This document shows positions 1-64,000 of a stretch of DNA of 64,000 nucleotides, one piece after another. The stretch covers positions 22,955 through 86,954 of the forward strand of contig CAKPLP010000005.1 of NCBI GenBank assembly GCA_934167695.1. The letters are read 5' to 3'. Source of the stretch: an uncultured Bacilli bacterium (GTDB lineage Bacteria; Bacillota_I; Bacilli_A; RF39; UBA660). Every line of letters starts with the position of its first letter. The first letter of the stretch is position 1. A program made the position numbers and the translations under genes. The notes under the pieces are model-generated. The model made no database searches and was not told the origin of the DNA. It saw only the letters and a program-made list of their open reading frames with translations.

Positions 1-479
1 AGAAATAAACCACAAGGTCCTATACCACCTACAATTTTAGCTTTATCCCTTATTCCTATTTGTCTTAATTCTATTCTTGTTTTATACTTGTCCGCTAATT
101 TCTTCGCAATTTCCCTAAAATCAATTCTATTATCAGCTACAAATAAAAAGAATAATTGTTTTCTATCAAAAGTATAATATGAATCAACAAAATTCATACT
201 TAATCCCATTTTATTTTGTAATTTTTTAGCTTCCAATAACGCCTTTTTAGAATCCGAATTATTTTTTTCAATAATTCTTTCATCAGACTCATCAACTTTT
301 CTCACAATTTTATTTAAAACAGAATCTGATGTATCATCAACAAATCCCAATACTTGTCCACTATATAAAGATTTATCAATACTTATTATTACACGATCGC
401 CAACTTTAACAATATTATTTTCATCAAGAAAAATTCTTTTTTCACGTGTATTATCTTGCAATACTAATACATTACTCAT
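1..479 (-). CDS. ricT: PSP1-domain protein RicT/YaaT (partial, runs off the window start)
   Basis: The minus-strand translation from the ATG at 479 (MSNVLVLQDNTREKRIFLDENNIVKVGDRVIISIDKSLYSGQVLGF...) matches the YaaT N-terminus pattern. It lies immediately downstream of holB, as in B. subtilis. Confidence 0.6.
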   Translation of the reverse strand, partial: MSNVLVLQDNTREKRIFLDENNIVKVGDRVIISIDKSLYSGQVLGFVDDTSDSVLNKIVRKVDESDERIIEKNNSDSKKALLEAKKLQNKMGLSMNFVDSYYTFDRKQLFFLFVADNRIDFREIAKKLADKYKTRIELRQIGIRDKAKIVGGIGPCGLF

Positions 480-1294
480 GAAATCACCTCATTAATATCA
501 AGTATCAAATTATCTAACATAAGTTTATAATTAAGATTATATTCAAAATTCTTCAAATACTTTTCTATAACTAAAATTAATTTTACTAATTGTTCATTTG
601 ATACAAAACTAATATTATCAATAATAGTAGTTTTTCCGTTAATAACTAAAAAAAAGTATTCTTCAATATTCTTTAAATATTTAGTAGCCTCTAATTTATC
701 AGGAATTAAAGTAATAATATGATTATATGACAAAAAAACATTATTTTTAGTAAATAAGGTATTAATTAAATCAATCGTTTTTTCATCAAGATTTATCTCA
801 TCATCATTTTTTAATGAAAATACCTGACATCTAGATCTAATAGTATCCAGAACATTATATCTATTATTCGTTAATAATATAGCAATAATATTAGGAGAAG
901 GTTCCTCCAAAAATTTTAACATAGTATTACCAGATGACGAATTTAATTTTGAAGCATCTGTAATTACGTATATTTGTTTATTATTATATATTGATTTTTC
1001 TTTAAAAGCCGTCTTTATATCCAAAAGTTGTTCTTTTTTTATCCAACTTCCTGACGGATCTATTATTTTTAAATCTGGATAACTCTTAGCATTAATTAAG
1101 TTACAAATATTGCATTCATGACAACAATTATCGACTTTATGCTGTGGACATAATAATAATTTTACTAAGATATCTAAAAATTTTTCTATTTCATTATATC
1201 CATTAGTTTCAATTAAGTAAGCATGAGAAATTTTTTCATTTTCTATTTCCTTCATAATTACATTAAAAAAATCATTTTGTATTTCAAATTTCAT
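476..1294 (-). CDS. holB: DNA polymerase III delta-prime subunit
   Basis: AAA+ clamp-loader-like sequence with a Cys-rich zinc module (CPQHKVDNCCHECNICN). Its position between bofA and yaaT matches the conserved Firmicute order. Confidence 0.75.
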   Translation of the reverse strand: MKFEIQNDFFNVIMKEIENEKISHAYLIETNGYNEIEKFLDILVKLLLCPQHKVDNCCHECNICNLINAKSYPDLKIIDPSGSWIKKEQLLDIKTAFKEKSIYNNKQIYVITDASKLNSSSGNTMLKFLEEPSPNIIAILLTNNRYNVLDTIRSRCQVFSLKNDDEINLDEKTIDLINTLFTKNNVFLSYNHIITLIPDKLEATKYLKNIEEYFFLVINGKTTIIDNISFVSNEQLVKLILVIEKYLKNFEYNLNYKLMLDNLILDINEVIS

Positions 1295-1310
1295 ATAACC
1301 ACCTACTCAA

Positions 1311-1496
1311 CTATAAAACAGTTAATTTAAATAAAATCAATGCAAACAATCCAGGAGCACCAAGAATAGTTACAAAAATTATAGTTATAACATTAATCGG
1401 AATAATTAAATTAAAGTTAGTAGCAATAATATTATAACCATATAATAGAAAAGAACTAAAAACTATCTGCCTTAAAATTTTAAATATTTTTTCCAT
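1311..1496 (-). CDS. bofA: BofA-like small membrane protein (pro-sigma-K processing inhibitor)
   Basis: IPINVITIIFVTILGAPGLFALILFK aligns with the B. subtilis BofA segment VPINLVTTAISGILGIPGIAALVVIK. An AAGGGTGA RBS precedes the ATG. Its position after recR matches B. subtilis. Confidence 0.45.
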   Translation of the reverse strand: MEKIFKILRQIVFSSFLLYGYNIIATNFNLIIPINVITIIFVTILGAPGLFALILFKLTVL

Positions 1497-1536
1497 AATA
1501 TCACCCTTAGCAAATAATATGAAAAAAATAAAAAAG

Positions 1537-2133
1537 TTATTCTATCTCTTTTCTATCATACATCGCTCTCTCTAAAGTTAAAGTATCTACATATTCCATA
1601 TCAGCTCCCATTGGAACTCCACTAGCTAATCTAGTTACTTTTATATCTAATCCATCTAAAATTCTTTTAATATATAATGCAGTAGTTTCACCCTCAATGC
1701 TAGGTTTAAAAGCAAAAATTATTTCATTAAAATCGCTATCTTTAATTCTATCAATAAGTTTTCCTAATCCAATATCTTCAGGATTAATACCATCAATCGG
1801 TGAAATCAATCCATCTAAAACATGATAATAACCTTTAAAAATTCCCATACTTTCAAATACAAAAACTGTTTTTACATCATCTACAACACATAATACATCT
1901 TTATTTCTAGTAGAATCACTACAAATACTGCACAATTTATCTTCTGTTAGAACATTACATTCAGTACATTTATGTACCTTATTTTTTACATCTTTTAATC
2001 CATTAGAAAACAATTCTATTTGATCATCATCAAATGCTAAAGTCGCAAAAGCCAATCTTTCAGCTGTCTTTTGACCAATTCCGGGTAAATATTTAAAAGC
2101 CTCTATTAAACTTTTTATACTCTCTGGATACAT
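1537..2133 (-). CDS. recR: recombination protein RecR
   Basis: N-terminal HhH (LPGIGQKTAERLAF), a C4 zinc finger (CTECNVLTEDKLCSICSD) and a Toprim region. Confidence 0.9.
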   Translation of the reverse strand: MYPESIKSLIEAFKYLPGIGQKTAERLAFATLAFDDDQIELFSNGLKDVKNKVHKCTECNVLTEDKLCSICSDSTRNKDVLCVVDDVKTVFVFESMGIFKGYYHVLDGLISPIDGINPEDIGLGKLIDRIKDSDFNEIIFAFKPSIEGETTALYIKRILDGLDIKVTRLASGVPMGADMEYVDTLTLERAMYDRKEIE

Positions 2134-2136
2134 ATA

Positions 2137-2430
2137 TTAAAATAATCCTGGAATACTTCCATACTTTGACATTTTTTGTTCAGTAATATCATCAACTTTT
2201 TTATTAGCTTGATTAACAGCCACAACCAACATATCTTGTAATATTTCAATATCATCATTTTCTAATGTATCACTATTAATGTTAACTTCTAGCAATTCCT
2301 TCTTTCCATTAACTTTAACTGTAACTAATGAACTTTCACCAACAAACTCCATATTATCTATTTCATTTTTTATTTTCATCATATCTTTTTGCATATTTTG
2401 TGCCTGTTTCATTATTGCTTGCATATTCAT
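2137..2430 (-). CDS. ybaB: nucleoid-associated protein YbaB/EbfC
   Basis: A 97-aa protein beginning MNMQAIMKQAQNMQKDMMKI. It lies between dnaX and recR. Confidence 0.85.
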   Translation of the reverse strand: MNMQAIMKQAQNMQKDMMKIKNEIDNMEFVGESSLVTVKVNGKKELLEVNINSDTLENDDIEILQDMLVVAVNQANKKVDDITEQKMSKYGSIPGLF

Positions 2431-2455
2431 TATTTATCACCATTCCTTTTCTTAT

Positions 2456-4108
2456 TTAACACACTTCTACTATATCACCAAATATATCAGATGCGCTATT
2501 ATTATTTGTATTTTTTTCTTCTTTTTTATCGAACACTAGTTCTTGTTCTTCTATATATTTATAAGTAATATTATTCTTTTTGTTTTTCACATATTCCTTT
2601 GCAGCATCATTCCAATCAGAATCAGTAATTATAGCCAATTTTTTATTAATATTCAATTTTTCTTTTAATACTTTTGACATTGCATCAATATTATTTAAAT
2701 TTTCTAAGACTATAGATTCATATTCATAACTAATTATCAAATAATCCTCACTTGAAAGTCTAAGATTACCTTCCAACAATGCACAAACTAAATAACCTAT
2801 TTGTTGATCAAAAACAAAATCATTTAATTTTTCAAAGCTATTCTTATCTTTATTTAGTTCCTCCTTAGTTGCATTAATAAAGGCATTATTCAAACGTGTT
2901 TTCATAATATTCATTATATTAGAATTTAATAAGTTATTATCGCTGACAATAGAAGTTTCATGTGAAACTTGATTAACAACACTATGATTTTCTTCTTTAG
3001 CACTTATTGCTGGTTCATTTATATTCTCTTTCTTCTTAATGGATGCTTTATCATTAGAAATTATTTCCCGGGAAATAATTTTATTATTATTTATAAAAGA
3101 TAAAAACATTATTTCTATATATATTTTAGGATTTGAACTTTTTTTAATATCAAACATTTTTTCATTTATAAGATTTGCCAATTTTTGATAATTGTCTATA
3201 TTTACCTTACCAGTTTCATTAATGTATTCCGAAATAATCTCTTCCTTTAAATAATTTAATAATTGAATCATTATTTGAATAAGATTTTTTCCTTTATCAT
3301 TCCATTTTTCCAAAAAATTAATTGTAGAAATAGCATCAAAATCAAATATATAATTTATCAATTCTTCTAAATCACTTTTAACAACTAAGCCATTCAAATT
3401 TAAAAAATCATTCATTAAAATTTTACCATCTGAATAAGAACTTAATTTATCAAGCATTCCTAAAGAATCTCTCATTCCACCATCTGATACTATCGCAATA
3501 TTCTTTAAAACTTCTATATCAACATCAATATTTTCTTTTTTAGAAACCATAGTTAAATTATCTATAATATTTTGTTCAGTCATTCTAGAAAAATTAAAGC
3601 ATTGACATCGTGAAATTATTGTTTCAGGAATTTTTTGAGGATCAGTAGTAGCTAATATAAATATAATATGTTCAGGTGGCTCTTCTAATGTTTTTAAAAG
3701 AGCATTAAATGCTTGAATTGTAAGCATATGAACCTCATCAATAATATATACTTTATATTTCAATTCACTAGGAACCAAATTGATTTTTTCTCGTAAATTT
3801 CTAATTTCATCAACACCATTATTAGAAGCAGCATCTATCTCTATAATATCAAGACAATCATCACCAGAAACATTACATATATCACAACAACCACAAATAT
3901 CACCATCATTATTATTTAAACAATTAACTGCTCGTGCAAATATCTTAGCTGTGGATGTTTTTCCTGTTCCACGTGGACCAATAAACAAATACGCATGAGA
4001 AATTTTATTATTTTTTATAGAATTTTTTAATGTTTTTACAATTATTTCTTGTCCAACTATATCTTCAAATTTTTTAGGTCTATATTTTCTATATAAAGTT
4101 TGATACAT
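2456..4108 (-). CDS. dnaX: DNA polymerase III gamma/tau subunit
   Basis: Walker A motif GPRGTGKTS and a Zn module (CGCCDICN). The N-terminus is YRKYRPKKFEDIVGQE, typical of DnaX. Confidence 0.9.
   Translation of the reverse strand: MYQTLYRKYRPKKFEDIVGQEIIVKTLKNSIKNNKISHAYLFIGPRGTGKTSTAKIFARAVNCLNNNDGDICGCCDICNVSGDDCLDIIEIDAASNNGVDEIRNLREKINLVPSELKYKVYIIDEVHMLTIQAFNALLKTLEEPPEHIIFILATTDPQKIPETIISRCQCFNFSRMTEQNIIDNLTMVSKKENIDVDIEVLKNIAIVSDGGMRDSLGMLDKLSSYSDGKILMNDFLNLNGLVVKSDLEELINYIFDFDAISTINFLEKWNDKGKNLIQIMIQLLNYLKEEIISEYINETGKVNIDNYQKLANLINEKMFDIKKSSNPKIYIEIMFLSFINNNKIISREIISNDKASIKKKENINEPAISAKEENHSVVNQVSHETSIVSDNNLLNSNIMNIMKTRLNNAFINATKEELNKDKNSFEKLNDFVFDQQIGYLVCALLEGNLRLSSEDYLIISYEYESIVLENLNNIDAMSKVLKEKLNINKKLAIITDSDWNDAAKEYVKNKKNNITYKYIEEQELVFDKKEEKNTNNNSASDIFGDIVEVC
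3063..3076. repeat. ATTTCCCGGGAAAT 14-bp palindrome inside the dnaX coding sequence. Three more copies lie in the gyrA-downstream repeat array.
   Basis: Exact string match. The GC-rich core CCCGGG is unusual in a roughly 25% GC background. Confidence 0.6.
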
Positions 4109-4177
4109 AATCTTTCACCACCACTAATAAAATTATATCAAATTTTTTCTTATTTTAAATAAAATTTATTATAAATT

Positions 4178-4621
4178 CTACCTAATATTAGAAAAAAAAT
4201 CATTCATTATTTTTTTTATTTCTTCAGAAAAATATCCACAACTATAATTAACTTTATTGTTGATTAAATCCTTTTCAAATATAGCTTTAATAATAATTGA
4301 ATTATTCTTATCTTTATTACTTAACCCACAATAAACGTTTTTAATTCTTGATTGTTTTATTGCACTAGCACACATAGGACAAGGCTCTAAGGTAACATAC
4401 ATATCACAATCAGATAATCTCCAATTATTCAAAATTTTTGATGCTTTTTCCACAGCCAATATTTCTGCGTGACTAATACAACAATTAGACTTTTCTTTTA
4501 AATTATAAGCTTTTGCCAAGACAACATTATCTTTTACGATGACAGCTCCAACTGGAACTTCACCCATCATAGCTGCCTTTTTTGCTTCATCGATTGCAAG
4601 TAACATATATTCTTCTTTCAT
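4178..4621 (-). CDS. tadA: tRNA-specific adenosine deaminase TadA
   Basis: CDA-fold motifs HAEILAV and PCPMCASAI. The start was moved to the ATG (MKEEY...) that follows a GGAGG RBS. The TTG-start extension in the ORF track overlaps the SRP RNA. Confidence 0.85.
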   Translation of the reverse strand: MKEEYMLLAIDEAKKAAMMGEVPVGAVIVKDNVVLAKAYNLKEKSNCCISHAEILAVEKASKILNNWRLSDCDMYVTLEPCPMCASAIKQSRIKNVYCGLSNKDKNNSIIIKAIFEKDLINNKVNYSCGYFSEEIKKIMNDFFSNIR

Positions 4622-4630
4622 TTTTCCTCC

Positions 4631-4712
4631 AAAAAAAAGTGCACATAAGTTAAATGTGTTAAGGCTGCTATCTTCCAATCCTGACCTGTTTCCACAATAA
4701 CTTATTGCACAA
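4631..4712 (-). ncRNA. ffs: signal recognition particle RNA (small 4.5S-type SRP RNA)
   Basis: The minus-strand sequence GUGCAAUAAGUUAUUGUGGAAACAGGUCAGGAUUGGAAGAUAGCAGCCUUAACACAUUUAACUUAUGUGCAC-U8 carries the conserved domain IV: CAGGUCAGG ... GGAA tetraloop ... AGCAGCC. The 5' and 3' ends pair, and a U-tract follows. Confidence 0.6.
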
Positions 4713-4759
4713 ATTTATTTTATACTACTTTTAATTTTTTTTCAACAAAAAAAGTTAAT

Positions 4760-4833
4760 AAAAATATTTCCCGGGAAATATTTTTAACTCTCCGAACAAA
4801 TTCTGTGGAAAAAGTTCCACGTGGAACATTTCT
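4760..4833. repeat. composite repeat copy A: ATTTCCCGGGAAAT (4766-4779), TGTGGAAAA DnaA-box-like (4804-4812), GTTCCACGTGGAAC palindrome (4814-4827)
   Basis: Direct sequence comparison with copies B and C. Confidence 0.8.
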
Positions 4834-5005
4834 TTTTATTATATAAAAGTAATATTCCAACATTATAAAAAACAATAAAATTTAAATATATAAAATTATA
4901 TTCATAATAATTAATAGTACTTACTACTTCTAACCGCATTAATAATATTTTATAAAAAAAAGATAAAAATATTAAACTATTTAAACATATCTCATATATT
5001 AATAT

Positions 5006-5078
5006 AAAAATATTTCCCGGGAAATATTTTTAACTCTTCGAATAAGTTCTGTGGAAAAAGTTTCACGTGAAACATTCT
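5006..5078. repeat. composite repeat copy B: ATTTCCCGGGAAAT (5012-5025), TGTGGAAAA (5050-5058), GTTTCACGTGAAAC (5060-5073)
   Basis: Direct sequence comparison. About 90% identical to copy A over roughly 65 bp. Confidence 0.8.
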
Positions 5079-5220
5079 TTTTACTATACCTAATTTTTAT
5101 ATAGTTTTATCAATATACAATTCTTTTTATAATTATAAATTTATAATCAAATTATATATTAAAATTAAATATATTTGTTAATGATTAACAATTAACTAAT
5201 CAAAGCTTTATCATAATCAA

Positions 5221-5300
5221 TAAAATATTTCCCGGGAAATAATTTGCAAATTAATTTTTTTCAACAATATGTGTGGATAAAAAGTTTCACGTGAAACATA
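5221..5300. repeat. composite repeat copy C: ATTTCCCGGGAAAT (5227-5240), TGTGGATAA, a perfect DnaA box on the opposite strand (5273-5281), GTTTCACGTGAAAC (5284-5297)
   Basis: Direct sequence comparison. Confidence 0.8.
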
Positions 5301-5533
5301 AAATTATTAACAGGTACCTTAATTTAAGATATAAAACTTCCAACAAAACATATTTAACTTTAATAATAAACAATTTCAAAAAATTTTTATTTTTTATATT
5401 AATTATTAAAAACAATATAAAATATATTATATTTGTACTCATATTTTGAAACCATTTAATTAACAAATTATTAAATATTAAAAAAACATAATATATATTT
5501 AATAAAAATAACTAATAAATATACAATAAAAAT

Positions 5534-5603
5534 AATCCACAAAAAATGTGAATTATTTTTGTTTCACGTGAAACTTTTTCAGCTTCAAAATATTTTTTCC
5601 ACA
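5534..5603. repeat. partial, inverted repeat copy D: TAATCCACA (5534-5542), GTTTCACGTGAAAC (5561-5574), TTTTCCACA (5595-5603)
   Basis: Same motifs as copies A-C, but inverted in order and orientation. Confidence 0.6.
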
Positions 5604-5689
5604 GAAAAACGATATTATTATACTATTTTATAATTATAAATCTCATTATACTCAAACATTTGTTTAATATTATGCCATAAAAAAAGAGA

Positions 5690-8152
5690 TTATTCAGTAA
5701 TCTCCTTTTCAACTTCTTCTAATTTATTATCTTCAGAATCATCTTTAGTAACTAACGCAATAGTTGCAACAGTTTGATCATCTCTTAAATTTATTAGTCT
5801 TACTCCCTGAGTAGCTCTCTTCAAAATAGAAATCTGATTTAATGGCATCCTTATAATAGTACCACTATTAGTAATAATCATTAAATCATTATCATTTAAA
5901 TTATCAATAGTTTTCAATGAAATTATTGAGCCGTTTTTATCGGTCATATTTAGCCCTTTAACGCCTTTACTACCTCTATGGGTTAATCTATATTCATCAA
6001 CTAAAGTTTGCTTACCATAGCCCTTTTCTGTAACAATTAAGACATATTGCTCAGGATGAACAATTTCTGCACCTATAACAACAGAATTTTCCATATCTAT
6101 TCCTTTTACTCCACTTGCAGTTCTACCCATAACTCTTACTTCATTTTCATTAAATCTAACCATACGACCATTACTTGAACCAATAATAATCTCATCATTT
6201 CCTGTAGTTTTTCTAACACTTATTAATTGATCATTCTCCTTCAAAGTAATTGCCAATTTTCCGCCATTTCTTATTCTATCAAACTCAGAAAGATCAGTTC
6301 TCTTAATTAATCCATTTTTAGTAACAAAAACTAAATACTTAATACTATCAGATTCAGTAGAAATATTTACAACAGAGTTAATTATCTCACCTTTATCTAA
6401 TGATAATAAATTAATTATAGGTAAACCTTTTGATTGTCTAGCAAATTCTGGTATTTCATATCCTTTTAATCTATAAACTTTACCCATATTAGAGAAGAAT
6501 AATATATAATCATGGGTTTTCATATTAACTAAATGCTCTACAAAATCTTCTTCATTAGTAGCCATTCCTTTAATTCCTACTCCTCCACGATTTTGAGCTT
6601 TATATACATCACTTTTAACCCTCTTAATATAACCTTTATTAGTTAAAGTAACAATAATATCATCAACAGGTATCAAAGATTCATCTTCAATATATTCAAT
6701 AGCAGTCATATCAATATTTGTTCTTCTCTCATCTGCATATTTATTTTTAATTTCTAACATTTCAGATTTTATTATATCCAAAACTTTTTGTTCACTAGCT
6801 AATATAGACCTTAATTCTTCTATTTCTGCTAATAAAGCTTGAAGTTCATTTTCAATTTTATCTCTTTCCAAGCCAGTCAATCTTCTAAGTTTCATCTCCA
6901 AAATAGCTTGTGATTGAACCTCGCTTAAATTATAAGTATTAATTAACCCATTCATAGCATCTTCATCACTCTTAGATGACTTAATTAACTTAATAATTTC
7001 ATCTATATGATCAAGAGCTATTTTTAATCCTTCTAAAATATGTGCTCTCTTTTCATCTTTTTCCAAATCAAATCTAGTACGTCTTATTACAATTTCCTTT
7101 TGATAATCAACATACTTAGAAATTATATCCTTTAATCCTAATGTTTTAGGAACACCCTGATCAAGCATTAAAAAGATTATACCAAAGTTATTTTGGAAAG
7201 CAGTATGCTTATAAAGATTATTAAGAACAACTTGAGGATTAGCATCTTTTTTCAAAGTTATAGTAATTTTAATACCATCTTTTAAATCAGTGTGGTAATC
7301 ACTAATACCCTCTATCGTTTTATTGTGAACTAATTCTGCAACCTTATTTTTTAAATCTAAAGTATTAACACCATAAGGAACTTCATCAATAATTATATAA
7401 TGCTTTCCTTTTTCTTCTTCTATTCTGGCCTTACTTCTTATAGTTATTGAACCACGACCAGTTTCATAAGCCTTTCTAATACCACTATTTCCCAAAATAG
7501 TTGCACCAGTAGGAAAATCAGGTCCCTTAATATACTGCATTAAGCCATCTAAATCGATATCAGGATTATCAATATAAGCAATACATCCATCAATTACCTC
7601 TCCTAAATTATGAGGTGGAATATTAGTAGCCATTCCTACAGCAATACCCATAGTTCCATTAACTAAAATATTAGGAAATCTTGATGGAAGAATTTCAGGT
7701 TCTTTTTCTGTTTCATCAAAATTAGGCTTAAAATTAACTGTATTTTTATTTATATCTCTCAATAATTCTAACGAAATCTTAGAAAGTCTAGATTCAGTAT
7801 AACGCATAGCTGCTGCGCCATATCCTTCTATATTACCAAAATTACCATGACCATCTACCAACATATAACGATAAGAAAAATCCTGAGCCATTCTTACCAT
7901 AGCTTCATAAATTGAACTATCACCATGTGGATGATATTTTCCCATTACATCACCAACAATTCTAGCACTTTTTTTATGAGGTTTATCTGGAGTATAACCT
8001 GATTCATACATTGAATACAAAATACGTCTATGAACAGGCTTTAAACCATCTCTAAGATCAGGTAAGGCACGTGATATTATTACACTCATAGAATACTCTA
8101 AAAATGAATCTCTAACTTCTTTTACTATATTATTTTTCTCTAATCTATCCAT
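5690..8152 (-). CDS. gyrA: DNA gyrase subunit A
   Basis: An 820-aa protein containing the RYTE(S/A)R active-site region (MRYTESRLS). It lies immediately after gyrB. Confidence 0.95.
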
Positions 8153-8169
8153 TTTATTACCTCCTTAAC

Positions 8170-11218
<3,049 letters not shown>

Positions 11219-11330
11219 TATTCACCATAAAAACTGCTCATTTTATCACCTATCCCCTAGATCAGTATTCCTATACACATACAACTATATTATATCATAG
11301 AACCCATTTTTATGCACTAAAAAATAGTTA

Positions 11331-11795
11331 TTATTCATAACTATTTCCATTTTTTCTATTCTTTAAAAGATAGCTTAGCCTAGTTGCTCTAAAAATTTGA
11401 TTTTGCACCGCTCTAAATGATAAAGGAAGTAACAATTCAGCACCATTATCAAATACAATTTTCGTTGTATTATATTGATCTTCATAGAAATTCTTAACCC
11501 TGTTAACAGCTATCCACATACATTCATTATCATCAGGACTTGTCGTTGGAAAAAAGACTATATTTCTTGCATCTTCAACTATAATAGGAATTTTATAATT
11601 TGCACCAATTATTGCCTTAGCTCCTTCCTTTCTTCCTTCATAACTACTACCAAAATATTTACAACTATGATCTAAAATATCAAAAGATTTTTTTTCTATA
11701 ACATAATTATTATTATCCTCCAATATTTTAGAACTACCATTAGCCATTGAAATAATAGCTAAAGTACCTTCATTAATTTCATATTCATTTTTCAT
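11331..11795 (-). CDS. comK: ComK-family competence transcription factor homolog
   Basis: SCKYFGSSYEGRKEGAKAI...IPIIVEDARNIVFFPTTSPDDNECMWI...IVFDNGAELLLPLSF aligns with the B. subtilis ComK segment SCRFFGSSYAGRKAGT...PPIMVDPSNQIFLFPTLSSTRPQCGWI...VTFSNGKTMELPISY. The start was set at MKNEY after an AGGGGGA RBS. Confidence 0.7.
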   Translation of the reverse strand: MKNEYEINEGTLAIISMANGSSKILEDNNNYVIEKKSFDILDHSCKYFGSSYEGRKEGAKAIIGANYKIPIIVEDARNIVFFPTTSPDDNECMWIAVNRVKNFYEDQYNTTKIVFDNGAELLLPLSFRAVQNQIFRATRLSYLLKNRKNGNSYE

Positions 11796-11930
11796 AAATT
11801 TCCCCCTATGTAGACATTTTCCTGTCCACATCTATAAAATAACACATCCAAAACTCGAAATTTGTTGAAATATGTCACTAAAATTTAAAAAATGTCAAAA
11901 AAAAATTACTAAAATAAATTAGCAATTTTT

Positions 11931-13061
11931 TTAATAAGTTCTAATTGGTAAAACTAGTTGTGTTAAAGTTTCTTCTTCACTAGATTTTAAAATTATTGGT
12001 TTTATTTCACCTACGTAATGAATTTCCACAGTTTCTGTTGAAAAACTCTTTAAAGCTTCCATCATATATCTTGCACTAAATGAAATTTTAATATCATCTT
12101 CTACATTTTTTGTAATTTTCATTTTTTCTTCTACTCTACCAATTTCAATAGAAGATGATTTTAATATTAAAGTATTACCGTCAGTTTCTAAAGTAACTAT
12201 ATTTTTTTCTTTATCACTTGTTAAAATACTTGCACGATCTATCACACTATAGAAATCATTTAAATTAGCAGTAATTATCATATAAGATGATTCAGGCATT
12301 AAATTAGCAGTATTTGGATAAGTACCATTAATCAAACGAGATTGAAATAATACATTTTTATATTTAAATAAGATTTTATTATTAAATATATGAATTTCTA
12401 CCTTACTATCAGGATCATCATCCATTATTCTAGAAAATTCTACAATATTATGACTAGGAATTACAATATTATAATTATCTTCACTAACTTTATCTAACTT
12501 AATAATCTTACGAGCAAGTCTATAACTATCAGTAGAATTACATTCTAATGTATCTCCAACAATATTAAAATTAATACCAGTTAATACAGGCTTTGTTTCC
12601 TCATTTGATGCTGCAAAAGCTGTTTGATTAACTAAATCCTTAAAAATAGAACTATTAATATCTATTTTCTTTTTACTTTCTTCTAAGTTAATAGAAGGAT
12701 ATTCACTTTCATTAATTCCATTTAAATTAAATTCACTATTTTCTGTGTAAATTAATATTTTTAATTCATCAATTACTTCAATATTAATATATTTATCAGG
12801 TAATTTACGTACAATATCTAATATATATTTACCTTGTACTATAATATTTCCTTCATCTTCTACTTTAAAGTCTTCATCATTATCACTTTCAATAGTAGTT
12901 TGAATAGTAATATCATTATCTGAAGCAGTTAAAGTTAATTTATTTTTCTTTAATTCAAATTTAATACCAGCAAGAACAGGTATCAAATTCTTAGTAGATA
13001 TAGCTTTAGATACTTTATTTAAAGCATCTAATAAAATTTCTTTTTTAATTGTTAATTTCAT
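11931..13061 (-). CDS. dnaN: DNA polymerase III beta sliding clamp
   Basis: A 376-aa protein of conserved three-domain clamp size, immediately downstream of dnaA. Confidence 0.9.
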   Translation of the reverse strand: MKLTIKKEILLDALNKVSKAISTKNLIPVLAGIKFELKKNKLTLTASDNDITIQTTIESDNDEDFKVEDEGNIIVQGKYILDIVRKLPDKYINIEVIDELKILIYTENSEFNLNGINESEYPSINLEESKKKIDINSSIFKDLVNQTAFAASNEETKPVLTGINFNIVGDTLECNSTDSYRLARKIIKLDKVSEDNYNIVIPSHNIVEFSRIMDDDPDSKVEIHIFNNKILFKYKNVLFQSRLINGTYPNTANLMPESSYMIITANLNDFYSVIDRASILTSDKEKNIVTLETDGNTLILKSSSIEIGRVEEKMKITKNVEDDIKISFSARYMMEALKSFSTETVEIHYVGEIKPIILKSSEEETLTQLVLPIRTY

Positions 13062-13213
13062 TTTAATTCCTTCTTTCTTATTCTATTAATATAAATTGTA
13101 TTATTATTATAGCTGTGGAAAAAGTTGAAAACTCTTCTTTTCACTTATATTATAACATATTTTTTAAAATTATCCTGTGGAAAACATTGTTGATATATAT
13201 TTTTTTCCACAAC
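13062..13213. promoter_or_regulatory. oriC: oriC, dnaA-dnaN half: DnaA boxes plus an AT-rich unwinding region
   Basis: TGTGGAAAA at about 13114 and about 13176, TTTTCCACA at about 13203, and an AT-rich run (ATATAAATTGTATTATTATTATA). Confidence 0.7.
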
Positions 13214-14575
13214 CTATTCAATATCCTTTTTTAATTTTTCTATAATATTAGCCAAATCTTTATTAACTTTTATCTCATTTTCTATTTTCTCTACAGAATG
13301 CATTACAGTAGAATGATCTTTTCCACCAAATTCTGTTCCAATCTTAGGAAATGATTCATTAGTCATGCATCTACATAAGTACATCGCAATCTGTCTTGGA
13401 AAAGCAATATTCGAACTTCTTTTTTTACTTCTAATATCTTCAACACTTATTTGGAAGAATTCAGCTACAACCTTTTGAATTCTATGAACATCATTTTTTT
13501 CACTAATTCCTTTACTAATAAAGTCTTTTAATGCCTCAATAGCTAAATTTAAAGTAATTGCAGACCCTCCCATGATAGCAGAATATGCAACAAGTCTTGT
13601 AATAGAACCCTCTAATTGTCTAACATCATTACCCATATTAGAAGCAATATATTCTATAACATCTTCTGGTATTTCCTTTTCAAAATTACCTGCAATTATT
13701 TTTCTTTTTATAATTTCTACTCTTAAATTGAAATCCGGTGGAAAAATATTAACTGTCAATCCCCAACAAAACCTTGTTCTTAAACGATCTTCCAATAACT
13801 TTAAATCATCTGGAGATCTATCTGATGATATAATAATTTGCTTAGAATCACTATATAATGTATTAAAAGTATGGAAAAATTCCTGTTGAGTCTGAGTAGC
13901 TCCACCTAAAAATTGAATATCATCAATAATTAATACATCAACATTTCTATATTTATTTTTAAAGAAATCTACATAGTTGAAATTTGTTCCATTACTATCC
14001 TTTTTATTTATACCAATAAAATCCTGAATAAATTGATCACTTGTAACATATAAAACTCTTTTATTAGAATTAGCAATTATATAATTACCAATAGCATGCA
14101 TTAAATGAGTTTTTCCAAGACCACTATTACCATATATAAATAATGGATTATACATTTTTCCGGGATTCTCAGCTACAGACAATGCTGCAGCCTGTGCAAA
14201 CTTATTACTATTACCAACAATAAAATTTTCAAATGTATATTTTGTATTTAAATTACTTTGTTCTTTATTATTATGGGGAACTCCACTAGGAATATCTTCT
14301 ACCTTAGTTTTTTTATTCTCTTCCTTAATTTCTTCCTCTAAAACAAATTCCAGCTCAAAATTTGTACCAGTAATATTATTTAATATATATTTAATTTTTT
14401 CTTCATAATTATCAGATAAATGTTTCTTATGAATAGGCATAGGTACAACAATAACAGCTTTTCCATCTTCTAATTTATATAATTTCGTATCTGCAAACCA
14501 AGTATCGTATGCAAGAGAGGAAAGTTCTTCTTTAATTTGTTTTAAAAAATTGGTCCAAAGGACCCCCATATTCAT
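13214..14575 (-). CDS. dnaA: chromosomal replication initiator DnaA
   Basis: AAA+ motif GNSGLGKTHL and a C-terminal DNA-binding domain. The start was set at MNMGVLW after a GAGGGGAG RBS. The 31-aa extension upstream in the ORF track runs into the DnaA-box array. Confidence 0.95.
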   Translation of the reverse strand: MNMGVLWTNFLKQIKEELSSLAYDTWFADTKLYKLEDGKAVIVVPMPIHKKHLSDNYEEKIKYILNNITGTNFELEFVLEEEIKEENKKTKVEDIPSGVPHNNKEQSNLNTKYTFENFIVGNSNKFAQAAALSVAENPGKMYNPLFIYGNSGLGKTHLMHAIGNYIIANSNKRVLYVTSDQFIQDFIGINKKDSNGTNFNYVDFFKNKYRNVDVLIIDDIQFLGGATQTQQEFFHTFNTLYSDSKQIIISSDRSPDDLKLLEDRLRTRFCWGLTVNIFPPDFNLRVEIIKRKIIAGNFEKEIPEDVIEYIASNMGNDVRQLEGSITRLVAYSAIMGGSAITLNLAIEALKDFISKGISEKNDVHRIQKVVAEFFQISVEDIRSKKRSSNIAFPRQIAMYLCRCMTNESFPKIGTEFGGKDHSTVMHSVEKIENEIKVNKDLANIIEKLKKDIE

Positions 14576-14927
14576 TTGACCATCTCCCCTCGAGCAATTT
14601 GTACAACAATTATAATAAAACATATTGTGGAAAAAATAAACAAAAAAATAACAATTTTTTTTCTCCACAACATTTCCACAGTTTTTTCCACATCCGAATG
14701 TTATATTCTATAATGATAAAAATCACTTTTCCACATTTTCCACAATTTTTTTATTAACAAGTTTAAAAAAGATATTCACAGCAATGTTAATTCTGTGGAA
14801 AAAGAAAAATAATCACAAAAATTAATAAATAAAAAGAATAAATTTTCTCGATAATAAAACTTTTATTTGACAAATAAAACTTTTATCCATTATAATAAGG
14901 GAGATTTATGTCTGGAGGTGGAAATTT
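14576..14927. promoter_or_regulatory. oriC: oriC, rpmH-dnaA half: array of at least 7 DnaA boxes
   Basis: TGTGGAAAA (14634), TTCTCCACA (14662), ATTTCCACA (14672), TTTTCCACA (14685, 14727, 14736), TGTGGAAAA (14794). It lies between divergent rpmH and dnaA. Confidence 0.8.
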
Positions 14928-15050
14928 ATGAAGAGAACTTATCAACCAAATAATCGTAAAAAAGCTAAAAAATTAGGCTTCTTTGCTCGTAAAAAAACAA
15001 ATATTTTAAATCGTCGTCGTCGCAAAGGTCGTAAAAATCTTTGTAAATAA
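14928..15050 (+). CDS. rpmH: 50S ribosomal protein L34
   Basis: Translates to MKRTYQPNNRKKAKKLGFFARKKTNILNRRRRKGRKNLCK after a GGAGG RBS. It is below the size cutoff of the ORF track. Confidence 0.85.
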   Translation: MKRTYQPNNRKKAKKLGFFARKKTNILNRRRRKGRKNLCK

Positions 15051-15100
15051 TACCACCGTTTTTTAAACAGTGGTTTTTTAAATTAAAAGAAGGAATAAAT

Positions 15101-15430
15101 ATGAGAAAATTATATATAGTAAAAACAAAAGAAGAATTTAATGACTTAATAAATAATGGCTCATGTAAAAAAAATAAATATTTTGTAGTATATTCAAAAT
15201 CCAATAATTTAAAATATGATCGCTTTGGTTTTTCAGTAGGAAAAAAAATTGGAAATGCTGTAGTTCGTAATAAATATAAAAGGAAAATGAGAAGTATCAT
15301 AGATATTTATAGAAAAGACTATCTTAATTGTAAAGATTATATTATAATATTAAGAAGTAGAGCATTAAATCTAAATTATCAGGAATTAAAGAATGAATTA
15401 ATATCTCTACTTGATGTGAGGGAGAAATAA
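15101..15430 (+). CDS. rnpA: RNase P protein component
   Basis: A 109-aa basic protein directly after rpmH. It contains the conserved FGFSVGKK region. Confidence 0.85.
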   Translation: MRKLYIVKTKEEFNDLINNGSCKKNKYFVVYSKSNNLKYDRFGFSVGKKIGNAVVRNKYKRKMRSIIDIYRKDYLNCKDYIIILRSRALNLNYQELKNELISLLDVREK

Positions 15431-16374
15431 TGAAAAAAAACAAAAATACTAACAGAAAAAAAATACTTATTTTAATATTGTTAATAATAACATTAACCAC
15501 AGGATGTACAAAAACATTAGTAGATAAAAATAAAAAAGCAGTAATAAATAAACAAACTGGTCAAAATTTAACAGCGAACATTTTATGTAAACCAACTGCA
15601 AAAGAAACAATAAAACAATATAAAAAAAACAAGGTAAATATAGATAAGTTACCAGATTGTGAAAATTTTAAAATTAATTCAGGAAAATATGAAGGATTGT
15701 GGACTACAATTCTTGTAAAGCCATTAGCATATGTAATTTTACAATTAGGAAAATTAACTAAAAATTATGCACTAGCATTAGTATTAATAACAATTATTAT
15801 TAGACTAATAAGTTATCCGTTTACCAAAAAGGCAGCTATGCAATCAGAATTAATGAAAAAGGCTCAACCAGAAATGCAAAAAATTCAAAAGAAATATGCT
15901 GGTAAACAAGATGAAGAATCTATGATGAAACAAAGCCAAGAAATGATGATGATTTATAAAAAATACAATATTAGTCCATTAGCAGGTTGTTTATTTTCCT
16001 TTATTCAATTACCATTATTTATAGCTTTTTATGAAGCCGTTCAACGTTTTCCAGCTATATTTGAAGATCAATTTATAGGAATTCAATTAGGTACAACTCC
16101 AAGTGTTGGTATAACAACATCAACATTTTATATCTATATAATAATAATGCTTCTAATCTCTTTAACTACAATTTATTCATTTAAAATGAATATGTCAGGA
16201 CAAACATTAGATCCTACAATGAAAAACATGCCAATATATATGAGTATTATGATCATAATAACAGCATTATTTATGCCTTCTGCACTTTGTATTTATTGGA
16301 TTGTTAATAACTTATGTACAATATTACAAAATATAATAGTAAAAAAACATATAGATCAATTAAAAAGGAGTTAA
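15430..16374 (+). CDS. yidC: membrane protein insertase YidC/OxaA (lipoprotein type)
   Basis: A lipobox LTTGC followed by a multi-TM 60-kDa-insertase-like core. Its position after rnpA is conserved. Confidence 0.85.
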   Translation: MKKNKNTNRKKILILILLIITLTTGCTKTLVDKNKKAVINKQTGQNLTANILCKPTAKETIKQYKKNKVNIDKLPDCENFKINSGKYEGLWTTILVKPLAYVILQLGKLTKNYALALVLITIIIRLISYPFTKKAAMQSELMKKAQPEMQKIQKKYAGKQDEESMMKQSQEMMMIYKKYNISPLAGCLFSFIQLPLFIAFYEAVQRFPAIFEDQFIGIQLGTTPSVGITTSTFYIYIIIMLLISLTTIYSFKMNMSGQTLDPTMKNMPIYMSIMIIITALFMPSALCIYWIVNNLCTILQNIIVKKHIDQLKRS

Positions 16375-16378
16375 TAAT

Positions 16379-16987
16379 ATGGAGTCATATACATTTAGTG
16401 CTGATACCAAATTAGAAGCAATAAATCAAGCAAAGAAAACATTAGTAGAAACAGAAAATAATTTAATTATAAAAGAAATAGAAAATTCTAATAATAGTCA
16501 AGATGTAACAATAAAAGTTATAGAAAAAAGAGAAGTAATAAACTTTATTAAAGATTATATAAAAAAACTTCTAATTAATATAGGTTATAATGAAATAAAT
16601 ATAGAAGTTCAAAATAAAGATACAACACCAATATTTACTATATATTCTGATAATGATTCACTTTTAATAGGAAAATCAGGTAAAAATCTTCGTGCACTTC
16701 AAATAATAGTACAACAAGCTATAAAAAATGAGTTAGATGAGTCATTTAAATTTGTAATAAATATAAATGATTATAAAGAAAAAAGAGAAAAATCATTAAT
16801 TAAATTAGCTCATAATATTGCAACAGAAGTAAAAACAAGTAAGATATCAGCAAAATTAGACTCAATGAACTCTTATGAAAGAAGAATAATTCACAATGCT
16901 TTATTACATAATAAAGATGTTTATACAGAAAGTGAAGGAGAAGAACCAAACCGCTATGTTGTAATAAAACCAAAGGAGGACAAATAG
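16379..16987 (+). CDS. jag: KH/R3H RNA-binding protein Jag/KhpB
   Basis: A C-terminal R3H region (SMNSYERRIIHNAL). Its position after yidC is conserved. Confidence 0.8.
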   Translation: MESYTFSADTKLEAINQAKKTLVETENNLIIKEIENSNNSQDVTIKVIEKREVINFIKDYIKKLLINIGYNEINIEVQNKDTTPIFTIYSDNDSLLIGKSGKNLRALQIIVQQAIKNELDESFKFVININDYKEKREKSLIKLAHNIATEVKTSKISAKLDSMNSYERRIIHNALLHNKDVYTESEGEEPNRYVVIKPKEDK

Positions 16988-17084
16988 TCCTTTTTATTTG
17001 TCAATAATTCACTTTTATGGTATTATAGTCACGACTTAACATTATACTTTATAGTCAAAATATTAATAAAAAGAGGAATGAAAA

Positions 17085-18437
17085 ATGAATGATACAATAG
17101 CTGCAATATCAACAGCCTTGGGAATAGGAGCCATTTCTATAGTAAGAATGAGTGGAAAAGATGCAATTTCAATAGCAAATAAAGTTTTTAGTAAAGATTT
17201 AGAAAAAGTATCCACTCATACAATAAATTATGGATTTATTAAAGAAAATGACGAAATAATCGATGAAGTATTAGTTTCAGTAATGAAAGCTCCACATACT
17301 TACACAACAGAAGATGTAATAGAAATAAACTGTCATGGTGGTATAACAACGACAAATAAAATTCTAGAAATACTCTTAAAAAATGGTGCTCGTCTAGCAC
17401 AACCGGGGGAATTCACCAAAAGAGCATTCTTAAATGGAAGAATAGATCTGACAAAATCAGAAGCTGTAATGGATTTATTAGAAAGTAAAACAGAAACTGC
17501 TAGAAAATTAGCAATAAATTCTCTTCAAGGAAAAACAGCTTTATTAGTAGATAATTTTAGAGATAAGATAAAACAGTTAATATCATCAATAGAAGTAAAT
17601 ATAGATTATCCGGAATATTATGATATAGAAGTTATTACACTAGATAAAGTAAAACAAGAAACAACAAAAATGAAAAAAGAATTAGAAAATATAATTAAAG
17701 AAAGTGAAAATAGTAAAATAATTAAAAATGGAATAGATACTTTAATAATAGGAAGACCTAATGTTGGAAAAAGTAGTATTTTAAATAAATTCCTTGATGA
17801 AGATAAAGCAATAGTTACAGATATCGCAGGAACAACAAGAGACATTGTAGAAGGCCAAGTAATGCTCGATAATATTATTTTAAATATTATAGATACAGCA
17901 GGTATAAGACAAACAAATGATAAAGTAGAAAAAATAGGTGTAGAAAAAAGTCTATCCCTTATAGATAATGCTGATTTAGTAATTGTAGTTTTAAATAGTA
18001 ATGAAGAATTAACTAATGAAGATATAAATTTATTAGAAAAAACTAAAAATAAAAATACTATAATTGTTCTTAATAAAAATGACTTAGAAAGAAAAATAGA
18101 ATTAGACAAATTAGACGGATATAACTTAGTTAGTACAAATACCAATAATTTAGAAGGAATAAATAGTCTAAAAGAAAAGATAAAAGAAATGTTTAATTTA
18201 GAACAAATATCTACTAAAGACTATAATTATCTTACTAACGTAAGACAAATATCACTTGCAAAAAATGCTTATCAAAAACTAATAGATGTAGAAAAAGCTT
18301 TAAATGAAAATTTACCAGTAGATATGATTGAAATAGATTTGAGAGATTGTTTTGATATTCTTGGTGAAATAACTGGTAAGACATACAGTGATGAAATAAT
18401 TGATAACCTTTTTGAAAGATTCTGTGTAGGAAAGTAG
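17085..18437 (+). CDS. mnmE: tRNA modification GTPase MnmE
   Basis: G-domain motifs GRPNVGKSS and DTAG, and the C-terminal CVGK. Confidence 0.9.
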   Translation: MNDTIAAISTALGIGAISIVRMSGKDAISIANKVFSKDLEKVSTHTINYGFIKENDEIIDEVLVSVMKAPHTYTTEDVIEINCHGGITTTNKILEILLKNGARLAQPGEFTKRAFLNGRIDLTKSEAVMDLLESKTETARKLAINSLQGKTALLVDNFRDKIKQLISSIEVNIDYPEYYDIEVITLDKVKQETTKMKKELENIIKESENSKIIKNGIDTLIIGRPNVGKSSILNKFLDEDKAIVTDIAGTTRDIVEGQVMLDNIILNIIDTAGIRQTNDKVEKIGVEKSLSLIDNADLVIVVLNSNEELTNEDINLLEKTKNKNTIIVLNKNDLERKIELDKLDGYNLVSTNTNNLEGINSLKEKIKEMFNLEQISTKDYNYLTNVRQISLAKNAYQKLIDVEKALNENLPVDMIEIDLRDCFDILGEITGKTYSDEIIDNLFERFCVGK

Positions 18438-18444
18438 GAATAGT

Positions 18445-18927
18445 ATGAAAATAGCAGTTATAGAACATTTAAAAGAAGATAAAAATAAAGATACTTTTAA
18501 TAGAAAACTATATTTAAGTAGTTATTTTCAAGAGATATTTGCAAATTTAGATATATTATGGATTCCTATTGTTTCAGAAAAATTTACTGAAGAAATTTGT
18601 GATATCTGTGATGGATTGTTAGTAACAGGAAGTGCTAATGATGTTCATCCAAAGTATTATAATGAAAAAGTATTAGCTGGAAAAGAATATAAATATGATG
18701 AATTTCCAACAGTAAAAAAAGCAATAAAATTATTTAATAAAAGGAACAAACCAATATTAGGTATTTGTGCTGGAATACAAGAAATAAATGTAGTATTTGG
18801 TGGTTCATTAAATCAAGAAATTGAAAGAGAAAATATTTTTGCAGTTCAGTGGCATCCAGAAGTTTCTAATGATATGAATTTATTCAAAAAATTCATTGAT
18901 TTGTGCAAGAAAAAGCAACAAAATTAA
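18445..18927 (+). CDS. class I glutamine amidotransferase-like (peptidase C26 / gamma-glutamyl hydrolase family), short form
   Basis: GICAGIQ (nucleophile Cys) and VQWHPE (His) motifs. At 160 aa it is shorter than typical family members. Confidence 0.45.
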
Positions 18928-18949
18928 AATAAAATGTGGTGGTGATAAA

Positions 18950-20830
18950 ATGAAATATGAAATAATAGTAGTCGGTGGAGGTCATGCAGGATGTGAAGCA
19001 GCTCTAGCAGCAGCAAGAAAAAATCATAAAACTCTTCTAATAACAGGAAATATAAATAATATTGCAGATATGCCTTGTAATCCATCAATCGGAGGACCAG
19101 CTAAAGGAATAATCGTAAGAGAAATAGATGCCCTAGGTGGAGAAATGGGAAGAAACGCTGATAAAGCAACTCTCCAAATAAAATTGTTAAATACAAAAAA
19201 AGGACCAGCAGTTCAAGCATTAAGGGCTCAAGCTGATAAAGTAATTTATCCTAAGGAAATGTTAAAAACATTAAAAAACACAAAAAATTTAACAATAATT
19301 GAATCCCTTGTTGAGCATTTAATAGTAGAAAATAAAAAAATAAAAGGTGTTATTTTAGAGGATGGAACTAAAATAAAGGCGGATGCAGTAATATTAACAA
19401 CAGGTACATATTTAAAAGGAATGATACTAGTAGGAAGTAAAAAAACAAGTGGAGGCCCACATGGAGAAAGGCCTAGTAAGTATTTAAGTGAAGATTTAGA
19501 AAAATTAGGTTTTAAAATTTTACGCTTAAAGACCGGAACTCCTCAAAGAATAGATAAAACAACTATAGATTACAGTAAAACATCAATAGAACAAGGAGAT
19601 AAAAAAACTCATACATTTTCATTTGATAATATTGCCTATTATGATGTAAATAATCAAATTCCATGTCACTTAATATATACAACAAAAAAAACTCACGAAA
19701 TAATAAAACAAAATCTTGAAAAATCAAGTATGTATGGAGGTTATGTAGAAGGTGTTGGTCCTAGATATTGTCCATCTATTGAAGATAAAGTAGTTCGTTT
19801 TGCAGATAAAGAACGTCATCAATTATTTTTAGAACCAGAAAGTAATGATGAAAATAATCCAGATTATGGAAACACAATATATCTTCAAGGATTTTCAACA
19901 AGTATGCCTTATGACATTCAAGAAGAAATGGTTCACTCTCTTCCCGGATTAGAACATGCAAAAATATTAAAATATGCTTATGCAATCGAATATGATGCAA
20001 TCGATGCTAGGGATTTAAAACAAAGTTTGGAAACAAAAATTATAGAGAATCTTTATACCGCAGGTCAAATAAATGGTACAAGTGGATATGAAGAAGCCGC
20101 AGGTCAAGGGCTTATCGCTGGAATAAATGCAGCTTTAAAATTAGAACAAAAGCCACCATTAGTTTTAAAAAGAAATGAAGCATACATTGGAGTATTAATT
20201 GATGATCTAATAACAAAGGGAATTAAAGATCCTTATAGAATGCTTACATCTCGTGCTGAATACCGTTTACTTTTAAGAAATGATAATGCAGATATCAGAT
20301 TAAGAAAATATGGACATGATATTGGATTAATATCAGATGAAAAATACAATCTATTTAAACAAAAATTAGAGGATATTGACAGTTTATATAAAGTATTAAA
20401 AGAAAATAAAATAACACCAACAAAAGATACTAACTCTTACTTAGAAAGCATTAAAACAGCACCATTAAAAGATGGCATTACATTGTATGATTTATTAAAA
20501 AGACCTGAAATAACTATGAAAAATGTAGAACATTTTTTACAAATAGATTATTCTGATGAAGTAAAAGAACAAGTAGAAATAAATATTAGGTACGGTGGAT
20601 ATATAAAGAAAGCAAATTTAGATGCAGAAAAAATGCTAGCATTAGAAAATAAAGAAATACCATCAAATATTGATTATAATAAAATACCGAATATTGCCAG
20701 TGAAGCACGTGAAAAGCTAAATAAAATTCATCCAACATCAATAGGTCAAGCAAGCAGAATAAGTGGAGTTAACCCAGCAGATATTTCCATTTTAATGGTA
20801 TATTTAAGAAGGTGTGGAAATAATGAGTGA
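18950..20830 (+). CDS. mnmG: tRNA uridine 5-carboxymethylaminomethyl modification enzyme MnmG (GidA)
   Basis: FAD-binding motif GGGHAGCEA. The start was set at [10 protein letters not shown]. Confidence 0.9.
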
Positions 20831-21470
20831 AAAAGATTTTATAGAATCATTAAAAGAAATAAATATTATTCCCACTGACACTCAGTTACTACAATTAAAA
20901 AAGTATTATAATTTATTAATAGAATGGAATCAAAAAATAAATTTAACTAGAATTACTAATGAAAAAGATGTTTACTTAAAACATTTTTATGATAGTTTAA
21001 CTATTACAAAAGTAGTAGATTTAAATACCTGCACTACCCTATTAGATTTTGGAACAGGAGCAGGATTTCCGGGAATGGTTTTAAAAATAATGTACCCTTC
21101 TTTAAAGATAACACTTATAGATTCATTAAAAAAAAGAACTATATTTTTAAATGAAGTAGTAAAAGAACTAAACTTAAAAGATATTGAGGTTGTTCATTGT
21201 AGAATAGAAGATTATCCATTAAAAAAATTTGATATTATTACAACTAGAGCAGTTGCAAATTTATCTAAATTATTAGATTATACTCATAAATTAATAGATA
21301 ATAATACTAAATTTATTCCATTAAAAGGTCATGTAGATGATGAAATAGAATTAGCTAAAACAAAATTAAATAAATATAATTTACAAATAGTTACAAAAGA
21401 AGAATTCAACTTACCTGTAGAAAACAGTACAAGAACAATTTTAATTATAGAAAAAAAGAAAAATAATTAA
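20823..21470 (+). CDS. rsmG: 16S rRNA (guanine527-N7)-methyltransferase RsmG (GidB)
   Basis: SAM-binding motif [10 protein letters not shown]. It overlaps the mnmG stop, as is typical. The start could instead be 20814. Confidence 0.85.
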
Positions 21471-21580
21471 ATATATATTTTATTCTAAAGCATTAATAAA
21501 ATGCTTTTTTACTTGAAACCAAATAATAATTAATGCTATAATATCGGTATAAAGATAAAGAATAAAAGGGAGGAAAAAAT

Positions 21581-23059
21581 ATGGACACTGATAAGGAAGT
21601 AATTTATCTACATTTAGATGATATAATACCAAATAGATTTCAGCCTCGTGAAGTATTTGATGAAAGAGCCCTAAAAGAACTAGCCGTTTCAATTAAAGAA
21701 CATGGTGTAATTCAACCAATTATTGTACGTCAAATTAAATCTAATAATAAATATGAAATAATTGCAGGAGAAAGAAGATATAAGGCATCTGCATTAGCAG
21801 GACTAACAAAAATACCAGCAATTATTAGAAACTTAGATGATAAAGAAGCAGCAAAAGTTGCATTACTAGAAAACTTACAAAGAAAAAATTTAAACCCTAT
21901 AGAAGAAGCGCGAACATATCAAAAAATAATTGAATTAGATCAAATGACTCAAGAGGATTTAGCCAAAACGATGGGAAAAAGTCAATCAGCAGTAGCAAAT
22001 AAATTAAGATTGTTGTCATTACCAGATGAAATTCAAAAATCTCTTTTAAAAGAGGAAATATCTGAAAGACATGCTAGAACTTTGCTAAACTTGGAAACCC
22101 CAGAAGAACAAAAGGAAATGTTAAAAAGAGTTATAAAAGAAAAAATGACAGTTAGAAAATTAGAAGAGGAAATAAAAAGAAAAAATATGCCAGAAGAAAC
22201 TGAAAAAATAAAAGATCAAGAAGATTTACAATCAATAATAAATCCACAACCAGTTAAATTACAGTCTGAAAAGAGTTTTTTAATGGATCCTACTCCAATA
22301 GATAATAGTAGTGACAAAATAATAAATTATGGTGAAATAAATGATGAAGAAGAACAGGAAGAAGCCTCATCAACTGATGAACTTTCATCAAGTGCTGCAG
22401 AGCCTATAGATTTAGGAAAATTAAAATCCAGTTCTGTTGATATAGCGGATTATAATAGCATTAAACAACAAGAAGATAATAAAACTGATGACTTAGATAG
22501 TCTATTAAATCTAAAAAATCCTGATAATAATCAAAAAGATAATAAATTCTTTACACCAGCACAAGAAGCATTGCGAGAAAGTGAAAACAATAAAGAAAAT
22601 AAAGAAGATTATTTTTCAGCACCAGATTTAATGTCAATAGAATTACCAAATTCAAGTAGTAGTGCACAATCTGGAAATACCTTTATGGATAAACCAAACA
22701 TTCCGACAAATAAGTTTGATAGTTTAATTGATTTTGCAAATTCTTCTCCATCCCCTACTAAGTCAAATAATAATCTAACAAGTCTTGATCAGACTTTATT
22801 CCAAAAACCAATCGATACAAAAATGGAAAATAATAATTCAAAGTCAAACAAATCACTAGGAATGGCTCTAATGACAGAAGCATACAATAGCAATACCAAA
22901 AATAAAGAAGAACAATATAATATTCAACAAATGGTAAATGCTATCAGAAAAACATTAGCAGATTTAGAAGCTCATGGCGCAAAAATAGATACAGATGAGA
23001 TGAATTTTGAAAATCAATATCAAATATTAATAAAAATAGATAAGGACAGTAATTACTAA
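21581..23059 (+). CDS. noc: Noc-like ParB-family protein with a long low-complexity C-terminal extension
   Basis: The N-terminal 190 aa align with B. subtilis Noc (IPNRFQPR, GERR, HTH KSQSAVANKLRLL). It is followed by a roughly 290-aa acidic Ser/Asn/Asp-rich region. Its position after rsmG matches noc. Confidence 0.7.
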   Translation: MDTDKEVIYLHLDDIIPNRFQPREVFDERALKELAVSIKEHGVIQPIIVRQIKSNNKYEIIAGERRYKASALAGLTKIPAIIRNLDDKEAAKVALLENLQRKNLNPIEEARTYQKIIELDQMTQEDLAKTMGKSQSAVANKLRLLSLPDEIQKSLLKEEISERHARTLLNLETPEEQKEMLKRVIKEKMTVRKLEEEIKRKNMPEETEKIKDQEDLQSIINPQPVKLQSEKSFLMDPTPIDNSSDKIINYGEINDEEEQEEASSTDELSSSAAEPIDLGKLKSSSVDIADYNSIKQQEDNKTDDLDSLLNLKNPDNNQKDNKFFTPAQEALRESENNKENKEDYFSAPDLMSIELPNSSSSAQSGNTFMDKPNIPTNKFDSLIDFANSSPSPTKSNNNLTSLDQTLFQKPIDTKMENNNSKSNKSLGMALMTEAYNSNTKNKEEQYNIQQMVNAIRKTLADLEAHGAKIDTDEMNFENQYQILIKIDKDSNY

Positions 23060-23174
23060 GGCATAAATAAGTTATGCCTTTTCTTTTAAAATATAAAACT
23101 ATAAATATTAGTTTTCAAATATTGTTTTTTTTGATACAATATAATTTGTTAGAAAGTGAGAAAAAGGTGATAAG

Positions 23175-23963
23175 ATGGGAAAGACAATTTCACTAGTAAA
23201 TCAAAAAGGTGGTGTAGGTAAAACCACTACAAGTATAAATCTTTCTGCATCATTGGCAGTATTAGGAAAAAAGGTTTTATTAATAGACTTAGATCCTCAA
23301 GGAAATACAACAACAGGTGTAGGAATAAATAAAGCGGACATTGATAAAAGTATTTATGATGTTTTAATTGGAAATTGTAAAATAAAAGAAGCTATGATTA
23401 AAACAAAGTATAAAAAATTATATGTAATACCTGCAACTATTAATTTAGCAGGATTAGATATAGAATTATTAGAAAAAAGTCAACATGAACCGGGATATCA
23501 AAAAGGAAACCAATTAAAAAATAATATTGATGAAATAAAAGATGATTTTGACTATATTATTATTGATTGTCCTCCATCATTAGGTTTAATAACTACAAAT
23601 GCATTAACTGCTTCAAATTCAGTAATAATTCCTGTTCAATGTGAATTTTTTGCTCTAGAAGGAATTATGCAATTATTAAATACAATTATGTTAGCTCAGA
23701 AAACTTTAAACCCAGATTTACAAATAGAAGGAGTATTATTAACAATGCTTGATTCAAGAACTAATTTAGGTTTCGAAGTAGTTGACGATATTAGAAAATT
23801 TTTCAAAGAAAAGGTTTACAATACCATAATTCCCAGATTAATAAGATTAACGGAAGCTCCTTCACATGGAGAACCAATAATAGCATACGATCCAAAAAGT
23901 AGAGGATCAGAAGCTTATATAAATCTTGCAAAGGAAGTGATTGAGAGAAATGGAACAAACTAA
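23175..23963 (+). CDS. soj: chromosome partitioning ATPase ParA/Soj
   Basis: Deviant Walker A motif KGGVGKTT. Confidence 0.85.
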   Translation: MGKTISLVNQKGGVGKTTTSINLSASLAVLGKKVLLIDLDPQGNTTTGVGINKADIDKSIYDVLIGNCKIKEAMIKTKYKKLYVIPATINLAGLDIELLEKSQHEPGYQKGNQLKNNIDEIKDDFDYIIIDCPPSLGLITTNALTASNSVIIPVQCEFFALEGIMQLLNTIMLAQKTLNPDLQIEGVLLTMLDSRTNLGFEVVDDIRKFFKEKVYNTIIPRLIRLTEAPSHGEPIIAYDPKSRGSEAYINLAKEVIERNGTN

Positions 23964-24840
23964 TATAAAAAGAAAGGCCTTAGGTAAAGGTTTAGAAGAA
24001 TTATTTAGTAGTGAACCAATAGACTATACTAAAGTAGAAGAAAAAATAATAGATCAAACACCAAAAGAAAAAATTGTAAATATACCTTTAAAAGATTTAA
24101 GAAGTAACCCATATCAGCCAAGAAAAATATTTGATGAACAAGCATTAGAAGAATTAGCATCATCAATTAAAGAACATGGAGTTTTTCAACCTATTATTGT
24201 TAAAAAAAGTATAAAAGGTTATGAAATAATAGCAGGAGAAAGAAGAGTAAAAGCCTCTATAATTGCAGGACTTGAAGAAATTCCAGCGATTGTAAGAGAA
24301 TTTTCCGATTCAGAAATGATGGAAATTGCTCTTCTAGAAAATCTTCAAAGAGAAAATCTAACTTCTATTGAGGAAGCAAATGCCTATCAAAAATTAATTG
24401 AAAATTTAAATATTACTCAAGAACAATTAGCAGAAAAATTAGGTAAAAGTAGATCCCATATCACTAATACTTTAGGACTTTTATCACTACCACAAGAAAC
24501 ACAATCATTAATAAATGAAAGAAAAATATCAATGGGACATGCAAGAGTTTTAAGTAAATTGGAGGACTCTTATCAAATAAAAGAATTAACTGACAAAGTA
24601 ATAACAGAAGGATTAAGCGTAAGAGACTTAGAAAATCTAACATCAAAAAATGATGATTATGTTAGAAGAAATAAAATAGTTAAAAAAAGTAATAAAGAAA
24701 ACCCATATAAATATATAGAAGACAGTTTAAATGAAAAATTAGGGACTAAGGTAAAATTAAAAAATAATAAAATAGAAATTTCATTTACAAATACCAATGA
24801 TTTAAATAGACTTTTAGAAATAATGCACCTTGATAAATAA
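23941..24840 (+). CDS. spo0J: chromosome partitioning protein ParB/Spo0J
   Basis: ParB box (GERR) and an HTH. It is paralogous to the Noc N-terminus. Confidence 0.85.
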   Translation: MREMEQTNIKRKALGKGLEELFSSEPIDYTKVEEKIIDQTPKEKIVNIPLKDLRSNPYQPRKIFDEQALEELASSIKEHGVFQPIIVKKSIKGYEIIAGERRVKASIIAGLEEIPAIVREFSDSEMMEIALLENLQRENLTSIEEANAYQKLIENLNITQEQLAEKLGKSRSHITNTLGLLSLPQETQSLINERKISMGHARVLSKLEDSYQIKELTDKVITEGLSVRDLENLTSKNDDYVRRNKIVKKSNKENPYKYIEDSLNEKLGTKVKLKNNKIEISFTNTNDLNRLLEIMHLDK

Positions 24841-24851
24841 GGAGGTAAAAA

Positions 24852-25676
24852 ATGATTACATTATTTAACACCTATGAAATAGAAATAAAATATTTCATTT
24901 TACCAATCGTTTATATTGCAATCGGAATAGTTTCATATATAATATTAAAAAAATTAATTGATAATATTTTTTCTAGAAAGACTCTTAAAAACTTTAAAAA
25001 AAGACATTATCAAAAAAGAGCTGATACTGTAAAAATTATGATTTTAAATACATTAAAATATACGATTATTATTTTTACGATATTAGCAGTGTTAACAGTT
25101 TATGGATTTAATATAAGGTCTATATTAGCAGGTTTAGGAATTACTGCTGCTATTATTGGTTTAGCATTTCAAGATATAGCAAAAGATCTTTTAGCAGGTA
25201 TATTTATAATAGCAGAAGATCAATATGAAATTGGAGATACTATAGAAGTTGATGGATTTATGGGAGAAGTTGTTTTTATTGGATTAAAAACAACTAGAAT
25301 AAAAGACTTTAAAGGAAGAACTAAAATAATTGCTAACCATAATATTACAGAGGTTATTAATTACAATTTATCAAATTCATTAGCAATAGTTGATATTGGA
25401 ATTGATTATGATGCTGATATGGATAAAGTAGAACAAACTCTTAATAATGTAATAGAGGATTTAAATAAAACATTACCTAAATTAAAAGGAAATGTTGAAT
25501 TATTAGGAATTAATGAATTAGATGATTCATCAGTAGTTTATAGAATAATCGCCCCAGTATCATCAATGGAACAATATAAAACAGAAAGAATAATGCGAAA
25601 AAAAATTAAATTAGCCTTAGATAAAGCAAAAATTAAAATACCATATCCACAAGTAGAGGTGCACAATGGAAAATAA
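24852..25676 (+). CDS. mechanosensitive ion channel, MscS family
   Basis: An MscS TM3 and beta-domain pattern (GLGITAAIIGLAFQDIAKDLLAGIFII...GDTIEVDGFMGEV). Confidence 0.7.
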   Translation: MITLFNTYEIEIKYFILPIVYIAIGIVSYIILKKLIDNIFSRKTLKNFKKRHYQKRADTVKIMILNTLKYTIIIFTILAVLTVYGFNIRSILAGLGITAAIIGLAFQDIAKDLLAGIFIIAEDQYEIGDTIEVDGFMGEVVFIGLKTTRIKDFKGRTKIIANHNITEVINYNLSNSLAIVDIGIDYDADMDKVEQTLNNVIEDLNKTLPKLKGNVELLGINELDDSSVVYRIIAPVSSMEQYKTERIMRKKIKLALDKAKIKIPYPQVEVHNGK

Positions 25677-25866
25677 TAAACAATATGGCATAGGTACCAA
25701 AGTTCAAATGAAAAAACAACATCCATGTGGTGGTAACATAGTAGAAGTTGTAAGAGTTGGTGCAGATATAAAAATAAAATGTTTAACATGTAATCATACA
25801 ATTTTAATTCCTCGCATTGATTTTAATAAAAAAATAAAAAAAATAATTTCTGAGGAAGTGAATTAA
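25666..25866 (+). CDS. small DUF951-like protein
   Basis: A 66-aa protein with HPCGG and CLTCNH motifs. A YyzM-like position is inferred. Confidence 0.4.
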   Translation: MENNKQYGIGTKVQMKKQHPCGGNIVEVVRVGADIKIKCLTCNHTILIPRIDFNKKIKKIISEEVN

Positions 25867-25867
25867 T

Positions 25868-27475
25868 ATGACAGAAAAAAGAAAATTAAGATTGAAAAAA
25901 TTCTATTTTCATCCAATTACCATGTTATTAGTTGCAACTATAGTAGTTTTAATACTAAGTTCTATTTTATCAGGATTAGAAGTTCAAGCAACATATAACC
26001 TAGTTAATAAAACAACAAATGAACTTGAGCCAACATTAGTAACTATAGAAAATCTTTTAACCTATAATGGATTAAAGTCACTAATAAGTAGTGCAACAAC
26101 AAATTTCGTAGCATTTGCTCCATTAAGTATGTTAATAATATCTTTAATAGGAATAAGTATAGCCGAATCAACTGGATTAATAGATACCCTATCAAAAAGA
26201 AAAATAAAAAAATTAACTAAAAATAAATTAACATTTATAGTATTGTTTTTAGGTGTTATATCATCATTAATAAGTGATGTTGGTTATGCAATATTAATTC
26301 CTCTTGCAGCAATAATCTATGAAATAAATGGTAGAAATCCATTGTTAGGTATAATTACTGCATTCTGCGGAACAGCCTTCGGAAGTGGTGTTAGTCTATT
26401 CGTAGGTTGGAGCGAAGTAAACTTAATTCCATCTACAACAAGTGCAGCACATTTAATTGATACTTCAACCCACATAAGCTTAAGTTCAAATTTATTCTTT
26501 ACAATAGTATCAACATTTGTAATTTCTATCGTAGGAACAATTATAATAGAGAAATTAATAAGTCCTAAACTTGGAAAATATCATTTTCATGATCGTACTA
26601 CAGGAGAAACACTAAAAACATCAGAGTTAATTATCGCAGATATAGAAGAAGTAGAACAAAATAAAATTGCAATAGAAAAAAAAGAAAAAAGAGGTTTACG
26701 TTATGCATTAATTGCAACAATAATTTCACTTCTAATATTTATTTACATGTTAATACCAAATTTACCGGGATCAGGGTTATTACTAGATACAACAGAAGCA
26801 ACTTATGTAAATCAATTATTTGGAAAATCTTCTTATTTCCATCTAGCATTTTCATTTTTAGTATCACTTTTCTTTATAATAATTTCTTTAGCCTATGCTA
26901 TAGGTGCTAAGAGTATAAAAAATGATCGAGAATTAATAGAAAAAGCTAGTGCCAATTTTAAAAATATCGGAATGATTTTAATATTAATGTTTGTCTTTTC
27001 TCAATTTTTAGCAGTTTGGAAAAAGAGTAATATAGGAATTATAATAACAACATGGTTAGCTACTCTACTATCACATTTAGAATTTACAGATATACCTTTA
27101 ATAGTAACAACATTAATATTTATAGCCATTGCTAATATTTTTTGTACAAGTTTGACAACAAAGTGGAAAATCTTCTCTCCTATTGTAATTCCCCTATTCA
27201 TGCAAGCAAACATCTCACCACAATTTGCCCAAATAGTAATGCGTGCAGGAGATTCAATGACAAAAGGAATTACTCCATTTTTATCATTCTTTATTATTTA
27301 TTTAGGATATTTAAATCTATATAATCAAAATAAACAAAAACCTATCACAATTCACCATTCTCTTAAAATAGTAACTCCATTTTTTGCTATTATAAGTTTT
27401 ACATGGATTTTGTTAATTATAGGATGGTATATAATAGGTATTCCAATAGGACCGGGGGTTAGTCCAACCATTTAA
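25868..27475 (+). CDS. AbgT-family (p-aminobenzoyl-glutamate transporter-like) membrane transporter
   Basis: A 535-aa polytopic protein. Its N-terminal region resembles the AbgT/YdaH family. Confidence 0.5.
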   Translation: MTEKRKLRLKKFYFHPITMLLVATIVVLILSSILSGLEVQATYNLVNKTTNELEPTLVTIENLLTYNGLKSLISSATTNFVAFAPLSMLIISLIGISIAESTGLIDTLSKRKIKKLTKNKLTFIVLFLGVISSLISDVGYAILIPLAAIIYEINGRNPLLGIITAFCGTAFGSGVSLFVGWSEVNLIPSTTSAAHLIDTSTHISLSSNLFFTIVSTFVISIVGTIIIEKLISPKLGKYHFHDRTTGETLKTSELIIADIEEVEQNKIAIEKKEKRGLRYALIATIISLLIFIYMLIPNLPGSGLLLDTTEATYVNQLFGKSSYFHLAFSFLVSLFFIIISLAYAIGAKSIKNDRELIEKASANFKNIGMILILMFVFSQFLAVWKKSNIGIIITTWLATLLSHLEFTDIPLIVTTLIFIAIANIFCTSLTTKWKIFSPIVIPLFMQANISPQFAQIVMRAGDSMTKGITPFLSFFIIYLGYLNLYNQNKQKPITIHHSLKIVTPFFAIISFTWILLIIGWYIIGIPIGPGVSPTI

Positions 27476-27546
27476 GACGAAAGTCTTTTTTTCTTGCTAA
27501 TAAAAAGATAAAAGTATATAATAAGTAGAAGAAAAGAGGTAATAAT

Positions 27547-28647
27547 ATGAGTTTAACAGCCGGGATTGTAGGACTACCAAACGTAGGAAAATCTACCCTA
27601 TTTAACGCTATTACAAAAAAGCACATTTTAGCAGAAAATTATCCATTTGCAACAATAGATCCAAATGTTGGTGTAGTTACAGTACCAGATAAAAGAATAG
27701 AAAAATTAGCAGAAATGTACAAACCAAATAAAGTTATTCCAACAGCCTATGAATTTACAGATATCGCAGGTTTAGTAAAAGGTGCTTCAAACGGAGAAGG
27801 TTTAGGAAATAAATTTTTAGCACACATAAGAGAAACAGATGCAATTTGTGAAGTAGTAAGATGCTTTGAAAATGGTAAAATAATTCACGTTGAAGGAAAT
27901 ATAGATCCAATAAGAGATATCGAAACTATAAATCTAGAATTGACAATCGCGGATTTAGATATTGTAAATAATAGATTAGAAAAAGTTGCCAAAAAAGCAC
28001 GCACTAGTAAAGAAAAAAACGATTTGTTAGAAGTAGAAGCTTTGAAAAAGGCTAAAGAAGCATTAGAAAATAATATTCCTTTAAGATTGGTTAATTATAC
28101 TGAAGAAGAAAAATTAATATTAAAGTCTTATAGTTTTCTAACTATTAAACCTATAATTTATCTTGCAAATGTATCAGAAGAAGAAATTTCAAATGAAGAT
28201 AATGAGTATGTTAAAAAAGTAAAAGAATATGCTTTAAAAGAAAATGCCCCAGTAGTAAAACTATGTGCAAAATTAGAAGAAGATTTAAGTGAATTAGAAG
28301 AAGATGAAAAAAAAGAAATGCTTGATGCTTTAAATATTCCTTCAAGTGGTTTAGATCAGTTAATTGCTACTACTTACGATATTCTAGGATTAGCAACATA
28401 TTTTACAGTAGGAAAAGATGAAGTAAGAGCATGGACATTTAAAAAAGGAATGAACGCAAAAAAATGTGCAGGTATAATTCATACTGATTTTGAAAAAGGA
28501 TTTATAAAAGCAGAAGTTATGAGTTATGATGATCTAATAAAATATGGAAGTGAATTAAAAGTAAAAGAAAATGGAAAAACAAGACTTGAAGGCAAAGATT
28601 ATTTAATGCAAGATGGAGATATTTGCCATTTCAGATTTAATGTATAA
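27547..28647 (+). CDS. ychF: ribosome-binding ATPase YchF
   Basis: GIVGLPNVGKSTLFNA and a C-terminal TGS domain. Confidence 0.9.
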   Translation: MSLTAGIVGLPNVGKSTLFNAITKKHILAENYPFATIDPNVGVVTVPDKRIEKLAEMYKPNKVIPTAYEFTDIAGLVKGASNGEGLGNKFLAHIRETDAICEVVRCFENGKIIHVEGNIDPIRDIETINLELTIADLDIVNNRLEKVAKKARTSKEKNDLLEVEALKKAKEALENNIPLRLVNYTEEEKLILKSYSFLTIKPIIYLANVSEEEISNEDNEYVKKVKEYALKENAPVVKLCAKLEEDLSELEEDEKKEMLDALNIPSSGLDQLIATTYDILGLATYFTVGKDEVRAWTFKKGMNAKKCAGIIHTDFEKGFIKAEVMSYDDLIKYGSELKVKENGKTRLEGKDYLMQDGDICHFRFNV

Positions 28648-28760
28648 TAAAAATAATAAAAAAGTTTTACAAATAACTATAAATCTGATATAATACATTC
28701 GAGTATTTAAAATACTCCTTGCCTTTATAAAAGGCCATAAGTCCAAAGGGAGGTGTAACA

Positions 28761-29048
28761 ATGAGAAAATATGAGTTAATGTTCATCGTAAAATCTGATA
28801 TGGAAGAAGCAGAAATTAAAAAAACAGCAGAAGCTATGAAAAAGATTTTAACAGATGGAAAAGCAACTATATTAGAAGAAAAAGCAATGGGACAAAAAGA
28901 ATTAGCATACGAAATAAACAAAATGAAAACAGGTTACTATTTTCTTTATGTAGTTGAAACAACAAGTGAAGTAATCGATGAATTCGAACGTGTAGCAAGA
29001 ATTAATGAAAATATACTTCGTCATTTAACTATTAAAGTAGAAGACTAA
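28761..29048 (+). CDS. rpsF: 30S ribosomal protein S6
   Basis: MRKYELMFIV start. The rpsF-ssb-rpsR operon order is conserved. Confidence 0.9.
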   Translation: MRKYELMFIVKSDMEEAEIKKTAEAMKKILTDGKATILEEKAMGQKELAYEINKMKTGYYFLYVVETTSEVIDEFERVARINENILRHLTIKVED

Positions 29049-29063
29049 AAGTGAGGAAATTTT

Positions 29064-29543
29064 ATGAATAAAGTATTTTTAATAGGTCGTCTAACTAGAG
29101 ATCCAGAACTAAGATATACAGGCAGTAATATTGCTGTTGCTACTTTCTCTCTAGCTGTAAATAGAAATTTTACTAATCAATCAGGAGAAAGAGAAGCAGA
29201 TTTTATTAATATTGTTGTTTGGAGAAAACAAGCAGAAAATGTAAAAAATTATTTAAGTCAAGGTAGTCAAGTAGCTATTGATGGTCGTCTTCAAACTAGA
29301 AGTTATGATGATCAAGACGGTAAAAAACGTTATGTGACTGAGGTTGTTGCAGATAATGTTGAATTTTTAGGAACAAGAGGAAATAATTCATCTACTCCTA
29401 CTACATCAACAAATCAATGTGAACCTACTCCATATGATTTTGCCGCTCCATCAAATAACACTACAACTACCAATATAGATAATAATCCTTTCGCAGATTT
29501 TGGATCAAACATTGAAATAAGTGATGATGAATTACCATTCTAA
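29064..29543 (+). CDS. ssb: single-stranded DNA-binding protein
   Basis: An OB fold ([19 protein letters not shown]) and the acidic tip DDELPF. Confidence 0.9.
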
Positions 29544-29557
29544 AAAGGAGGATAATT

Positions 29558-29773
29558 ATGGCAGAATTTTATCGTAAAAAGAAAAAGGTTTGTATGTTAT
29601 GTACAGGAAAAACTGTAGATTACAAAGATCCTGAATCTTTAAGAAAATATGTTAATGAAAAAGGTAAAATAGTTCCAAGACGTATTACAGGAACATGTGC
29701 ACGTCACCAAAGAGAAATAGCTCGTGAAATAAAAAGAGCTCGTGCAATCGCTCTATTACCTTATACAAAGTAG
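29558..29773 (+). CDS. rpsR: 30S ribosomal protein S18
   Basis: A 71-aa protein with the conserved S18 core ([11 protein letters not shown]). Confidence 0.9.
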
Positions 29774-29775
29774 TA

Positions 29776-29806
29776 AATTGATAGTAGTAACTATCAATTT
29801 TTTTTA
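29776..29806 (+). terminator. rho-independent terminator after rpsR
   Basis: A perfect 10-bp stem AATTGATAGT / ACTATCAATT with an AGTA loop, followed by T7. Confidence 0.7.
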
Positions 29807-29825
29807 AATAAAATAGGAGAAAAAT

Positions 29826-30965
29826 ATGTTTGAAGATTATAAAGGAGTAATTGATTTAGATTTAGTATTAAAAGAAAGTTATAATTATAAATATGATTCC
29901 AATAATTTAGAAGATTTTTATAATCAAGATTTTATAGAAATGGAAGGAAATGGATTAACGGCAATGTGTTGGATCAAATATCAAGATAATAAATATTTGT
30001 TTAAACCAATGAAAGATTCATGTATTAATATCTGGGGAGAATTACTTTCTAATCAATTAGCAAAGCAAATTGGCATTCCATGTTGTAACTATAGAGCAGG
30101 TAAATTAGGAAATAAATATGGAGTAATTACTGAAAAAATAAATAAAAAAGAAGAAACCCTAATATTAGGAAGTGAAATAATTCAAGAATTTTTTGACTAC
30201 TATCCAGAAATCAAAAAGAAATATATAACAGAAATGCTAACAGATCCAAAAAATAATAACTGTTATAACCAACAACATCATCTTTTTAATCATTTAAATA
30301 ATTTAGAACAAATTTGGTTTATACTATCAAGTTTTGATAATATAAAGAAAAATAATTCAAAAAACTATAATTTTTCAACTTTAAATCAAGAAGCAATTAA
30401 TTCAATTATTACATTTTTAAGTGTAATGTTAATTTTTGATATTGTTACATTACAAGCAGATAGAAATGTGAATAATTGGGCTGTACTTTACAATACAAAG
30501 GAATTTAAGCCATGTCCTTTATATGACAATGCAATATCCTTTGGTCTAGGTTATAATAATATGAAAGAAAGAGTCCATGACTTTAGAAATCAAGTATTAA
30601 ATTATAAATATTTTAATGATGATATAAATATTCAAAGTTATATTTACAAACCATCTCCCCTATTTACTTTGTCTAGTGAAAATAAAAATGAACAAAAACA
30701 AAGAAAACATAATAATATTTTAAAAGTATTCGATGAATTTTTAACAAAACTGGATGATAATTATAAAGAGATAGCATATTATTTAATTCAGAGTATAGAA
30801 GATGAAAACTTCTCTAATTTAATAACAAAAACAGAAATTGAAAATGGAATAGTAATGGATGCAGAAGTTAGATTTTATATAGAATCAACAATGAAATTTC
30901 ATTATAAATATTTAAATGAAATCATAAACAAGCATAAAGTTAGGAGTAGTATTAATGCAAAGTAG
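29826..30965 (+). CDS. HipA-like / atypical kinase-fold protein
   Basis: The C-terminal half has QADRNVNNWAVL followed by PLYDNAISFG. This resembles the HipA_C catalytic loop (DxHxKN) and the APxYD motif. It is not part of the conserved rpsR-rplI synteny. Confidence 0.35.
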   Translation: MFEDYKGVIDLDLVLKESYNYKYDSNNLEDFYNQDFIEMEGNGLTAMCWIKYQDNKYLFKPMKDSCINIWGELLSNQLAKQIGIPCCNYRAGKLGNKYGVITEKINKKEETLILGSEIIQEFFDYYPEIKKKYITEMLTDPKNNNCYNQQHHLFNHLNNLEQIWFILSSFDNIKKNNSKNYNFSTLNQEAINSIITFLSVMLIFDIVTLQADRNVNNWAVLYNTKEFKPCPLYDNAISFGLGYNNMKERVHDFRNQVLNYKYFNDDINIQSYIYKPSPLFTLSSENKNEQKQRKHNNILKVFDEFLTKLDDNYKEIAYYLIQSIEDENFSNLITKTEIENGIVMDAEVRFYIESTMKFHYKYLNEIINKHKVRSSINAK

Positions 30966-31374
30966 TATAGTTGAACAATTTGAAAATCTTACTAATATTC
31001 TTTTAGAAGAAGGCTATGATATAAAAAAAATAAATAGTGATAATTTTAATATTGGCCAAAATAAAATAAAAGAAGGAAATTTATATTTTATTTGTAATAA
31101 TAAAAATGTTTATGCAGCCTTGTTAATCTGGAATAATACATACTGGTGGTCATTATATAAAAATTATGAATTTCAACCATTTAAACAAGCAGTACCTATT
31201 AATAATGAACAAAGAATAGAAGAAAGTAATTACATTATAGAAATGATGATGAATATTACTGAAAGTACAAAAATTAAAAAGGTGTTTCCCAATATTGAAT
31301 CACTAAGTATTGATGAAAAAATAAAAGTATTAAAAAAAATAGGTCTAAATTCTGAAGGATACCATATTCGTTAA
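30955..31374 (+). CDS. hypothetical 139-aa protein, translationally coupled to the upstream kinase-like gene (11-bp overlap)
   Basis: An ORF with no recognisable motifs, co-oriented with and overlapping the preceding gene. Confidence 0.3.
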   Translation: MQSSIVEQFENLTNILLEEGYDIKKINSDNFNIGQNKIKEGNLYFICNNKNVYAALLIWNNTYWWSLYKNYEFQPFKQAVPINNEQRIEESNYIIEMMMNITESTKIKKVFPNIESLSIDEKIKVLKKIGLNSEGYHIR

Positions 31375-31501
31375 ACTATATTTTCTATAAAGGTGATCTT
31401 ATTTTATAACTTCACCTTTTTATCTTGCCATACAACTTATAATATTAGACAATATTTTAAAATTATTATATAATTAATATTAGAAATTACTAGGAGGAAG
31501 T

Positions 31502-32488
31502 ATGGGGATTGTAGAAAGTAAAAGAAAATTTAAAAAGCTAATAAGAAAATCAAAAAATATATTTATAGTTGCACATAAAAACTTAGATCTAGATGCCCTA
31601 GGCAGTTCAATAGGAATGTATAGTATTCTAAAACAAAAAAGAAAAAACTGCTTTATGGTTATAGATGATAAAAATCCAGAAATGGGAGTTTCTAAAGTAT
31701 TACGAGAAATAGAAGGCTGTTATAATATTATTAAAAGTACAGATATTCCAGTTTATCTATACAAAAGAAATAAAAAAAACTTATTAATAATTTTGGATAC
31801 TAATAAAGAATATTTATTACAATCAGAAAATATCCTTGAGTATTTTACAAACAAAATAATTATAGATCATCATGATTTAAATAAAGACTCAATAAGTGAT
31901 GGTCTAATTATAAATGAAGAAAATATGTCAAGCACCTGCGAAATGGTTGTTAATATTTCTAACTTTTATAATATAGACTTACCTCCATATGTATGCACTG
32001 CTCTACTATCAGGAATGGTTTTAGATACAAATAACTTTACATTAAAGACAACAGCAGATACATATTATACAGCTTATTATTTAACTGCTTTAGGAGCAAG
32101 TCCTAAAAAGGTACAATATTTATTAAAACAAGATTTAAGTACCTATGCAGAACAACAAAAGTTAATGGTAAATATAGAAATAAAAGATAAGGTAGCAATA
32201 ACAAAAGGTACTCAATATGTAATTTATAGAAGAGAAGATTTAGCAAAAACAGCAGATACTTTATTATTCTTTAATGATATAGAAGCATCCTTTGTTATAG
32301 GAAAAATAGGAAAAGATGTTGTCGGAGTATCAGCCCGTTCATTAGGTGATTATGATATATCTAATATTTTAGAAGAACTTGGTGGTGGAGGTGACTCCTA
32401 TAACGGTGCAGCTGTTTTTGAAAATAAAACAATCGGAGAAGTAGTAGAAATACTAAAAAAAGCAATAAAAAATCAGGACGGTGAATAA
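31502..32488 (+). CDS. DHH/DHHA1 phosphoesterase (NrnA / GdpP-like catalytic module only)
   Basis: DHH motif (IIDHHD) and a DHHA1 glycine-rich motif ([10 protein letters not shown]). It occupies the gdpP slot before rplI but lacks the TM, PAS and GGDEF domains. Confidence 0.6.
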
Positions 32489-32489
32489 T

Positions 32490-32930
32490 ATGAAAGTAAT
32501 ATTTATAAAAGATTTAAAAAAACAAGGCAAAAAAGGCGAAATTAAAAACGTAAAAGATGGATATGCAGAAAATTTTCTTATAAAAAATGGATATGCTGTT
32601 CAACTAAACAATGAAAATTTAAAACAATATGAAAAAGAAAAACATCAAGAAGAAAAGAAGTTAGAATTAACAAAGAAAAATGCACAAGAATTAAAACAAA
32701 AATTAGATAATACAATAATTGAATTTAAAGTAAGAACTGGTGTCGGAGATAAAGTATTTGGAAGTATTAGTGCTAAACAAATAAAAGATGAACTATCAAA
32801 ACTAAACTATCAAATAGATAAACGACAAATAGAAATGGAAAATGCAATTATTTCATTAGGCTTTCATACAGTAAGAATAAATCTATTCCAAGATATTTAT
32901 GCAAATATAAAAGTTCATGTAATAAAGTAG
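32490..32930 (+). CDS. rplI: 50S ribosomal protein L9
   Basis: [30 protein letters not shown]. The ATG start was chosen over the GTG of the ORF track. Confidence 0.9.
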
Positions 32931-32940
32931 AGGTGATATT

Positions 32941-34311
32941 ATGGCTCTTAGAACTATGCCAAATAATATAGAAGCAGAAAAGTCCGTTTTAGGGGCCTGC
33001 TTCTTATCTAAATATGCTCTTCAAAAAGCTTGTGAAAGTTTAGATGAAGAAAAATTCTATGATGAAAAAAATAGTAAAATATTCCATGCAATGAAAAATT
33101 TACAAGAACAAAAAACTCCTGTAGACTTAACTACATTAACTTCAGAACTTCAAAAAGGTAATCAACTAAATGAAGTTGGTGGTGTGGAATATTTAACTGA
33201 AATCTTAAATTTTGTACCTGTTGCGACGAACGTAGATTATTATATAAAAAGTGTTGAAGATACCGCAATTTTACGTAATTTAATTGATACAGCTTCTAAT
33301 ATTGCAACAGAAGGATACAATCAAACCGAAGATATAAATCAAACCTTAGATGATGCAGAAAGAAAAATTTTAAATATAGTAAAAAATCGTAAATCAAGTG
33401 AATTTAAATCAATTCAGGAAGTTATGACAAATGCAGAAGCAAACTTAGAAAAACTAGCAGAATCTAAAGGAGAAGTAACGGGTTTACCAACAGGATGGTA
33501 TGATTTTGATAAATTAACCGCTGGTCTTCATGAAAACCAATTTATTATAATAGCAGCACGTCCAGCAATGGGAAAAACAGCTTTTGCCCTAAATATGGCA
33601 ACCAATGTAGCAATAAATACCGGAAAAACAGTAGCTTTATTTAACCTAGAAATGGGTGCAGAACAACTAGCAACAAGAATTATTTCATCTCTTGGTCAAA
33701 TAGAAGGCTATAAATTACAAACTGGTAAATTATTGAATGAAGATTGGAAAAGAGTAAGCGAAGCAGTAAGTCAATTAGAAAATACCAATATTTTTATAGA
33801 TGATACCCCCGGTATAACAATCGGTGAAATTAGAGCCAAGTGTCGTAGACTTGCTAGTAGTGAAAAAGGTTTAAGTTTAGTTATAATAGATTATTTACAG
33901 TTAATTTCTGGTGGTAAAAATTATGGAGCTAATAGACAACAAGAAGTTTCAGATATTTCACGTTCCCTAAAAACATTAGCAATGGAATTACATATTCCAG
34001 TAATTGCCCTAGCACAATTATCTCGTGCTGTAGAAGGAAGAGAAGACAAACGACCTTTAATGAGTGATTTACGTGAATCAGGTTCTATTGAACAAGATGC
34101 TGACATAGTATCATTCCTATATAGAGATGATTACTATAACAAAGAAGCAAGAAATGATGAAAATACAAGTATTAGTGAATTAATTATTGCAAAACACCGT
34201 AATGGACCAACCGCTACTATAGAATTATTATTCAAAAAAAATACTAGTACATTCTTAAATATTAGGAAAGAAGGTAATATGGGTGCTAAAAAAGAAGAAA
34301 ATTCAAACTAA
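32941..34311 (+). CDS. dnaB: replicative DNA helicase (DnaB-type; DnaC in Bacillus)
   Basis: RecA-like helicase motifs (ARPAMGKTAF, DYLQLI). Its position after rplI is conserved. Confidence 0.9.
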   Translation: MALRTMPNNIEAEKSVLGACFLSKYALQKACESLDEEKFYDEKNSKIFHAMKNLQEQKTPVDLTTLTSELQKGNQLNEVGGVEYLTEILNFVPVATNVDYYIKSVEDTAILRNLIDTASNIATEGYNQTEDINQTLDDAERKILNIVKNRKSSEFKSIQEVMTNAEANLEKLAESKGEVTGLPTGWYDFDKLTAGLHENQFIIIAARPAMGKTAFALNMATNVAINTGKTVALFNLEMGAEQLATRIISSLGQIEGYKLQTGKLLNEDWKRVSEAVSQLENTNIFIDDTPGITIGEIRAKCRRLASSEKGLSLVIIDYLQLISGGKNYGANRQQEVSDISRSLKTLAMELHIPVIALAQLSRAVEGREDKRPLMSDLRESGSIEQDADIVSFLYRDDYYNKEARNDENTSISELIIAKHRNGPTATIELLFKKNTSTFLNIRKEGNMGAKKEENSN

Positions 34312-35773
34312 AATACTGCTTATATCATTAATAAGTATGTCAGTATTAGCAATGGGTTCAAAAGCATTAAAAACAACTCCTAAAACAGTTTATCATGTTT
34401 ATTTAGAGGGAAAATCTATAGGGCTTATAAAATCAAAAAAAGCTCTCGAAGAATACATTGATAAACAACAAGAAAGTCTAAAACAAAAATATAATGTAAA
34501 TAAAGTATATACATCTTCTGATATAGATATCAAAAAAGAAATAACTTATAGTAATAATATCTTATCTACTAAACAAATATATGAAAAAATAAAAGATAAA
34601 ACATCATTTACTATTGATGGATACAAAATAGTAATAAAAAACACTGGTGAAACATCAACAGATGTAAAAAAAGCAGATAAGAAAAATAAAACAATATATG
34701 TAATAGATAAAAATATCTTTACTAAATCTATTGATACAACTGTAAAATCATTTATAAATACAGAAGATTATAATATATATAAATCTAATAAAAAACAAAC
34801 AATAAAAAATACTGGTAAAATAATAGAAAAAATATATATACAAAATGATATAACTATAAAAAAAGATAAAATTCCAACAGATAAAAAAATATATACACAG
34901 ACAGATGAACTTAGTAAATTCTTATTATTTGGAAAAACTGATAGTGAATCAACCTATACTACTAAAGAGGGAGATACAATTAGTGATATTGCCTATAATA
35001 ATAAAATGTCAAATGAAGAGTTTTTAATAATTAATACCAACTTTAAAGATGAGAATGCATTATTATACCCCGGACAAGTTGTCAATATTGGTATTTTAAA
35101 TCCACAAGTAAATATAGTAGAAGAAGATGAAATAGTTGCATTAGAAGAGAAAAAATATCAAACAGAAACTAGATATGATAATAGCAAAAATGTTGGATAT
35201 CAAGAAGTCGTTCAAGCAGGTTCAAATGGTAGTAATAAAGTTACTCAAAAAGTACAAAAAATTAATGGTGAAACGACTAATATAGTAACAACTAACACTG
35301 AAGAAATAAAGCCTGCAGTTACAGAAATAATTGTTAAAGGTGGTAAAGAAAATTACTATAGTGGCTATGGTAATGCTGTTGCAACAAGAGGAGAATGGGG
35401 CTGGCCAGCAACATGTTCTACAATTTCAAGTCCATTTGGATGGCGTTGGGGAACATTACATGATGGAACAGATATATCAGGTTGTGGTAGAGGATCAAAT
35501 ATATTTGCCGCTCAGTCAGGTACAGTTGTAAAAGTTGCTAGTAAATATGATAATGGTAGATACATAATTATAAATCATAATAATGGCTATTACACCTTAT
35601 ATGCACATTTACAAGGTCAAATAGTAAAAGAAGGTCAAACAGTAAGTAAAGGACAAGTAATAGGAACAATGGGAGATACCGGATTTGCAACAGGAGTACA
35701 CTTACATTATGCTATATGGTATGGTTATCCTTATTATGGAGGAAGAGTTTTAAATGCCATGTCAATGTACTAA
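34283..35773 (+). CDS. secreted LysM-domain M23 (LytM-type) peptidase
   Basis: A signal/TM N-terminus, a LysM-like segment (YTTKEGDTISDIAYNN), and M23 motifs (HDGTDI ... HLHYAIW). Confidence 0.65.
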   Translation: MLKKKKIQTKILLISLISMSVLAMGSKALKTTPKTVYHVYLEGKSIGLIKSKKALEEYIDKQQESLKQKYNVNKVYTSSDIDIKKEITYSNNILSTKQIYEKIKDKTSFTIDGYKIVIKNTGETSTDVKKADKKNKTIYVIDKNIFTKSIDTTVKSFINTEDYNIYKSNKKQTIKNTGKIIEKIYIQNDITIKKDKIPTDKKIYTQTDELSKFLLFGKTDSESTYTTKEGDTISDIAYNNKMSNEEFLIINTNFKDENALLYPGQVVNIGILNPQVNIVEEDEIVALEEKKYQTETRYDNSKNVGYQEVVQAGSNGSNKVTQKVQKINGETTNIVTTNTEEIKPAVTEIIVKGGKENYYSGYGNAVATRGEWGWPATCSTISSPFGWRWGTLHDGTDISGCGRGSNIFAAQSGTVVKVASKYDNGRYIIINHNNGYYTLYAHLQGQIVKEGQTVSKGQVIGTMGDTGFATGVHLHYAIWYGYPYYGGRVLNAMSMY

Positions 35774-36530
35774 TTTAAAATTTAAAACTATGGCAAGTGG
35801 ATCTAAAGGAAATTGTGCCATAGTATTATGTGATAAAGTTAATCTAATCATTGATATAGGTATTTCATATTTAAATTTAAAACGTAAATTGGAAGAAAGT
35901 TATTTAGACTTCTCTTCCTTTTACGGTGTTCTTATTACCCACTCTCATGCAGATCATATAAAAGGCTTATCATCAATAATTAAACATACAAAGTTAAAAG
36001 TATTAATACCAAAAAAAATGTATCAAGAACTACAAGAGATTGTTCCATTAGAAAGAGTTATATTTATAGAAGATAAAAATAAATTAGGCAATGTAGAGAT
36101 AGAACTAATTCATACATCTCACGATACTGCATGCTCTGTCGGTTATATAATTACTTTTGCCAATAAAAGCCTAGTATATGTTACTGATACTGGTTATATT
36201 AATAGAAAATACTTACAAAAAATGGAAAATAAAGATATTTATTTAATAGAAAGTAATCATGATGAGGAAATGTTAATGAATGGTCCTTATCCTCCATTTT
36301 TAAAACAAAGAGTAATCAGTGATCGAGGCCACTTATCCAATAAAACAACTGCAACATATTTAAAACAAATAATAGGTACAAATACTAAATATATATTATT
36401 AGCACACTTAAGTGAAAAAAATAATACAGAGTCTTTAGCATACAACACAACTAAAGAAGTAATAAAAGATAAAAATATCGATCTTATGATAGCAAGACAA
36501 GATGAAGAAAGTACTCTAATAGAGGTGTAA
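35754..36530 (+). CDS. MBL-fold metallo-hydrolase (YycJ/WalJ-like)
   Basis: HxHxDH motif (ITHSHADHIKGL). Its position before rlmH matches yycJ. A GGAGGAAG RBS precedes the start. Confidence 0.65.
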   Translation: MPCQCTNLKFKTMASGSKGNCAIVLCDKVNLIIDIGISYLNLKRKLEESYLDFSSFYGVLITHSHADHIKGLSSIIKHTKLKVLIPKKMYQELQEIVPLERVIFIEDKNKLGNVEIELIHTSHDTACSVGYIITFANKSLVYVTDTGYINRKYLQKMENKDIYLIESNHDEEMLMNGPYPPFLKQRVISDRGHLSNKTTATYLKQIIGTNTKYILLAHLSEKNNTESLAYNTTKEVIKDKNIDLMIARQDEESTLIEV

Positions 36531-36531
36531 A

Positions 36532-36987
36532 ATGATTAAAATAATATGTGTAGGAAAAATAAAAGAAAAATATCTAGTAGATGCAATAAACGAATATAAA
36601 AAAAGAATTTCTAAATATACAAATTTAGAAATAATCGAAATACAAGATGAGAATTTTGATGAAATAGAAAAAATCAAAAAAGTAGAGGCAGAAAAAATAA
36701 ATAAATATATTAATAAAAAAGATTATATTATCACATTAGAAATAAATGCTACGGAACTAACATCAATGGATTTAGCTTCGAAAATGGAAAAAATTAATAT
36801 TGAATATAGTAATATAACCTTTATTATAGGAGGAAGTTATGGACTTCATGAAGAAATAACTAATCAAGCAAATTTTCATCTATCTTTTTCAAAATTAACA
36901 TTTCCGCATCAATTATTTAGAGTACTGTTATTAGAACAAATATATAGAACATATAAAATTAGAAATAATGAAAAATACCATAAGTAA
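36532..36987 (+). CDS. rlmH: 23S rRNA (pseudouridine1915-N3)-methyltransferase RlmH
   Basis: A 151-aa SPOUT fold (MIKIICVGKIKEKYL). Its position after yycJ is conserved. Confidence 0.8.
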   Translation: MIKIICVGKIKEKYLVDAINEYKKRISKYTNLEIIEIQDENFDEIEKIKKVEAEKINKYINKKDYIITLEINATELTSMDLASKMEKINIEYSNITFIIGGSYGLHEEITNQANFHLSFSKLTFPHQLFRVLLLEQIYRTYKIRNNEKYHK

Positions 36988-36997
36988 AGGAGAATTT

Positions 36998-37657
36998 ATG
37001 ATAGGAAATAGTTGGGATTTATTATTAAAAGAAGAATTTAATAAGCCATATTTTAAAGAATTGATTAATTTTATAAACCAAGAATATCAGCAAAAGACTA
37101 TATATCCTCCCAAGAGTGAAATATTTAATGCTTTTCGTTATACAAAATACGAAGATTTAAAGGTTGTTATATTAGGACAAGATCCATATCATGGTGAACA
37201 TGAAGCACAAGGATTATCTTTTTCAGTAAACAACTCTATTAAAAGACCACCATCTCTTCAAAATATATTTAAAGAATTAGAAAGTGATTTATCAATTACA
37301 ATATCAGATAATAATTCTTTAGTACCATGGGCACAACAAGGAGTATTATTATTAAACTCAGTATTAACAGTTATTAAAGATAGTCCTGCATCACATCAAA
37401 AAAAAGGATGGGAAACCTTTACTGACAATGTTATAGAAATAATAAATAAAAAAACTACCCCTGTTGTTTTTATACTATGGGGTAACTATGCTAGAAGCAA
37501 AAAAAAGCTAATAACAAATAACATTCACTATATTATAGAATCTCCTCACCCATCTCCTTTTTCTGCATATAATGGCTTTTTTGGAAGTAAACCATTTTCA
37601 AAAACAAATGAATTTCTTATAAAAAATAATATGGAACCAATTAATTGGAAAATATAA
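36998..37657 (+). CDS. ung: uracil-DNA glycosylase
   Basis: GQDPYHG and HPSP motifs. The start was set at MIGNSWDLL after an AAGGAGA RBS. Confidence 0.9.
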   Translation: MIGNSWDLLLKEEFNKPYFKELINFINQEYQQKTIYPPKSEIFNAFRYTKYEDLKVVILGQDPYHGEHEAQGLSFSVNNSIKRPPSLQNIFKELESDLSITISDNNSLVPWAQQGVLLLNSVLTVIKDSPASHQKKGWETFTDNVIEIINKKTTPVVFILWGNYARSKKKLITNNIHYIIESPHPSPFSAYNGFFGSKPFSKTNEFLIKNNMEPINWKI

Positions 37658-37671
37658 AAACTAATTCATCA

Positions 37672-38190
37672 TCATTTAAGAGAATTAGTTTTTTTTTCAG
37701 GATATAATTGAAAATTTTTAAAACCACAAAATAATTTTACAAAATTTGTTGGAAATTTTGTTTTCATTTCATTATAATCTTTAACACTATTATTGTAAAA
37801 TTTAATTGAAGCCTTTAATTCACTGTCATTACTTTTTATTTCATTATTTAAATTAATAATTTCTTTATCTTTTATTAATTCATCATCTTCATATAATTTA
37901 TCAATAAATTTACTATAATATTCTTCTAAAGTTTTATTTAATTTAAAACTATCTAATTCAGAAAATTTAGCTTCATCATAGTCATCAAAGTAATTATCAT
38001 CATTAATAATTTTTTTACTTTGTCCCAATAGTTTACTTTTTATTTCTAAATAATTATTAATGTTAATTTTACCATCTTCTATTTTTATGTTTACCCTACC
38101 CATTCTTTTCTTAGAAATAATGATTGATAAAATCACAAAAAACAATATAATAGCGATAACGCTAACAATAATAAGTATTTTCATATTCAT
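37672..38190 (-). CDS. LemA-family membrane protein
   Basis: An N-terminal TM helix and the conserved LemA segment FYNNSVKDYNEMKTKFPTNFVKLFCGFKNFQLY. Confidence 0.7.
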   Translation of the reverse strand: MNMKILIIVSVIAIILFFVILSIIISKKRMGRVNIKIEDGKININNYLEIKSKLLGQSKKIINDDNYFDDYDEAKFSELDSFKLNKTLEEYYSKFIDKLYEDDELIKDKEIINLNNEIKSNDSELKASIKFYNNSVKDYNEMKTKFPTNFVKLFCGFKNFQLYPEKKTNSLK

Positions 38191-38431
38191 AAAACCACCT
38201 CTTATTATCTAACGTAATTATAACAAACAATAAAAAAAAGCGCAAGGTTCCAGTAAATAGAACTAAACTGTAAAATAATAAAATATCCATAAAATTTATT
38301 TTAATTACTTTTAATATGTTGTATACTGTATATTATGATAGAAAGTAACAAAGACTATCACCAAAAATCTAAAAATGTATTATATATACATCACATTTGT
38401 TGTGTAAAATCAGAATAAAAGAGGTGTATTA

Positions 38432-39361
38432 ATGAAAAATAAATTAAAAAATAAATATATATTTATACCTCTGGGAATATTAATTGTTTTAATGATTTTC
38501 TTAGGAGGAGTATATGCAGCAACAACAATCGCAGGAAGTAGTGTAACCTATTCAAATTCATCATCCGGTTTACTAGCTACAACAGTTCAGGCGGCAATCG
38601 ATGAATTATATACCCAAACAGATATAAGAAAAATGGGGAATTTTATAGGTGCATATAAATACAGTACAGCAACATCAACAAAATGTATCACAGGTAATGA
38701 ATCAACATGTGTAAAATCAACATGCTATAAAACAAAAACAAGTGGAAGTTGTCCCGCCGGAACAATCGTAAAATATAAAGTAAATGATACAGACATAGTA
38801 ACATTTCATGTAATGTATGATAATGGAACTACTATGACAATGCAAAGTCAAAGAAATATTGTATATAATAACCATTGGTATGAAGCAGCTAATAATACTT
38901 ATTCAAATACATCTGGTCCGATTGTAGCATTACCAGCACTAGAAAGCGCAACTGCTGGCTGGACTAATGTAAATAACCAAACATATACAATGGGTACAAC
39001 AACTTTCAAAACTAATGCCTACACTGGTTGTAGTACATATAGTTCATGTGCGACCAACACTTATACATTAGCATCAAGAACAGCAAAGGCCAGAATGATA
39101 ACAATACAAGAAGCAAAATATTTAGGATGTACAGCTACTGATAAATCATGTCCAATCTGGATGAATAATTATTTACCACAATCCACAAGTTATGGAGGAA
39201 CAATAAATGATACAACAGATAGAAACACTGGTTACTGGACTATGAATGCTTATCCTTCAAATGTTTATTATGCGTGGTATGTTTCCTCAACTGGAAGTGT
39301 CAAAACTTATGATGCTTATGCTACATTTGGTATAAGAGCAGTTGTCGTAGTATCAAAATAA
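38432..39361 (+). CDS. secreted/anchored Cys- and Thr-rich protein of unknown function (full-length copy)
   Basis: An N-terminal signal-anchor followed by a Thr/Ser/Cys-rich mature region. A paralog at 47889-48620 shares a roughly 300-bp identical block. Confidence 0.5.
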   Translation: MKNKLKNKYIFIPLGILIVLMIFLGGVYAATTIAGSSVTYSNSSSGLLATTVQAAIDELYTQTDIRKMGNFIGAYKYSTATSTKCITGNESTCVKSTCYKTKTSGSCPAGTIVKYKVNDTDIVTFHVMYDNGTTMTMQSQRNIVYNNHWYEAANNTYSNTSGPIVALPALESATAGWTNVNNQTYTMGTTTFKTNAYTGCSTYSSCATNTYTLASRTAKARMITIQEAKYLGCTATDKSCPIWMNNYLPQSTSYGGTINDTTDRNTGYWTMNAYPSNVYYAWYVSSTGSVKTYDAYATFGIRAVVVVSK

Positions 39362-39384
39362 AAAAGCCTTAAAAAGCTTTTTTT
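39362..39384. terminator. putative bidirectional terminator between the convergent Cys-rich gene and the gerQ-like gene
   Basis: A short stem AAAAGC / GCTTTT flanked by A- and T-runs. Confidence 0.35.
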
Positions 39385-39691
39385 ATGCATTAATATCCTG
39401 ATCAAAAATAACATAATCAATATTATCATTCCAAATTAAAATAGAGTTTCCTGTAGTAGAATCTTTAATTAAGGTGTAATCCTTTCCAGCTCCCTCAATA
39501 GTTCCCTTAAAGATAATATCCCTCCACTCATTAGAATGATCAAATGATACATAAAATGAAGCATTTTTACCCTGATGCATCATTAATATATTATCACTAT
39601 AAGAAGCAGACATATCAGTTCTAGTTGGCATACTTCTAAAGTTATTTCCTTGATAATTAGAATACATATAATTACTATTCATATTTTCCAT
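39383..39691 (-). CDS. gerQ: GerQ-like spore coat protein (C-terminal domain type)
   Basis: GKNASFYVSFDHSNEWRDIIFKGTIEGAGKDYTLIKDSTTGNSILIWNDNIDYVIFDQ aligns with the B. subtilis GerQ C-terminus KKATFYMTFENSKEWNAKVFRGVIEAAGRDHIIISDPQTGKRYLLLMVNLDYVTFDE. Confidence 0.6.
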   Translation of the reverse strand: MENMNSNYMYSNYQGNNFRSMPTRTDMSASYSDNILMMHQGKNASFYVSFDHSNEWRDIIFKGTIEGAGKDYTLIKDSTTGNSILIWNDNIDYVIFDQDINA

Positions 39692-39734
39692 TCCTTTCTC
39701 TTACATTAAATCTTATGTAAAAGAAATAAAAATA

Positions 39735-41711
39735 TCACTCAGCTTTTGTATTATCTAATTTACTATCAAAGACAGATTGTTCTACACTAGGTTCTGTTCC
39801 TTTTATAAAGTACATTAGCTTTTTCTTTGTTGCTCCCTCCTCTACTGCCTTACCAGAGATTGGATCTACTAAAACAGCAGAGACATTATCAGGTTTCTTA
39901 TACCAATCATCTTTCTTTCCATCTTCATACGCTTCTATACTTTTATACCAAATATTTTGAGCATACTTTGCAACAACATTACTAATTGTTTTATTATCAT
40001 CATATCCTAACCAAATAGAAGTAACAATATCTTTATTATATCCTATATACCACTCATCAGTATCAGTAGTACCGCTTTTTAAAGAATAAGTATGTTTTAA
40101 TTTAGAAGCAAGACCTATCGCTGTAGGATAATTATAATCAATATAATCAGGATCATACGTTGCAGTTAACATATTATTTAAAATATATGCAATACTTGAA
40201 TTTAATACTAAAGTTTTATCATTATCAGCCTTATATAATACTTTTCCATCTTTATCCTCTATCTTCTCAATTAAATGAGGTTTTATTCTATATCCCAAAT
40301 TTGCAAATGCAGCATATCCTGCCGTCATTTCAATCATATTAATTTCATTAGTTCCCAAAGGTAAACTAGGTACATCCTCTAACTTAGCAGTAATCCCTAC
40401 TCTTTTTGCAACATTTATCATAGCATCACTACCAAGAAATAAATTAGTTTTAACTGCATAAATATTATCAGAATAAGCAATAGCAGTAGACATAGAAATA
40501 GCCTTATTAGCATACTTATCATTATAATTTTTAGGAGAATAATCATCCCTTTCAGAAAAAGTAAAAGTAGTTTTCTCACTTGTAAAAGAACTACTAGTAG
40601 TAAATCCACTTTCTAATGCTGCATAATATAAATAAGGCTTCATTGTAGAACCAACTTGCCTTTTGGCTTTAACTGCCCTATTATATTGAGAACTGTTATA
40701 GTCACGCCCTCCTACTAATGCCACAATTTTTCCATTGACAGGATTCATCATAATTGCAGAAGCTTGTAATTGCTCTTCTTTAGCAAGTTCATCATTAATA
40801 TTTTTTTCTAAAGTAGTTTGAGCATTTATATCTAAATTTGTATATATTTTTAATCCCTTAGTATCTGTATAAGAACTAGGGATATTTTTAATTGATTTTA
40901 ACTCATTTAATACTGCATCCTGATAATACATTAAAGTACTAGAATCATTATCAGTCTTTTTTCCATAATAAGTAAGATTTTCATTATAAGCATTATCTGC
41001 CTCATTTTGAGTAATATACTTATTTTTAACCATTAAGTTTAAAATAGTTCTCTGTCTTTTTTTAGCAATCTCTTCATTAACTAATGGAGAATAATTACTG
41101 GGTGACTTTGGTATTCCAACCAACATACTAGCTTCCGCTAAACTTAAATCTTTAGCACTTTTATTAAAATAAAATTGACTAGCATTTTCAATACCATACA
41201 TACCATGCCCATAGTTGATAGTATTTAAATATCCCTCTAAAATTTGTTTTTTACTATAATTAGCCTCTAATCTAATAGTATATAATGCTTCATTCCATTT
41301 TCTCTTCCAAGTTTTATCAAAATCTAAAAATAAATTCTTAGCATATTGCTGACTAATAGTAGAAGCTCCCTGACTTGCTTTTCTATTAATAATATTTACA
41401 TAAGTTGCCTTTATAATTCTAAATATATCAAATCCTTTATGTTTATAAAAATTCTTATCCTCAGTAGATATAGTGGCATTAATAACACTCTTAGAAATAT
41501 TATTTAAATCAATCCACTCTTTAGTACCACTTCCCTGAAAAAAAACTTTCTTACTACTATCATATAAAGTTAAACTATTAGCAGCCTTAATTTCAAGTTT
41601 AGGAGTAAGTTTTGCATATAAAAAAGCACTTAAACAAATAATTCCAACTCCTAAAATTAATATTAATAATAGATTTCTAATACATCGTAAATGCTTTTTC
41701 ATATTATTCAC
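39735..41711 (-). CDS. class A penicillin-binding protein (PBP1A family: transglycosylase plus transpeptidase)
   Basis: An N-terminal TM helix, glycosyltransferase-51 motifs (EDKNFYKHKGFD), and transpeptidase SxxK / SxN / KTG-like motifs (STMKP, KSGTT). Confidence 0.85.
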   Translation of the reverse strand: MNNMKKHLRCIRNLLLILILGVGIICLSAFLYAKLTPKLEIKAANSLTLYDSSKKVFFQGSGTKEWIDLNNISKSVINATISTEDKNFYKHKGFDIFRIIKATYVNIINRKASQGASTISQQYAKNLFLDFDKTWKRKWNEALYTIRLEANYSKKQILEGYLNTINYGHGMYGIENASQFYFNKSAKDLSLAEASMLVGIPKSPSNYSPLVNEEIAKKRQRTILNLMVKNKYITQNEADNAYNENLTYYGKKTDNDSSTLMYYQDAVLNELKSIKNIPSSYTDTKGLKIYTNLDINAQTTLEKNINDELAKEEQLQASAIMMNPVNGKIVALVGGRDYNSSQYNRAVKAKRQVGSTMKPYLYYAALESGFTTSSSFTSEKTTFTFSERDDYSPKNYNDKYANKAISMSTAIAYSDNIYAVKTNLFLGSDAMINVAKRVGITAKLEDVPSLPLGTNEINMIEMTAGYAAFANLGYRIKPHLIEKIEDKDGKVLYKADNDKTLVLNSSIAYILNNMLTATYDPDYIDYNYPTAIGLASKLKHTYSLKSGTTDTDEWYIGYNKDIVTSIWLGYDDNKTISNVVAKYAQNIWYKSIEAYEDGKKDDWYKKPDNVSAVLVDPISGKAVEEGATKKKLMYFIKGTEPSVEQSVFDSKLDNTKAE

Positions 41712-41804
41712 CTTCTCTTTTAGTATTAAACAAATCTTTTAAATTATGTATCTATTTTAACTAAGTTATGTTATAATCTAATAGAAATTCAAGTTGGTGA
41801 TTAA

Positions 41805-42176
41805 ATGCAAAGATACAAGGTTTTAATTACAATTAATTCTGATAATGACAAAAAAAGTTTTACTCAAATAATTAATTATGATGAAGAAAAACAATATTTA
41901 TATTATGTTGAAAATGATCCAGAAAAAACAGTAAATATATATGATTATAAAAAAAACACTCTAAAAAGAGATAATTCAAAAATATATTTAGAGTTAAATT
42001 TTATTAATAAAAAAATTACTAATAATAAATTACAACTAAAAGATTTAAACAATTATTTAGATATAGATATTTTTACTGAAAGTATTGAAGTTATTGATAA
42101 AAATATCACAATAAAATATTTATTAAATAATGAAAAATATTTATATAAATTAGAAATAATGGAGGAAGTAAAATGA
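41805..42176 (+). CDS. DUF1934-like protein (YwiB-like) upstream of argS
   Basis: A 123-aa protein overlapping the argS start by 4 bp. The ywiB-argS pairing is conserved in Firmicutes. Confidence 0.45.
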   Translation: MQRYKVLITINSDNDKKSFTQIINYDEEKQYLYYVENDPEKTVNIYDYKKNTLKRDNSKIYLELNFINKKITNNKLQLKDLNNYLDIDIFTESIEVIDKNITIKYLLNNEKYLYKLEIMEEVK

Positions 42177-43918
42177 GTATATTAAAAGATTTAAAAAGTT
42201 CTTTAAAAGAAATAGTAAAACAAGCAGGTTATGATTTAGAAGAAATAACATTTGTAGAATCATCACGTCCTGATTTAGGAGATTATCAAATAAATGATGC
42301 TATGCGTCTAGCCTCAATTTATCACACCTCACCACGAGAAATCGCTGAAAAAATAGTTGCTATTCTTAAAGAAGATCCTAGATTTACTAATATAAATATA
42401 GCAGGACCAGGCTTTATTAACCTAACATTAAGCACTTACTATTTACAAACATCATTAAACAGAATCTTAGACGATTTTTCTAGTAATATTGATAAAGAAC
42501 AACCTAAAAAAATTATGATGGACTATGGTGGTGCAAATATTGCAAAAACACTTCACGTAGGACACTTACGTTCTGCTAATATTGGTGAAGCAATTAAAAG
42601 ACTAGCCAGATATTTAGGGTTAGAAGTCATTAGTGATGTTCACTTTGGAGATATTGGAAGACAATCAGGTATGGTTATATCAGAAATAAAAAAAAGATAC
42701 CCTACTCTAGATTATTTTAATCCGAACTTTACAGGAGATTATAATAAAATAGAATTCGAAATAACTCCAGAAGAATTAGGAGAAATATACCCTACTGCCT
42801 CTTTAGATGCAAAAAATAATGAAGAAAGAATGCAAGAAGTAGTAGAAATAACTAAAGAATTAGAAGAAAATAATCCAGCCTATCAAGCACTATGGAATAA
42901 AATAAAAGAAGTTTCAATAAAAGATATAAAGCAAGTATATAAAGATATTAATACATCATTTGACTTATATGAAGGAGAAAGCGACTGTTATCCATATATC
43001 CCAAAAATGATAAAGTATATGGAAGATAATAACTATCTAAGAGAAAGTCAAGAAGCAAAAGTAATAGATATAAAAGAAGAAACAGACAAATCCCCTATGC
43101 CACCTCTTGTTGTTATTAAATCAAATGGAGCTACATTATACGCCACTAGAGAACTTGCAACACTATATTCTAGAATAGAAAGATTTAATCCAGATGAAAT
43201 ATGGTATTTTGCAGACTTTAGACAATCATTATACTTTGAACAAGTATTTAGAGCAGCAAAAAAATCAAAACTAATACCAGAAAATACAAAATTAGGTTTC
43301 TATGGTTTTGGTACTATGAATGGTCCAGATGGAAAACCATTCAAAACAAGAGATGGTAATGTAATGAGTCTAAAAGAATTAATTCATTTACTAGAAAATG
43401 AAACCTTAACGCGTCTTAATAAAGACATTGTTTCAAAAGATAAACAAAAAGAAACATCAAAACAAATAGCAATAGCAGCCCTAAAATATGCAGATTTAAT
43501 ACCTTACCGTGAAACAGATTACATATTTGATCCTTCTAAATTTGTAAGTTTAGATGGAAAAACAGGACCATACTTATTATATTCAACTATTAGAATGAAA
43601 TCCCTGTTAAATAAAGCTGAAGAGAAAAACTATTACATAACAAAATTAAAAAACAAAACAGATAGACAAGTTGCAATAACGTTATTAAAATTACCACAAG
43701 TATTAACAAGATGTTTAGAACAAAAATCATTAAATGAACTTACAGATTATATTTATAAATTAACTAGTAGTTACAATACTTTCTACAATGAATGTAAAAT
43801 TTTAGTAGAGCCTGACAAAGCCCAAAAACTCTCATGGTTAGCATTAACAAAACTAGTATATAATACTAATATTCAAATTTTAAATATATTAGGAATTGAT
43901 GTTCCAGAAAAAATGTAA
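42173..43918 (+). CDS. argS: arginine--tRNA ligase
   Basis: Class I HIGH motif (HVGHLRS) and ArgRS-type anticodon-binding domain architecture. Confidence 0.9.
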   Translation: MSILKDLKSSLKEIVKQAGYDLEEITFVESSRPDLGDYQINDAMRLASIYHTSPREIAEKIVAILKEDPRFTNINIAGPGFINLTLSTYYLQTSLNRILDDFSSNIDKEQPKKIMMDYGGANIAKTLHVGHLRSANIGEAIKRLARYLGLEVISDVHFGDIGRQSGMVISEIKKRYPTLDYFNPNFTGDYNKIEFEITPEELGEIYPTASLDAKNNEERMQEVVEITKELEENNPAYQALWNKIKEVSIKDIKQVYKDINTSFDLYEGESDCYPYIPKMIKYMEDNNYLRESQEAKVIDIKEETDKSPMPPLVVIKSNGATLYATRELATLYSRIERFNPDEIWYFADFRQSLYFEQVFRAAKKSKLIPENTKLGFYGFGTMNGPDGKPFKTRDGNVMSLKELIHLLENETLTRLNKDIVSKDKQKETSKQIAIAALKYADLIPYRETDYIFDPSKFVSLDGKTGPYLLYSTIRMKSLLNKAEEKNYYITKLKNKTDRQVAITLLKLPQVLTRCLEQKSLNELTDYIYKLTSSYNTFYNECKILVEPDKAQKLSWLALTKLVYNTNIQILNILGIDVPEKM

Positions 43919-44035
43919 AAAAAATAGTTGCATAAGTATACAAACTATGATATATATATTGTCGATGTTTTATATCAAATTTAATAAACAAGTTATCTAT
44001 ATATTACATATAATGACTTGAATGGAGGAAATTTA

Positions 44036-44476
44036 ATGAGCATTGACAAAATGAAAAAAGAAGATTTAGAGTTACTTTCCAATAAGGATATAACAAATAT
44101 AATTTTAGAAGAGAGTAAAAAGCCACTAAATACGGCTGATTTATATAAAAAAATAATAAAGCTATTAGATTTGCCTGAATCTACTTTTGAAGAAAAAATA
44201 GGGGATTACTATACAGCTTTAACTACTGATAAAAGATTTATATTATTAGATGATGGTACATGGGATTTGAGAAACCGTCATACATCAGACAAAGTATTAA
44301 AAACAGCTATTAGTGAAGAAGATGATGAAGATGATGAATCACCAGTAGATGAAGATGAAATCTTAAATGAAGAAATAGAAGATGATTATTCTGATGAGGC
44401 AACATATGATGATAATGATGAAGATTTAAAAGATTTAGTAGTTTTAGATGAAGACGAAATGGATCTAGAAAGATAG
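44036..44476 (+). CDS. rpoE: RNA polymerase delta subunit
   Basis: An N-terminal HARE-HTH-like domain followed by a highly acidic Asp/Glu-rich tail. The ATG follows a GGAGGAAA RBS, whereas the ORF track uses a TTG start. Confidence 0.75.
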   Translation: MSIDKMKKEDLELLSNKDITNIILEESKKPLNTADLYKKIIKLLDLPESTFEEKIGDYYTALTTDKRFILLDDGTWDLRNRHTSDKVLKTAISEEDDEDDESPVDEDEILNEEIEDDYSDEATYDDNDEDLKDLVVLDEDEMDLER

Positions 44477-44563
44477 TAATATGACTTTTCATATTACTTT
44501 TTCTTTATTTTCAAAACTAAAATACTATGATATAATAACTAATATTAAAAAGGAGAGATCATA

Positions 44564-45622
44564 ATGTTTGAACACTTAGAACAAATAGAACAACATTATA
44601 ATGAAATAACTGAAGAATTAACAAAACCAGAAGTTTTAAATGATATTAAAAAAACTAGAGAACTATCTAAAGAATTAAGTGAATTAGAAGATGTAGTATC
44701 ATGTTTTAAAGAATATAAAAAAGTATTAGAAAACTTAGAAGATACTAAAGAAATGCTAAAAGATCCTGATTTAGGAGACATGGCAAAAGAAGAACTACAA
44801 GTATTAGAAGAAAATAAAAATAAATATGAAAAAGAACTAGAAATACTACTAATTCCTAAAGATCCTAATGATAATAAAAATGTTATAGTAGAAATAAGAG
44901 GAGCCGCAGGAGGAGATGAAGCTAATATATTCGCTGGAGATCTATTTAGAATGTATACAAGATACGCAGAGAAAAAAGGCTTTAAATATGAAGTATATAA
45001 CTCTGTAGATGGTGATGCTGGAGGATATAGTCAAATAGAATTTATGATAAAAGGAGAAGGGGCCTATAGTAAATTTAAATACGAAAGCGGATCACATAGA
45101 GTACAAAGAGTTCCAACAACAGAATCAAATGGTCGTCTTCAAACATCAACAGCAACAGTATTAGTAATGCCTGAAGCAGAAGAAGTTGATATTGAAATTA
45201 AACAATCAGATTTAAGAATAGATATTTATCGTTCATCAGGATGTGGAGGACAAGGAGTAAATACAACAGATTCTGCAGTAAGAATAACCCATTTACCTAC
45301 TAACACTGTTGTAACTTGCCAAAACGAAAGAAGTCAAATTCAAAATAAAGAACAAGCTATGAAAGTTTTAAAAGCAAGACTTTATGAATTAGAAAGAGAA
45401 CGTTTAGAAACAGAAGAGGGTAATGCTAGAAGAAGTAAAATAGGAACAGGCGATAGAGCCGAAAAAATCCGTACTTACAATTATCCACAAAATAGAGTTA
45501 CAGATCATCGTATCGGTTATACTACTAAAAACCTAGATAGAGTTATGGATGGCGACTTAGATGGTATTATAGAATCATTACAAAAAGAAGATCAAGCAAG
45601 AAAACTAGCAGGAGAAGAATAG
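44564..45622 (+). CDS. prfA: peptide chain release factor 1
   Basis: GGQ motif (SGCGGQGVNTT) and a PxT-type tripeptide region (RVPTTESNGRLQTS), rather than the SPF of RF2. Confidence 0.85.
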   Translation: MFEHLEQIEQHYNEITEELTKPEVLNDIKKTRELSKELSELEDVVSCFKEYKKVLENLEDTKEMLKDPDLGDMAKEELQVLEENKNKYEKELEILLIPKDPNDNKNVIVEIRGAAGGDEANIFAGDLFRMYTRYAEKKGFKYEVYNSVDGDAGGYSQIEFMIKGEGAYSKFKYESGSHRVQRVPTTESNGRLQTSTATVLVMPEAEEVDIEIKQSDLRIDIYRSSGCGGQGVNTTDSAVRITHLPTNTVVTCQNERSQIQNKEQAMKVLKARLYELERERLETEEGNARRSKIGTGDRAEKIRTYNYPQNRVTDHRIGYTTKNLDRVMDGDLDGIIESLQKEDQARKLAGEE

Positions 45623-45627
45623 TTTTA

Positions 45628-46473
45628 ATGAGAGTAGAAGACCTATTAGTTTATGGTAAAAAATACTGCCATTCAGATATTTCCAAAATTCTTCTAGGAG
45701 ATTTATTAAATCTAAATCCATTAGAACTATTAATACACTTAGATGAAGAAGTTTCAGAAGAAAAAGCACTTATATATAAAGAAGAAGTAAAAGCAATAAA
45801 AGAAAACAAACCATTACAATACGTTTTAGGATATACTAATTTTTATGGAAATAAATTTATAGTAAATGAAAAAGTATTAATTCCAAGATTTGAAACAGAA
45901 GAACTAGTAGAGAATACAATAAACTACATAAAAGAATACTTTAATATCCCAGTAAACATAATAGATTTAGGATGTGGAAGTGGTGTTATAGGTTTAACCC
46001 TAAAACAAAAAATAAAAGACTCGGACGTAACACTATTAGATATATCAGAAGATGCTCTAAAAGTAGCACAAGAAAACAGTAAACAATTAAATTTACCAGT
46101 TAAATTTATTAAAAATAATATGTTAGAGAATTTAAATGAAAAATATGATGTAATAATAAGTAATCCTCCATATATAAAAACTAATGAAGAAATAGAGGAA
46201 ATAGTAAAAAATAATGAACCACATCTAGCATTATATGCAGGAGAAGATGGCCTAGACTATTACAGAAGTATAATAAATAATATTCAAAATAATTTAAAAG
46301 AAAAATATCTAATCGCATTCGAGATAGGGTATGAACAAAAAGATCCTATTGTTAAATTATTAAATGAAAAATTAAACGACATTACAATTATTACTAAAAA
46401 AGATATGCAAGATAGAAACAGAATGATATTTGTTCTTTCAAATAGTTTAATAAAGTCGAAAAAAGATAGTTAA
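45628..46473 (+). CDS. prmC: release factor glutamine N5-methyltransferase PrmC (HemK)
   Basis: NPPY motif (ISNPPYI) and SAM-binding DLGCGSG. It lies directly after prfA. Confidence 0.85.
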   Translation: MRVEDLLVYGKKYCHSDISKILLGDLLNLNPLELLIHLDEEVSEEKALIYKEEVKAIKENKPLQYVLGYTNFYGNKFIVNEKVLIPRFETEELVENTINYIKEYFNIPVNIIDLGCGSGVIGLTLKQKIKDSDVTLLDISEDALKVAQENSKQLNLPVKFIKNNMLENLNEKYDVIISNPPYIKTNEEIEEIVKNNEPHLALYAGEDGLDYYRSIINNIQNNLKEKYLIAFEIGYEQKDPIVKLLNEKLNDITIITKKDMQDRNRMIFVLSNSLIKSKKDS

Positions 46474-46528
46474 AAACTGTATAATAAAAACCAAATCACC
46501 CTTTATAAATATGAAAGGTGATTTTTAA

Positions 46529-47047
46529 ATGAAAAAAGCAATAATTATTTTAAGTATAATAACAGGAATATTTGTAACAAATGACTTAACAAAAGAAAAG
46601 GTAGTTATACCAAAAGAATCTATAAGATTTAGAGTAATTGCAAACTCTAATACAGAAGCTGATCAAGCATTAAAAATTAAGGTAAGAAACTCTTTAGATA
46701 AAGATCTAGAAAAGATATTAGAAAATCAAAATAATATTCAAAAAGCTAAACAGTCTATCAAAAATAATTTACCATTATTAGAACAAACAATAAAAAATAC
46801 CCTAAAAGAAAATAATTCTAATATTAAATATACCATCAATTATGGAAATAATTACTTTCCTAGTAAATCATATAAAGGAGTAGTATATAACGCTGGTAAT
46901 TATGAATCATTAGTAGTAAAACTAGGAAAAGCAGAAGGAAATAACTTCTGGTGTGTATTATTTCCACCACTATGCTTAGTAGATGAAAATACAACAGATA
47001 CAGAATATCATATTCTAGTAAAAGACCTCTTGAAAAAATATTTTTAG
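46529..47047 (+). CDS. spoIIR: stage II sporulation protein R
   Basis: A signal peptide, then IRFRVIANSNTEADQALKIKVRNSL and a C-terminal WCVLFPPLC, matching SpoIIR conservation. Its position next to prmC matches B. subtilis. Confidence 0.65.
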   Translation: MKKAIIILSIITGIFVTNDLTKEKVVIPKESIRFRVIANSNTEADQALKIKVRNSLDKDLEKILENQNNIQKAKQSIKNNLPLLEQTIKNTLKENNSNIKYTINYGNNYFPSKSYKGVVYNAGNYESLVVKLGKAEGNNFWCVLFPPLCLVDENTTDTEYHILVKDLLKKYF

Positions 47048-47089
47048 AATAAAAATAAACAAACTTAATAAATTATATTAGGTGAGCAA

Positions 47090-47626
47090 ATGAATACAAT
47101 AATAACAGACTTCCTAATAGCAATAGCACTTAGTATGGATGCCTTTTCTATATCAATTTGTATGGCAACAAGTAATTTACTAAATAAAAGAAAAATGATA
47201 ATATTTCCAATAATAGTAGGAATACTACACTTTTTAATGCCTCTACTAGGAAACTACCTAGGTACTTTAATATCATTTAATTTAGAAAAAATAGCAGATT
47301 ACATATTAGGAGCAATATTTTTAATATTAAGTATAGAATTAATAACATCAAAAGAAAAAGAAAATTATTTAAAAATAAATTATATATATTTACTATTAAT
47401 AGCACTAACAGTAAGTATAGATAGTTTTACTATAGGATTAGGTCTTTCTTTAACTGATGAATATACAATAACAGCAAGTATAATATTCTCAGTTATAAGT
47501 GCCTTATTTACAGTTATAGGATTAACTATAGGAAAATATTTAAATAGAAAAATAGAAAACAAAGCCAATATTATAGGAAGTATATTATTATTTTTATTAT
47601 CTTTAAAATATTTTTTTAAATTTTGA
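47090..47626 (+). CDS. YtaF/MntP-family (DUF204) membrane protein
   Basis: A 6-TM protein with N-terminal LSMDAFSISI, the signature of the family. Confidence 0.5.
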   Translation: MNTIITDFLIAIALSMDAFSISICMATSNLLNKRKMIIFPIIVGILHFLMPLLGNYLGTLISFNLEKIADYILGAIFLILSIELITSKEKENYLKINYIYLLLIALTVSIDSFTIGLGLSLTDEYTITASIIFSVISALFTVIGLTIGKYLNRKIENKANIIGSILLFLLSLKYFFKF

Positions 47627-47817
47627 TTATACTATAAATGGTGAACAAAATGAATCATAAAAAAATACTTAATGAATATTTAAAAGGTACAGAATATTAT
47701 AAAAGGCTTTTAAAGTTTACAAAAAAGGACAAACATAGATAATTATTTTATCTATGTTTTTGTTGATGATAAAAATAAAATGTTGTATACTTTAGTTGTC
47801 TAATAATAGGAGGAAGT

Positions 47818-47862
47818 ATGAGAGTGTCAATCAAATGTTCTAGTGGGGGGGGGTCACTTTAG
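47818..47862 (+). other. mini-ORF (MRVSIKCSSGGGSL) with a strong RBS, containing a G9 homopolymer at 47848-47856
   Basis: GGAGGAAGT-ATG ... AGTGGGGGGGGGTCAC ... TAG. It lies directly upstream of the truncated paralog. Confidence 0.4.
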
Positions 47863-47888
47863 TAGAACAATAAATATATTTAAGAAAA

Positions 47889-48620
47889 ATGGGCAACTTT
47901 ATAGGAGTATATAAATACAGTACAGCAACATCAACAAAATGTATCACAGGTAATGAATCAACATGTGTAAAATCAACATGCTATAAAACAAAAACAAGTG
48001 GCAGTTGTCCTGTGGGAACAATCATAAAGTACAAAGTAAACGATTCAGATATAGTGACTTTTCATGTAATGTATGATACTGGATCTACTATGACAATGCA
48101 AAGTCAAAAAAATATTTTGTATGGTACAAGATGGTATCAATCAGATCCTACTAATGGATTTTCTAACACAACTGGTCCGATTGTAGCATTACCAGCACTA
48201 GAAAGTGCAACCGCAGGCTGGACTAATGTAAATAACCAAACATATACAATGGGTACAACAACTTTCAAAACTAATGCCTACACTGGTTGTAGTACATATA
48301 GTTCATGTGCGACCAACACTTATACATTAGCATCAAGAACAGCAAAGGCCAGAATGATAACAATACAAGAAGCAAAATATTTAGGATGTACAGCTACTGA
48401 TAAATCATGTCCAATCTGGATGAATAATTATTTACCACAATCCACAAGTTATGGAGGAACAATAAATGATACAACAGATAGAAACACTGGTTACTGGACT
48501 ATGAATGCTTATCCTTCAAATATTTATTATGCGTGGTTTGTTTCTTCCCATGGAAGTGTCCAAAATTATGATGCTTATGCTCCATTTGGTATAAGAGCAG
48601 TAGTAGTCGTTTCTAAATAA
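47889..48620 (+). pseudogene. 5'-truncated paralog of the 38432-39361 Cys/Thr-rich secreted protein. It lacks the signal-anchor and may be a silent cassette or gene remnant.
   Basis: The ORF starts at the equivalent of residue about 67 of the full copy. The central roughly 300 bp (about 48218-48520 versus about 38978-39280) is identical at nucleotide level, while both flanks have diverged. Confidence 0.45.
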
Positions 48621-48797
48621 TAGTTAACAAATATAACTATTTTTTTTTGCTTTCTTGACAAAGAGCAATATCTTTAATATGATACTTATAGAAATTAAAA
48701 ACAACTTTTTAAGTATAAAAATAATACAATATTTAATATTGCAGAAAAAATGAACTAAAAAAGACAATTTTAATACAATATAATGATGGAGGATTAC

Positions 48798-50051
48798 ATG
48801 AAGATACTAGAAATAACAGGAGGAGAAAAACTTAGCGGATCTATAAGAGTAAGTGGTGCCAAAAATAGTGCAGTAGCTTTAATTCCGGCTGCAATTTTAG
48901 CAGATGAAACAGTTACTATATGCAACATACCAGAAATAACTGATACAGATAATTTATGCGAAATTTTAAACCATTTAGGAGTAACAACAAAAAGAGCTAG
49001 TGAAAGTATAATAATAAATTCATCTAACATGCATAATAATGAAATAGATGAGGAATTTTCTAAAAAATTGCGTGCTTCATATTATTTTATGGGTGCCCTT
49101 TTAGGAAAATATAAAAAGGCTGTAATGTATTTTCCGGGAGGTTGTTCTATTGGAGCAAGACCTATAGATTTACATTTAAAAGGATTTGAAGCTTTAGGAG
49201 CAACAGTAAAGGTAGAAGATAATAAATATACAGTAGAAGCAGAAAGACTAATTGGTTGTCCTATATATTTAGATTTTGCATCAGTTGGTGCTACTATAAA
49301 TATAATGCTAGCAGCAGTCTTAGCAGAAGGTAAAACAACAATAGATAATGCAGCAAAAGAACCAGAAATAGTAAATATAGCAACATTTTTAAATAATATG
49401 GGAGCTCATATCACAGGAGCAGGTACTTCTACAATAAAAATTGAAGGAGTAAAACATTTACATGGCTGCTTTCATGAAGTAATCCCTGATAGAATAGAAG
49501 CAGGAACTTATGTTATTATAGGAGCCTTATGTGGTGATCAGTTAAAAATAGATAATATTATTCCAGAACATCTAGAATCTTTAATATCAAAACTTCAAGA
49601 AATTGGTGCTCAAATGGAAATTGGATCAGATTATATAACTATAACAAGAGGAGAAAAATATAAAGCAACAAACATTAAAACAGCTCCATATCCGGGATTT
49701 CCAACAGATTTACAACAACCTTTTTCAACATTACTAACTCAATGTGAAGGAAAAAGTAAAGTTGAAGAAACAATCTGGGAAAATAGATTTATGCATGTAC
49801 CATATTTATGTCAAATGGGAGCAGATATTATTGTTAAAAATCAAACAGCTACAATAATTGGTTCAACAAAACTAAAGGGAAAAGAAGTAGTAGCAACAGA
49901 CTTACGTGCAGGAGCTGCCATGGTTGCAGCAGCCTTAATCGCAGAAAATAAAACAATGATAACCAATGTTGAACATATTTTAAGAGGTTATGAAAATATA
50001 GTAGAAAAATTAACTCAAGTAGGTGCTAAAATAAAGAGTCGAGAAATATAA
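48798..50051 (+). CDS. murA: UDP-N-acetylglucosamine 1-carboxyvinyltransferase
   Basis: MKILEITGGEKLSGSIRVSGAKNS and the active-site Cys region (PGGCSIGARPIDLH). Confidence 0.9.
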   Translation: MKILEITGGEKLSGSIRVSGAKNSAVALIPAAILADETVTICNIPEITDTDNLCEILNHLGVTTKRASESIIINSSNMHNNEIDEEFSKKLRASYYFMGALLGKYKKAVMYFPGGCSIGARPIDLHLKGFEALGATVKVEDNKYTVEAERLIGCPIYLDFASVGATINIMLAAVLAEGKTTIDNAAKEPEIVNIATFLNNMGAHITGAGTSTIKIEGVKHLHGCFHEVIPDRIEAGTYVIIGALCGDQLKIDNIIPEHLESLISKLQEIGAQMEIGSDYITITRGEKYKATNIKTAPYPGFPTDLQQPFSTLLTQCEGKSKVEETIWENRFMHVPYLCQMGADIIVKNQTATIIGSTKLKGKEVVATDLRAGAAMVAAALIAENKTMITNVEHILRGYENIVEKLTQVGAKIKSREI

Positions 50052-50075
50052 ATATACAAAAGACTCTTTTTCTTT

Positions 50076-50801
50076 TTGGAGGAATATATGAAAAAGCACC
50101 TAAAATTAATAATTTTTATAATTACAATTATATCTATTTACCTTATTTATACATTAACAAATAAAAATAATTTAATTTATGTATCAATAGGAGATTCTCT
50201 ATCATTAGGAGAAAACTCTTATGGTGCCACAAACTATGGTTATAGTGACTACTTTAAAGATTATTTACAAAAAAACGAACTACTATCAGGATATAATAAA
50301 ACATTCACAGATAAAACAAAAACTATAAATGATATCTATAAAGATCTTCTAACAGACAAAAAAACACTAATTGAAAACAACTCATATAATTTAAAAAGAC
50401 TACTAAGAGAAGCCCATATAGTTACCATGTCCATAGGATTAAATGATCTAATATTCGAATATAATATTAATCAAAAACCACTTACAATATATGAAGAAGA
50501 TAGAATTGTAACAAAAGTATTTGATAATTACCAAAATTTAATTCAAGAAATAAAAAAATATTATAAATATCCAATATATATAATAGGCTATTATGAAAAT
50601 AATACAAAATACGATAATTTAATAAAAAAATTAAATGCTAAATATAAAAAATATTCCCAAAAAAATAATGATATCTATATAGATACAACTTTTATATCTA
50701 AAAATAATATATATTTTGATAATCCTAATTCCTATTATCCTAATAATTTAGCATATAAAGAAATATCTAAAAAAATAATTAGACTATATCAAAAAAATTA
50801 A
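50076..50801 (+). CDS. SGNH/GDSL-family hydrolase, membrane-anchored
   Basis: An N-terminal TM helix, then block I GDSLS (VSIGDSLSLG). Confidence 0.55.
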   Translation: MEEYMKKHLKLIIFIITIISIYLIYTLTNKNNLIYVSIGDSLSLGENSYGATNYGYSDYFKDYLQKNELLSGYNKTFTDKTKTINDIYKDLLTDKKTLIENNSYNLKRLLREAHIVTMSIGLNDLIFEYNINQKPLTIYEEDRIVTKVFDNYQNLIQEIKKYYKYPIYIIGYYENNTKYDNLIKKLNAKYKKYSQKNNDIYIDTTFISKNNIYFDNPNSYYPNNLAYKEISKKIIRLYQKN

Positions 50802-50829
50802 TTATAATATAGATAAAAAAGGAGATAAT

Positions 50830-51381
50830 ATGGATACAGTAGTAAAAACATTAGATAATGAACTATATCAAGTCGAATATAATAAATTTAAAGATATTTC
50901 AAAGATAAATAGAGATCATTCGATTTATTTAAAAGAAAATCCTATCTCTGATATTGATATTGTTGAAGTAATAGATACAAATAACGATAAAAAGAATTTA
51001 AAAAGCAATTATATTATAGATAAAAATGCATCTATATCACTATTAATGGAAGAAATAGATCTTTATTGTGATATTTACCAGTTACCACCAATAAATATTT
51101 CACAAAAAGAATGGAATATTCTTTTTAACACAATATATGAAATGACTATAGAGATAAAAAGAGAAAAAGACTATTATAAATTTTTAAATATAATTAATAA
51201 TTATACATTAGCAGAAGCATTAGTAGAAAATAGTGAAATAATTATATTAGAAGACTATGTAAAATCGCTTAATTATCTAAAAAAATACAATATATTAGAT
51301 CAAATACTAGAAAAAACAGCAAATAAAATAACAAAATATATAGATAAAAATAAAATAATTGTTTTAAAAAGGACTTTTTAG
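50830..51381 (+). CDS. hypothetical protein
   Basis: An ORF with an RBS and no recognisable motifs. Confidence 0.3.
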   Translation: MDTVVKTLDNELYQVEYNKFKDISKINRDHSIYLKENPISDIDIVEVIDTNNDKKNLKSNYIIDKNASISLLMEEIDLYCDIYQLPPINISQKEWNILFNTIYEMTIEIKREKDYYKFLNIINNYTLAEALVENSEIIILEDYVKSLNYLKKYNILDQILEKTANKITKYIDKNKIIVLKRTF

Positions 51382-51468
51382 CTTGCAAAATAAAACAAAA
51401 CTTGTTATACTAATAACGCTATTAATTACTATGATTAATATTTAATCATGGCGGAAGGAGAGATAAAA

Positions 51469-51684
51469 ATGAAAGCAGGAATCCATCCAGAATACAAAGA
51501 AAGTAAAGTAACTTGTGCATGTGGAGAAACTTTCACAACAAGAAGCACAAAGGATGAAATAACAGTAGAAGTTTGTTCTAAATGTCATCCATTCTATACT
51601 GGAAAACAAAACAGAGCATCACGTGCAGGACGTGTTGACAAATTTAATAAAAAATATGGATTTGATAAAAAAGAAACTGCTTAA
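51469..51684 (+). CDS. rpmE: 50S ribosomal protein L31
   Basis: [10 protein letters not shown], and CxxC...CxxC zinc ribbons ([15 protein letters not shown]). The start follows a GGAGAG RBS. Confidence 0.85.
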
Positions 51685-51696
51685 TGCAGTTTTTTC
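51674..51696 (+). terminator. rho-independent terminator of rpmE (the stop codon sits in the loop)
   Basis: A stem AAACTGC / GCAGTTT with a TTAAT loop, followed by a T-run. Confidence 0.65.
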
Positions 51697-51720
51697 TTTT
51701 TCCACAATTTTTGTGGAAAA
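51697..51720. promoter_or_regulatory. perfect inverted pair of DnaA-box-like 9-mers (TTTTCCACA-AATTTT-TGTGGAAAA) upstream of rpiB
   Basis: Exact sequence. It is the same 9-mer that dominates oriC in this window. Confidence 0.5.
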
Positions 51721-51777
51721 AATAAAATTTAGTTATGATATACTATATTTAAGAAATAATTAAAGGAGAATGATAAC

Positions 51778-52224
51778 ATGAAAATAGGAATTGCAAGTGA
51801 TCATAGAGGTTATGAACTAAAACAAAATATAATTAATAAATTAACAGAATATGAAATAATAGATTATGGAACATATTCCACAGAATCTGTGGATTATCCT
51901 GATTATGCCTTTAAATTAGGTGAAAAAGTAGCAAAACATGAAGTTGAATTTGGTATAGCTATATGTGGAAGTGGAATAGGAATATCTATTGCTTGCAATA
52001 AAGTTAAAGGAATCAGATGTGCAAAGATATCATCAAAAGAAGAAGCATACTATACAAGAAATGATAATGATTCAAATATAATTGCTTTCTCATCAAATAC
52101 AACATTAGAAGATGCCATAACATATATAAAAACATTTATAGAAACACCATTTTCAAATATAGAAAGACATCAAAAAAGAATAAATAAAATAACAAAATAT
52201 GAGGAAAATAACTATGAGTGTTAA
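51778..52224 (+). CDS. rpiB: ribose-5-phosphate isomerase B
   Basis: The N-terminus MKIGIASDHRGYELK is typical of RpiB/LacAB. Confidence 0.85.
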   Translation: MKIGIASDHRGYELKQNIINKLTEYEIIDYGTYSTESVDYPDYAFKLGEKVAKHEVEFGIAICGSGIGISIACNKVKGIRCAKISSKEEAYYTRNDNDSNIIAFSSNTTLEDAITYIKTFIETPFSNIERHQKRINKITKYEENNYEC

Positions 52225-52411
52225 ATCAATTATATATATACTAGTATCAATTTTAGTAATTTGGGCATTAGATTCCGTAAATATTACAAAAATTTTTAAA
52301 AAAAATAAAGAATTACAAGCAAAAGTACTATACTTATTATTAGCATTAGCACTTATATATTTAATAACCAATTTTATCTGGGACTTCTTTTTAGTAACAA
52401 AAATTTATTAA
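52214..52411 (+). CDS. small two-TM membrane protein
   Basis: A hydrophobic 65-aa ORF with an AGGAAAA RBS. Confidence 0.3.
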   Translation: MSVKSIIYILVSILVIWALDSVNITKIFKKNKELQAKVLYLLLALALIYLITNFIWDFFLVTKIY

Positions 52412-52460
52412 ATTAGTATAAAATTTTAATTTCTGTAAAAACTCTTAATGAGGTGGAAAA

Positions 52461-53147
52461 ATGAAAAAGAAATTAAAATTAAAATCCTATGTTTTACCAA
52501 GCTTATATGTATGCCTTTTTGTTGCAACCTTTTATATTACTCTAGTAGTTTCAAATATGTTAACTAAAAAAACTCCAATTCAAGAAAATAAAACTCAAAA
52601 TATAGATTATGTATCAGAAACTATTTTAGATAACGAACAACCAGTAATTAATGAAACACTTAAAATGCAAAAACCATATACAAATGAAAGTGTTACTATA
52701 GGTAAATACTTCTATGATTATCAAGGTGAAAGTGATAAGCAAGAAAACTCTATAACATATCACGATAATACATATATTCAAAACTCTGGAGTTGACTATA
52801 TTTTAGAAGAAAGTTTTGATGTAGTAAGTATTTTATCAGGAACAGTAACATCAGTAACAACAGATGACCTATTAGGAAAAGTAGTAGAAATAAAACATGA
52901 TAATAACTATGTAAGTGTTTATCAAAGTTTAAGTACAGTAAATGTAAAAAAGGGTGATACAGTAACACAGGGACAAGTAATAGGAAAAAGTGGTACAAAT
53001 GAAATTGACAAAGATATGGGAAACCATTTACATTTTGAACTTTATATAAAAGGTCAAGTTGTAGATCCAACACTATATTTAGACAAAGAAATTTCAACAA
53101 CTAATGATACAACTACTGACAATACTACAAAAAAAGAAGGAGAGTAA
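52461..53147 (+). CDS. membrane-anchored M23/LytM-domain protein, SpoIIQ-like
   Basis: An N-terminal TM helix and a C-terminal LytM domain with an HxH motif (NHLHFELY). Its position upstream of spoIIID suggests SpoIIQ. Confidence 0.45.
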   Translation: MKKKLKLKSYVLPSLYVCLFVATFYITLVVSNMLTKKTPIQENKTQNIDYVSETILDNEQPVINETLKMQKPYTNESVTIGKYFYDYQGESDKQENSITYHDNTYIQNSGVDYILEESFDVVSILSGTVTSVTTDDLLGKVVEIKHDNNYVSVYQSLSTVNVKKGDTVTQGQVIGKSGTNEIDKDMGNHLHFELYIKGQVVDPTLYLDKEISTTNDTTTDNTTKKEGE

Positions 53148-53205
53148 TCTTCTTTTTTCATAAAATGAACTTAACGTTTATATACTTAAGTAAGGAGAAA
53201 ATTTT

Positions 53206-53457
53206 ATGAATAAGATGATTGCAAGAAGAGTTATAGAAGAAGCTAATATAATAATAAATACTGAAATAACTTTAAGGGAGTTAGCAAAACACCTTGGAGT
53301 TAGTAAAAGTACAATACATAAAGATATGCAAGAAAGATTAATCCAACTAGATAAAGGTCTATATAATAATGTAAAAAAAGTCTTTAAAAAACACTTAGAT
53401 ACAAGATATTATCTAGGTGGAGAATCAACTAGAAAAAAATATCAAAAAACATTATAA
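53206..53457 (+). CDS. spoIIID: stage III sporulation protein D (DNA-binding)
   Basis: RELAKHLGVSKSTIHKDMQERL ... YLGGESTRKKY aligns with B. subtilis SpoIIID (IAKEFGVSKSTVHKDLTERL ... LRGGEATKLKY). Confidence 0.85.
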   Translation: MNKMIARRVIEEANIIINTEITLRELAKHLGVSKSTIHKDMQERLIQLDKGLYNNVKKVFKKHLDTRYYLGGESTRKKYQKTL

Positions 53458-53501
53458 ATTTTTGGTTATTTATGGTAAAATAATATACGTTGTGAAAGGA
53501 T

Positions 53502-54509
53502 GTGATAAAAGTGTTAGCGAAAGATATTGGAATAGATTTAGGAACAGCTAATGTATTAATCTACATAAAGGGAGAAGGAATAGTTTTAAATGAACCAAGT
53601 ATTGTAGCAATAGATACAGAAAATAAAAAAGTAATAGCTGTTGGAAAAGAAGCAAGTGAAATGTTTGGAAGAACACCAGAACATGTAAAAGCTATTAAGC
53701 CAATGAAAGATGGTGTAATAGCAGATTTTGAAGTAACAGAAATAATGCTAAACACTTTTATAAGAAAAATAAAAGCAAGGACACTTTTTACTAGACCAAG
53801 AATACTTATATGTTGTCCAACAAATATTACTCCAGTTGAAAAAAATGCTATAAAAGAAGCTGCAGAAAGAACAGGAGCAAGAAAGGTATATATAGAAGAA
53901 GAACCAAAAGTAGCTGCAATAGGAGCAGGAATGGATATTTCAAAACCTAGTGCAAATATGGTAATTGATATTGGTGGAGGAACAACAGATATAGCAATTC
54001 TTTCCATGAATGATATGGTAACATCAGCATCAGTTAGAATAGCAGGAAACTTATTTGATCAGGATATTATAAAATATATAAAAGATAAATATAAATTATT
54101 AATAGGAGAAAAAACAGCAGAAGATATAAAAATAAACTTTGCCAATGTATATAATCCAGATGAAAAATTAGAATTAGAAGTAAGAGGAAGAAACCTAATT
54201 ACAGGACTTCCACATACAGTAACAATTACTCAGGATGAAACAAAAGAAGCTTTAGATGAAAGTATAAATAAAATTATTAAAGCAACAACAAATGTTTTAG
54301 AGCAAGCACCACCAGAACTATCAGCTGATATTGTTGATAGAGGAATTGTTATGACCGGAGGAGGAGCATTACTTACAGGACTAACAGATCTAATTAAAGA
54401 ACAATTAAATGTACCTACGTTAATAGCAGACTCTCCCCTTACCTGTGTAGCAGAAGGAACAGGAGTACTTTTAAACAATATAAAACTTTTAGAAGAAGAC
54501 AACAGTTAA
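53502..54509 (+). CDS. mbl: MreB-family actin homolog (Mbl-like)
   Basis: DIGIDLGTANVLIY and actin-fold phosphate motifs. The spoIIID-mbl adjacency matches B. subtilis. Confidence 0.85.
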   Translation: MIKVLAKDIGIDLGTANVLIYIKGEGIVLNEPSIVAIDTENKKVIAVGKEASEMFGRTPEHVKAIKPMKDGVIADFEVTEIMLNTFIRKIKARTLFTRPRILICCPTNITPVEKNAIKEAAERTGARKVYIEEEPKVAAIGAGMDISKPSANMVIDIGGGTTDIAILSMNDMVTSASVRIAGNLFDQDIIKYIKDKYKLLIGEKTAEDIKINFANVYNPDEKLELEVRGRNLITGLPHTVTITQDETKEALDESINKIIKATTNVLEQAPPELSADIVDRGIVMTGGGALLTGLTDLIKEQLNVPTLIADSPLTCVAEGTGVLLNNIKLLEEDNS

Positions 54510-54571
54510 TTAAATCTTCTTTTTTTTTATAACAAATTATAGTATAATCAATTTAAGAAAAGAGGAGTATT

Positions 54572-55699
54572 ATGAATCAGGAAATAATAACGAGTTTGAA
54601 AATAGTCATAACTACCTTTATATGTTCTGCTCTGATTATGCCACTTATGAAAAAGGTTGCGACTCATGTTGGTGCTATAGACGTTCCTAGATCCGAAGAA
54701 GGTAATAGACATATCCATAAAAAAGCTACTCCAAAATTTGGAGGTTTAGGCATATTTCTAAGCTTTTTAATAGGATATATGATTTTTGGAAGTCAAAGCA
54801 TTCAGATGAATTCAATTTTAATAGGAAGTTTTATAGTAATATTAACGAGTATAACCGATGATATAAAACCAATAAAAGCTACCTATAAATTTTTAGGACA
54901 TTTAATTGCTGCATGTGTTCTAGTCTTTTATGGAAAAATAACCCTAAACGATGTTACCGCATTTGGTTTTTCATTAGACTTTGGAATTTGGGCATATCCA
55001 ATAACCCTATTATTTATAGTAGCATGCACTAATATTATTAATTTAATAGATGGACTAGATGGATTAAGTGGAGGTATTTGTTCAATATTTTTCCTAACGA
55101 TTGGAATAATAGGACTATATCAAGGCCGTGCAGGAAGTTTAGTAATGGTATTAACCTTTGTAATGTTAGGTTCAACATTAGGCTTTTTATTTCATAATTT
55201 TTATCCAGCCACAATCTTTGCAGGAGACTCCGCCACATTTATGGGATTTATTATTGCAGTAATTTCAATATTAGAATTTAAAGGACCAGCATTAACATCA
55301 TTCTTTGTACCAATAATAATTTTAGCAATCCCAATTCTTGATACATTCTTTGCAATAATAAGAAGAACATTAAAAGGAAAACCAATTTTTTCAGCAGATA
55401 AACAACATTTACACCATCAACTATTAGGAATGAACTTCTCACAAAGAACAACAGTTATAATAATCTATATAATAGATATATTATTCTCATTAGCAACAAT
55501 ACTTTATACAGTTAAAGATCCTCAACTAGGAAGTACTTTATATATTATTTTATTTTTAATAATAGTTTGGTTCGTATTTCATACGAGTATTATTTCAGAT
55601 AAAACCCCACAATTAACAGAAAAAATAGTAGAAAAAATTAAAATGCCTAAAAAGCCACAGAAAAAGGTTAAAAAGAAGAAAAAATTACAAAAAAAGTAA
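54572..55699 (+). CDS. glycosyltransferase family 4 (MraY/WecA/TagO-type) polyprenyl-phosphate sugar-1-phosphate transferase
   Basis: A polytopic protein with a DDxxD-like region (NLIDGLDGL) and a Lys-rich C-terminal tail. Confidence 0.65.
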   Translation: MNQEIITSLKIVITTFICSALIMPLMKKVATHVGAIDVPRSEEGNRHIHKKATPKFGGLGIFLSFLIGYMIFGSQSIQMNSILIGSFIVILTSITDDIKPIKATYKFLGHLIAACVLVFYGKITLNDVTAFGFSLDFGIWAYPITLLFIVACTNIINLIDGLDGLSGGICSIFFLTIGIIGLYQGRAGSLVMVLTFVMLGSTLGFLFHNFYPATIFAGDSATFMGFIIAVISILEFKGPALTSFFVPIIILAIPILDTFFAIIRRTLKGKPIFSADKQHLHHQLLGMNFSQRTTVIIIYIIDILFSLATILYTVKDPQLGSTLYIILFLIIVWFVFHTSIISDKTPQLTEKIVEKIKMPKKPQKKVKKKKKLQKK

Positions 55700-55776
55700 T
55701 TTTTTTTTTGTTGATTTTTAACACAAAATTGGAAAATTATGGTAAAATATTAAACTTATATGGGAGGTGAGGTAAA

Positions 55777-56511
55777 ATGATTGATTTTGTAATCTGTGAT
55801 GATAATAAAGAATTCACAATATTACTAAGAAAAAAAGTAAAACAATTTATGAGTAAATATCCAGAATTAGAATGTCAATATCATATTTTCTCTGGATATG
55901 GTAAAGAGTTTGAAAGAATAGTAGAATCTGAAAATACTTTTAAAGTATACTTTCTAGATATAGAAACTAAAAGAGGTTCTGGATTAGATGCAACCAGAAT
56001 GATCAGAGAAAAGTATGACGATTGGAACTCTATAATTATGATTGTAACATCACATGAAGAGTTCAGATATGAAGCATTAAGTAACAGATTATATTTATTT
56101 GATTTTCTAAATAAATTGAACAACTTTGACTCCAACTTAGAAGAAGACTTAAAGAACGTCTTAAAACAATATACCAGAAATAGTAAAAGTATTACTTTAG
56201 AATACGATAGAGCAATTCATAGAGTAGAACTAAGAGATATTATTTATGTAGAAAAACAAATAGATAGTAAGAAATGCATTGTAGTAACCACTTATGGTAT
56301 CAAATATGTACAATGTTCATTAAATGATATTTACAATCAACTAGATGGAGATTTCATGAAAGCAAGTAGAAGTCTAATAGTAAATATCAAAAAGATAAGA
56401 GAATATAACTCAAAGACAAATACCATTTACTTTGTAAATGAATACAAATCTAACCTAGTATCAAGAGAAAGCAAGAAGGAGTTGATGAATCGTGTTAGAA
56501 ATAATAACTAA
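55777..56511 (+). CDS. LytTR-family response regulator (AgrA-like)
   Basis: An N-terminal receiver domain (phospho-acceptor near FLDIE) and a C-terminal LytTR DNA-binding domain. Confidence 0.8.
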   Translation: MIDFVICDDNKEFTILLRKKVKQFMSKYPELECQYHIFSGYGKEFERIVESENTFKVYFLDIETKRGSGLDATRMIREKYDDWNSIIMIVTSHEEFRYEALSNRLYLFDFLNKLNNFDSNLEEDLKNVLKQYTRNSKSITLEYDRAIHRVELRDIIYVEKQIDSKKCIVVTTYGIKYVQCSLNDIYNQLDGDFMKASRSLIVNIKKIREYNSKTNTIYFVNEYKSNLVSRESKKELMNRVRNNN

Positions 56512-57826
56512 AACATTTTGTTTTGTATTAATTACAATATTATACTTCTGTATAATGAAAGGAACTCTTAATTCAAATGTAAAAATATTAAGTAAAAGAA
56601 ATTTCTTATTGCTGTTTATATTAATTATCATCGTCGCTGTATCATATACAACAGAATATTCTATACAAGCTGTAATCGTAAGAGTTATAGCAAATATTAT
56701 AGTATTCAAATTAATATTTGATGAGTCAATATATAAAACTACAGTTATATTAACATTAGCTATGATTATAAATATATTAGGAGATATTATAAACTCTGCT
56801 ATAATAATGAATTTTTATACATTAGAAGAAGTTAGAAGTCTTCCTATCGCTATGTTAATATCTAATGTTATGACAGTGTTATATTCATACATTATTTTTA
56901 GAATTAAATTTGTATCAGATAAACTAAAATTAGTAGCAAAAAATTTAAATGATAACAACATAGTTTCATCTATAATAATTTGCGCATCTATTTTTATTTT
57001 AGCAATATGTACTTTAGCAAATTTAGGTGACATTTTTACACTTAATATGTCATATTTTATAAATGTTTTAATAGTAATCGTTTTTGTAATAGTATTATTA
57101 ATATTTTTTGTTGACAATAATAAATATCAAAATTTAGTAAACCAATATGATTCACTATTTAAATATATTCAAACATTTGAAAGTAGTATGGATAAAATTA
57201 ATTTAAGTAACCATGAGTTCAAGAATGAGTTAATAATGTTAAAAAGTTACATTAAAGATGATCAAAAAGAAAAATCATTAAATATAATAAATGACATAAT
57301 TGCTGAGAATAAGAAGCAAGATAGTGCAATTTTAACTAGTTTGAAAAATTTACCAAAAGGTGGTATTAAAGGTTTATTATATTATAAAATTATTGTAGCA
57401 ATGGATAATAAATTAAAAGTCAGTCTAGATGTAAGTTCAACTATTAAAGGAAAACTAAACAACTTAGATATAGAACAATCAAAATTAATTTGTAATTTAA
57501 TAGGAATATATTTGGATAATGCGATAGAGGCATCACATGAAAGTGGTAAAAAATTAATTGGTATAGAAATATACACATTAGAAGATAAAGTTGAATTTGT
57601 TTTTTCTAATACCTTCAAAGATCAAGAAATAGATTTAGACAAGGTAGATAAAAATGGATATACAACAAAAGGAAAGAATCATGGAAGAGGTCGCTATTTA
57701 GCAAAGAGATTAATTGAAAAAAATGATTGGATTTCCTCTGAAACCAAAATAATGAACAACCTATATATTCAAAAGATTATAATAGATAAAAACAAATTAA
57801 TTAAAAGTGAAGAAAAAACAAAATAA
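56492..57826 (+). CDS. HPK10-family sensor histidine kinase (AgrC-like)
   Basis: A multi-TM N-terminus, an H-box SNHEFKN and a GHKL ATPase (GKNHGRGRYL). It overlaps the response-regulator gene. Confidence 0.75.
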   Translation: MLEIITKTFCFVLITILYFCIMKGTLNSNVKILSKRNFLLLFILIIIVAVSYTTEYSIQAVIVRVIANIIVFKLIFDESIYKTTVILTLAMIINILGDIINSAIIMNFYTLEEVRSLPIAMLISNVMTVLYSYIIFRIKFVSDKLKLVAKNLNDNNIVSSIIICASIFILAICTLANLGDIFTLNMSYFINVLIVIVFVIVLLIFFVDNNKYQNLVNQYDSLFKYIQTFESSMDKINLSNHEFKNELIMLKSYIKDDQKEKSLNIINDIIAENKKQDSAILTSLKNLPKGGIKGLLYYKIIVAMDNKLKVSLDVSSTIKGKLNNLDIEQSKLICNLIGIYLDNAIEASHESGKKLIGIEIYTLEDKVEFVFSNTFKDQEIDLDKVDKNGYTTKGKNHGRGRYLAKRLIEKNDWISSETKIMNNLYIQKIIIDKNKLIKSEEKTK

Positions 57827-57832
57827 CAATAT

Positions 57833-57869
57833 AAAAATACTATTGGCATAATTAACCAATAGTATTTTT
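57833..57869. terminator. bidirectional rho-independent terminator between the convergent sensor kinase and agrD
   Basis: A perfect 13-bp stem AAAATACTATTGG / CCAATAGTATTTT flanked by A- and T-runs. Confidence 0.7.
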
Positions 57870-57907
57870 ATAACATCAATTATATTTATAATAAGATGAA
57901 TAACATT

Positions 57908-58027
57908 TTAATCAATAAGTGATTCTAATGGCTGAGGTTCATCTGTTAAAAACATTACACACCCCATATTAGCACTTCCAACTATAAGCATTGCAACCAT
58001 TGCTATAAGTCTTGTTAATATCTTCAT
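57908..58027 (-). CDS. agrD: AgrD-like autoinducing peptide precursor (39 aa)
   Basis: Hand translation gives MKILTRLIAMVAMLIVGSANMGCVMFLTDEPQPLESLID. It has an amphipathic leader, a Cys followed by 4-5 hydrophobic residues, and an acidic DE-P tail. A GGAAGGG RBS precedes it, and it lies immediately downstream of agrB. It is not in the ORF track. Confidence 0.6.
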   Translation of the reverse strand: MKILTRLIAMVAMLIVGSANMGCVMFLTDEPQPLESLID

Positions 58028-58055
58028 ACTACCAACATCCCTTCCTATAAATTTA

Positions 58056-58685
58056 CTAAATATCATATTTAATTGATATTAAGCCATTTTTTCTTTTATA
58101 ATTTACATAATTCTTATATGGCTGTTTGAAAACCTTATAAGTTATGGGACTAACCATTACATCTTCCAAGACCACAGCATCGGTTAATAGAAGTGAAAAT
58201 CTATATTCATTTAAAAATAATGCAATAATAGTAAAAATTGTTGCTGTTGATACGGTAATAATTTTTCTAATGACTCTCTTTCTTTTATTAGGAAGAGGTC
58301 TTTTTATTGTGTCAGCGGGTGCATAAAAGAAAAGATATATAGTACCAAGTATTCCCGTTATAAATAAGACATTTTTATTAATATATAAATTTAATAGTAA
58401 AAACGGAAACATTACAAATGATAAAATGGAAACAAGTAAACACTCCCAACTTTTCTTTGCATGAAATCCAAATCCAGTAAATCTAACTATATTAAATAAT
58501 AATAATAAGATTAGCATTTCTTTAAAGATTCCAAATATAAAAGCTAATACAAATATAATAGCTGTTTTAGTGGTTGTTAAGTAAAGTCCCTCGAGTCCAT
58601 ATCTCAATTTCAACGTATCACCTTCATTGATTTTTTGATATTTGGCTATTAAATTAATAGCTCCATCCAAGAACTTCTCTTTCAT
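58056..58685 (-). CDS. agrB: AgrB-like membrane peptidase
   Basis: FGFHAKKSWECLLVSILSF...YAPADTIKRPLPNKRKR aligns with S. aureus AgrB ([23 protein letters not shown]...YAPAATKKKPIPVRLIK), including the catalytic His and Cys. Confidence 0.8.
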   Translation of the reverse strand: MKEKFLDGAINLIAKYQKINEGDTLKLRYGLEGLYLTTTKTAIIFVLAFIFGIFKEMLILLLLFNIVRFTGFGFHAKKSWECLLVSILSFVMFPFLLLNLYINKNVLFITGILGTIYLFFYAPADTIKRPLPNKRKRVIRKIITVSTATIFTIIALFLNEYRFSLLLTDAVVLEDVMVSPITYKVFKQPYKNYVNYKRKNGLISIKYDI

Positions 58686-58939
58686 ACTACCTACCTCACG
58701 AAAGTGATTATATCAGAAAAAAAAGTCGATATTTTTATATTGCTTTTTTAAATAAATTAAGGGTATGAAATTGAAAAAATTCTAAAAATTCGGTAAAAAA
58801 AATGCCAAAAATGCCCTGAAAATTACAATTCGAGGAAATAGGGTTCAAATAACCTAAAAGTTTGGTAAACTGAAATAGCGCACAAACAAAAAAATAGTTT
58901 AGTTAACTAAGCAAAAAGAAGTGAAGGTGAGGTGTATGT

Positions 58940-59158
58940 ATGATTGGACGTGTTAAGTGGTTCAATAATGAAAAAGGGTATGGCTTTATTGAGTATAAGG
59001 AAGATGAAGATATCTTTGTTCATTATTCAGCTATTAATTCTGAAGGGTATAGATCTTTAACAGAAGGTCAGTATGTAGAATTTAAACTAATAAACACAGA
59101 CAAAGGGTTTCAAGCATTGGACGTTAATCTTGTAAAAGAACCAACTATTGCAAAATAG
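58940..59158 (+). CDS. cold-shock protein (CspA family)
   Basis: [16 protein letters not shown]1 and VHYSAI RNP2 motifs. Confidence 0.85.
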
Positions 59159-59208
59159 TGGTTTTTTTTCTGGAAAAATGTTATAATACAAGTGAGGAGG
59201 ATGATGAT

Positions 59209-59733
59209 ATGGAAATAATTATTAGAGGCGATAAAATCAAAGTTACAGATTCTATGAAAAGCTACATACAAGAGAAAATAGGAAAGCTAGAAAAATATCT
59301 AGAAAATAGTGAATCAGTTCGCGCTACTGTTGTAGTAAAAATCAGAAATATTGATCAAATCGTAGAAATTACAATCCCATTAAAATCTCTTATTTTAAGA
59401 TCAGAAGAAACACAAGATGACTTCTATAAAGCAATAGATAAAGCCGTTGATAAGTTAGAAAGACAAATTAGAAAAAATAAAACTAAAATTTCTAAACAAA
59501 ATAAAATTGATAAAGACTTTTTAATTGATGAAATAGAAGAAGATGAAGAAACTAAAGATAACATAGTAAAAAGAAAAACTGTTTCTATGAAACCAATGAA
59601 TGAAGAGGAAGCAATATTACAAATGGAACTCCTTGACCATGAATTTTATATGTATATTGATAGCGATACTAATAAGGCATCAGTAGTTTATAAAAGAAAA
59701 AATGGTGACTATGGAGTAATAACTTCAGAATAA
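59209..59733 (+). CDS. hpf: ribosome hibernation promoting factor (long HPF)
   Basis: The start MEIIIRGDKIKVTDSMKSYIQEKIGKLEKY follows a GAGGAGG RBS. Its position before secA matches yvyD-secA. Confidence 0.85.
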   Translation: MEIIIRGDKIKVTDSMKSYIQEKIGKLEKYLENSESVRATVVVKIRNIDQIVEITIPLKSLILRSEETQDDFYKAIDKAVDKLERQIRKNKTKISKQNKIDKDFLIDEIEEDEETKDNIVKRKTVSMKPMNEEEAILQMELLDHEFYMYIDSDTNKASVVYKRKNGDYGVITSE

Positions 59734-59806
59734 AAGAAAAAATTCCAAGAAGCCCTTTATTTAGGACTTCTTTTTTGATAAAATAAATAGTTAGGGAGAG
59801 ATATAA

Positions 59807-62302
59807 ATGAAAATATTAAGAAAATTATTCGATCATGAGTATAAAGAACTAAAAAGATTCTCAAAAATAGCAGATCAAGTTATGGAACTTGATGAAGAAA
59901 TGCAAAAACTTACTGATACGGAATTAAAAGCTAAAACAGAAGAGTTTAAAGAAGCTTTAAAAAATGGAAAAACATTAGATGACATTTTAGTTGAAGCCTT
60001 TGCTGTAGCACGTGAAGCAAGTTACAGAGTAATAGGTGAAAAACCATTCTACGTTCAAATACTAGGTGCTTGTGCTATCCATTACGGAAATATTTCTGAA
60101 ATGAAAACAGGTGAAGGTAAAACATTAACAAGTGTACTACCTGCCTATTTAAATGCTTTAACAGGAAAAGGTGTTCATATAATAACAGTAAATGAATATC
60201 TTGCTAGTCGTGATGCTAATTGGATGGGTGGAATTCATAGATTCTTAGGATTAACAGTAGGAGTAAACTTAAGAGAATTAACAACAAAAGAAAAGAAGGA
60301 ACAATATAATTGTGATATTCTTTATTCTACAAACAATGAAATAGGATTTGACTATCTAAGAGATAATATGGTAGTTAACAAGGAAGATCGTGTTCAAAGA
60401 CCATTAAACTTTGCCATAATTGATGAAGTTGATTCAGTTTTAATAGATGAAGCACGTACACCATTAATTATTTCCGGCGGTCAAATGAATAGTGCCAACT
60501 TATATATAGATGCAGATCGATTTGTAAAATCATTAAAAAAAGAAGAAGACTTCATTTACGATGAAAAAACAAAAAGTGTTAACCTTAATGATCAAGGAAG
60601 TGAAAAGGCTGAGAAGACTTTTCATATAAAAAATCTTTACGATATAGATAATGCAACATTATTACATTATATAAATCAAGCTTTAAGAGCAAATTATGCT
60701 ATGAGTGCTGATGTTGATTATGTTGTAAAAGACGGCGAAATAGTAATAGTAGATCAATTCACAGGTCGTCTTATGAAGGGTCGTGCTTATAGTGATGGAC
60801 TTCATCAAGCTATTGAAGCAAAAGAAGGAGTTACTATAAATGAGGAAACAAAAACTCTAGCTCAAATTACTTTCCAAAATTTATTTAGAATGTATAAAAA
60901 ATTATCTGGTATGACTGGTACAGCAAAAACAGAAGAAGAAGAATTTAGAAATATTTACAACATGTATGTAATTGAAATACCTACAAATAAAGAAGTTATC
61001 AGAATAGATGCTCCAGATTTGGTATATGCTAGTAAAGCTGCTAAATATAAAGCTATTATTAAATTTGTTAAAGAAAGATATGAAAAAGGACAACCAGTTC
61101 TTATCGGAACTATCGCAATAGAAACAAGTGAATTAATTAGTAGTATGTTAAAACAAGCCCATATACCACATGAAGTTTTAAACGCTAAAAACCATGAAAG
61201 AGAAGCTGAAATTATATCAAAAATAGGTCTACATAAATCAGTAACTATTGCAACAAACATGGCAGGACGTGGAACTGATATTAAATTATCTGATGAAATA
61301 AGAGAATTAGGTGGATTATGTGTTGTCGGAACAGAAAGACATGAATCACGTCGTATTGATAATCAGTTAAGAGGACGTTCAGGACGTCAAGGAGATCCGG
61401 GATATACTCAATTCTTTGTTTCAATGGAAGATGATTTGATGGTTCGTTTTGGTTCTGATAGAATTAAAACAATGATGGAAAGCATGGGTATTGGTGAACA
61501 AGCTATTAGAAGTAGAACTATAACAAACTCTATAGGAACTGCCCAAGCAAGAGTAGAAGGAAACAACTTTGATATTCGTAAACAACTATTACAATACGAT
61601 GATGTAATAAATAATCAAAGAGAAATAATTTACGAAAGAAGAAATAATATTCTAGATAGTGAATCTATTCATACAGAAACATTAGATACATTTAGACATC
61701 ACATTGAAGATTTAATAAACTCACATTATGTAATAGATAATGAAATAAACGATGACGATATAGATGAAATAACAGAATTTGCAAATGAAAATTTATTAAA
61801 AAAGGATATTAAAAAATCATCATTAAAATCATTAGATAAAGATGAAATTATCGATAAAATATATAAATTAGTAGTAAATGAATATGAAGAAAAAATAGGT
61901 GATATACCAGATGAAGTAAAAGATGAATTTGAAAAAGCCATAACACTTCAAGTAATTGATAATTATTGGATGGAACACATTAATACAATGGCTCATTTAA
62001 GAGAAGGAATTTATCTAAGAGGTTATGGCCAAGAAGATCCTTTACACGCCTATACAATGGAAGGATTTCAAATGTTTGATTCAATGCTTCAAAAAATCGA
62101 TAAAGACATTACTGTATTTTTACTAAAAGCAGAAATAAGAAAAAATATAGAAAGAAAAGAAATTAAAAAAGATAAAATGATGACTAATGAAGATAAAGAA
62201 ACAACATTAAAGAAGAAACCAAAAAAGGTAAAAAAAGTAGGTCGCAATGAGTTGTGTCCTTGTGGCAGTGGCAAAAAGTACAAAAACTGTTGTGGCAAAT
62301 AA
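59807..62302 (+). CDS. secA: preprotein translocase ATPase SecA
   Basis: An 831-aa protein with DEAD-like motor motifs and the C-terminal Zn finger CPCGSGKKYKNCCG. Confidence 0.95.
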   Translation: MKILRKLFDHEYKELKRFSKIADQVMELDEEMQKLTDTELKAKTEEFKEALKNGKTLDDILVEAFAVAREASYRVIGEKPFYVQILGACAIHYGNISEMKTGEGKTLTSVLPAYLNALTGKGVHIITVNEYLASRDANWMGGIHRFLGLTVGVNLRELTTKEKKEQYNCDILYSTNNEIGFDYLRDNMVVNKEDRVQRPLNFAIIDEVDSVLIDEARTPLIISGGQMNSANLYIDADRFVKSLKKEEDFIYDEKTKSVNLNDQGSEKAEKTFHIKNLYDIDNATLLHYINQALRANYAMSADVDYVVKDGEIVIVDQFTGRLMKGRAYSDGLHQAIEAKEGVTINEETKTLAQITFQNLFRMYKKLSGMTGTAKTEEEEFRNIYNMYVIEIPTNKEVIRIDAPDLVYASKAAKYKAIIKFVKERYEKGQPVLIGTIAIETSELISSMLKQAHIPHEVLNAKNHEREAEIISKIGLHKSVTIATNMAGRGTDIKLSDEIRELGGLCVVGTERHESRRIDNQLRGRSGRQGDPGYTQFFVSMEDDLMVRFGSDRIKTMMESMGIGEQAIRSRTITNSIGTAQARVEGNNFDIRKQLLQYDDVINNQREIIYERRNNILDSESIHTETLDTFRHHIEDLINSHYVIDNEINDDDIDEITEFANENLLKKDIKKSSLKSLDKDEIIDKIYKLVVNEYEEKIGDIPDEVKDEFEKAITLQVIDNYWMEHINTMAHLREGIYLRGYGQEDPLHAYTMEGFQMFDSMLQKIDKDITVFLLKAEIRKNIERKEIKKDKMMTNEDKETTLKKKPKKVKKVGRNELCPCGSGKKYKNCCGK

Positions 62303-62346
62303 CCTCGCAAATCCTTATAAAATAAGGAATTGTTAAAAAAAGAAAA

Positions 62347-62466
62347 AATAATAAATTTGTCCACAGATGACAATTTGTCCACGATTTGTCCACATAGCAT
62401 AAATAACGTGGACAGAATCGTGGAACCCCCCCATAAAAATCAATAAAAAATCTACGTGGACAATTA
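62347..62466. promoter_or_regulatory. array of six TGTCCAC-core 9-mers (3 direct, 3 inverted) with a C7 tract. Candidate DnaA-box cluster or iteron/arm-site array.
   Basis: TTGTCCACA (62347), TTGTCCACG (62365), TTGTCCACA (62376), CGTGGACAG (62397), CGTGGAAC + C7 (62409-62422), CGTGGACAA (62445), TGTGGACAT (62458). Confidence 0.45.
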
Positions 62467-62553
62467 TTGTGGACATAGTTATATAAAATGTCAGCATTCG
62501 AAATGCTGGCATTTTTCCGTTTCATTAAGTTTTATAATGAAGGAGAGATAACT

Positions 62554-62793
62554 ATGGTAAGCGTAAGAAAACTTGGAAAGGTATATGAATACCGATTTGA
62601 AATTGCTTTAACTAACATTGGCAAAATATCTTATGAAGTATTAGAAGGATTAAATTATCGTGCTGCAAGACTGGCACAGATTCCTGATGAACAATATCGT
62701 GAAATGTTTAGAAAATATGCTTCTAGTAAAACAAAAACACCACAAGAAACCGAAATGCTATTAGATAGAATTGTTGAAGGAAAAAATCAATAA
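62554..62793 (+). CDS. hypothetical small protein (79 aa from the ATG after a GGAGAG RBS)
   Basis: MVSVRKLGKVYEYRFEIALTNIGK... The N-terminus loosely resembles the KRG-K-W-YR pattern of integrase arm-type DNA-binding domains. There is no catalytic domain. Confidence 0.3.
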   Translation: MVSVRKLGKVYEYRFEIALTNIGKISYEVLEGLNYRAARLAQIPDEQYREMFRKYASSKTKTPQETEMLLDRIVEGKNQ

Positions 62794-62810
62794 CAAAAAA
62801 AGTAGATTTA

Positions 62811-63185
62811 TTGAAGCAAGATATGTATCAAAAATCTAGTGGCAAAGTGAAAGGAACTAATGAATATATGTTTACTGATAATATTGCACAAAAAAACACT
62901 CCTGTAAAAAGCCCTTATAAAAGGCAAGAAGTAATAGATATTGTTACAGGCAAGGCATTTCAAAGGCAAGCACAAACACCCTGGACAAGTAATGAAAAAG
63001 AAGAATTGATGAAACAAAGACAAGATTTAAGACGAGCTCAATTCCACAAAGAACTCAACAAATGGGTTTGGGTCAAAAGCAAGTTCCAAATTTTAATGAT
63101 ATATTTCAACAACAAAAAAGACAACAACAAATTGAGCAACAACAAATGGAAGAAGAAATGGAACATGGTATGTCAATGTAATTAA
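62811..63185 (+). CDS. hypothetical basic protein. It may be disrupted, since a better-looking continuation lies in another frame from about 63062.
   Basis: A Lys-rich, low-complexity C-terminus. The alternative frame encodes MGLGQKQVPNFNDIFQQQKRQQQIEQQQMEEEMEHGMSM. Confidence 0.2.
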   Translation: MKQDMYQKSSGKVKGTNEYMFTDNIAQKNTPVKSPYKRQEVIDIVTGKAFQRQAQTPWTSNEKEELMKQRQDLRRAQFHKELNKWVWVKSKFQILMIYFNNKKDNNKLSNNKWKKKWNMVCQCN

Positions 63186-63189
63186 GGAG

Positions 63190-63848
63190 GAAAAAATAGA
63201 AAAATTATTTGATGCTATTAGAAAAAGCAACATTGAATTAGTTAAGGGTTTAATTAGTTCAGATGCTAGTTTAGTAAATTCAATTTCAATAAAGGGATTA
63301 GAAAAAGACAATGGTCAATCCCCATTACAAGTTGCTATAAAAACCAATAATATTGATATAACAAATTATTTGATAGATAATAATGCTAATGTTAATTTTA
63401 TAGAAAAAGATTCAACTAATGAATGGAAAGCCCCTGTTATTCATGATACTTTAAGAACTGCAATTATGAATACAAGATGGAATACTTTTGATGGTAATAT
63501 AAAAGTTTTCCATACAAAAGAAGAATCAGATAAAGCATTTTCATTATTAAAAAAATTATTGATTTAGGCGCTGATGTTAACGTACACGATTCATATCATA
63601 ATTCTTGTTTAGATCGTGCTTTACTTGATTGCAGGCAAATATTACCTTATTATGATATAGAAAAAGATTTATTAAGCAAAGACAGAGTGTTAACTGATGA
63701 AATCAAAGAAGATATTTCACGAATTATCAAAATACTAATTGATAATGGTGCTGATGTTAATGAGAGAAATATTAACTCTAATAAATCTTTTAAAGAAACT
63801 GCAAACAATAGTGTAATATCTAAATGTTTAACATTTGATATAAAATAA
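63190..63848 (+). pseudogene. ankyrin-repeat protein gene interrupted by a -1 frameshift in an A7 tract (63549-63555). No canonical start codon follows its AAGGAGG RBS.
   Basis: Four ANK-like repeats (GQSPLQVAIKTNNIDITNYLIDNNANVN; LIDLGADVNVHD; LIDNGADVNERN). Removing one A from the tract restores a continuous frame (...FSLLKKLIDLGADVN...). Confidence 0.5.
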
Positions 63849-63863
63849 TGAAAGGAGGAAAAA

Positions 63864-63959
63864 ATGAAAGAGTTTAAACTAAAGGAAAATGAAATTAAGG
63901 AACTTACAACAGTTAAAGGTGGTTGTATAGCATCAGATAGAATTACTGTTGATGGATAA
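63864..63959 (+). CDS. 31-aa peptide with a double-glycine-type leader (MKEFKLKENEIKELTTVKGG) and an 11-aa core (CIASDRITVDG). Candidate bacteriocin/RiPP or pheromone precursor.
   Basis: AAAGGAGG RBS. The leader matches the ELxxVxGG pattern of Gly-Gly leaders. A new ORF begins at 63973 and runs off the window. Confidence 0.4.
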   Translation: MKEFKLKENEIKELTTVKGGCIASDRITVDG

Positions 63960-64000
63960 AAAGTCGGTTATATGTATAGAGAAAACCTTACTAACGAAGC

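Follow-up and report, generated by a model that had tools for sequence, protein, structure and literature searches.

The non-coding spacer beside gyrA in this uncultured Bacilli genome is most likely an origin-proximal, centromere-like loading zone, with four predicted parS sites for ParB/Spo0J and three predicted Noc-binding sites (NBSs) for a Noc-type paralog of ParB. The parts are known and the architecture appears new. We base this reading on the identity of the sites and their excess over chance, on cognate genes whose products carry matching specificity residues, on proximity to the replication origin, and on a position that recurs across a clade of related genomes. The analysis covers one window (the whole stretch of DNA analyzed, 64 kb long); further parS or NBS sites may lie elsewhere in the genome, and to call the spacer "the" centromere of this chromosome is therefore an extrapolation. 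The host is uncultured, and metagenomes are its sole source.

NBS and parS sites in the spacer

The spacer (positions 4721-5689) is non-coding, with gyrA on one side and ffs on the other, followed by tadA and dnaX. This confirms the stretch of about 1 kb of non-coding DNA by gyrA that a preliminary description of the sequence had reported. The same description proposed a repeated element made of two palindromes and a DnaA box, and ascribed the palindromes to an unknown palindrome-binding factor. Its motifs are where it placed them, and comparison with shuffles and expectation confirms that they occur far above chance. ATTTCCCGGGAAAT is found exactly at 4766, 5012, and 5227 in the spacer and at 3063 inside dnaX, four matches versus 0.16 expected, and none of 100 shuffles reaches four. 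GTTYCACGTGRAAC lies at 4814, 5060, 5284, and 5561; with up to two mismatches allowed, it has five matches in the 64-kb window versus 0.11 expected. The NBS consensus is the 16-bp palindrome TATTTCCCGGGAAATA, and the parS consensus is the 16-bp palindrome TGTTTCACGTGAAACA (PMC7383237). As predicted by sequence, ATTTCCCGGGAAAT is an exact consensus NBS, and GTTYCACGTGRAAC is the centromere site of ParB/Spo0J, parS. No unknown factor need be invoked, because the two palindromes are NBS and parS and the genes for both cognate proteins are nearby, in the same window.

All four strong parS sites of the window and three of its four exact NBS 16-mers are in the spacer (Table 1). The remaining NBS, in dnaX, is 1.7 kb from those of the spacer, and the clustered NBSs span 2.2 kb of the 64 kb. 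Three of the four parS sites have one mismatch each, at the outermost base, and two of the three mismatches in parS 1 make up a symmetric T/A to C/G change.

The repeated three-motif element stands in part. Copies 1 and 2 share 91% identity across 79 nt, but copy 3 has only the motifs in common, and copy 4 consists of parS and DnaA boxes without an NBS. The copies are dispersed within the locus, not tandem. Their spacing, given earlier as about 215 to 245 bp, is 246 and 215 bp from NBS to NBS, and the NBS-to-parS intervals are 48, 48, and 57 bp. The recurrence of the 14-mer inside dnaX is also real: an exact NBS is present at the matching dnaX position in about 22 related species.

Table 1. 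Predicted sites and genes in the 64-kb window, by position
Feature	Position	Strand	Basis or remark
NBS in dnaX	3062-3077		Exact 16-bp consensus; encodes I-S-R-E-I, DnaX residues 345-349
ffs (small SRP RNA)	4624-4720	minus	Rfam match; site cluster begins about 45 bp upstream of ffs
Sigma-70-like promoter candidate for ffs	4745-4717	minus	TTGAAA-17-TAAAAT; promoter scan, at cluster edge
NBS 1	4765-4780		Motif scan; exact 16-bp consensus TATTTCCCGGGAAATA, center of a perfect 28-bp palindrome
DnaA box TGTGGAAAA	4804-4812	minus	One mismatch to consensus; abuts parS 1
parS 1 AGTTCCACGTGGAACA	4813-4828		Motif scan; symmetric C/G variant, 3 mismatches to 16-mer consensus
NBS 2	5011-5026		Motif scan; exact 16-bp consensus
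DnaA box TGTGGAAAA	5050-5058	minus	Abuts parS 2, within the duplicate of unit 1
parS 2 AGTTTCACGTGAAACA	5059-5074		Motif scan; single mismatch, outermost position
NBS 3	5226-5241		Motif scan; exact 16-bp consensus
DnaA box TGTGGATAA	5272-5280	minus	Perfect consensus; 2 bp from parS 3
parS 3 AGTTTCACGTGAAACA	5283-5298		Motif scan
DnaA box TAATCCACA	5533-5541	plus	18 bp from parS 4
parS 4 TGTTTCACGTGAAACT	5560-5575		Motif scan; without partner NBS
DnaA box TTTTCCACA	5595-5603	plus	19 bp from parS 4
Probable gyrA intrinsic terminator	5679-5704	minus	By eye; hairpin GAGATTA-CTGAA-TAATCTC plus seven T, overlaps stop codon
gyrA	5690-8152	minus	NCBIfam profile match
dnaA (13214-14668, minus) and flanking oriC DnaA-box clusters	13114-14802		At GC-skew switch
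Noc-type (NBS-specific) ParB paralog, 492 aa	21581-23059	plus	Profile match and specificity residues
ParA/Soj-type ATPase	23175-23963	plus	Profile match
Canonical ParB/Spo0J, 299 aa	23941-24840	plus	Profile match and specificity residues

ParB and the Noc-type protein

The spacer is about 9 to 10 kb from dnaA and oriC; within the window, dnaA, its box clusters, and the GC-skew switch are at 13-15 kb. The genes for ParB and the Noc-type protein are 16-19 kb from the spacer, with oriC in between, in the order rsmG, Noc-type paralog, ParA, ParB. The Noc-type gene, between rsmG (gidB) and parA-parB, thus sits in the noc position of the B. subtilis gene order around rsmG and parA-parB. The "genomic proximity" of noc and parB has been described (PMC7383237).

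ParB, which probably begins at the ATG at 23950, has R-T-S-G at the four specificity positions, which is parS-type (R173, G201), and the ParA-binding motif LGKGL (defined in PMC12704722); in both respects it is like the ParB proteins of Firmicutes. The Noc-type protein has Q-K-S-R at these positions, where the NBS type is Q173, K179 or K184, and R201, and its Q, K, and R are invariant across 10 clade homologs. The CTP motifs GERR and ENLQR, which have a described role in Noc (PMC8429893), are intact and are invariant in the aligned Noc-type family.

Against TIGR04285, the NCBIfam model for Noc, the native protein scores 290.9 bits, just under the curated cut-off of 315. A construct with the linker removed scores 303.7 bits against the same cut-off and aligns over positions 1-255 of 255. 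The alignment of this linker-excised construct to TIGR04285 shows that the C-terminal domain is homologous to that of Noc; the last 69 aa on their own had no match in the PDB. The linker itself is an insertion of about 225 aa, of low complexity but with the short motifs IINYGEI, DLDSLLN, EDYFxAPDLMSIxLP, and KSLGxxLM conserved in the clade alignment, and a Pfam search of it returned no domain.

In Noc, both membrane binding and nucleoid occlusion depend on a 10-aa N-terminal amphipathic helix (PMC8429893). We looked for a membrane-targeting helix at the N terminus of the Noc-type protein and found none: in alignment, its second residue falls opposite residue 24 of B. subtilis Noc, and the helix is also missing from all 10 aligned clade homologs. 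The open reading frame has a strong ribosome-binding site, and no upstream extension is possible. Without the helix, the protein probably does not use the membrane-tethering mechanism of B. subtilis, and the name "nucleoid occlusion protein" should be given to these clade proteins of 470 to 535 aa only with caution.

Conservation of the paired sites

An unconstrained, collection-wide scan for the pattern NBS-N20-50-parS returned at least 120 loci. The pairing thus recurs across at least 120 genomes at species level, almost all of them from low-GC uncultured Bacilli, which may be of RF39/RFN20 type. Nearly all of the listed loci are in the gyrA-(ffs)-tadA slot, at GyrA identities from 46 to 86%, and only NBS and parS are conserved in their spacers, while the filler is not. 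A listed locus has a median of 3 NBS and 4 parS sites. Some relatives have alternating tandem arrays that reach the maximum of 13 NBS and 12 parS; each unit comprises one NBS and one parS, and the units are 89-91% identical. Strains with up to 13 differences in gyrA keep 99.9-100% identity in the spacer.

Not every member of the clade has the cluster, since in a motif-independent sample of tadA loci NBS was found in three of five low-GC syntenic loci (versus 0 of 75 others), which leaves two of the five in this unbiased sample without sites. In about 770 kb of the relatives' flanking DNA, about 40 NBSs have no parS within 200 bp; many of these are in dnaX and a few are elsewhere, so some NBSs outside the cluster do exist. 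We found no sign that the spacer had replaced an rrn operon, a question raised in the preliminary description: ffs adjoins tadA in all 14 relatives checked, and their spacers have neither rRNA nor tRNA genes. A tRNA search of the 64-kb window also found none.

The distances between NBS and parS have a raw periodicity of 10.5-11 bp (power of about 25), which drops to 3.8 (p of about 0.08) once pairs from related spacers are collapsed. Helical phasing is thus suggestive only.

DnaA boxes beside parS

The preliminary description saw the region as a DnaA-box cluster, and it is tempting to regard it mainly as a DnaA-titrating or DnaA-sensing cluster of the type found near oriC in B. subtilis, with the palindromes as accessories. 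Several results favor this. The spacer has five boxes (at most one mismatch) versus 0.32 expected, a count reached by none of 2,000 dinucleotide shuffles. The boxes share the TTTTCCACA variant with those of oriC, and the flanks are identical; TCTGTGGAAAAAG, at 4802 and 5048 in the spacer, is also found at oriC at 14792 (box 14792-14804). The closest relative (L107) has two boxes in its spacer, and among the 120 listed relatives, 21 (∼18%) have a box no more than 10 bp from the edge of a parS, with 48 such sites versus about 10 expected (∼5-fold) and a commonest gap of 1-2 bp. An earlier test with TGTGGA at a fixed offset had made a box next to parS appear unique to this genome, a result that this general adjacency test partly overturned.

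However, the clade-wide constants are parS and NBS, not the box. The cluster has no DnaA box at 88 of the 120 listed related loci (any box at 32), and box density across these clusters, 0.91 per kb, is close to the 0.72 per kb of flanking DNA. In addition, two of the five boxes in the spacer stem from the one duplication that made copies 1 and 2. Thus, the excess of boxes and their oriC-like variant hold in this genome, but the box does not define the element, because 88 of the 120 listed loci are without it and only 21 have it abutting parS. We consider a primarily DnaA-directed cluster rather unlikely. Since the box is sparse in relatives, parS and NBS are conserved, and two boxes are duplicates, DnaA binding may well be an add-on in this species and not the primary function, a view for which our confidence is about evenly divided.

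We know of no description of the B. subtilis DnaA-box clusters as built around parS and NBS. Those oriC-proximal clusters (Okumura et al. 2012, cited in PMC6852036) are like the boxes here in being intergenic and within about 10 kb of oriC; unlike them, the boxes here vary, and parS and NBS are constant. Another parallel is Caulobacter, in which DnaA boxes are described within the parS centromere, a few kilobases from the origin (Mera et al. 2014, via PMC6399470). Both have initiator sites inside a centromere region near the origin, and here the boxes abut parS. Our case differs in being from another phylum and in having boxes 1-2 bp from the parS edge, a feature of only ∼18% of the listed clade loci. 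As the boxes abut parS in this species, DnaA probably binds the spacer too, which, by analogy with DnaA at the Caulobacter centromere, would couple or titrate initiation.

Other readings of the spacer

The spacer could instead serve transcriptional control of ffs-tadA-dnaX, with ParB-family regulators binding operators or spreading as KorB or VirB do, rather than segregation. A promoter role had been proposed for this region, and indeed there is a sigma-70-like candidate for ffs at the cluster edge, with NBS 1 about 20 bp upstream of its -35 element. The cluster begins about 30-210 bp from ffs in 13 of 14 relatives, and there is the further NBS within dnaX. However, the nearest site in L107 is 211 bp from ffs, and arrays of up to 25 sites go far beyond the needs of an operator. 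The sites also match the chromosomal parS and NBS consensus, and ParB has a ParA-binding motif and comes from a parA-parB operon. A purely regulatory locus is therefore improbable in our judgment.

A repeat of selfish or neutral origin (REP- or MITE-like, or produced by slippage) that resembles binding sites by chance is the most improbable reading: the recent 79-nt duplication of copies 1 and 2 and the tandem amplification of near-identical units in relatives would fit it, but every strong copy in the 64 kb is in one spacer plus dnaX, the syntenic position persists over the full range of GyrA identity, two exact palindromes are conserved where the filler is not, and matching binding proteins are encoded nearby. 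A REP-like dispersed repeat, the alternative offered in the preliminary description, is excluded because the sites remain confined to one syntenic slot. Given the tandem amplification in relatives, array size may nevertheless be partly neutral.

Relation to known systems and possible function

For the centromere-like loading zone, we infer binding, spreading, and a role for the Noc-type protein as follows, drawing on what has been established for the two protein families. Each dimer, ParB or Noc-type, would nucleate on its own palindrome, bind CTP, clamp shut, and slide onto flanking DNA. ParB, with ParA and (by analogy) SMC, would organize and segregate the origin region, and the Noc-type clamp would be loaded onto the same few kilobases.

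The parS side of this locus is like the B. subtilis ParB(Spo0J)/ParA(Soj) system, with the same 16-bp consensus, a location near the origin, and a parA-parB operon beside rsmG and noc. In B. subtilis, parS sites occur singly across the origin region, and several are intragenic (review: PMC7333895). Here, in contrast, a single non-coding spacer of 1 kb holds all strong sites of the 64 kb, and relatives arrange up to 12 or more units in regular tandem, which resembles plasmid centromeres such as sopC.

The NBS side is like the Noc systems of B. subtilis and S. aureus in its exact consensus, the noc position, the Q/K/R residues, the CTP motifs, and the Noc-like C-terminal domain. The NBSs known so far are spread across the origin-proximal half to two-thirds of the chromosome (PMC7383237, PMC5540599) and are missing near the terminus, whereas here NBSs are paired with parS in one cluster, and the protein has a ∼225-aa linker and no amphipathic helix. 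A literature search for paired or interleaved NBS and parS found no description within its reach, which excluded most subscription journals.

ParB and Noc serve as the model for the divergence of duplicated DNA-binding proteins, in which one copy acquires a new specificity along with a new function. The two have distinct sites and distinct jobs in the species studied so far, whereas this clade of small-genome Bacilli keeps both site types paired at one origin-proximal locus, with a Noc in which the membrane anchor, the defining trait of nucleoid occlusion, was either lost or never present. Tentatively, and with considerable doubt, we suggest that the Noc-type protein could act not in nucleoid occlusion but as a second centromere clamp, loaded beside ParB where NBS and parS are interleaved (a "dual-ParB centromere"), with its linker motifs recruiting an origin-region partner. 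If true, this would represent either an evolutionary intermediate between ParB and Noc, with specificity switched but membrane anchoring still to come, or a Noc that was secondarily re-purposed. Do two CTP-dependent clamps assemble together on the same centromere, what is the job of an anchor-less Noc, and which came first, the specificity switch or membrane binding? For annotation, the two palindromes could mark the predicted centromere in hundreds of metagenome-assembled genomes that have no such annotation.

Additional features of the window

The preliminary description placed CGTGGAAC at 62409 in an array after secA. It is actually at 62419, and we rejected it as an extra parS because it is one half-site of a different repeat, TTGTCCAC. 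At the gyrA end of the spacer, a hairpin that the terminator scan did not list, because its stem has only two G-C pairs, is probably the intrinsic terminator of gyrA.

Consensus sites for two ParB-family proteins near the origin

The AT-rich spacer between gyrA and ffs, beyond which follow tadA, dnaX, ybaB and recR, holds a dense set of consensus loading sites for two ParB-family clamps, conserved and close to the origin. Genes for both clamps lie nearby and encode matching specificity residues. Every motif listed for the spacer in the preliminary description was found there, and its copy of CGTGGAAC placed at 62409 lies at 62419. The palindromes had been ascribed to an unknown binding factor; they are instead consensus sites of two well-known proteins. 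Palindrome (i) matches four times in the window (0.16 expected), and 4/4 copies have the exact 16-bp consensus of the Noc-binding site (NBS), TATTTCCC-GGGAAATA (PMC7383237). Palindrome (iii), searched with up to two mismatches, has five matches (0.11 expected), the fifth being a one-mismatch copy at 2955 in dnaX. It corresponds to parS, the ParB/Spo0J centromere site (consensus TGTTTCAC-GTGAAACA; PMC7383237): three copies deviate at one outermost base only, and the copy at 4813 has three mismatches, two of them a symmetric core change. Across the 64 kb of this genome that define the scope of the site distribution, every strong parS falls within the array, and the other matches with up to three mismatches are two degenerate ones in dnaX plus those at 34065 and 60004. 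The parS-like 16-mer over the DnaX Walker A codons probably results from coding constraint; an equivalent was looked for in the dnaX of other species and not found.

The motif copies of the window lie dispersed and do not form a tandem array. Units 1 and 2 are 91% identical over a duplication of 79 nt, unit 3 has the motifs alone in common with the other units, and unit 4 combines palindrome (iii) with DnaA boxes and is without palindrome (i). The 32-34 nt spanning the NBS are 100% identical in two distant relatives (L082 and L088; L-numbers are handles of homologous loci), a hint that the A/T flanks may matter for NBS binding.

Features of the array and its neighbourhood (window coordinates)
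Feature	Position	Strand	Remarks
BofA-family gene	1311-1496	minus	Pfam PF07441
dnaX	2456-4108	minus
Exact NBS in dnaX	3062-3077		codes I-S-R-E-I, DnaX residues 345-349
parS-like 16-mer TGTTCCACGTGGACCA	3965-3980		overlaps DnaX Walker A codons (GPRGTGKT)
ffs (SRP RNA gene)	4624-4720	minus
Spacer	4721-5689		969 bp, gyrA stop codon to ffs
Palindrome (i), ATTTCCCGGGAAAT	4766, 5012, 5227; 3063		exact; spacer; dnaX
Palindrome (iii), GTTYCACGTGRAAC	4814, 5060, 5284, 5561
DnaA-box-like 9-mers	4804, 5050, 5272, 5533, 5595
28-bp palindrome TAAAAATATTTCCCGGGAAATATTTTTA	4759-4786, 5005-5032		perfect; NBS 1 and 2 central
gyrA	5690-8152	minus
ComK-family gene	11331-11831	minus	Pfam PF06338, E = 4.7e-43
dnaA	13214-14668
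Noc-type ParB paralog	21581-23059	plus	492 aa
TTGTCCAC(A/G) cluster	62340-62480		about six copies in 130 bp

The GC skew switches sign at 14-15 kb of the window. Between the array and this switch lie dnaN, recF, gyrB and dnaA, the last with DnaA-box clusters on both flanks, and about 9-10 kb separate the array from dnaA/oriC. Across the origin the gene order is rsmG, the 492-aa ParB paralog, ParA and a 299-aa ParB, which is the B. subtilis gidB-noc-soj-spo0J arrangement. DNA specificity depends on the positions equivalent to Caulobacter ParB 173, 179, 184 and 201, which are R-T-A-G in Caulobacter ParB and Q-K-K-R in Noc, one lysine being sufficient (PMC7383237). The corresponding residues are R-T-S-G in the 299-aa ParB, which also has the ParA-binding motif LGKGL (as defined in PMC12704722), and Q-K-S-R in the 492-aa paralog. 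On the basis of the specificity residues, sites and proteins therefore pair one to one. A ComK-family gene between dnaN and recF, found by tblastn in all 23 related loci that reach far enough, is an unusual constant member of the gene block at the origin. The window also contains a gene of the sporulation-associated BofA family (assigned from the gene table of L001, the equivalent locus), carried here by an apparently small-genome organism.

Distribution and composition of the cluster in relatives

An unconstrained search for ATTTCCCGGGAAAT-N20-50-GTTYCACGTGRAAC across 185,579 species-representative genomes returned at least 120 stretches. The matches listed are, with few exceptions, uncultured MAGs of low GC content (22-33%), with record titles including Bacilli, Tenericutes, Mycoplasma sp., Erysipelotrichaceae, and Clostridium sp. 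CAG:417 and CAG:1000; their GyrA is 46 to 86% identical to that of the window, and each locus has a median of 3 NBS and 4 parS (maximum 13 and 12). Searched by tblastn with the window proteins, almost all matches listed fall in one slot, gyrA-(sites)-tadA-dnaX-ybaB-recR-holB. When the window spacer was compared with all these loci, only the NBS, with a flank of about 10 nt, and parS gave matches. The ffs gene adjoins tadA in 14/14 loci checked, and the spacers of these loci are without rRNA or tRNA, which leaves no trace of a replaced rrn operon. Contigs with this low-GC Bacilli-type locus have in five cases (L021, L043, L054, L067 and L086) been placed in MAGs whose titles read Bacteroides helcogenes or Muribaculaceae, probably reflecting binning contamination in public MAGs.

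Since this sample was motif-selected, metagenome contigs were also sampled independently of the motif, by means of a TadA profile. An NBS lies upstream of tadA in 3/5 low-GC loci with gyrA-tadA synteny, among them L144 with a perfect P-N-P-N run of nine sites, and in 0/75 of the remaining loci; the cluster is therefore clade- and slot-specific, and not universal there. Across five independent same-species assemblies the spacer is 99.9-100% identical, and gyrA differs at up to 13 positions.

The DnaA-box cluster reported in the preliminary description is statistically real in this genome: the spacer has 5 boxes against 0.32 expected, a count reached in 0/2000 dinucleotide shuffles. The boxes are of the TTTTCCACA variant, the predominant one in the oriC flanks, and array and oriC have the 13-mer TCTGTGGAAAAAG in common. 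However, they do not belong to the conserved core, as 88/120 listed related loci have zero boxes in the cluster, and box density across the clade is 0.91 per kb in the cluster vs 0.72 per kb outside. Because the boxes are the variable component, it is unlikely that the cluster primarily titrates DnaA. Boxes do tend to touch parS: 48/512 parS sites have one within 10 bp of the edge (about 10 expected), with a gap most often of 1-2 bp, in 21/120 genomes and in either orientation. In Caulobacter, DnaA binds boxes that lie inside the parS centromere and has a role in segregation (Mera et al. 2014, as described in PMC6399470), and in S. aureus, Noc keeps DnaA-dependent initiation in check in a way not yet explained (PMC5540599). 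Given this contact with parS and these precedents, we put the chances that DnaA binds the array, as an added layer in this lineage, at about even. A separate cluster of TTGTCCAC(A/G) or its complement, one mismatch from the DnaA box and unrelated to parS, lies downstream of a large ORF ending at 62302 (secA in the preliminary description) and upstream of a small ORF at 62556-62793.

Many related loci are strictly alternating NBS/parS tandem arrays with one of each per unit, resembling plasmid centromere arrays. L078 (1133-2147), cut off by the end of its contig, counts at least 12.8 units of 80 bp, L049 (2363-3702) has 10.7 units of 125 bp, and L077, L020, L114, L125 and L144 are also regular. 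In 72% of cases a site and its neighbour are of different types, vs 51% under ascertainment-conditioned label shuffling, with cases made non-independent by tandem amplification; arrays are statistically non-independent both within one species and among related ones. A purely transcriptional operator would not account for arrays that reach 25 sites, and a REP-like repeat is excluded by the synteny and the lack of dispersal within the 64 kb. NBS, parS, Noc and ParB are textbook parts. Their arrangement here was not found described in the full-text literature searched, from which most subscription-journal papers are absent: both site types share one conserved intergenic slot, as pairs or interleaved and in some loci as tandem arrays like those of plasmids, in a clade whose Noc is without the membrane helix.

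Adjacent NBS-parS centre-to-centre distances (L007-L126) peak near 26, 36, 47, 57 and 69 bp, a periodicity of about 10.5-11 bp, apparently strong in the raw data, with a phase of about 170 degrees; parS-parS and NBS-NBS distances showed none. After related spacers were collapsed the power was 3.8 (p ~0.08), so the signal did not survive the control for shared ancestry and is only a lead.

An exact NBS also occurs within dnaX in about 22/91 related loci, always mapping to window DnaX residues 331-384, just past the conserved ATPase domains; the protein is poorly conserved where the site recurs, and L083 has three in a 48-bp register. This recurrence suggests that the DNA site is under selection, and it would lengthen the putative Noc-type loading zone by 1.7 kb.

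Proposed clamp loading and the Noc-type protein

By analogy with the biochemistry of the family, ParB and Noc-type dimers would each nucleate on their own site, bind CTP, close and slide several kb; Noc spreading in S. aureus covers 8-10 kb (PMC5540599). Because NBS and parS pair tens of bp apart, both clamps would be loaded onto the same DNA, and at the origin region ParB may then act together with ParA and, by analogy, SMC.

In B. subtilis Noc, the first 10 residues form an amphipathic helix needed for membrane binding and nucleoid occlusion (PMC8429893). The first residue of the window's Noc-type protein corresponds to residue 23-24 of B. subtilis Noc; the window ORF is not extendable upstream and has the ribosome-binding site GGGAGG, and 10/10 aligned clade homologs have the same start. 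Across the alignment there is no variation in the CTP motifs GERR and ENLQR or in the Q, K and R specificity residues. A low-complexity linker of about 225 aa, in which a Pfam search found no domain, separates the DNA-binding and C-terminal domains and has short motifs conserved in the family (IINYGEI, DLDSLLN, EDYFxAPDLMSIxLP and KSLGxxLM). Metagenomes commonly contain homologs, which are 436-535 aa long, and some of these lie on contigs of 1.26-1.3 Mb. Excision of the linker gives an end-to-end alignment of the protein to the NCBIfam Noc model, scoring 303.7 bits (cut-off 315). Its synteny, specificity residues and C-terminal domain make it a Noc ortholog, one without the single feature defining the known Noc mechanism, the N-terminal membrane helix. 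Because it has no membrane anchor, the Noc-type protein probably contributes in a way other than membrane tethering, and its linker motifs perhaps recruit a partner.

Follow-up and report, generated by a model that had tools for sequence, protein, structure and literature searches.

Organization of the locus

The window, by which we mean the whole 64,000-nucleotide stretch of DNA that was analyzed, has an ORF map that reads rpsF-ssb-rpsR, followed by a cassette of two genes, A and B, and then by DHH-rplI-dnaB. The features in and around the cassette are collected in Table 1. The ATG of gene B is preceded, at a distance of 8 nt, by an AGGAG of its own, and the GC content of A-B is 22.5%, as compared to 28–30% in the flanks.

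Table 1 Features in and around the A-B cassette, with coordinates in the window.
Feature	Coordinates	Strand	Description
Intrinsic terminator of the rpsF-ssb-rpsR operon	29776..29805	+	Perfect 10-bp AT-rich stem, AATTGATAGT / ACTATCAATT, 4-nt loop, T6 run
Shine-Dalgarno AGGAG of gene A	29815..29819	+	6 nt before the ATG
Gene A	29826..30965	+	ORF, 379 aa
Gene B	30955..31374	+	ORF, 139 aa; 11-nt overlap with gene A
Terminator-like hairpin of the cassette	31389..31423	+	AAAGGTGA ... TCACCTTT, then TTAT; 15 nt 3′ of the gene B stop codon
Promoter of the DHH-rplI-dnaB operon	31446..31474	+	TAGACA-17-TATAAT; 11/12 in the promoter scan
DHH/DHHA1 gene (GdpP homologue)	31502..32488	+	328 aa; Pfam DHH 2.6e-19, DHHA1 2.5e-6

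The two AT-rich hairpins were spotted by eye and then supported by RNA folding; a GC-based terminator scan gave none. The hairpin that terminates the rpsF-ssb-rpsR operon folds with a dG of −9.9 kcal/mol (z-score of −4.3 relative to shuffled sequences), and an equivalent hairpin and T-run lie immediately 3′ of rpsR in relatives; this terminator is the left border of the A-B insertion. The hairpin that follows gene B likewise folds with a dG of −9.9 kcal/mol (z-score of −4.0), and none of 200 shuffled sequences was as stable. The promoter downstream of it, which is kept as TTAGACA...TATATAAT in the cassette-free relatives that were compared (L048, L050, L051, and L052), is the right border. In these four related genomes rpsR directly abuts the DHH gene, from which it follows that A-B is an insertion. 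The pair is bordered by the rpsR terminator on one side and by the promoter of the DHH operon on the other, which places the cassette between two operons and not within one. The original prediction had the pair interrupting a conserved gene order from inside a core housekeeping operon; the insertion of a two-gene cassette is borne out by the four relatives, but no operon is interrupted by it.

Most other copies of the family are preceded by a conserved promoter, TATATTATAAT-N8-12-GGTGAT-ATG. This TATATTATAAT promoter was sought upstream of gene A in the window and is absent from there, and only ~20 nt separate the T-run of the rpsR terminator from the gene A start codon. Judging from these upstream sequences, the window copy has probably lost the family promoter and probably depends for its expression on transcription that reads through from the ribosomal-protein operon.

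The 328-aa protein encoded on the other side of the cassette aligns to positions 361–679 of the 838-position GdpP-L9 model PRK14538 (NCBIfam), and the N-terminal TM, PAS, and degenerate GGDEF domains of GdpP are absent from it by Pfam, in agreement with its earlier description as a GdpP homologue with only the DHH/DHHA1 domains. A link between this short form and the cassette, which had also been suggested, was not upheld: in cassette-free relatives, full-length DHH orthologues that are 55–64% identical lie directly after rpsR and have the same 328-aa form. Because relatives without A-B share that form, the short GdpP is unrelated to the cassette; by comparison of the orthologues, it is a lineage trait, and the DHH gene is a neighbor and not a part of the module. 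Another DHH protein, the gene for which follows the pair at a distance of 3 kb at the SASP/ackA site described below, is a different paralogue that is ~28% identical to the DHH protein of the window, and it was set aside.

Gene A encodes a predicted HipA-superfamily kinase

Gene A is a real gene and not a chance ORF, because ~30 full-length homologues with 30–58% identity to it exist. The AF2 model of the protein has a pLDDT of 87 and a pTM of 0.88. When we searched this model against known structures using Foldseek, CtkA was the best match (E-value of 3e-10 and a TM-score of 0.71 on the length of CtkA), followed by HipA and HipT; all three were matched with a probability of 1.00 and with E-values from 3e-10 to 1e-4. 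Structure prediction and structural search thus agree on the HipA-like kinase fold that had been proposed for the first gene of the pair. The profile of the A family, when compared with the PDB, returned CtkA as its sole match (E-value of 3e-4), with DRHNGNWGF aligned with DRHPNNWGI together with the FD motif that follows. Six PDC-M03A models of PADLOC match A, the best with an E-value of 1.4e-26 across residues 34–353, as does phrog_8728 of PHROGs with an E-value of 5e-21. The Pfam family HipA_C (PF07804) matches A with 17.2 bits (E-value of 0.004) and does not reach its gathering threshold of 30.5 bits, and the precomputed HipA_C matches of several A homologues are weak or faint. A weak Pfam match of A to tRNA-synt_1d was treated as chance.

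The kinase core of A begins at about residue 35, and the N-subdomain-1 of HipA (the lid, ~100 aa) is lacking. Its landmarks comprise a Gly-rich loop (E40-G41-N42-G43), K60, E72, a catalytic loop (D212-R-N-V-N-N217-W), and the Mg-binding D234-N235; among these, E40/G43, K60, E72, D212, R213, N217, W218, and D234 do not vary among the 28 family members. Position 45, which is Thr in the window copy, is Asp in 20 of these 28. Both motifs that had been singled out in the 379-aa ORF are present, ADRNVNNW (with Asn for His) at residues 211–218 and PLYDNAISFG at residues 231–240. The residue at position 214 is His in 26 of the 28 members, and Asn in the window copy and in one other; in this alignment, all of the catalytic residues of A are retained with the exception of the near-universal His214, which is replaced by Asn. 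On the strength of its predicted structure, A is a core Ser/Thr kinase of the HipA superfamily that is CtkA/HipI-like.

Gene B and its protein family

Gene B is also a real gene, because a homologous family exists, which comprises about 70 clusters (70 representatives) among 1.84 billion proteins. The B protein of the window has no direct match in Pfam, NCBIfam, PADLOC, or PHROGs, and when it was searched together with five homologues against PADLOC at E-values of up to 10, no match was obtained, including to PDC-M03B. Features of the family are an N-terminal mTERF-like helical motif (at the family level), a central β region containing W65 and Y53, and a conserved C-terminal tail with the sequence N-x-x-G-Y-H-[IF]-[KR]-stop. 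The B-family profile aligned with one repeat of human MTERF1 across B positions 7–56, with E-values from 9e-6 to 3e-5 (PDB 3mva, 3n6s, and 5crk). The mTERF family was the sole Pfam family to be matched repeatedly, by 11 of 56 B members, one of which scored above the gathering threshold; the window's own B, in which the motif is shortened, has no direct mTERF match in Pfam, and the signal exists at the level of the family profile only. The original prediction of a motif-free partner needs refining, as the profile of the B family shows one mTERF-like motif.

By Pfam, neither HIRAN nor Couple_hipA was found in the B family among 21 and 56 members, and no HTH domain was found in the family. At the sequence level, B was rejected as a relative of HipS when aligned by hhalign to P0031, a HipL with a HipS-like domain (probability of 0.45%), and as a relative of HipN when aligned to the genuine HipN L046 (probability of 0.08%). 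The AF2 model of B is poor (pLDDT of 59.5), and a Foldseek search of this model against the PDB, in which nothing was found below an E-value of 0.3, was discarded as uninformative given the quality of the model. Weak Pfam matches of B to Carot_N and TnpB_IS66 were treated as chance, and P0102, which the B profile also picked up, is not a relative but a CHU_C/T9SS protein of 2719 aa that is rich in repeats. As far as sequence comparison can tell, B is a new small protein family and the cognate partner of A.

Pairing, mobility, and distribution of the cassette

Across ~35 loci examined, A and B overlap in every complete locus, and the B homologues are always downstream of A. The cassette is found in at least 12 distinct genomic contexts, in which the flanking genes are often on the opposite strand, and no upstream gene beside A is conserved across 12 contexts. 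The carriers are gut-associated bacteria. No relatives were found in the viral contigs of IMG/VR or the plasmids of PLSDB, whereas INPHARED contained one distant hipIN-type match; no close structure was found in BFVD. The neighboring genes are mostly housekeeping genes, and in this small sample no defense-island signal was seen beyond generic UvrD matches and one HerA-like match.

In the species of the window the pair is fixed, as 23 of 23 contigs with the same RpsR also carry A-B, and in the contigs of this species, which come from many samples, both ORFs are intact and 99–100% identical. Elsewhere, L008, L018, L020/21, and L033 share a site at which A-B lies between IscS-ThiI-SASP and ackA; the proteins encoded in the flanks of this site are only 57–82% identical, which argues for long vertical retention of the pair there. 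At the same SASP/ackA site, the flanks of L026 and L030 have 94–99% nucleotide identity and A-B has 66–79%, with sharp edges at the ends of the cassette; at the protein level, identity is 65% for A, 61% for B, and 97–100% for the flanks. At this site, the cassette has thus been swapped whole between genomes that are otherwise nearly identical. Conservation of the pair across the lineage, which had been raised as an observation that would count against an acquired module, is seen in part, in the SASP/ackA clade, and the pair is absent at the rpsR site from the closest available relatives.

Natural alleles include one in which A is disrupted and B is intact (L041) and one in which a deletion has fused A to B (P0124), and a distant relative is a lone kinase gene without a partner (L045). 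The cassette displays the layout traits of a type II toxin-antitoxin system, namely a compact bicistronic unit and a patchy, mobile distribution (at least 12 contexts, absence in relatives, and an allele swap), and A-B is an autonomous two-gene unit that relocates.

Possible functions of A-B

By analogy with known Hip systems, we propose with moderate confidence that A-B, a Hip-superfamily kinase module acquired by insertion, acts as a toxin-antitoxin or in abortive infection. Its mode of action would resemble that of hipIN, hipJS, and hipMP, in which the kinase gene likewise comes first. As a Ser/Thr kinase, A would arrest growth by phosphorylating a translation factor that is essential, in the way that HipA acts on GltX and HipT on TrpS. 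B would bind A and hold it inactive, possibly by means of the invariant G-Y-H tail at its C-terminus or of the conserved Trp/Tyr β region, and its mTERF-like N-terminal motif might serve in nucleic-acid binding, be it for autoregulation or for the sensing of a trigger. Upon loss of B or upon phage infection, A would be freed and growth would stop, resulting in addiction or abortive infection. The kinase identity of A, its ties to known Hip modules, and the behavior of the cassette, including its low GC content and the alleles L041 and P0124, speak for this proposal. Against it speak the lack of an HTH, HipS-like, or HIRAN domain in B, the housekeeping surroundings, the lack of relatives in the viral contigs and plasmids searched, the fixation of the pair in the species, its persistence at one site in another clade, and, in the window copy, the missing promoter and the Asn at position 214.

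A tentative alternative is that A is a non-toxic signaling kinase and B its regulatory or substrate partner, with a physiological role in spore-forming gut Bacilli such as spore or stress phosphorylation. The presence of the pair in every one of the 23 contigs from the species of the window and its persistence at the SASP/ackA site across deep divergence (flanks 57–82% identical) also fit a physiological role; so do the housekeeping neighbors, the lack of an antitoxin-type domain in B, the occurrence of distant kinases alone without a partner (L045), and a weak likeness of the A fold to the CotH spore-coat kinase (Foldseek E-value of 8.5e-4). Such a role is harder to reconcile with the absence of the pair at the rpsR site in the closest available relatives, its presence in at least 12 unrelated contexts, the cassette-sized allelic replacement within DNA that is 94–99% identical, the narrowness of the family (70 B clusters in 1.84 billion proteins), and the natural knock-out alleles (L041 and P0124), and the nearest sequence relatives are mobile hipIN-type pairs, one of which is on a prophage.

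The mTERF-like motif allows for a further reading, which we consider unlikely, in which A-B would be a kinase-based immune module: B would be a nucleic-acid-sensing subunit that responds to foreign or damaged DNA or RNA by freeing or activating the kinase, and the allele swaps at a fixed site would reflect an arms race with phages of uncultured gut Bacilli. [quoted passage not shown]

It seems quite improbable to us that the copy in the window is a remnant, whether domesticated or in decay, that has little or no activity and persists without function. The missing TATATTATAAT promoter, with 20 nt from the rpsR terminator to the start codon, the His214-to-Asn replacement, which occurs elsewhere in only one other of 28 members, and the disrupted alleles in other genomes would be expected of a remnant. 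In contrast, both ORFs are intact and 99–100% identical across the contigs of the species, the Shine-Dalgarno sites of A and B are good, the other catalytic residues are all kept, and the weak, AT-rich terminator would permit read-through. The His position is, moreover, not universally needed in the kinase superfamily; type II PI4-kinases have Gly at the position equivalent to His214.

We regard as very improbable the notion that A, like CtkA of H. pylori, is exported to act as an effector kinase on the host, with B as its chaperone, in spite of CtkA being the best structural match and sole PDB profile match of A and of the carriers being gut-associated, for no secretion system was found in any of 12 contexts examined, the carriers are small-genome Gram-positive commensals, the identity between A and CtkA is only 13–15%, and CtkA is reported to depend for its activity on an ICE-encoded type IV secretion system (PMC5536186), to which nothing near A-B is comparable.

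Implications

Persistence and toxin-antitoxin biology have in Hip-type kinases one of their main models. The short Hip branches of Firmicutes, HipI, HipJ, and HipM, are little characterized, and A-B, which occurs only in gut Bacilli that are uncultured and poorly known, constitutes an eleventh Hip gene organization, in which a CtkA-like core kinase has a partner that is unrelated to HipB, HipS, HipN, HipP, and HipR. Overall, A-B looks like a cassette of the kinase-type toxin-antitoxin or phage-defense kind with a partner that has not been described previously. If A is toxic and B neutralizes it, B would reveal a new control of Hip-type kinases, and the allele swap at the SASP/ackA site would document how selection has acted in nature on cognate pairs; should A be non-toxic, it would be a rare Hip-fold kinase that was recruited for ordinary physiology. 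Current annotation tools call neither A nor B; the Pfam scores are below threshold, and PADLOC requires a HIRAN partner to call the system.

Comparison with known systems

HipA of the hipBA system of E. coli K-12 has the same fold as A, with an equivalent catalytic Asp/Asn and Mg-binding Asp, whereas A is without the ~100-aa N-subdomain-1, no HTH HipB is encoded upstream, and the gene order is reversed. To our knowledge, no B-like partner accompanies CtkA. CtkA (JHP0940 of H. pylori; PDB 3akj, 3akk, and 3akl) is the closest solved structure to A, although the two share only 13–15% identity, and is described as an ICE-encoded, T4SS-dependent pro-inflammatory factor (PMC5536186). B differs from MTERF1 in having one motif and not a repeat array, and any nucleic-acid binding by B is putative.

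In PADLOC, the PDC-M66 system combines a HipA-like kinase with a DUF3037 protein; as DS-6, it is reported to be a validated defense system that defends alone against phage (PMC12548924). A-B resembles it in consisting of two genes, one for a kinase of the HipA-like kind and one for a small accessory protein; however, A matches no PDC-M66 model and B is not a DUF3037 protein. The hipJS and hipBST systems likewise contain a short core kinase without a lid and a small (~100–140 aa) non-HTH protein, the gene for which is downstream in hipJS, but B has no sequence similarity to HipS or Couple_hipA, and a third gene for an HTH protein (HipB) is missing from A-B. By analogy, B may neutralize A as HipS does in hipBST. 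The original prediction had likened the kinase-first arrangement to a reversed, HipT/HipS-like order; the order is indeed that of hipIN, hipJS, and hipMP (Hip clade XI) and not that of hipBA, but B is unlike HipS in sequence.

The system closest in sequence to A is PDC-M03, a pair of HipA and HIRAN proteins that equals hipIN of Gerdes et al. 2021. In hipIN, HipI is a short core kinase, and HipN, which has HipS-like and HIRAN domains, is a putative downstream antitoxin (PMC8262856); we found no experimental validation of HipI/HipN in the literature. B has neither a HIRAN nor a HipS-like domain, whereas HipN has both, and members of the A family, at 366–398 aa, are longer than the 279–321 aa of their hipIN counterparts. 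Identity between A and HipI-like proteins is ~25–30% over about half of A. P0037, a distant homologue, is followed by a HIRAN protein, and a hipIN-type pair lies beside the integrase in a C. difficile prophage. With hipIN, A-B shares a kinase for which PDC-M03A is the best sequence match, the lack of an N-subdomain-1, and a Gly-rich loop near the N-terminus, and in both systems the kinase gene comes first and a tightly linked partner second; hipIN, too, is found in Firmicutes, and also on prophage.

An inserted kinase-partner cassette in the window

Two overlapping plus-strand genes, A for a kinase and B for its small partner, stand between rpsF-ssb-rpsR (rpsR ends at 29773) and a gene for a short GdpP homologue (the DHH gene), which is followed by rplI and a replicative helicase gene. 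The ORF list agrees with the predicted gene pair; the overlap is 11 nt, and AGGAG motifs lie 6 nt 5' of the A start and 8 nt 5' of the B ATG. The GC content of A-B is 22.5%; rpsF-rpsR has 30.5%, DHH-dnaB 28.4%, and the window as a whole 26.4%.

Features of the cassette and its surroundings (window positions)
Feature	Position	Strand	Details
rpsR terminator	29776-29805		10-bp stem, dG -9.9 kcal/mol, z -4.3
gene A	29826-30965	+	379 aa; ORF list
gene B	30955-31374	+	139 aa; ORF list
cassette terminator-like hairpin	31389-31423		dG -9.9 kcal/mol, z -4.0
conserved DHH-operon promoter	31446-31474		shared with cassette-free relatives
DHH/DHHA1 protein	31502-32488		328 aa; downstream of B
rplI, longest ORF	32481-32930		149 aa
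metallo-beta-lactamase-fold protein	35754-36530		258 aa

In four related genomes (L048, L050, L051, and L052), whose DHH proteins are 55-64% identical to that of the window (YchF 79% and DnaB 72-75%, where on the contig), rpsR is followed directly by the DHH gene after a spacer of 80-110 nt, without A-B. Within it, a terminator hairpin and T-run are followed by the promoter TTAGACA-N17-TATAAT, and in the window A-B is placed exactly between these two elements. The insertion is thus real and lies between two operons; the original prediction of a cassette interrupting a core operon holds for the insertion but not for its position. All 23 contigs encoding the exact window RpsR also carry A-B, so the pair is fixed in the window species.

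The DHH protein is, as predicted, reduced to its DHH and DHHA1 domains: a domain search found no transmembrane, PAS, or GGDEF parts, and the protein aligns to positions 361-679 of the 838-position GdpP-L9 model. The same 328-aa form lies upstream of rplI across the lineage (e.g., L048:2952-3935 and L051:1436-2413) and is a lineage trait unconnected with the cassette. The longest rplI ORF begins at a GTG overlapping the DHH stop codon, and gene calls on identical contigs begin at an ATG 9 nt further downstream (146 aa), so the rplI start site is ambiguous. Further along, downstream of a LysM/G5/M23 peptidase, the metallo-beta-lactamase-fold protein has precomputed Pfam matches to Anti-Pycsar_Apyc1 (PF23023) and Lactamase_B_2; a YycJ-like hydrolase with a housekeeping role is more probable here than an anti-defence function.

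Gene A has a predicted kinase fold

Pfam HipA_C matched A weakly (17.2 bits; cut-off 30.5 bits). Six PADLOC models of PDC-M03A, the kinase of a candidate HipA-HIRAN pair (PDC-M03), matched it with a best E of 1.4e-26 across residues 34-353, and PHROG 8728 (function unassigned) with E 5e-21. The alignment-based AlphaFold model was confident (pLDDT 87.3, pTM 0.88), and Foldseek ranked H. pylori CtkA as its top match in the PDB (E 3e-10, TM 0.71 on CtkA length), ahead of HipA, Legionella and E. coli HipT, and the more distant PI4KII-alpha and CotH. The predicted structure thereby confirms the kinase fold first proposed from motifs, of which ADRNVNNW occupies residues 211-218 and PLYDNAISFG residues 231-240. 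CtkA was also the sole PDB match of the A-family profile by sequence (E 3e-4), with DRHNGNWGF aligned to DRHPNNWGI.

About 30 full-length homologues (366-398 aa, 30-58% identity) were found, all from metagenomes or MAGs. The catalytic residues are intact: G43, K60, E72, D212, R213, N217, W218, and D234 do not vary among the 28 aligned members. At position 214, 26 members have His, whereas window A and one other have Asn. The Gly-rich loop (E40-G-N-G43) lies close to the N-terminus, so A lacks the HipA N-subdomain-1, as do short Hip kinases. Just after this loop, at position 45 (T45 in the window), 20 members have Asp, 6 have Thr or Ser, and 2 have Asn; Ser/Thr alternating with Asp at a single loop position would be expected of a phospho-regulated site, as at HipA S150 and HipT S57/S59.

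Similar gut Bacilli also have DRHxNNWG kinases that are more distant and 300-360 aa long (L043:2919-3890, L044:3851-5271, and L045:4237-5145). The L045 kinase has no B-like partner, in L044 the next ORF, of 112 aa and unrelated, abuts or overlaps the kinase gene, and the L043 contig stops 40 nt past the kinase, too short to show any partner gene.

Gene B belongs to a small family with an mTERF-like motif

Window B had no direct matches in Pfam, NCBIfam, PADLOC, or PHROGs, and a word-based search recovered B alone. Its relatives came to light in the loci of A homologues, where the downstream ORFs are homologous to it (19-39% identity). Profile searches recovered the family, and when 1.84 billion cluster representatives were scanned exhaustively with HMMER, only 70 had E values of 1e-3 or below. 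Nearly all of these are free-standing proteins, or fragments, shorter than 190 aa. One protein matched by the B profile, P0102 (2719 aa), was rejected as a repeat-rich T9SS protein and no B relative. Within the family Y53 is invariant, N48, W65, G135, and Y136 are nearly so, and the chain ends in N-x-x-G-Y-H-[IF]-[KR]-stop.

Pfam mTERF was the sole family matched repeatedly, by 11 of 56 members (one of them, at E 5e-6 and 26.1 bits, over the 23.1-bit cut-off), and the B-family profile matched human MTERF1 repeats over B positions 7-56 (E 9e-6 to 3e-5). The mTERF-like region is shortened in window B, which gave no direct match; the earlier view that B has no recognisable motifs therefore survives for this protein but not for its family, where a weak mTERF signal is present. 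The structure model of B was poor (pLDDT 59.5) and a fold search from it uninformative. At sequence level, a HipS-like or HIRAN protein was ruled out by the absence of Couple_hipA and HIRAN matches in the B family and by hhalign, in which a HipL with a HipS-like domain gave a probability of 0.45% and a genuine HipN one of 0.08%.

A and B are strictly paired and move as a unit

An overlapping B lies directly 3' of A in every locus long enough to tell. The pair is confined to uncultured gut Bacilli, its carriers being uncultured gut Bacilli or "Tenericutes" MAGs and Clostridium sp. CAG:451. Clustering of neighbouring ORFs gave at least 12 distinct contexts, often with flanking genes on the opposite strand. 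Genes with an annotation around the pair have housekeeping roles (PFOR, ParB, an HD-domain protein, ABC and FtsX permeases, CAT, pseudouridine synthase, and a UvrD-type helicase) and carry no defence-island signal; a HerA-like ATPase two genes from the pair in locus L006 is a single case. Neither IMG/VR nor plasmids yielded relatives, and a search for a close viral structure gave none.

Most A members are preceded by TATATTATAAT-N8-12-GGTGAT-N3-5-ATG, and ATTATATTATAAT-N8-12-GGTGAT stands right before the A start in L004, L008, L027, L032, L033, L036, and L037. Its conservation even across unrelated contexts indicates that the promoter normally moves with the cassette, and its position against the A start would imply a very short leader. 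Window A lacks this promoter, with only ~20 nt between the terminator T-run and the start codon, and A-B is probably expressed there by read-through from rpsF-ssb-rpsR.

In one other clade the pair recurs between SASP and ackA (IscS-ThiI-SASP, A-B, ackA-ackA-DHH-EngB), an arrangement kept where flanking proteins are just 57-82% identical (L008, L018, L020/21, and L033), which indicates long vertical retention. Between L026 and L029, L030, or L034, flanking proteins are 97-100% identical, A 65%, and B 61-63%. In a sliding nucleotide comparison of L026:8001-9528 with L030:8001-9525, identity was 94-99% in the flanks and 66-79% in A-B, dropping sharply at the A start and B stop; these edges within near-identical flanks indicate that the A-B coding regions were swapped as one unit, as would be expected for a cognate, co-evolving pair. 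A variable ORF of ~219-232 aa without a Pfam match lies between the tandem ackA genes (L003:8797-9492, L008:5622-6281, L020:3382-4080, and L023/L029/L030; missing from L001 and L026), making this site, at 1 kb from A-B, another small hotspot of indels.

Two disrupted alleles were seen. In L041:758-2446 the first ~100 codons of A are inverted onto the opposite strand (758-1066), while the plus strand carries the remaining part (1153-2010) followed by B, which is intact; this is either a genuine kinase-inactivating inversion or a MAG assembly artefact. P0124 (154 aa), an in-frame A(1-62)::B(64-end) fusion that keeps the last ~90 B residues and has an A part close to window A, looks like a natural deletion removing the kinase domain.

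Interpretation and comparison with known Hip modules

A-B joins a core kinase of the CtkA/HipI-like type to a small, novel partner bearing an mTERF-like motif, and we regard it as an even call that the pair works in toxin-antitoxin or abortive infection as a module of the Hip kinase type. In that case B would represent a new class of partner, inhibitory or regulatory. The data show the fold, catalytic integrity, strict pairing, mobility, insertion, and allele swapping; we infer toxicity of A, its inhibition by B, a substrate, and any trigger. The main rival, that the clade has kept the pair as a kinase and partner with a physiological role, draws on the deep synteny at the SASP-ackA site, fixation in the window species, the housekeeping neighbours, and a B without any antitoxin-type domain, and we consider it a serious if rather unlikely explanation. 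Less weight falls on a decaying window copy, suggested by the lost family promoter and His214Asn, since both ORFs are intact and near-identical across many samples. A CtkA-like exported effector, despite the fold match, sits poorly with the absence of a secretion system from every context examined.

The Hip classification of Gerdes et al. (PMC8262856) has three families with downstream putative antitoxins, HipI-HipN, HipJ-HipS, and HipM-HipP, in which HipN has HipS-like and HIRAN domains and HipP is resolvase-like. PDC-M03 corresponds to hipIN in that classification; a distant A homologue, P0037, belongs to a hipIN-type pair, and another such pair adjoins the integrase of Clostridioides phage phiCDKH02. 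We found no experimental studies of HipI or HipN in the literature. For another pair, a HipA-like kinase with DUF3037 (PDC-M66/DS-6), validation as a defence system has been reported (PMC12548924). Of the reversed, HipT/HipS-like layout originally proposed, the kinase-first order stands but the HipS-like partner does not. A-B is like hipIN, hipJS, and hipMP in kinase type and gene order but unlike every named Hip family in B, which fits none of their partners; well defined and experimentally tractable, with a putative function, it stands not far from the known Hip-kinase modules.

What the first reader, a model, noticed from the sequence alone, without database searches (positions are those of the whole stretch)
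38432..39361. Duplicated Cys/Thr-rich secreted-protein genes sharing a roughly 300-bp block of perfect nucleotide identity (gene conversion or cassette system)
Gene 1 (38432-39361) has a signal-anchor and a Thr/Ser/Cys-rich mature domain. Copy 2 (47889-48620, 9.5 kb away, same strand) begins at the equivalent of residue about 67, with no signal peptide. The central roughly 300 bp are identical (about 38978-39280 and about 48218-48520). The N-proximal roughly 200 bp differ substantially (MYDNGTTMTMQSQRNIVYNNHWYEAANNTYSNTS versus MYDTGSTMTMQSQKNILYGTRWYQSDPTNGFSNTT), and the 3' end has scattered substitutions. A mosaic of identical and diverged blocks is the hallmark of recent gene conversion between an expression locus and a promoterless or truncated cassette, as in antigenic or surface variation systems. 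The protein family itself is uncharacterised.
Basis: seen in the sequence. Interest (0 to 1): 0.7.

Follow-up and report, generated by a model that had tools for sequence, protein, structure and literature searches.

The report
Converted paralogs of a switchable lectin-like family
Two nearby genes for secreted lectin-like proteins of an uncultured gut bacterium have swapped a 306-base stretch by gene conversion; one copy is a broken on/off "contingency" gene, and both belong to a large unnamed family whose members usually carry a slippery run of G bases at their start.

Summary
Gene A (38432-39361) and copy B (47889-48620) align over 752 columns with 63 differences. One run of 306 bases is perfectly identical (38957-39262 = 48216-48521; permutation P<1e-5).

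It is a gene-conversion tract, not a cassette system. Sister strains with 99.2-100% identical flanks carry a full-length, signal-peptide-bearing B gene at the same mntP-murA site. In two of them the central block of B differs from that of A by about 6%. The window's B has A-type sequence there, so transfer most likely ran A to B. Other strains show other tracts, including one from B to A.

The window's B lost 178 bp between 10-bp direct repeats. That removed the signal peptide and shifted the frame, so it is a pseudogene.

B is also a probable contingency locus. A G-tract (47845-47853) lies in a short leader ORF that has a Shine-Dalgarno site (SD). The tract is G7, G8 or G9 among strains, and only G8 puts the full protein in frame.

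The protein is an enlarged C-type-lectin-like domain. Its closest solved fold is the Thomasclavelia ramosa IgA-protease N-terminal domain.

Family-wide, G8-G12 tracts sit in the -35/-10 promoter spacer of most genes with the N-terminal motif.

The perfection of the identity may be inflated by assembler bubble collapse at two sites.

The parts
38432..39361 (+). Gene A: intact 309-aa family member. It has no poly-G tract upstream.
   Evidence: ORF. The identical protein occurs on contigs from 2 samples. Syntenic between lemA and gerQ in all strains.
38432..38518 (+). Predicted Sec signal peptide of A (residues 1-29, MKNKLKNKY / hydrophobic core / VYA|A).
   Evidence: Read from the sequence. GVYAAT is the family consensus there, with A29 nearly invariant. 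pLDDT is below 50 for residues 1-35. No signal-peptide predictor was run.
38519..38629 (+). Conserved N-terminal motif (SxVxYSNxxSGLxxTxVQxAIDELY).
   Evidence: Alignment A3. The same 30-aa unit is tandemly repeated up to 52 times in giant proteins.
38630..39358 (+). Cys-rich enlarged C-type-lectin-like module (residues 67-309).
38653..38745 (+). 93-bp block identical to 47909-48001.
   Evidence: The L005 B copy is 14.9% diverged across 38630-38745, the segment that contains this block, so this looks like an older conversion tract.
38746..38956 (+). Diverged (hypervariable) block, pairing with 48002-48215.
   Evidence: 17.1% nucleotide divergence, 16 of 70 aa differ, dN/dS about 0.3. It coincides with the gap-rich loop of the family alignment and with the pLDDT dip at residues 151-160.
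38957..39262 (+). 306-bp conversion tract, donor side (A).
47731..47759 (+). Perfect 12-bp hairpin followed by a T-run, after mntP; likely the mntP terminator.
   Evidence: inverted repeat I5. The consensus terminator scan did not call it because the stem is AT-rich.
47763..47791 (+). Candidate promoter of B (TTGATG-17-TATACT). ATGTTGTATACT is shared with the region upstream of gene A.
   Evidence: 9 of 12 matches; the number of sites found is not above the shuffle expectation. for the shared 12-mer. Inference only.
47808..47862 (+). B 5' cassette: SD AGGAGG (47808-47813), ATG1 (47818-47820), and a 14-codon leader ORF that ends at TAG 47860-47862 in the G9 state.
   Evidence: Sequence. With G8 the same ATG1 reads into a full-length 324-aa protein in L090 and L092.
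47845..47853 (+). Poly-G tract (G9); the only G/C run of 8 or more in the 64-kb window.
   Evidence: The tract is G7, G8, G9 or interrupted among strains with near-identical flanks. G7, G9 and G10 occur at paralogous cassettes of the same species.
47881..47890 (+). Junction of the 178-bp deletion: a single remaining copy of the direct repeat TAAGAAAAAT.
   Evidence: Alignment with L004 and L005, where the repeats lie at L004 10038-10047 and 10216-10225. The same deletion is present in L003, from another study.
47889..48620 (+). Copy B remnant ORF (243 aa): no SD, no signal peptide, out of frame with ATG1. A pseudogene.
48216..48521 (+). 306-bp conversion tract, recipient side (B).
   Evidence: The B copies of L004 and L005 differ from A-type here at 19 sites (6.2%). 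The B copies of the window, L003, L088 and L090 carry A-type bases.

Best explanation
A and B are old paralogs (background dS about 0.4-0.66) of a large, unnamed family of secreted, disulfide-rich, enlarged C-type-lectin-like proteins. The family occurs in uncultured low-GC gut Bacilli. The proteins are probably ligand-binding (adhesin or lectin type) surface or secreted factors. The 306-bp identity is a non-reciprocal homologous-recombination (gene-conversion) tract in which A sequence overwrote the central part of B. The same two loci exchange other segments, in both directions, in sister strains, so this is ongoing concerted evolution between loci 9.2 kb apart. B is a contingency gene. Its only start codon with a Shine-Dalgarno site (SD) lies upstream of a hypermutable G-tract, so tract length sets the reading frame: G8 on, G7 or G9 off. 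In this strain B is in the off state (G9). It has also lost 178 bp through slippage between 10-bp direct repeats, which removed the signal peptide and N-terminal motif and shifted the frame, so B is now a pseudogene. Shown: the identity block and its significance, synteny, the deletion, tract-length polymorphism, frame consequences in silico, and the fold prediction. Inferred: the direction of conversion, actual on/off switching, secretion, and ligand binding.
Against: All data are metagenome assemblies. One related contig (L006) is a demonstrable chimera that jumps from locus A to locus B through the shared block. Contigs that begin inside the genes (the A copies of L090 and L092) are therefore unreliable. 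The A-to-B direction rests on one lineage (L004/L005) that retains B-type sequence; no outgroup was obtained. Sites 39091 and 39140 suggest bubble collapse, so the identity may not be perfect. Most assemblies of B read G9 (off), and about 35 paralogs in one rabbit-gut MAG (metagenome-assembled genome) all read G9. This could mean a fixed functional length rather than a switch. For two cassette-bearing paralogs of this species the main ORF has its own SD downstream, so tract length cannot change their frame. dN/dS in the variable block is about 0.3, so there is no signal of diversifying selection. No experimental data exist for any family member.
Confidence: 0.75

Rival explanations
1. A dedicated antigenic-variation cassette system, like pilE/pilS or vlsE: an expressed locus A is diversified by unidirectional conversion from a promoterless 5'-truncated silent cassette B.
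For: B in this strain lacks its 5' end. Mosaic identity exists. In strain L005 a B-to-A tract exists. A second family gene in the same sample is also 5'-deleted.
Against: B is full-length, with an SD, a start codon and a signal peptide, in four sister strains. The truncations are microhomology deletions that differ by locus and by strain. In the window the inferred direction is A to B. L088 has the conversion without the deletion. There is only one truncated partner, and no specialised recombination element was found.
Confidence: 0.07
2. The identical block is an assembly artefact, that is, repeat collapse or path switching in the de Bruijn graph.
For: L006 is a clear A/B chimera through this block. 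Contigs often break at these genes. Sites 39091 and 39140 look like collapsed bubbles.
Against: The window contig traverses both copies with unique flanks on all four sides and is seen in 2 samples. Independent assemblies from other studies (L003, L088) show the same A-type block in B, with 0-2 differences. A true 6% divergence, as in L004, would not be collapsed while neighbouring single-base differences at 38947, 38953 and 38956 were kept.
Confidence: 0.05
3. There was no conversion: a recent duplication followed by fast divergence outside a strongly constrained core, or an embedded nucleotide-level element.
For: The core is the best-conserved part of the family alignment. Even in L004 its dS (0.15) is below that of the flanks.
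Against: Synonymous differences drop to zero only in some strains. The L004 and L005 B copies differ at 19 sites, 8 of them changing an amino acid. Segment genealogies are incongruent among strains. Rfam finds nothing there.
Confidence: 0.03
4. The G-tract is not a phase switch but a fixed-length functional element, for example a promoter-spacer or UP-like element, an SD-like G-run, or a protein-binding site. On this view the length differences among strains are neutral or errors.
For: G9 dominates (48 of 61 tracts). About 35 paralogs in one MAG all have G9 with a 19-nt spacer. Most B assemblies read G9.
Against: Lengths of 7, 8, 9, 10 and 12 occur between orthologs and recent paralogs whose flanks are otherwise conserved. 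Only G8 opens B from ATG1, and gene callers then find a 324-aa protein. One strain has the tract interrupted by T. Homopolymers of 8 or more G are hypermutable in every bacterium examined (established knowledge from Campylobacter, Neisseria and Haemophilus).
Confidence: 0.2

Closest known systems
Neisseria Opa proteins
   Same: A multi-copy paralog family of surface binding proteins. Each copy is switched on or off by a slippage-prone repeat inside the leader-peptide coding region. Hypervariable segments are shuffled between loci by gene conversion.
   Different: Opa uses CTCTT pentamers rather than poly-G. Opa proteins are beta-barrel outer-membrane proteins of a Gram-negative pathogen, whereas these are Sec-secreted C-type-lectin-like proteins of Gram-positive-type gut commensals. 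There is no sequence or fold relationship, and switching is not demonstrated here.
Homopolymer-in-promoter-spacer phase variation (Mycoplasma hyorhinis vlp poly-A; Neisseria meningitidis porA/opc poly-G/C; Bordetella fim poly-C)
   Same: In most family members of other species the G8-G12 tract abuts or lies within 6 nt of a -10 box and fills a 17-22-nt -35/-10 spacer. As in the vlp family, many tandem paralogs each have their own tract.
   Different: In the window's species the tract lies in a leader ORF with an SD rather than in a recognisable promoter spacer. No expression data exist.
Campylobacter jejuni poly-G contingency loci
   Same: A low-GC genome in which G tracts of 8 or more are vastly over-represented and attached to surface-structure genes, with length polymorphism among near-identical strains.
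   Different: In C. jejuni the tracts are mostly intragenic in glycosylation genes. Here they mark one protein family.
Thomasclavelia ramosa IgA protease N-terminal domain (PDB 9QA6) and Legionella Lcl C-terminal domain (8Q4E)
   Different: Identity is 14-21% and there is no profile-sequence hit to the PDB. The IgAse domain lacks the tethering disulfides and has a zinc site, and it is not needed for catalysis. Here the domain stands alone or ends adhesin-like multidomain proteins.
pilE/pilS pilin antigenic variation
   Same: A 5'-truncated homolog and mosaic identity with an expressed gene.
   Different: See the membership test. The truncation is a strain-specific deletion, there is a single partner, the direction is opposite, and there is no G4 initiator.
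DGR variable proteins with a C-type-lectin-like fold (Mtd, TvpA)
   Different: The substitutions between the two copies are of all types rather than adenine-specific, so the diagnostic template/variable-repeat pattern is absent. A reverse transcriptase was not searched for.

Membership tests
Interlocus gene conversion between paralogs | An identity tract significantly longer than expected from overall divergence. | tested here: met
   306 bp, against a permutation maximum of 169 in 1e5 trials.
Interlocus gene conversion between paralogs | Segment-wise incongruence: the same segment is paralog-specific in some genomes and homogenised in others. | tested here: met
   The central block is 6.2% diverged in L004 and 0-1% in the window, L088, L005 and L090. 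The 3' end is always 12.5-14.6% diverged.
Interlocus gene conversion between paralogs | Non-reciprocal: the donor is unchanged. | tested here: inconclusive
   The window's A keeps A-type sequence, as L004's A does. Polarity rests on one lineage, with no outgroup.
Simple-sequence contingency locus (slipped-strand phase variation) | A homopolymer of 8 or more in the 5' coding region or promoter, far above compositional expectation. | tested here: met
   G9 at 47845-47853 is unique in the window. Family loci hold 61 tracts against 0.15 expected.
Simple-sequence contingency locus (slipped-strand phase variation) | Tract length is polymorphic among otherwise near-identical genomes. | tested here: met
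   G7, G8, G9 and an interrupted tract at locus B, with flanks at least 99.2% identical.
Simple-sequence contingency locus (slipped-strand phase variation) | A length change toggles the reading frame or the promoter spacing. | tested here: met
   In silico only. G8 puts ATG1 in frame for a 324-aa protein. G9 ends at TAG after 14 codons. Promoter spacers are 17-22 nt in other species.
Simple-sequence contingency locus (slipped-strand phase variation) | Reversible switching within a clonal population. | not testable with these tools
   This needs read-level or culture data.
pilE/pilS-type cassette antigenic variation | A bank of promoterless, 5'-truncated silent copies conserved as such. | tested here: not met
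   One truncated copy. The locus is full-length in L004, L005, L088 and L090.
pilE/pilS-type cassette antigenic variation | Unidirectional transfer from the silent copy to the expression locus. | tested here: not met
   The window tract is inferred as A (intact) to B.
[quoted passage not shown] | The C-type-lectin-like alpha/beta core recognised by structure comparison. | tested here: met
[quoted passage not shown] | Ca2+ or carbohydrate-binding long-loop motifs (EPN/QPD, WND). | not tested
   No coordinates-level analysis was possible. Ligand unknown.
Diversity-generating retroelement target | Variable-repeat and template-repeat pair differing only at template adenines, with a reverse transcriptase nearby. 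| tested here: not met
   The A/B differences are of all substitution types. A reverse transcriptase was not searched for.

The most novel reading that the evidence does not exclude
The family is a combinatorial, individually switchable repertoire of lectin-like binding proteins in uncultured gut Bacilli, with up to dozens of tandem paralogs per genome, each carrying its own poly-G switch. The switch has two architectures: in the promoter spacer, and in a leader ORF or signal peptide. Interlocus conversion and recurrent 5' microhomology deletions continuously reshuffle and retire members. This would be a Gram-positive commensal counterpart of Opa/Vlp systems, possibly tuned to host glycans or to IgA pressure.
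Probability: 0.3. Interest if true: 0.75.

Novelty: new member of a known kind. Interest (0 to 1): 0.55.

Why it matters
Phase variation in the gut microbiota is known mainly from invertible promoters in Bacteroidales and from methylase switches. Repeat-based contingency gene families have hardly been described for uncultured gut Bacilli. Here a family of at least 4,000 sequence clusters, with no Pfam, NCBIfam or PHROG name, has a confident lectin-like fold related to the N-terminal domain of a gut IgA protease. It shows the full signature of a variable surface repertoire: G-tracts, multi-copy arrays, paralog conversion and recurrent inactivation. If confirmed, the family offers a handle on how these abundant but uncultured commensals vary what they display to the host. 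For annotation practice, it also shows that 'mosaic' proteins of this family in metagenome catalogues include assembly chimeras.

Tried and rejected
- Family searches named nothing. Pfam, NCBIfam and PHROGs on A, B and relatives gave nothing above threshold. A profile search of PDB sequences gave no hit. Rfam found nothing near either locus.
- The afdb50 fold library was unavailable.
- Promoter and terminator consensus scans gave no more sites than shuffles, so the promoter assignments in the window remain inference.
- Proteins P0001 and P0035 looked like natural A/B recombinants. P0001's contig (L006) joins lemA-A directly to murA, skipping the intervening argS, prfA and PBP genes (presumably essential). 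It is therefore an assembly chimera and was discarded as evidence. P0035's scaffold was not examined further and was set aside with it.
- A simple fusion of ATG1 to the window's remnant B by a change in G number was tested by hand. All three frames hit stops because of the 178-bp deletion.
- A possible 67-nt internal duplication of the promoter/leader around the G-tract has only weak support (11 of 500 shuffles reach the score).
- The inverted-repeat search in the B upstream region found only the mntP terminator hairpin, AT-rich partial matches and one 11-nt pair, so nothing suggested an invertible switch; the minus-strand promoter-like match is not conserved in paralogous cassettes.
- dN/dS gave no sign of positive selection.
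- Literature searches found no description of this family or of poly-G switching in these taxa.
- The species itself was not recovered in the GTDB representative scan; the best locus was 62% identical.

Full report
**Observation**

Gene A (38432-39361, 309 aa) and ORF B (47889-48620, 243 aa) are both present. Their homology covers 38616-39361 and 47872-48620, which is 752 columns with 63 differences. The longest perfect run is 306 bp (38957-39262 = 48216-48521) and a second run is 93 bp (38653-38745 = 47909-48001). Random placement of the 63 differences gave a mean longest run of 53 and never more than 169 in 100,000 trials. Between the two runs lies a 210-bp block that is 17% diverged. The last 96 bp are 14.6% diverged. 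No further copy lies in the window.

**Source and context**

The window is part of a 136-kb contig from a Hadza gut metagenome. The genome has about 26% GC and carries sporulation and cell-wall genes (spoIIR, spoIIID, gerQ, PBP, murA). A lies between lemA and gerQ. B lies between mntP and murA.

**What copy B is**

Sister strains recovered through exact-protein look-ups have flanking DNA 99.2-100% identical to the window and the same synteny. These are L004, L005, L088, L090, L092, and L091 with L003. In L004, L005, L088 and L090 locus B encodes a full-length protein of 317-324 aa with a signal peptide and the N-terminal motif; L092's contig ends inside the gene (220 aa, from the same start).

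Alignment shows that the window's B lacks 178 bp lying between two copies of TAAGAAAAAT (L004 10038-10047 and 10216-10225). One copy remains, at window 47881-47890. Because 178 is not a multiple of three, the remnant is out of frame with everything upstream. The ATG at 47889 has no Shine-Dalgarno sequence. The same deletion allele occurs in an assembly from another study (L003). B is therefore a recently inactivated paralog, not a designed promoterless cassette.

**The G-tract**

Thirty-five bases upstream of the remnant ORF lies G9 (47845-47853), the only G/C run of 8 or more in 64 kb. It sits inside a short ORF that starts at ATG 47818 and is preceded by AGGAGG (47808-47813). With G9 that ORF ends at TAG 47860-47862.

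Among sister strains the tract varies while the surrounding 200 nt are nearly invariant:

| Tract state | Strains |
|---|---|
| G7 | L088 |
| G8 | L090, L092 |
| G9 | window, L004, L005, L091/L003 |
| interrupted by a T | L095 |

One contig (L093) ends inside the tract. With G8, ATG1 is in frame with the whole gene, and gene callers report a 324-aa protein, MRVSIKCSGGGGHFSRTINIFKKNYKILIG.... No other SD-preceded start exists in that frame. This is the anatomy of a translational contingency switch.

A second contig from the same sample has similar coverage (NODE_717, 27.5x against 26.6x) and probably belongs to the same genome. It carries three more genes with the same 5' cassette:

- One has G7. 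Its leader ORF stop overlaps the main ATG as ATGA.
- One has G9. Its main ORF has its own SD about 80 nt downstream.
- One has lost about 200 bp between AGTAGGAGGAA repeats, which removed the cassette and the signal peptide. That gene is intact, with G10, in another sample.

Deletion of the 5' end by microhomology is therefore recurrent in this family.

**Gene conversion**

A-versus-B divergence by segment differs by strain:

| Strain | Central block, A vs B | Other features |
|---|---|---|
| L004 | 6.2% (19 sites, 8 aa) | least homogenised |
| window | 0% | B carries the 178-bp deletion |
| L003 (B only; A from same-sample contig L091) | identical at every listed variable site | B carries the 178-bp deletion |
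| L088 | 0.7% | B is full-length, so conversion did not require or follow the deletion |
| L005 | 1.0% | A carries B-type bases at 39083-39142, a B-to-A tract; L005's B is also uniquely diverged (14.9%) across the segment 38630-38745 |
| L090 | 0% | A and B identical over about 650 bp |

In every strain the 3' 96 bp stay 12.5-14.6% diverged. The background dS of 0.4-0.66 shows the duplication is old. The window's shared block matches the A allele of L004, a strain whose B is distinct. The parsimonious direction is therefore A to B, meaning the intact gene donated to the copy that is now dead. This is the opposite of a silent-cassette-to-expression-site flow.

**Artefact control**

One related MEGAHIT contig (L006) runs from lemA and the A 5' end straight into the B 3' end and murA. 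It skips the intervening argS, prfA and PBP genes (presumably essential), so it is a chimera through the repeat. 'Mosaic' proteins such as P0001 are therefore not evidence.

The window contig has unique flanks around both copies and is seen in two samples. Independent assemblies (L003, L088) confirm an A-type block in B.

There is one caveat. Sites 39091 and 39140 are 49 bp apart, closer than a typical k-mer. They read C,G in both copies here but A,A in both copies in assemblies whose flanks are identical to the window over 14.6 kb. All four combinations occur among assemblies, always with A equal to B. The simplest reading is that two real paralog differences were merged by bubble removal, so the true identity may be 304/306. 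This does not change the conclusion.

**The protein**

No Pfam, NCBIfam or PHROG model matches. The family has 361 close homologs and 4,153 50%-identity clusters at E<=1e-3. It comes from gut MAGs (metagenome-assembled genomes) of humans, mice, rabbits and ruminants, labelled Bacilli, Erysipelotrichaceae or 'Tenericutes'.

The IgAse domain is described as a double-sized C-type-lectin-like domain of unknown role that is dispensable for catalysis (PMC12237041). Seven Cys are invariant.

Residues 67-309 form a module that also ends proteins of up to 3,535 aa. Long-form members examined with Pfam carry BspA-type LRR or Listeria-Bacteroides repeats and, in one case, a SipW/camelysin-type signal. 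The likely function is extracellular ligand binding. This is inferred from the fold and the domain company, not tested.

**Family-wide G-tracts**

In 425 kb of family loci from GTDB genomes there are 61 G/C runs of 8 or more, against 0.15 expected from composition. All 61 are on the gene strand, and 48 lie within 150 nt upstream of a family gene start. Of 52 genes with the N-terminal motif and enough upstream sequence, 41 have such a tract. Across all 47 tract-bearing genes it abuts or lies within 6 nt of a -10 box (TATAAT, TAGAAT, TATGAT or TATCAT; TATACT in L010), and in the 44 with enough upstream sequence it lies inside the spacer after a TTGACA-like or TTGCAA -35 box. The resulting spacers are 17-22 nt. 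Lengths of 8-12 occur between paralogous promoters with conserved flanks.

One rabbit-gut MAG has about 35 tandem copies, all with G9 and a 19-nt spacer. Either that is the default low-expression state of a one-at-a-time repertoire, or it argues for a fixed functional length. I cannot distinguish these without reads.

**Comparison with known systems**

Functionally the closest analogue is the Neisseria Opa family: repeats in the leader-peptide coding region, many paralogs, and interlocus conversion of variable segments. For the promoter-spacer architecture the analogues are Mycoplasma vlp, Neisseria porA/opc and Bordetella fim. The defining features of the pilE/pilS cassette model were tested and not met. 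The DGR substitution pattern is excluded, because the differences between the copies are of all types.

**Verdict**

The gene-conversion inference is supported and the cassette-system inference is not. The locus is an ordinary kind of event, paralog conversion plus pseudogenisation of a contingency gene. It nevertheless exposes an uncharacterised, large, probably phase-variable lectin-like family.

Noticed in passing
L006 (ERZ27287023 k141_236682) 3693-4622: This contig joins lemA and the 5' end of gene A directly to the 3' end of gene B and murA, omitting the 9.2 kb in between, which holds argS, prfA and a PBP gene (presumably essential). It is an assembly chimera through the shared block. 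Its product, P0001 (97% identical to A), sits in protein catalogues as if it were real.
   Followed up: yes
L099 3690-3800 versus L098 3740-4010 (L099 is from the window's own sample, contig NODE_717): A different gene with the same N-terminal module (199 aa, non-lectin C-terminus) has lost about 200 bp between AGTAGGAGGAA repeats. The deletion removed the G-tract cassette and the signal peptide. This parallels the window's B deletion.
   Followed up: yes
P0121 (5298 aa), P0154 (2706 aa), P0234 (2309 aa): The roughly 30-aa N-terminal motif (SxVxYxNxxSGLxSxNVQxAIDELY, profile positions 35-68) occurs as 25-52 tandem repeats in giant proteins. Pfam gives no meaningful name for it.
   Followed up: partly
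L004/L005 9927-9952; window 47784-47796: A 13-nt unit, GTTGTATACTTTA, is tandemly duplicated in the B promoter region of L004 and L005 but is single in the window, L088 and L090. It is another slippage polymorphism next to the candidate -10 box.
   Followed up: no
window 47789-47806 and 47856-47873: An 18-nt direct repeat (ACTTTAGT..AATAA) follows both the candidate -10 box and the G-tract. It hints that the promoter/SD/ATG1 segment is a duplicate of the sequence around the G-tract. That would explain how a promoter-spacer tract came to lie in a leader ORF. Support is weak (11 of 500 shuffles reach the score).
   Followed up: partly
window 47830-47803 (minus strand): A strong promoter-like match, TTGACA-16-TATTAT (11 of 12), lies antisense across the B SD and ATG1. 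It is not conserved in paralogous cassettes, so it is probably chance.
   Followed up: partly
L088 1355-2272: The gene A allele of strain L088 lacks 12 nt in the signal-peptide n-region (MKNKLKNKY becomes MKNKY). This is slippage in an AAAAATAAAT repeat.
   Followed up: no
window about 13200-15450: GC skew changes sign near 15 kb. ORFs run on the minus strand before that point and on the plus strand after it. This is probably the replication origin region.
   Followed up: no
window 62426-62432: The only other G/C homopolymer of 6 or more in the window is C7, in an intergenic stretch flanked by a repeated ACGTGGACA motif.
   Followed up: no
window 55777-58685: An agr-like quorum-sensing cluster lies downstream: a LytTR response regulator, a HATPase_c_5 kinase, a 39-aa ORF and AgrB (Pfam tags).
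   Followed up: no
L049, L050, L062, L064, L067, L093, L100-L102: Many contigs from independent assemblies begin or end at or just beside the poly-G tract or the shared 5' leader. These elements systematically break short-read assemblies, so family copy numbers in MAGs are probably underestimated.
   Followed up: partly

What the first reader, a model, noticed from the sequence alone, without database searches (positions are those of the whole stretch)
55777..58685. Complete agr-type quorum-sensing locus with convergent architecture and an unannotated 39-aa AgrD
A LytTR response regulator and an HPK10 kinase (H-box SNHEFKN) lie on the plus strand. On the minus strand, AgrB (catalytic His and Cys conserved against S. 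aureus AgrB) is followed by a hand-found AgrD of 39 aa (MKILTRLIAMVAMLIVGSANMGCVMFLTDEPQPLESLID; putative thiolactone core C-V-M-F-L(T) and an acidic DE-P recognition tail). The two operons converge on a shared perfect 13-bp bidirectional terminator (57833-57869), instead of forming the single agrBDCA operon of staphylococci. The order of regulator then kinase is also inverted. The predicted autoinducing peptide sequence is novel.
Basis: partly seen in the sequence, partly recalled or inferred. Interest (0 to 1): 0.65.

Follow-up and report, generated by a model that had tools for sequence, protein, structure and literature searches.

The report
Convergent agr quorum-sensing locus with swappable alleles
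This is a real, complete peptide quorum-sensing (agr-type) locus from an uncultured spore-former-type gut bacterium, built as two converging operons, and the same species carries at least four interchangeable signal-plus-receptor versions of it.

Summary
The window encodes agrA (LytTR regulator) and agrC (AgrC-type kinase) on the + strand. They converge on agrB and a 39-aa agrD on the - strand, across a perfect 17-bp (not 13-bp) bidirectional terminator. AgrB passes Pfam. AgrD misses every curated HMM, but a profile of 71 orthologues scores it at E=4e-16. The layout and chromosomal position are the same in all 80 related species examined, which are uncultured gut Bacilli. The peptide framework is leader-G-C-X5-(D/E)EP-tail. 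New here: contigs with 99-100 % identical flanks carry four alleles (CVMFLT, CVFYIC, CVVLLC, CVLFWA). The variable block is sharply bounded at about 56503-57958 and covers the ring, tail, terminator and whole agrC. AgrB, the AgrD leader and AgrA are shared by all alleles. Split agr operons, regulator-first order and 6-residue rings are already published. I found no paper describing the convergent cassette layout. No AgrA binding site could be established. Verdict: new variant of a known kind, moderate interest.

The parts
55730..55748 (+). Conserved element TGGAAAATTATGGTAAAAT upstream of agrA. It contains an extended -10 (TGgTAAAAT) and a 10-bp-period repeat. Its role is unknown; it is probably the agrAC promoter.
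   Evidence: The consensus AAnTGGAAAAnTATGGTAAAAT is present in nearly all 60 aligned loci. Position read.
55777..56511 (+). agrA: response regulator with a receiver domain (putative phospho-acceptor Asp61) and a LytTR DNA-binding domain.
   Evidence: PF04397 E=2.5e-14 and a weak AgrA equivalog hit. The best solved relative is the LytTR regulator ComE (4cbv), full length, E=1.8e-6, with the Asp aligned. The protein is 99-100 % identical among the four alleles.
56492..57826 (+). agrC: AgrC-type (HPK10) sensor histidine kinase. It has about 7 hydrophobic segments in residues 1-207, an H-box SNHEFKN (His241) and a C-terminal ATPase domain.
   Evidence: NCBIfam AgrC model matched over its full length, E=8.6e-25. 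S. aureus AgrC kinase module 6e52, E=1.2e-16, with His on His. Hydropathy. The sensor half has a median 26 % identity across species, against 42 % for the kinase half.
56503..57958 (.). Hypervariable allele cassette. It covers agrC from about codon 4 to its end, the terminator, and the agrD ring and tail from just after Cys23-Val24.
   Evidence: Nucleotide identity to same-species contigs falls from 99-100 % to 45-76 % inside these bounds and returns to 100 % outside.
57830..57872 (.). Bidirectional intrinsic terminator shared by the two converging operons: a 17-bp perfect stem and a 9-nt loop, flanked by an A-tract and a T-tract.
   Evidence: dG -20.5 kcal/mol, z -6.3. Symmetric A-stem-T hairpins occur at the same junction in 43 of the 69 loci folded, with unrelated sequences.
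57908..58027 (-). agrD: 39-aa autoinducing-peptide precursor MKILTRLIAMVAMLIVGSANMG-C-VMFLT-DEPQPLESLID (leader, predicted ring, follower).
   Evidence: Orthologous ORF in 78 of 78 loci. C, E and P are invariant, and the 5 residues after the Cys are hypervariable. Clade-excluded profile: 52 bits, E=4.3e-16; every other small ORF of the window scores below 3 bits. Ungapped profile alignment to C. acetobutylicum AgrD.
58056..58685 (-). agrB: polytopic membrane cysteine endopeptidase/cyclase that processes AgrD (His75, Cys82).
   Evidence: PF04647 E=3.6e-32 and NF002210 E=7e-37. H75 and C82 are invariant.
58087..58092 (-). Homopolymer (A6 on the coding strand) near the agrB 3' end. Its length polymorphism (5, 6 or 8) shifts the frame of the last few codons, giving AgrB of 201, 209 or 202 aa.
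   Evidence: Alignment of the four alleles. Protein lengths.
58707..58715 (-). Conserved extended -10 box (TGATATAAT) of the proximal agrB promoter. There is no recognisable -35.
   Evidence: The TGnTATAAT column block is conserved about 25 nt before the ATG across the 81 aligned upstream regions. Position read.
58801..58834 (-). Conserved block with a 21-bp-period direct repeat (CTCGAATTGTAAT ... TTTTTGGCATT). It could be an AgrA (LytTR) site, a distal agrB promoter or the csp promoter; this is unresolved.
   Evidence: Mean PWM score at offset +21 is -4.7, against -14.5 +/- 2.4 at other offsets. It is not above chance within the window alone. The csp-promoter reading is weak.

Best explanation
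This is a functional agr-type autoinducing-peptide quorum-sensing system made of two converging operons.

Signal production (agrB-agrD, - strand). AgrB, a membrane cysteine peptidase with His75 and Cys82, binds the 39-aa AgrD through its conserved leader and its invariant (D/E)-E-P follower. It removes the follower DEPQPLESLID and closes a thiolactone between Cys23 and the new C-terminus. The spacing predicts a 6-residue ring [CVMFLT]. An unidentified peptidase then removes the signal-peptide-like leader. If that cut falls directly before the Cys, the tail-less thiolactone would rearrange to a homodetic cyclic hexapeptide.

Signal detection (agrA-agrC, + strand, translationally coupled). The peptide binds the 7-TM sensor of AgrC. 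AgrC autophosphorylates on His241 and transfers the phosphate to Asp61 of the LytTR regulator AgrA, which changes transcription.

The shared hairpin stops both converging transcripts.

Within the species, the ring, tail, terminator and whole receptor form one recombining cassette with at least four alleles (pherotypes). AgrB, the leader and AgrA are common to all of them.

Shown: gene content, the orthology of AgrD, conservation of the layout, catalytic and phospho-acceptor residues, the alleles and their breakpoints.
Inferred: peptide chemistry, autoinduction and target genes.
For: Family assignments:
- AgrB: PF04647 at 3.6e-32. RR: LytTR at 2.5e-14. HK: full-length match to the AgrC model at 8.6e-25.
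- The best solved relative of the kinase is S. aureus AgrC, with His aligned. The regulator's best is ComE, with Asp aligned.
- AgrC has about 7 TM segments.
- AgrB H75 and C82 are invariant and align with S. aureus H77 and C84.

AgrD:
- It is present in 78 of 78 loci with invariant C, E and P.
- 54 of 78 orthologues match TIGR04223 at E<=1.
- The clade-excluded profile gives the window peptide 52 bits.
- Entropy is 1.9-3.2 bits at positions +1 to +5, against 0-0.6 bits at D-E-P. There are 76 distinct cores in 78 species.
- It aligns in register with C. acetobutylicum AgrD, whose AIP is reported as the 6-residue ring [CVLVTL] (PMC12312760 Table 1, PMC4916163).

Conservation of the locus:
- Same convergent layout and same flanks in 80 of 80 species loci.
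- Symmetric terminators in 43 of the 69 loci folded.
- The AgrC sensor evolves fastest: 26 % median identity, against 67-81 % for the flanking genes.

Alleles:
- Four alleles with 99-100 % identical flanks and sharp breakpoints.
- Allele lineages are shared across species.
- This is the signature of signal/receptor co-diversification known from staphylococcal agr groups (PMC12312760).
Against: - There is no expression, peptide or phenotype data.
- The window's own AgrD fails both curated AgrD HMMs.
- AgrC and AgrA score far below the equivalog cutoffs.
- No AgrA binding site could be established, so autoinduction is not shown. The one conserved 21-bp-period repeat lies more than 100 nt upstream of the conserved -10, is not above chance within the window, and has other possible readings.
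- The ring size rests on analogy with one clostridial system.
- The organism is uncultured, and 'same species' is inferred only from about 4 kb of near-identical flanks.
Confidence: 0.85

Rival explanations
1. Same system, but the mature signal has the canonical 5-residue thiolactone ring C-V-M-F-L. AgrB would cut between Leu27 and Thr28.
For: Five-residue rings are by far the most common in characterised AIPs (PMC12312760, PMC4916163). The +5 residue could be a variable first residue of the follower.
Against: - Position +5 is the most variable column of the whole peptide at 3.15 bits, like the ring positions and unlike the follower.
- The Cys-to-E-P distance is fixed at C-X5-(D/E)EP in 78 of 78 species. 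It equals that of C. acetobutylicum C-VLVTL-YEP, where a 6-residue ring is reported.
- In staphylococcal precursors recalled from memory (S. epidermidis C-ASYF-DEP), the D-E-P follows the last ring residue directly.
Confidence: 0.25
2. The leader is a lipoprotein (signal peptidase II) signal, and the single Cys is diacylglycerol-modified rather than cyclised, or as well as being cyclised. The product would then be a membrane-anchored or lipidated peptide, not a free thiolactone AIP.
For: 71 of 78 orthologous leaders fit the permissive PROSITE lipoprotein pattern ending at the ring Cys. A few hit mollicute lipoprotein-signal models. A 2026 paper reports SPII-type signals on a subset of microbiome AIP precursors and leaves single-Cys cases open (PMC13056109).
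Against: - None of the 78 has the canonical L/V/I at -3; Ser is there instead.
- The window's own leader fails even the permissive pattern, with Asn at -3.
- The single Cys sits exactly where AgrB needs it.
- AgrB acts on the cytoplasmic face first, which would block the thiol.
- One sub-clade (L033, L076, L084) has an amphipathic, non-signal-like leader but the same C-X5-EEP.
Confidence: 0.07
3. The locus is a decaying or non-signalling relic. The small ORF or the kinase would no longer be functional, and the conservation would reflect only linkage to essential neighbours.
For: - The genomes come from host-associated lineages labelled Tenericutes or Mycoplasma in several records.
- One allele lineage carries an agrA nonsense mutation, Q23*.
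- The AgrB 3' end is frame-variable.
Against: - The ORFs are intact, with catalytic residues, in about 80 species.
- The framework is under strong purifying selection while the core is hypervariable.
- Four intact, highly divergent receptor alleles are maintained in one species. Decay would give frameshifts and loss, not co-varying intact signal/receptor pairs.
Confidence: 0.03
4. The tandem AAAAATGCC x2 repeat (58798-58815) is the LytTR/AgrA recognition site that drives agrB autoinduction.
For: It is an exact 9-bp direct repeat in the agrB upstream region. It overlaps a conserved block.
Against: - The copies are adjacent (9-bp period), not separated by about 12 bp as in known LytTR sites (established knowledge for AgrA and ComE).
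- The repeat is absent from the closest relatives, which have TTTTTTGGTAA-like sequence there.
- What is conserved is a different pair, GAATTGTAA and TTTTGGCAT, 21 bp apart.
Confidence: 0.05

Closest known systems
Staphylococcus aureus agrBDCA (prototype agr system)
   Same: It has the same four components: an AgrB peptidase with a His/Cys pair, a small AgrD with leader, Cys core and acidic Pro-containing follower, a polytopic HPK10 kinase AgrC, and a LytTR regulator AgrA. It also has an intraspecific hypervariable region that defines specificity groups (PMC12312760).
   Different: - Here there are two converging operons instead of one agrBDCA operon, with the regulator before the kinase.
- There is no RNAIII-like divergent transcript.
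- The predicted ring has 6 residues.
- The leader is signal-peptide-like rather than amphipathic.
- The variable block excludes AgrB and the AgrD leader but includes the entire AgrC (kinase half only 51-58 % identical between alleles 1, 2 and 4). In S. aureus it is described as lying within agrB, agrD and agrC (PMC12312760); from memory, it covers part of agrB and the sensor half of agrC.
Clostridium acetobutylicum agrBD + agrCA (CA_C0078-0081)
   Same: It has separate agrBD and agrCA transcription units. Its AgrD has C-X5-xEP spacing (GK-C-VLVTL-YEP-KMPEEL), and a 6-residue ring is reported or predicted. The host is a spore former, and agr influences sporulation there (PMC10301443 and its supplement, PMC12312760).
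   Different: - The operons are written agrBD then agrCA, kinase first, whereas here agrA-agrC converges on agrB-agrD. From memory they are co-directional; the papers read here do not state the orientation.
- There is no LanM-like CA_C0082 neighbour here.
- The leader type differs: hydrophilic or amphipathic in C. acetobutylicum, hydrophobic and signal-like here.
- Sequence similarity is only at profile level (hhalign E=0.001).
Clostridioides difficile R20291 agr2 (agrA2-agrC2-agrD2-agrB2)
   Same: The physical order is regulator, kinase, precursor, peptidase (PMC4453554).
   Different: It is treated there as one polar, co-directional unit. AgrD2 uses Ser and a 5-residue ring (NSA[SSWVA], PMC12312760). 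It is an accessory locus present only in some strains, whereas here the locus sits at a fixed core-genome position.
Ruminiclostridium cellulolyticum Rc-AIP1
   Same: It has a six-residue core that starts at the Cys (C-WFWSY), often with Trp near the Cys as in this family (W at +2 in 49 of 78). It controls sporulation (PMC8251862).
   Different: The mature signal was shown there to be a homodetic cyclopeptide formed by an S-to-N acyl shift after the leader is removed directly before the Cys. Whether that happens here is unknown.

Membership tests
agr-type AIP quorum sensing | AgrB-family membrane peptidase (PF04647) with the catalytic His and Cys | tested here: met
   PF04647 at 111.7 bits against a cutoff of 23. 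H75 and C82 are invariant in 16 relatives.
agr-type AIP quorum sensing | Small AgrD precursor encoded next to agrB, with a Cys or Ser followed by a short hydrophobic core and an acidic, Pro-containing follower | tested here: met
   The ORF lies 28 nt downstream of agrB. The framework G-C-X5-(D/E)EP is conserved in 78 of 78 loci. Clade-excluded profile: 52 bits, E=4.3e-16.
agr-type AIP quorum sensing | The window's AgrD reaches the curated AgrD models (TIGR04223 cutoff 19 bits; PF05931) | tested here: not met
   There is no hit at E<=10 for the window peptide or the other three alleles. Of five orthologues from other species scanned individually, four scored 12-29.5 bits, two of them above the cutoff, and one gave no hit. 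54 of 78 match at E<=1. I read this as a limit of model sensitivity, not as evidence against homology.
agr-type AIP quorum sensing | AgrC-type (HPK10) kinase: polytopic N-terminal sensor, H-box His, HATPase_c_5-type ATPase | tested here: met
   Full-length alignment to NF046015 (87.8 bits, far below the 500-bit staphylococcal equivalog cutoff). 6e52 AgrC at E=1.2e-16 with His241 aligned. About 7 TM segments. PF14501 is precomputed for the identical protein.
agr-type AIP quorum sensing | LytTR-family response regulator with a phospho-acceptor Asp | tested here: met
   PF04397 at 53.7 bits against a cutoff of 22.6. Full-length alignment to ComE 4cbv, with Asp61 in the conserved YFLDI context.
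agr-type AIP quorum sensing | Single agrBDCA operon | tested here: not met
   agrB-agrD are on the - strand and agrA-agrC on the + strand, converging on a terminator. This is a feature of the staphylococcal form and is not required of agr systems in general (PMC10301443, PMC12312760).
agr-type AIP quorum sensing | Divergent RNAIII effector transcript | tested here: not met
   No Rfam family is hit in or beside the locus. The divergent neighbour is a csp gene. RNAIII is also absent from clostridial and Listeria agr systems (PMC12312760).
agr-type AIP quorum sensing | AgrA boxes (imperfect 9-bp direct repeats about 12 bp apart) upstream of the agr promoter, giving autoinduction | tested here: inconclusive
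   A conserved 21-bp-period repeat exists. But its PWM carries only about 9 bits, it is not above shuffles within the window, it lies more than 100 nt from the conserved -10, and it has alternative promoter readings.
agr-type AIP quorum sensing | Intraspecific signal/receptor polymorphism (specificity groups) | tested here: met
   Four alleles of the AgrD core plus AgrC occur between 99-100 % identical flanks.
agr-type AIP quorum sensing | A secreted cyclic (thio)lactone or rearranged cyclopeptide that activates the cognate kinase | not testable with these tools
   This needs mass spectrometry and reporter assays. Predicted masses are given.

The most novel reading that the evidence does not exclude
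In this lineage of uncultured gut Bacilli, agr is an ancestral locus fixed in the core genome. Its convergent layout packages the ring, follower, terminator and entire receptor as one exchangeable pherotype cassette. The recombination breakpoints are pinned at the Cys codon of agrD and at the agrA/agrC overlap, and allele lineages persist or move across species boundaries. In addition, the strongly conserved A-S-x-G|C junction of the signal-like leader is the maturation site. The secreted signal would then be a tail-less six-residue ring that rearranges to a homodetic cyclic hexapeptide (or, less likely, is lipidated), not a classical tailed thiolactone.
Probability: 0.25. Interest if true: 0.65.

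Novelty: new variant of a known kind. Interest (0 to 1): 0.45.

Why it matters
Peptide quorum sensing of the agr type has mostly been studied in pathogens. This locus shows it as a conserved feature at a fixed position in the genomes of a large group of uncultured gut Bacilli. At least 196 species-level genomes encode a related AgrB, and all 80 loci examined share the layout. At least one human-gut species carries four signal/receptor pherotypes.

This gives concrete, synthesisable peptide predictions that could be used to probe, manipulate or help cultivate these organisms, and to test strain-level interference in the gut. The sharply bounded cassette offers a natural experiment. AgrB and the leader are constant while the ring and receptor vary, so it can show what AgrB recognises and how specificity evolves. 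It is also a test case for the open question of signal-peptidase-II-like leaders on single-Cys AIP precursors (PMC13056109).

On the practical side, curated AgrD HMMs miss this species' peptide entirely, so surveys that rely on them will under-count such systems.

Tried and rejected
1. PF05931 and TIGR04223 on the window peptide and on the 52-aa form gave no hit. I used orthology and a clade-excluded profile instead.
2. AgrB against PDB sequences found no relative.
3. A PWM of the conserved half-site scanned across the window: the agrB-upstream pair scores 11.8, against a best-of-shuffle mean of 17.6. The site therefore cannot be called from the window alone, and no regulon could be inferred.
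4. The conserved block read as the csp sigma-A promoter: median 7 of 12 hexamer matches, and it coincides with the best promoter-like site in only 4 of 81 loci. This is not convincing, but it is not excluded.
5. The promoter scan of the region found fewer sites than shuffles (27 against 31.2), so single-sequence promoter calls are uninformative in this 26 % GC DNA.
6. Rfam, at both gathering and E-value thresholds, found nothing RNAIII-like. There is only a non-significant cspA thermoregulator hit at E=0.98.
7. Steiner et al. 2012 (PMC3273008) is not held. The supplements of PMC11953309 and PMC13056109 are not held. I could therefore not check whether this peptide family is among their listed AIP families.
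8. The apparent 1.3-1.6 kb 'insertions' in L006 and L008 turned out to be exact agrC duplicates, not new genes.
9. Structure prediction and fold search were not used, because sequence evidence already fixed the families and the tools cannot model an AgrB-AgrD complex.


Full report
**1. What is in the sequence**

- A 244-aa response regulator lies at 55777-56511 on the + strand.
- A 444-aa kinase follows at 56492-57826. It starts at a GTG that overlaps the regulator gene by 20 nt.
- On the - strand there is a 209-aa protein at 58056-58685.
- It is followed 28 nt later by a 39-aa ORF at 57908-58027.

Between the two stop codons lies a perfect 17-bp inverted repeat (57830-57846 and 57856-57872, 9-nt loop), flanked by an A-tract and a T-tract. 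It folds at -20.5 kcal/mol, with z = -6.3 against shuffles. The terminator scan also finds it.

**2. Family assignments**
- The 209-aa protein is an AgrB: PF04647 at 111.7 bits and NF002210 at E=7e-37. His75 and Cys82 are invariant among 16 relatives.
- The regulator has a LytTR domain (PF04397, E=2.5e-14). It aligns over its full length with the LytTR regulator ComE, with Asp61 on the phospho-acceptor.
- The kinase aligns end to end with NCBIfam's AgrC model (E=8.6e-25, far below the staphylococcal equivalog cutoff). Its best solved relative is the S. aureus AgrC kinase module, with His241 of SNHEFKN on the AgrC H-box His. Its first 207 residues contain about seven hydrophobic segments.
- AgrB has no relative among solved structures by sequence.

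**3. Is the 39-aa ORF AgrD?**

No curated model recognises it, so I tested it by comparison.

Pattern-plus-tblastn scanning with an AgrB alignment found relatives in 196 species-representative genomes, and the 80 best loci were fetched. They are uncultured gut 'Bacilli', 'Tenericutes' or 'Mycoplasma sp. CAG' MAGs, plus Candidatus Faecimonas, which NCBI places in Bacilli incertae sedis.

In 78 of the 78 loci that have DNA after agrB, there is a small ORF with the framework M-K-K-R, hydrophobic stretch, A-S-x-G-C, five residues, (D/E)-E-P, seven to nine residues, D.
- C, E and P are invariant.
- The five residues after the Cys are the most variable columns (1.9-3.2 bits), and D-E-P is almost fixed. 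There are 76 different cores in 78 species.
- 54 of the 78 match TIGR04223 at E<=1, with a best of 1.5e-8, and 3 match Pfam AgrD. In a spot check of five orthologues from other species, two exceeded the 19-bit cutoff, two fell below it and one gave no hit.
- A profile built from the 71 orthologues outside the window's clade scores the window peptide at 52 bits (E=4.3e-16). No other small ORF of the 64-kb window exceeds 3 bits.

The ORF is therefore AgrD. Standard annotation would miss it, although gene callers already predict it, unnamed, on six public contigs.

**4. Ring size and maturation**

The Cys-to-E-P distance is fixed at C-X5-(D/E)EP. C. acetobutylicum AgrD reads GK-C-VLVTL-YEP-KMPEEL (supplement of PMC10301443). 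Its AIP is listed as the 6-residue ring [CVLVTL] (PMC12312760 Table 1; PMC4916163). The family profile aligns to it without gaps, with Cys on Cys and E-P on E-P.

Position +5 is also the most variable column. I put this at roughly 0.6-0.65 against 0.25.

The leader looks like a secretion signal. 71 of 78 leaders fit the permissive PROSITE lipoprotein pattern ending at the ring Cys. None has L/V/I at -3, and the window's leader fails the pattern with Asn at -3. A 2026 paper notes SPII-type signals on some microbiome AIP precursors and leaves single-Cys cases open (PMC13056109).

If the leader is cut at the conserved G|C junction, the tail-less ring would be expected to rearrange to a homodetic cyclopeptide, as shown for R. 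cellulolyticum C-WFWSY (PMC8251862).

**5. Architecture and its conservation**

All 80 species loci have the same order and orientation: SecA-HPF-Csp, then agrB-agrD, then agrC-agrA converging on them, then a GT4 (MraY/TagO-like) gene and MreB/Mbl. Where the contig ends before agrC or agrA, the part present agrees. The locus is thus vertically inherited and sits at a fixed core-genome position.

The junction between the two stop codons is tight: the median is 21 nt and some pairs overlap. It holds a symmetric A-stem-loop-stem-T hairpin of unrelated sequence in 43 of the 69 loci folded. The bidirectional terminator is therefore conserved as a structure.

Across species, the flanking proteins are 67-81 % identical (medians). 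AgrB is about 50 %, the AgrA domains 42-47 %, the AgrC kinase half 42 % and the AgrC sensor half only 26 %.

**6. Four alleles in one species (new)**

Contigs recovered through near-identical AgrB and AgrA proteins have flanks that are 99-100 % identical to the window at nucleotide level. The flanking proteins SecA, HPF, Csp and GT4 are 99.4-100 % identical, and full-length AgrA is 98.8-100 %. Yet the contigs carry different AgrD cores and AgrC proteins:

| Allele | Loci | Ring core | AgrC length |
|---|---|---|---|
| 1 | window, L001, L090 | C-VMFLT | 444 aa |
| 2 | L085-L087 | C-VFYIC | 432 aa |
| 3 | L088, L089 | C-VVLLC | 449 aa |
| 4 | L092 | C-VLFWA | 434 aa |

AgrC identity between alleles 1, 2 and 4 is 41-45 % (sensor about 31 %, kinase 51-58 %). 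Allele 3 is a mosaic of allele 1, at 83 % overall.

The variable block is sharply bounded. Identity runs through agrB, the spacer and the whole AgrD leader, and it breaks just after the Cys23-Val24 codons (about 57958). On the other side it resumes at about codon 4 of agrC, inside the agrA/agrC overlap (about 56503).

Because the operons converge, the ring, follower, terminator and complete receptor form one contiguous cassette, flanked by invariant agrB-plus-leader on one side and agrA on the other. In S. aureus the hypervariable region is described as lying within agrB, agrD and agrC (PMC12312760); from memory, it covers part of agrB and the sensor half of agrC.

The window's AgrC is closer to AgrC of other species (62-63 %, L006 and L008) than to alleles 2 and 4 of its own species. 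The core CVLFWA recurs in another species, L007. Both facts indicate old trans-species polymorphism or exchange of cassettes between species. 'Same species' rests on about 4 kb of flanks only.

**7. Regulatory DNA**

Upstream of agrB, nearly all species share an extended -10 (TGnTATAAT; window 58715 to 58707) with no -35.

Further upstream there is a conserved block with a direct repeat of 21-bp period. In the window this is GAATTGTAA at 58831 to 58823 and TTTTGGCAT at 58810 to 58802. The second copy is near-perfect in some species. The mean PWM score at +21 is -4.7, against -14.5 +/- 2.4 elsewhere. This fits LytTR geometry (established knowledge for AgrA). There are several cautions:
- The PWM carries only about 9 bits.
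- The window's pair is not above shuffles.
- The block lies more than 100 nt from the -10.
- It can also be read as a distal agrB promoter or, weakly, as the csp promoter.

I therefore leave autoinduction unproven.

Upstream of agrA, TGGAAAAnTATGGTAAAAT is conserved almost universally. Its role is unknown.

**8. Comparison with known systems and verdict**

Already published:
- split agrBD/agrCA operons and predicted 6-residue rings in clostridia (PMC10301443, PMC12312760);
- regulator-first order A-C-D-B in C. difficile agr2 (PMC4453554);
- absence of RNAIII outside staphylococci (PMC12312760).

Three searches of the paper library found no description of a convergent agrBD/agrAC arrangement, or of agr in these lineages. 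That is absence of evidence within one library, not proof that it is undescribed.

The locus is a genuine agr system. Every defining protein feature that was tested is met. The features tied to the staphylococcal form (single operon, RNAIII) are not met.

I rate it a new variant of a known kind. The interest is moderate and comes mainly from three things: the conservation across the clade, the cassette-like pherotype polymorphism, and the testable peptide predictions.

Noticed in passing
Related loci, about 100 nt upstream of agrB (e.g. L014, L026, L049). Homologous window position 58789-58795.: Perfect Spo0A-type '0A boxes' (TGNCGAA; consensus from my own knowledge) occur upstream of agrB in 59 of 81 loci, against 4.3 expected from shuffles. 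25 loci have two boxes exactly 10 bp apart (TTTTTCGACAAAATTCGACA), and a few have the box in inverted orientation. The window and its closest relatives lack them; the window has only TACCGAA, one mismatch. This suggests a Spo0A-agr link in most of the clade that the window's sub-clade has lost.
   Followed up: partly
L085 and L087 (allele 2 contigs), agrA codon 23. Homologous to window 55843-55845.: agrA carries a nonsense mutation, CAA to TAA (Q23*), in some contigs of the same species. The truncated protein is seen on 3 contigs. L086, with the same allele, is intact. This could be a natural agr-defective variant, as is common in S. aureus.
   Followed up: partly
window 58087-58092: A homopolymer-length polymorphism (5, 6 or 8 bases) near the 3' end of agrB shifts the frame of the last codons. 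The result is AgrB of 201 aa (…KRKMA), 209 aa (window) or 202 aa. Most family members end at about 199 aa, so the window's 209-aa form is the extended one. Only the non-conserved C-terminal tail is affected.
   Followed up: partly
L006 5800-8661 and L008 5788-8426. Similar gaps in L049 and L022.: Some species' loci contain two tandem, identical copies of agrC. This is either a very recent duplication or an assembly loop caused by allele polymorphism.
   Followed up: partly
window 55730-55748, and upstream of agrA in L005-L084: The element TGGAAAAnTATGGTAAAAT is almost invariant directly upstream of agrA across the clade. It shares the TGGTAA core with the second half-site upstream of agrB. It could be just an extended -10 promoter or a regulator binding site.
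   Followed up: no
AgrD orthologues (alignment A2): 32 of 78 precursors have a second Cys, most often at +15 in the follower (…SLCD, 20 of 78). Alleles 2 and 3 of the window's species have a Cys as the last ring residue (CVFYIC, CVVLLC). A small sub-clade (L033, L076, L084) has an amphipathic, staphylococcus-like leader (MLNLFA…) with A-C-X5-(D/E)EPECPKSL.
   Followed up: no
window 46529-47047, 52461-53147, 53206-53457: Sporulation genes flank the locus: SpoIIR (PF09551), a SpoIIQ-like M23 peptidase, and SpoIIID next to an Mbl/MreB homologue. Despite the 'Tenericutes/Mycoplasma' labels on related MAGs, the host is a spore-former-type Bacillota with 26 % GC.
   Followed up: partly
window 58872-58900 (csp side of the agrB-csp intergenic region): A conserved motif (TTTGCTTGTGCGCATATCTAGTGTATCAAA in relatives, read on the agrB strand) lies between block 1 and the csp start. 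It is probably the csp promoter or 5'-UTR. The only Rfam hit nearby is a non-significant cspA thermoregulator match at E=0.98.
   Followed up: no
window 4624-4720 (-) and 51429-51460 (+): Rfam gathering-level hits elsewhere in the window: bacterial small SRP RNA and an L31-Firmicutes ribosomal protein leader.
   Followed up: no
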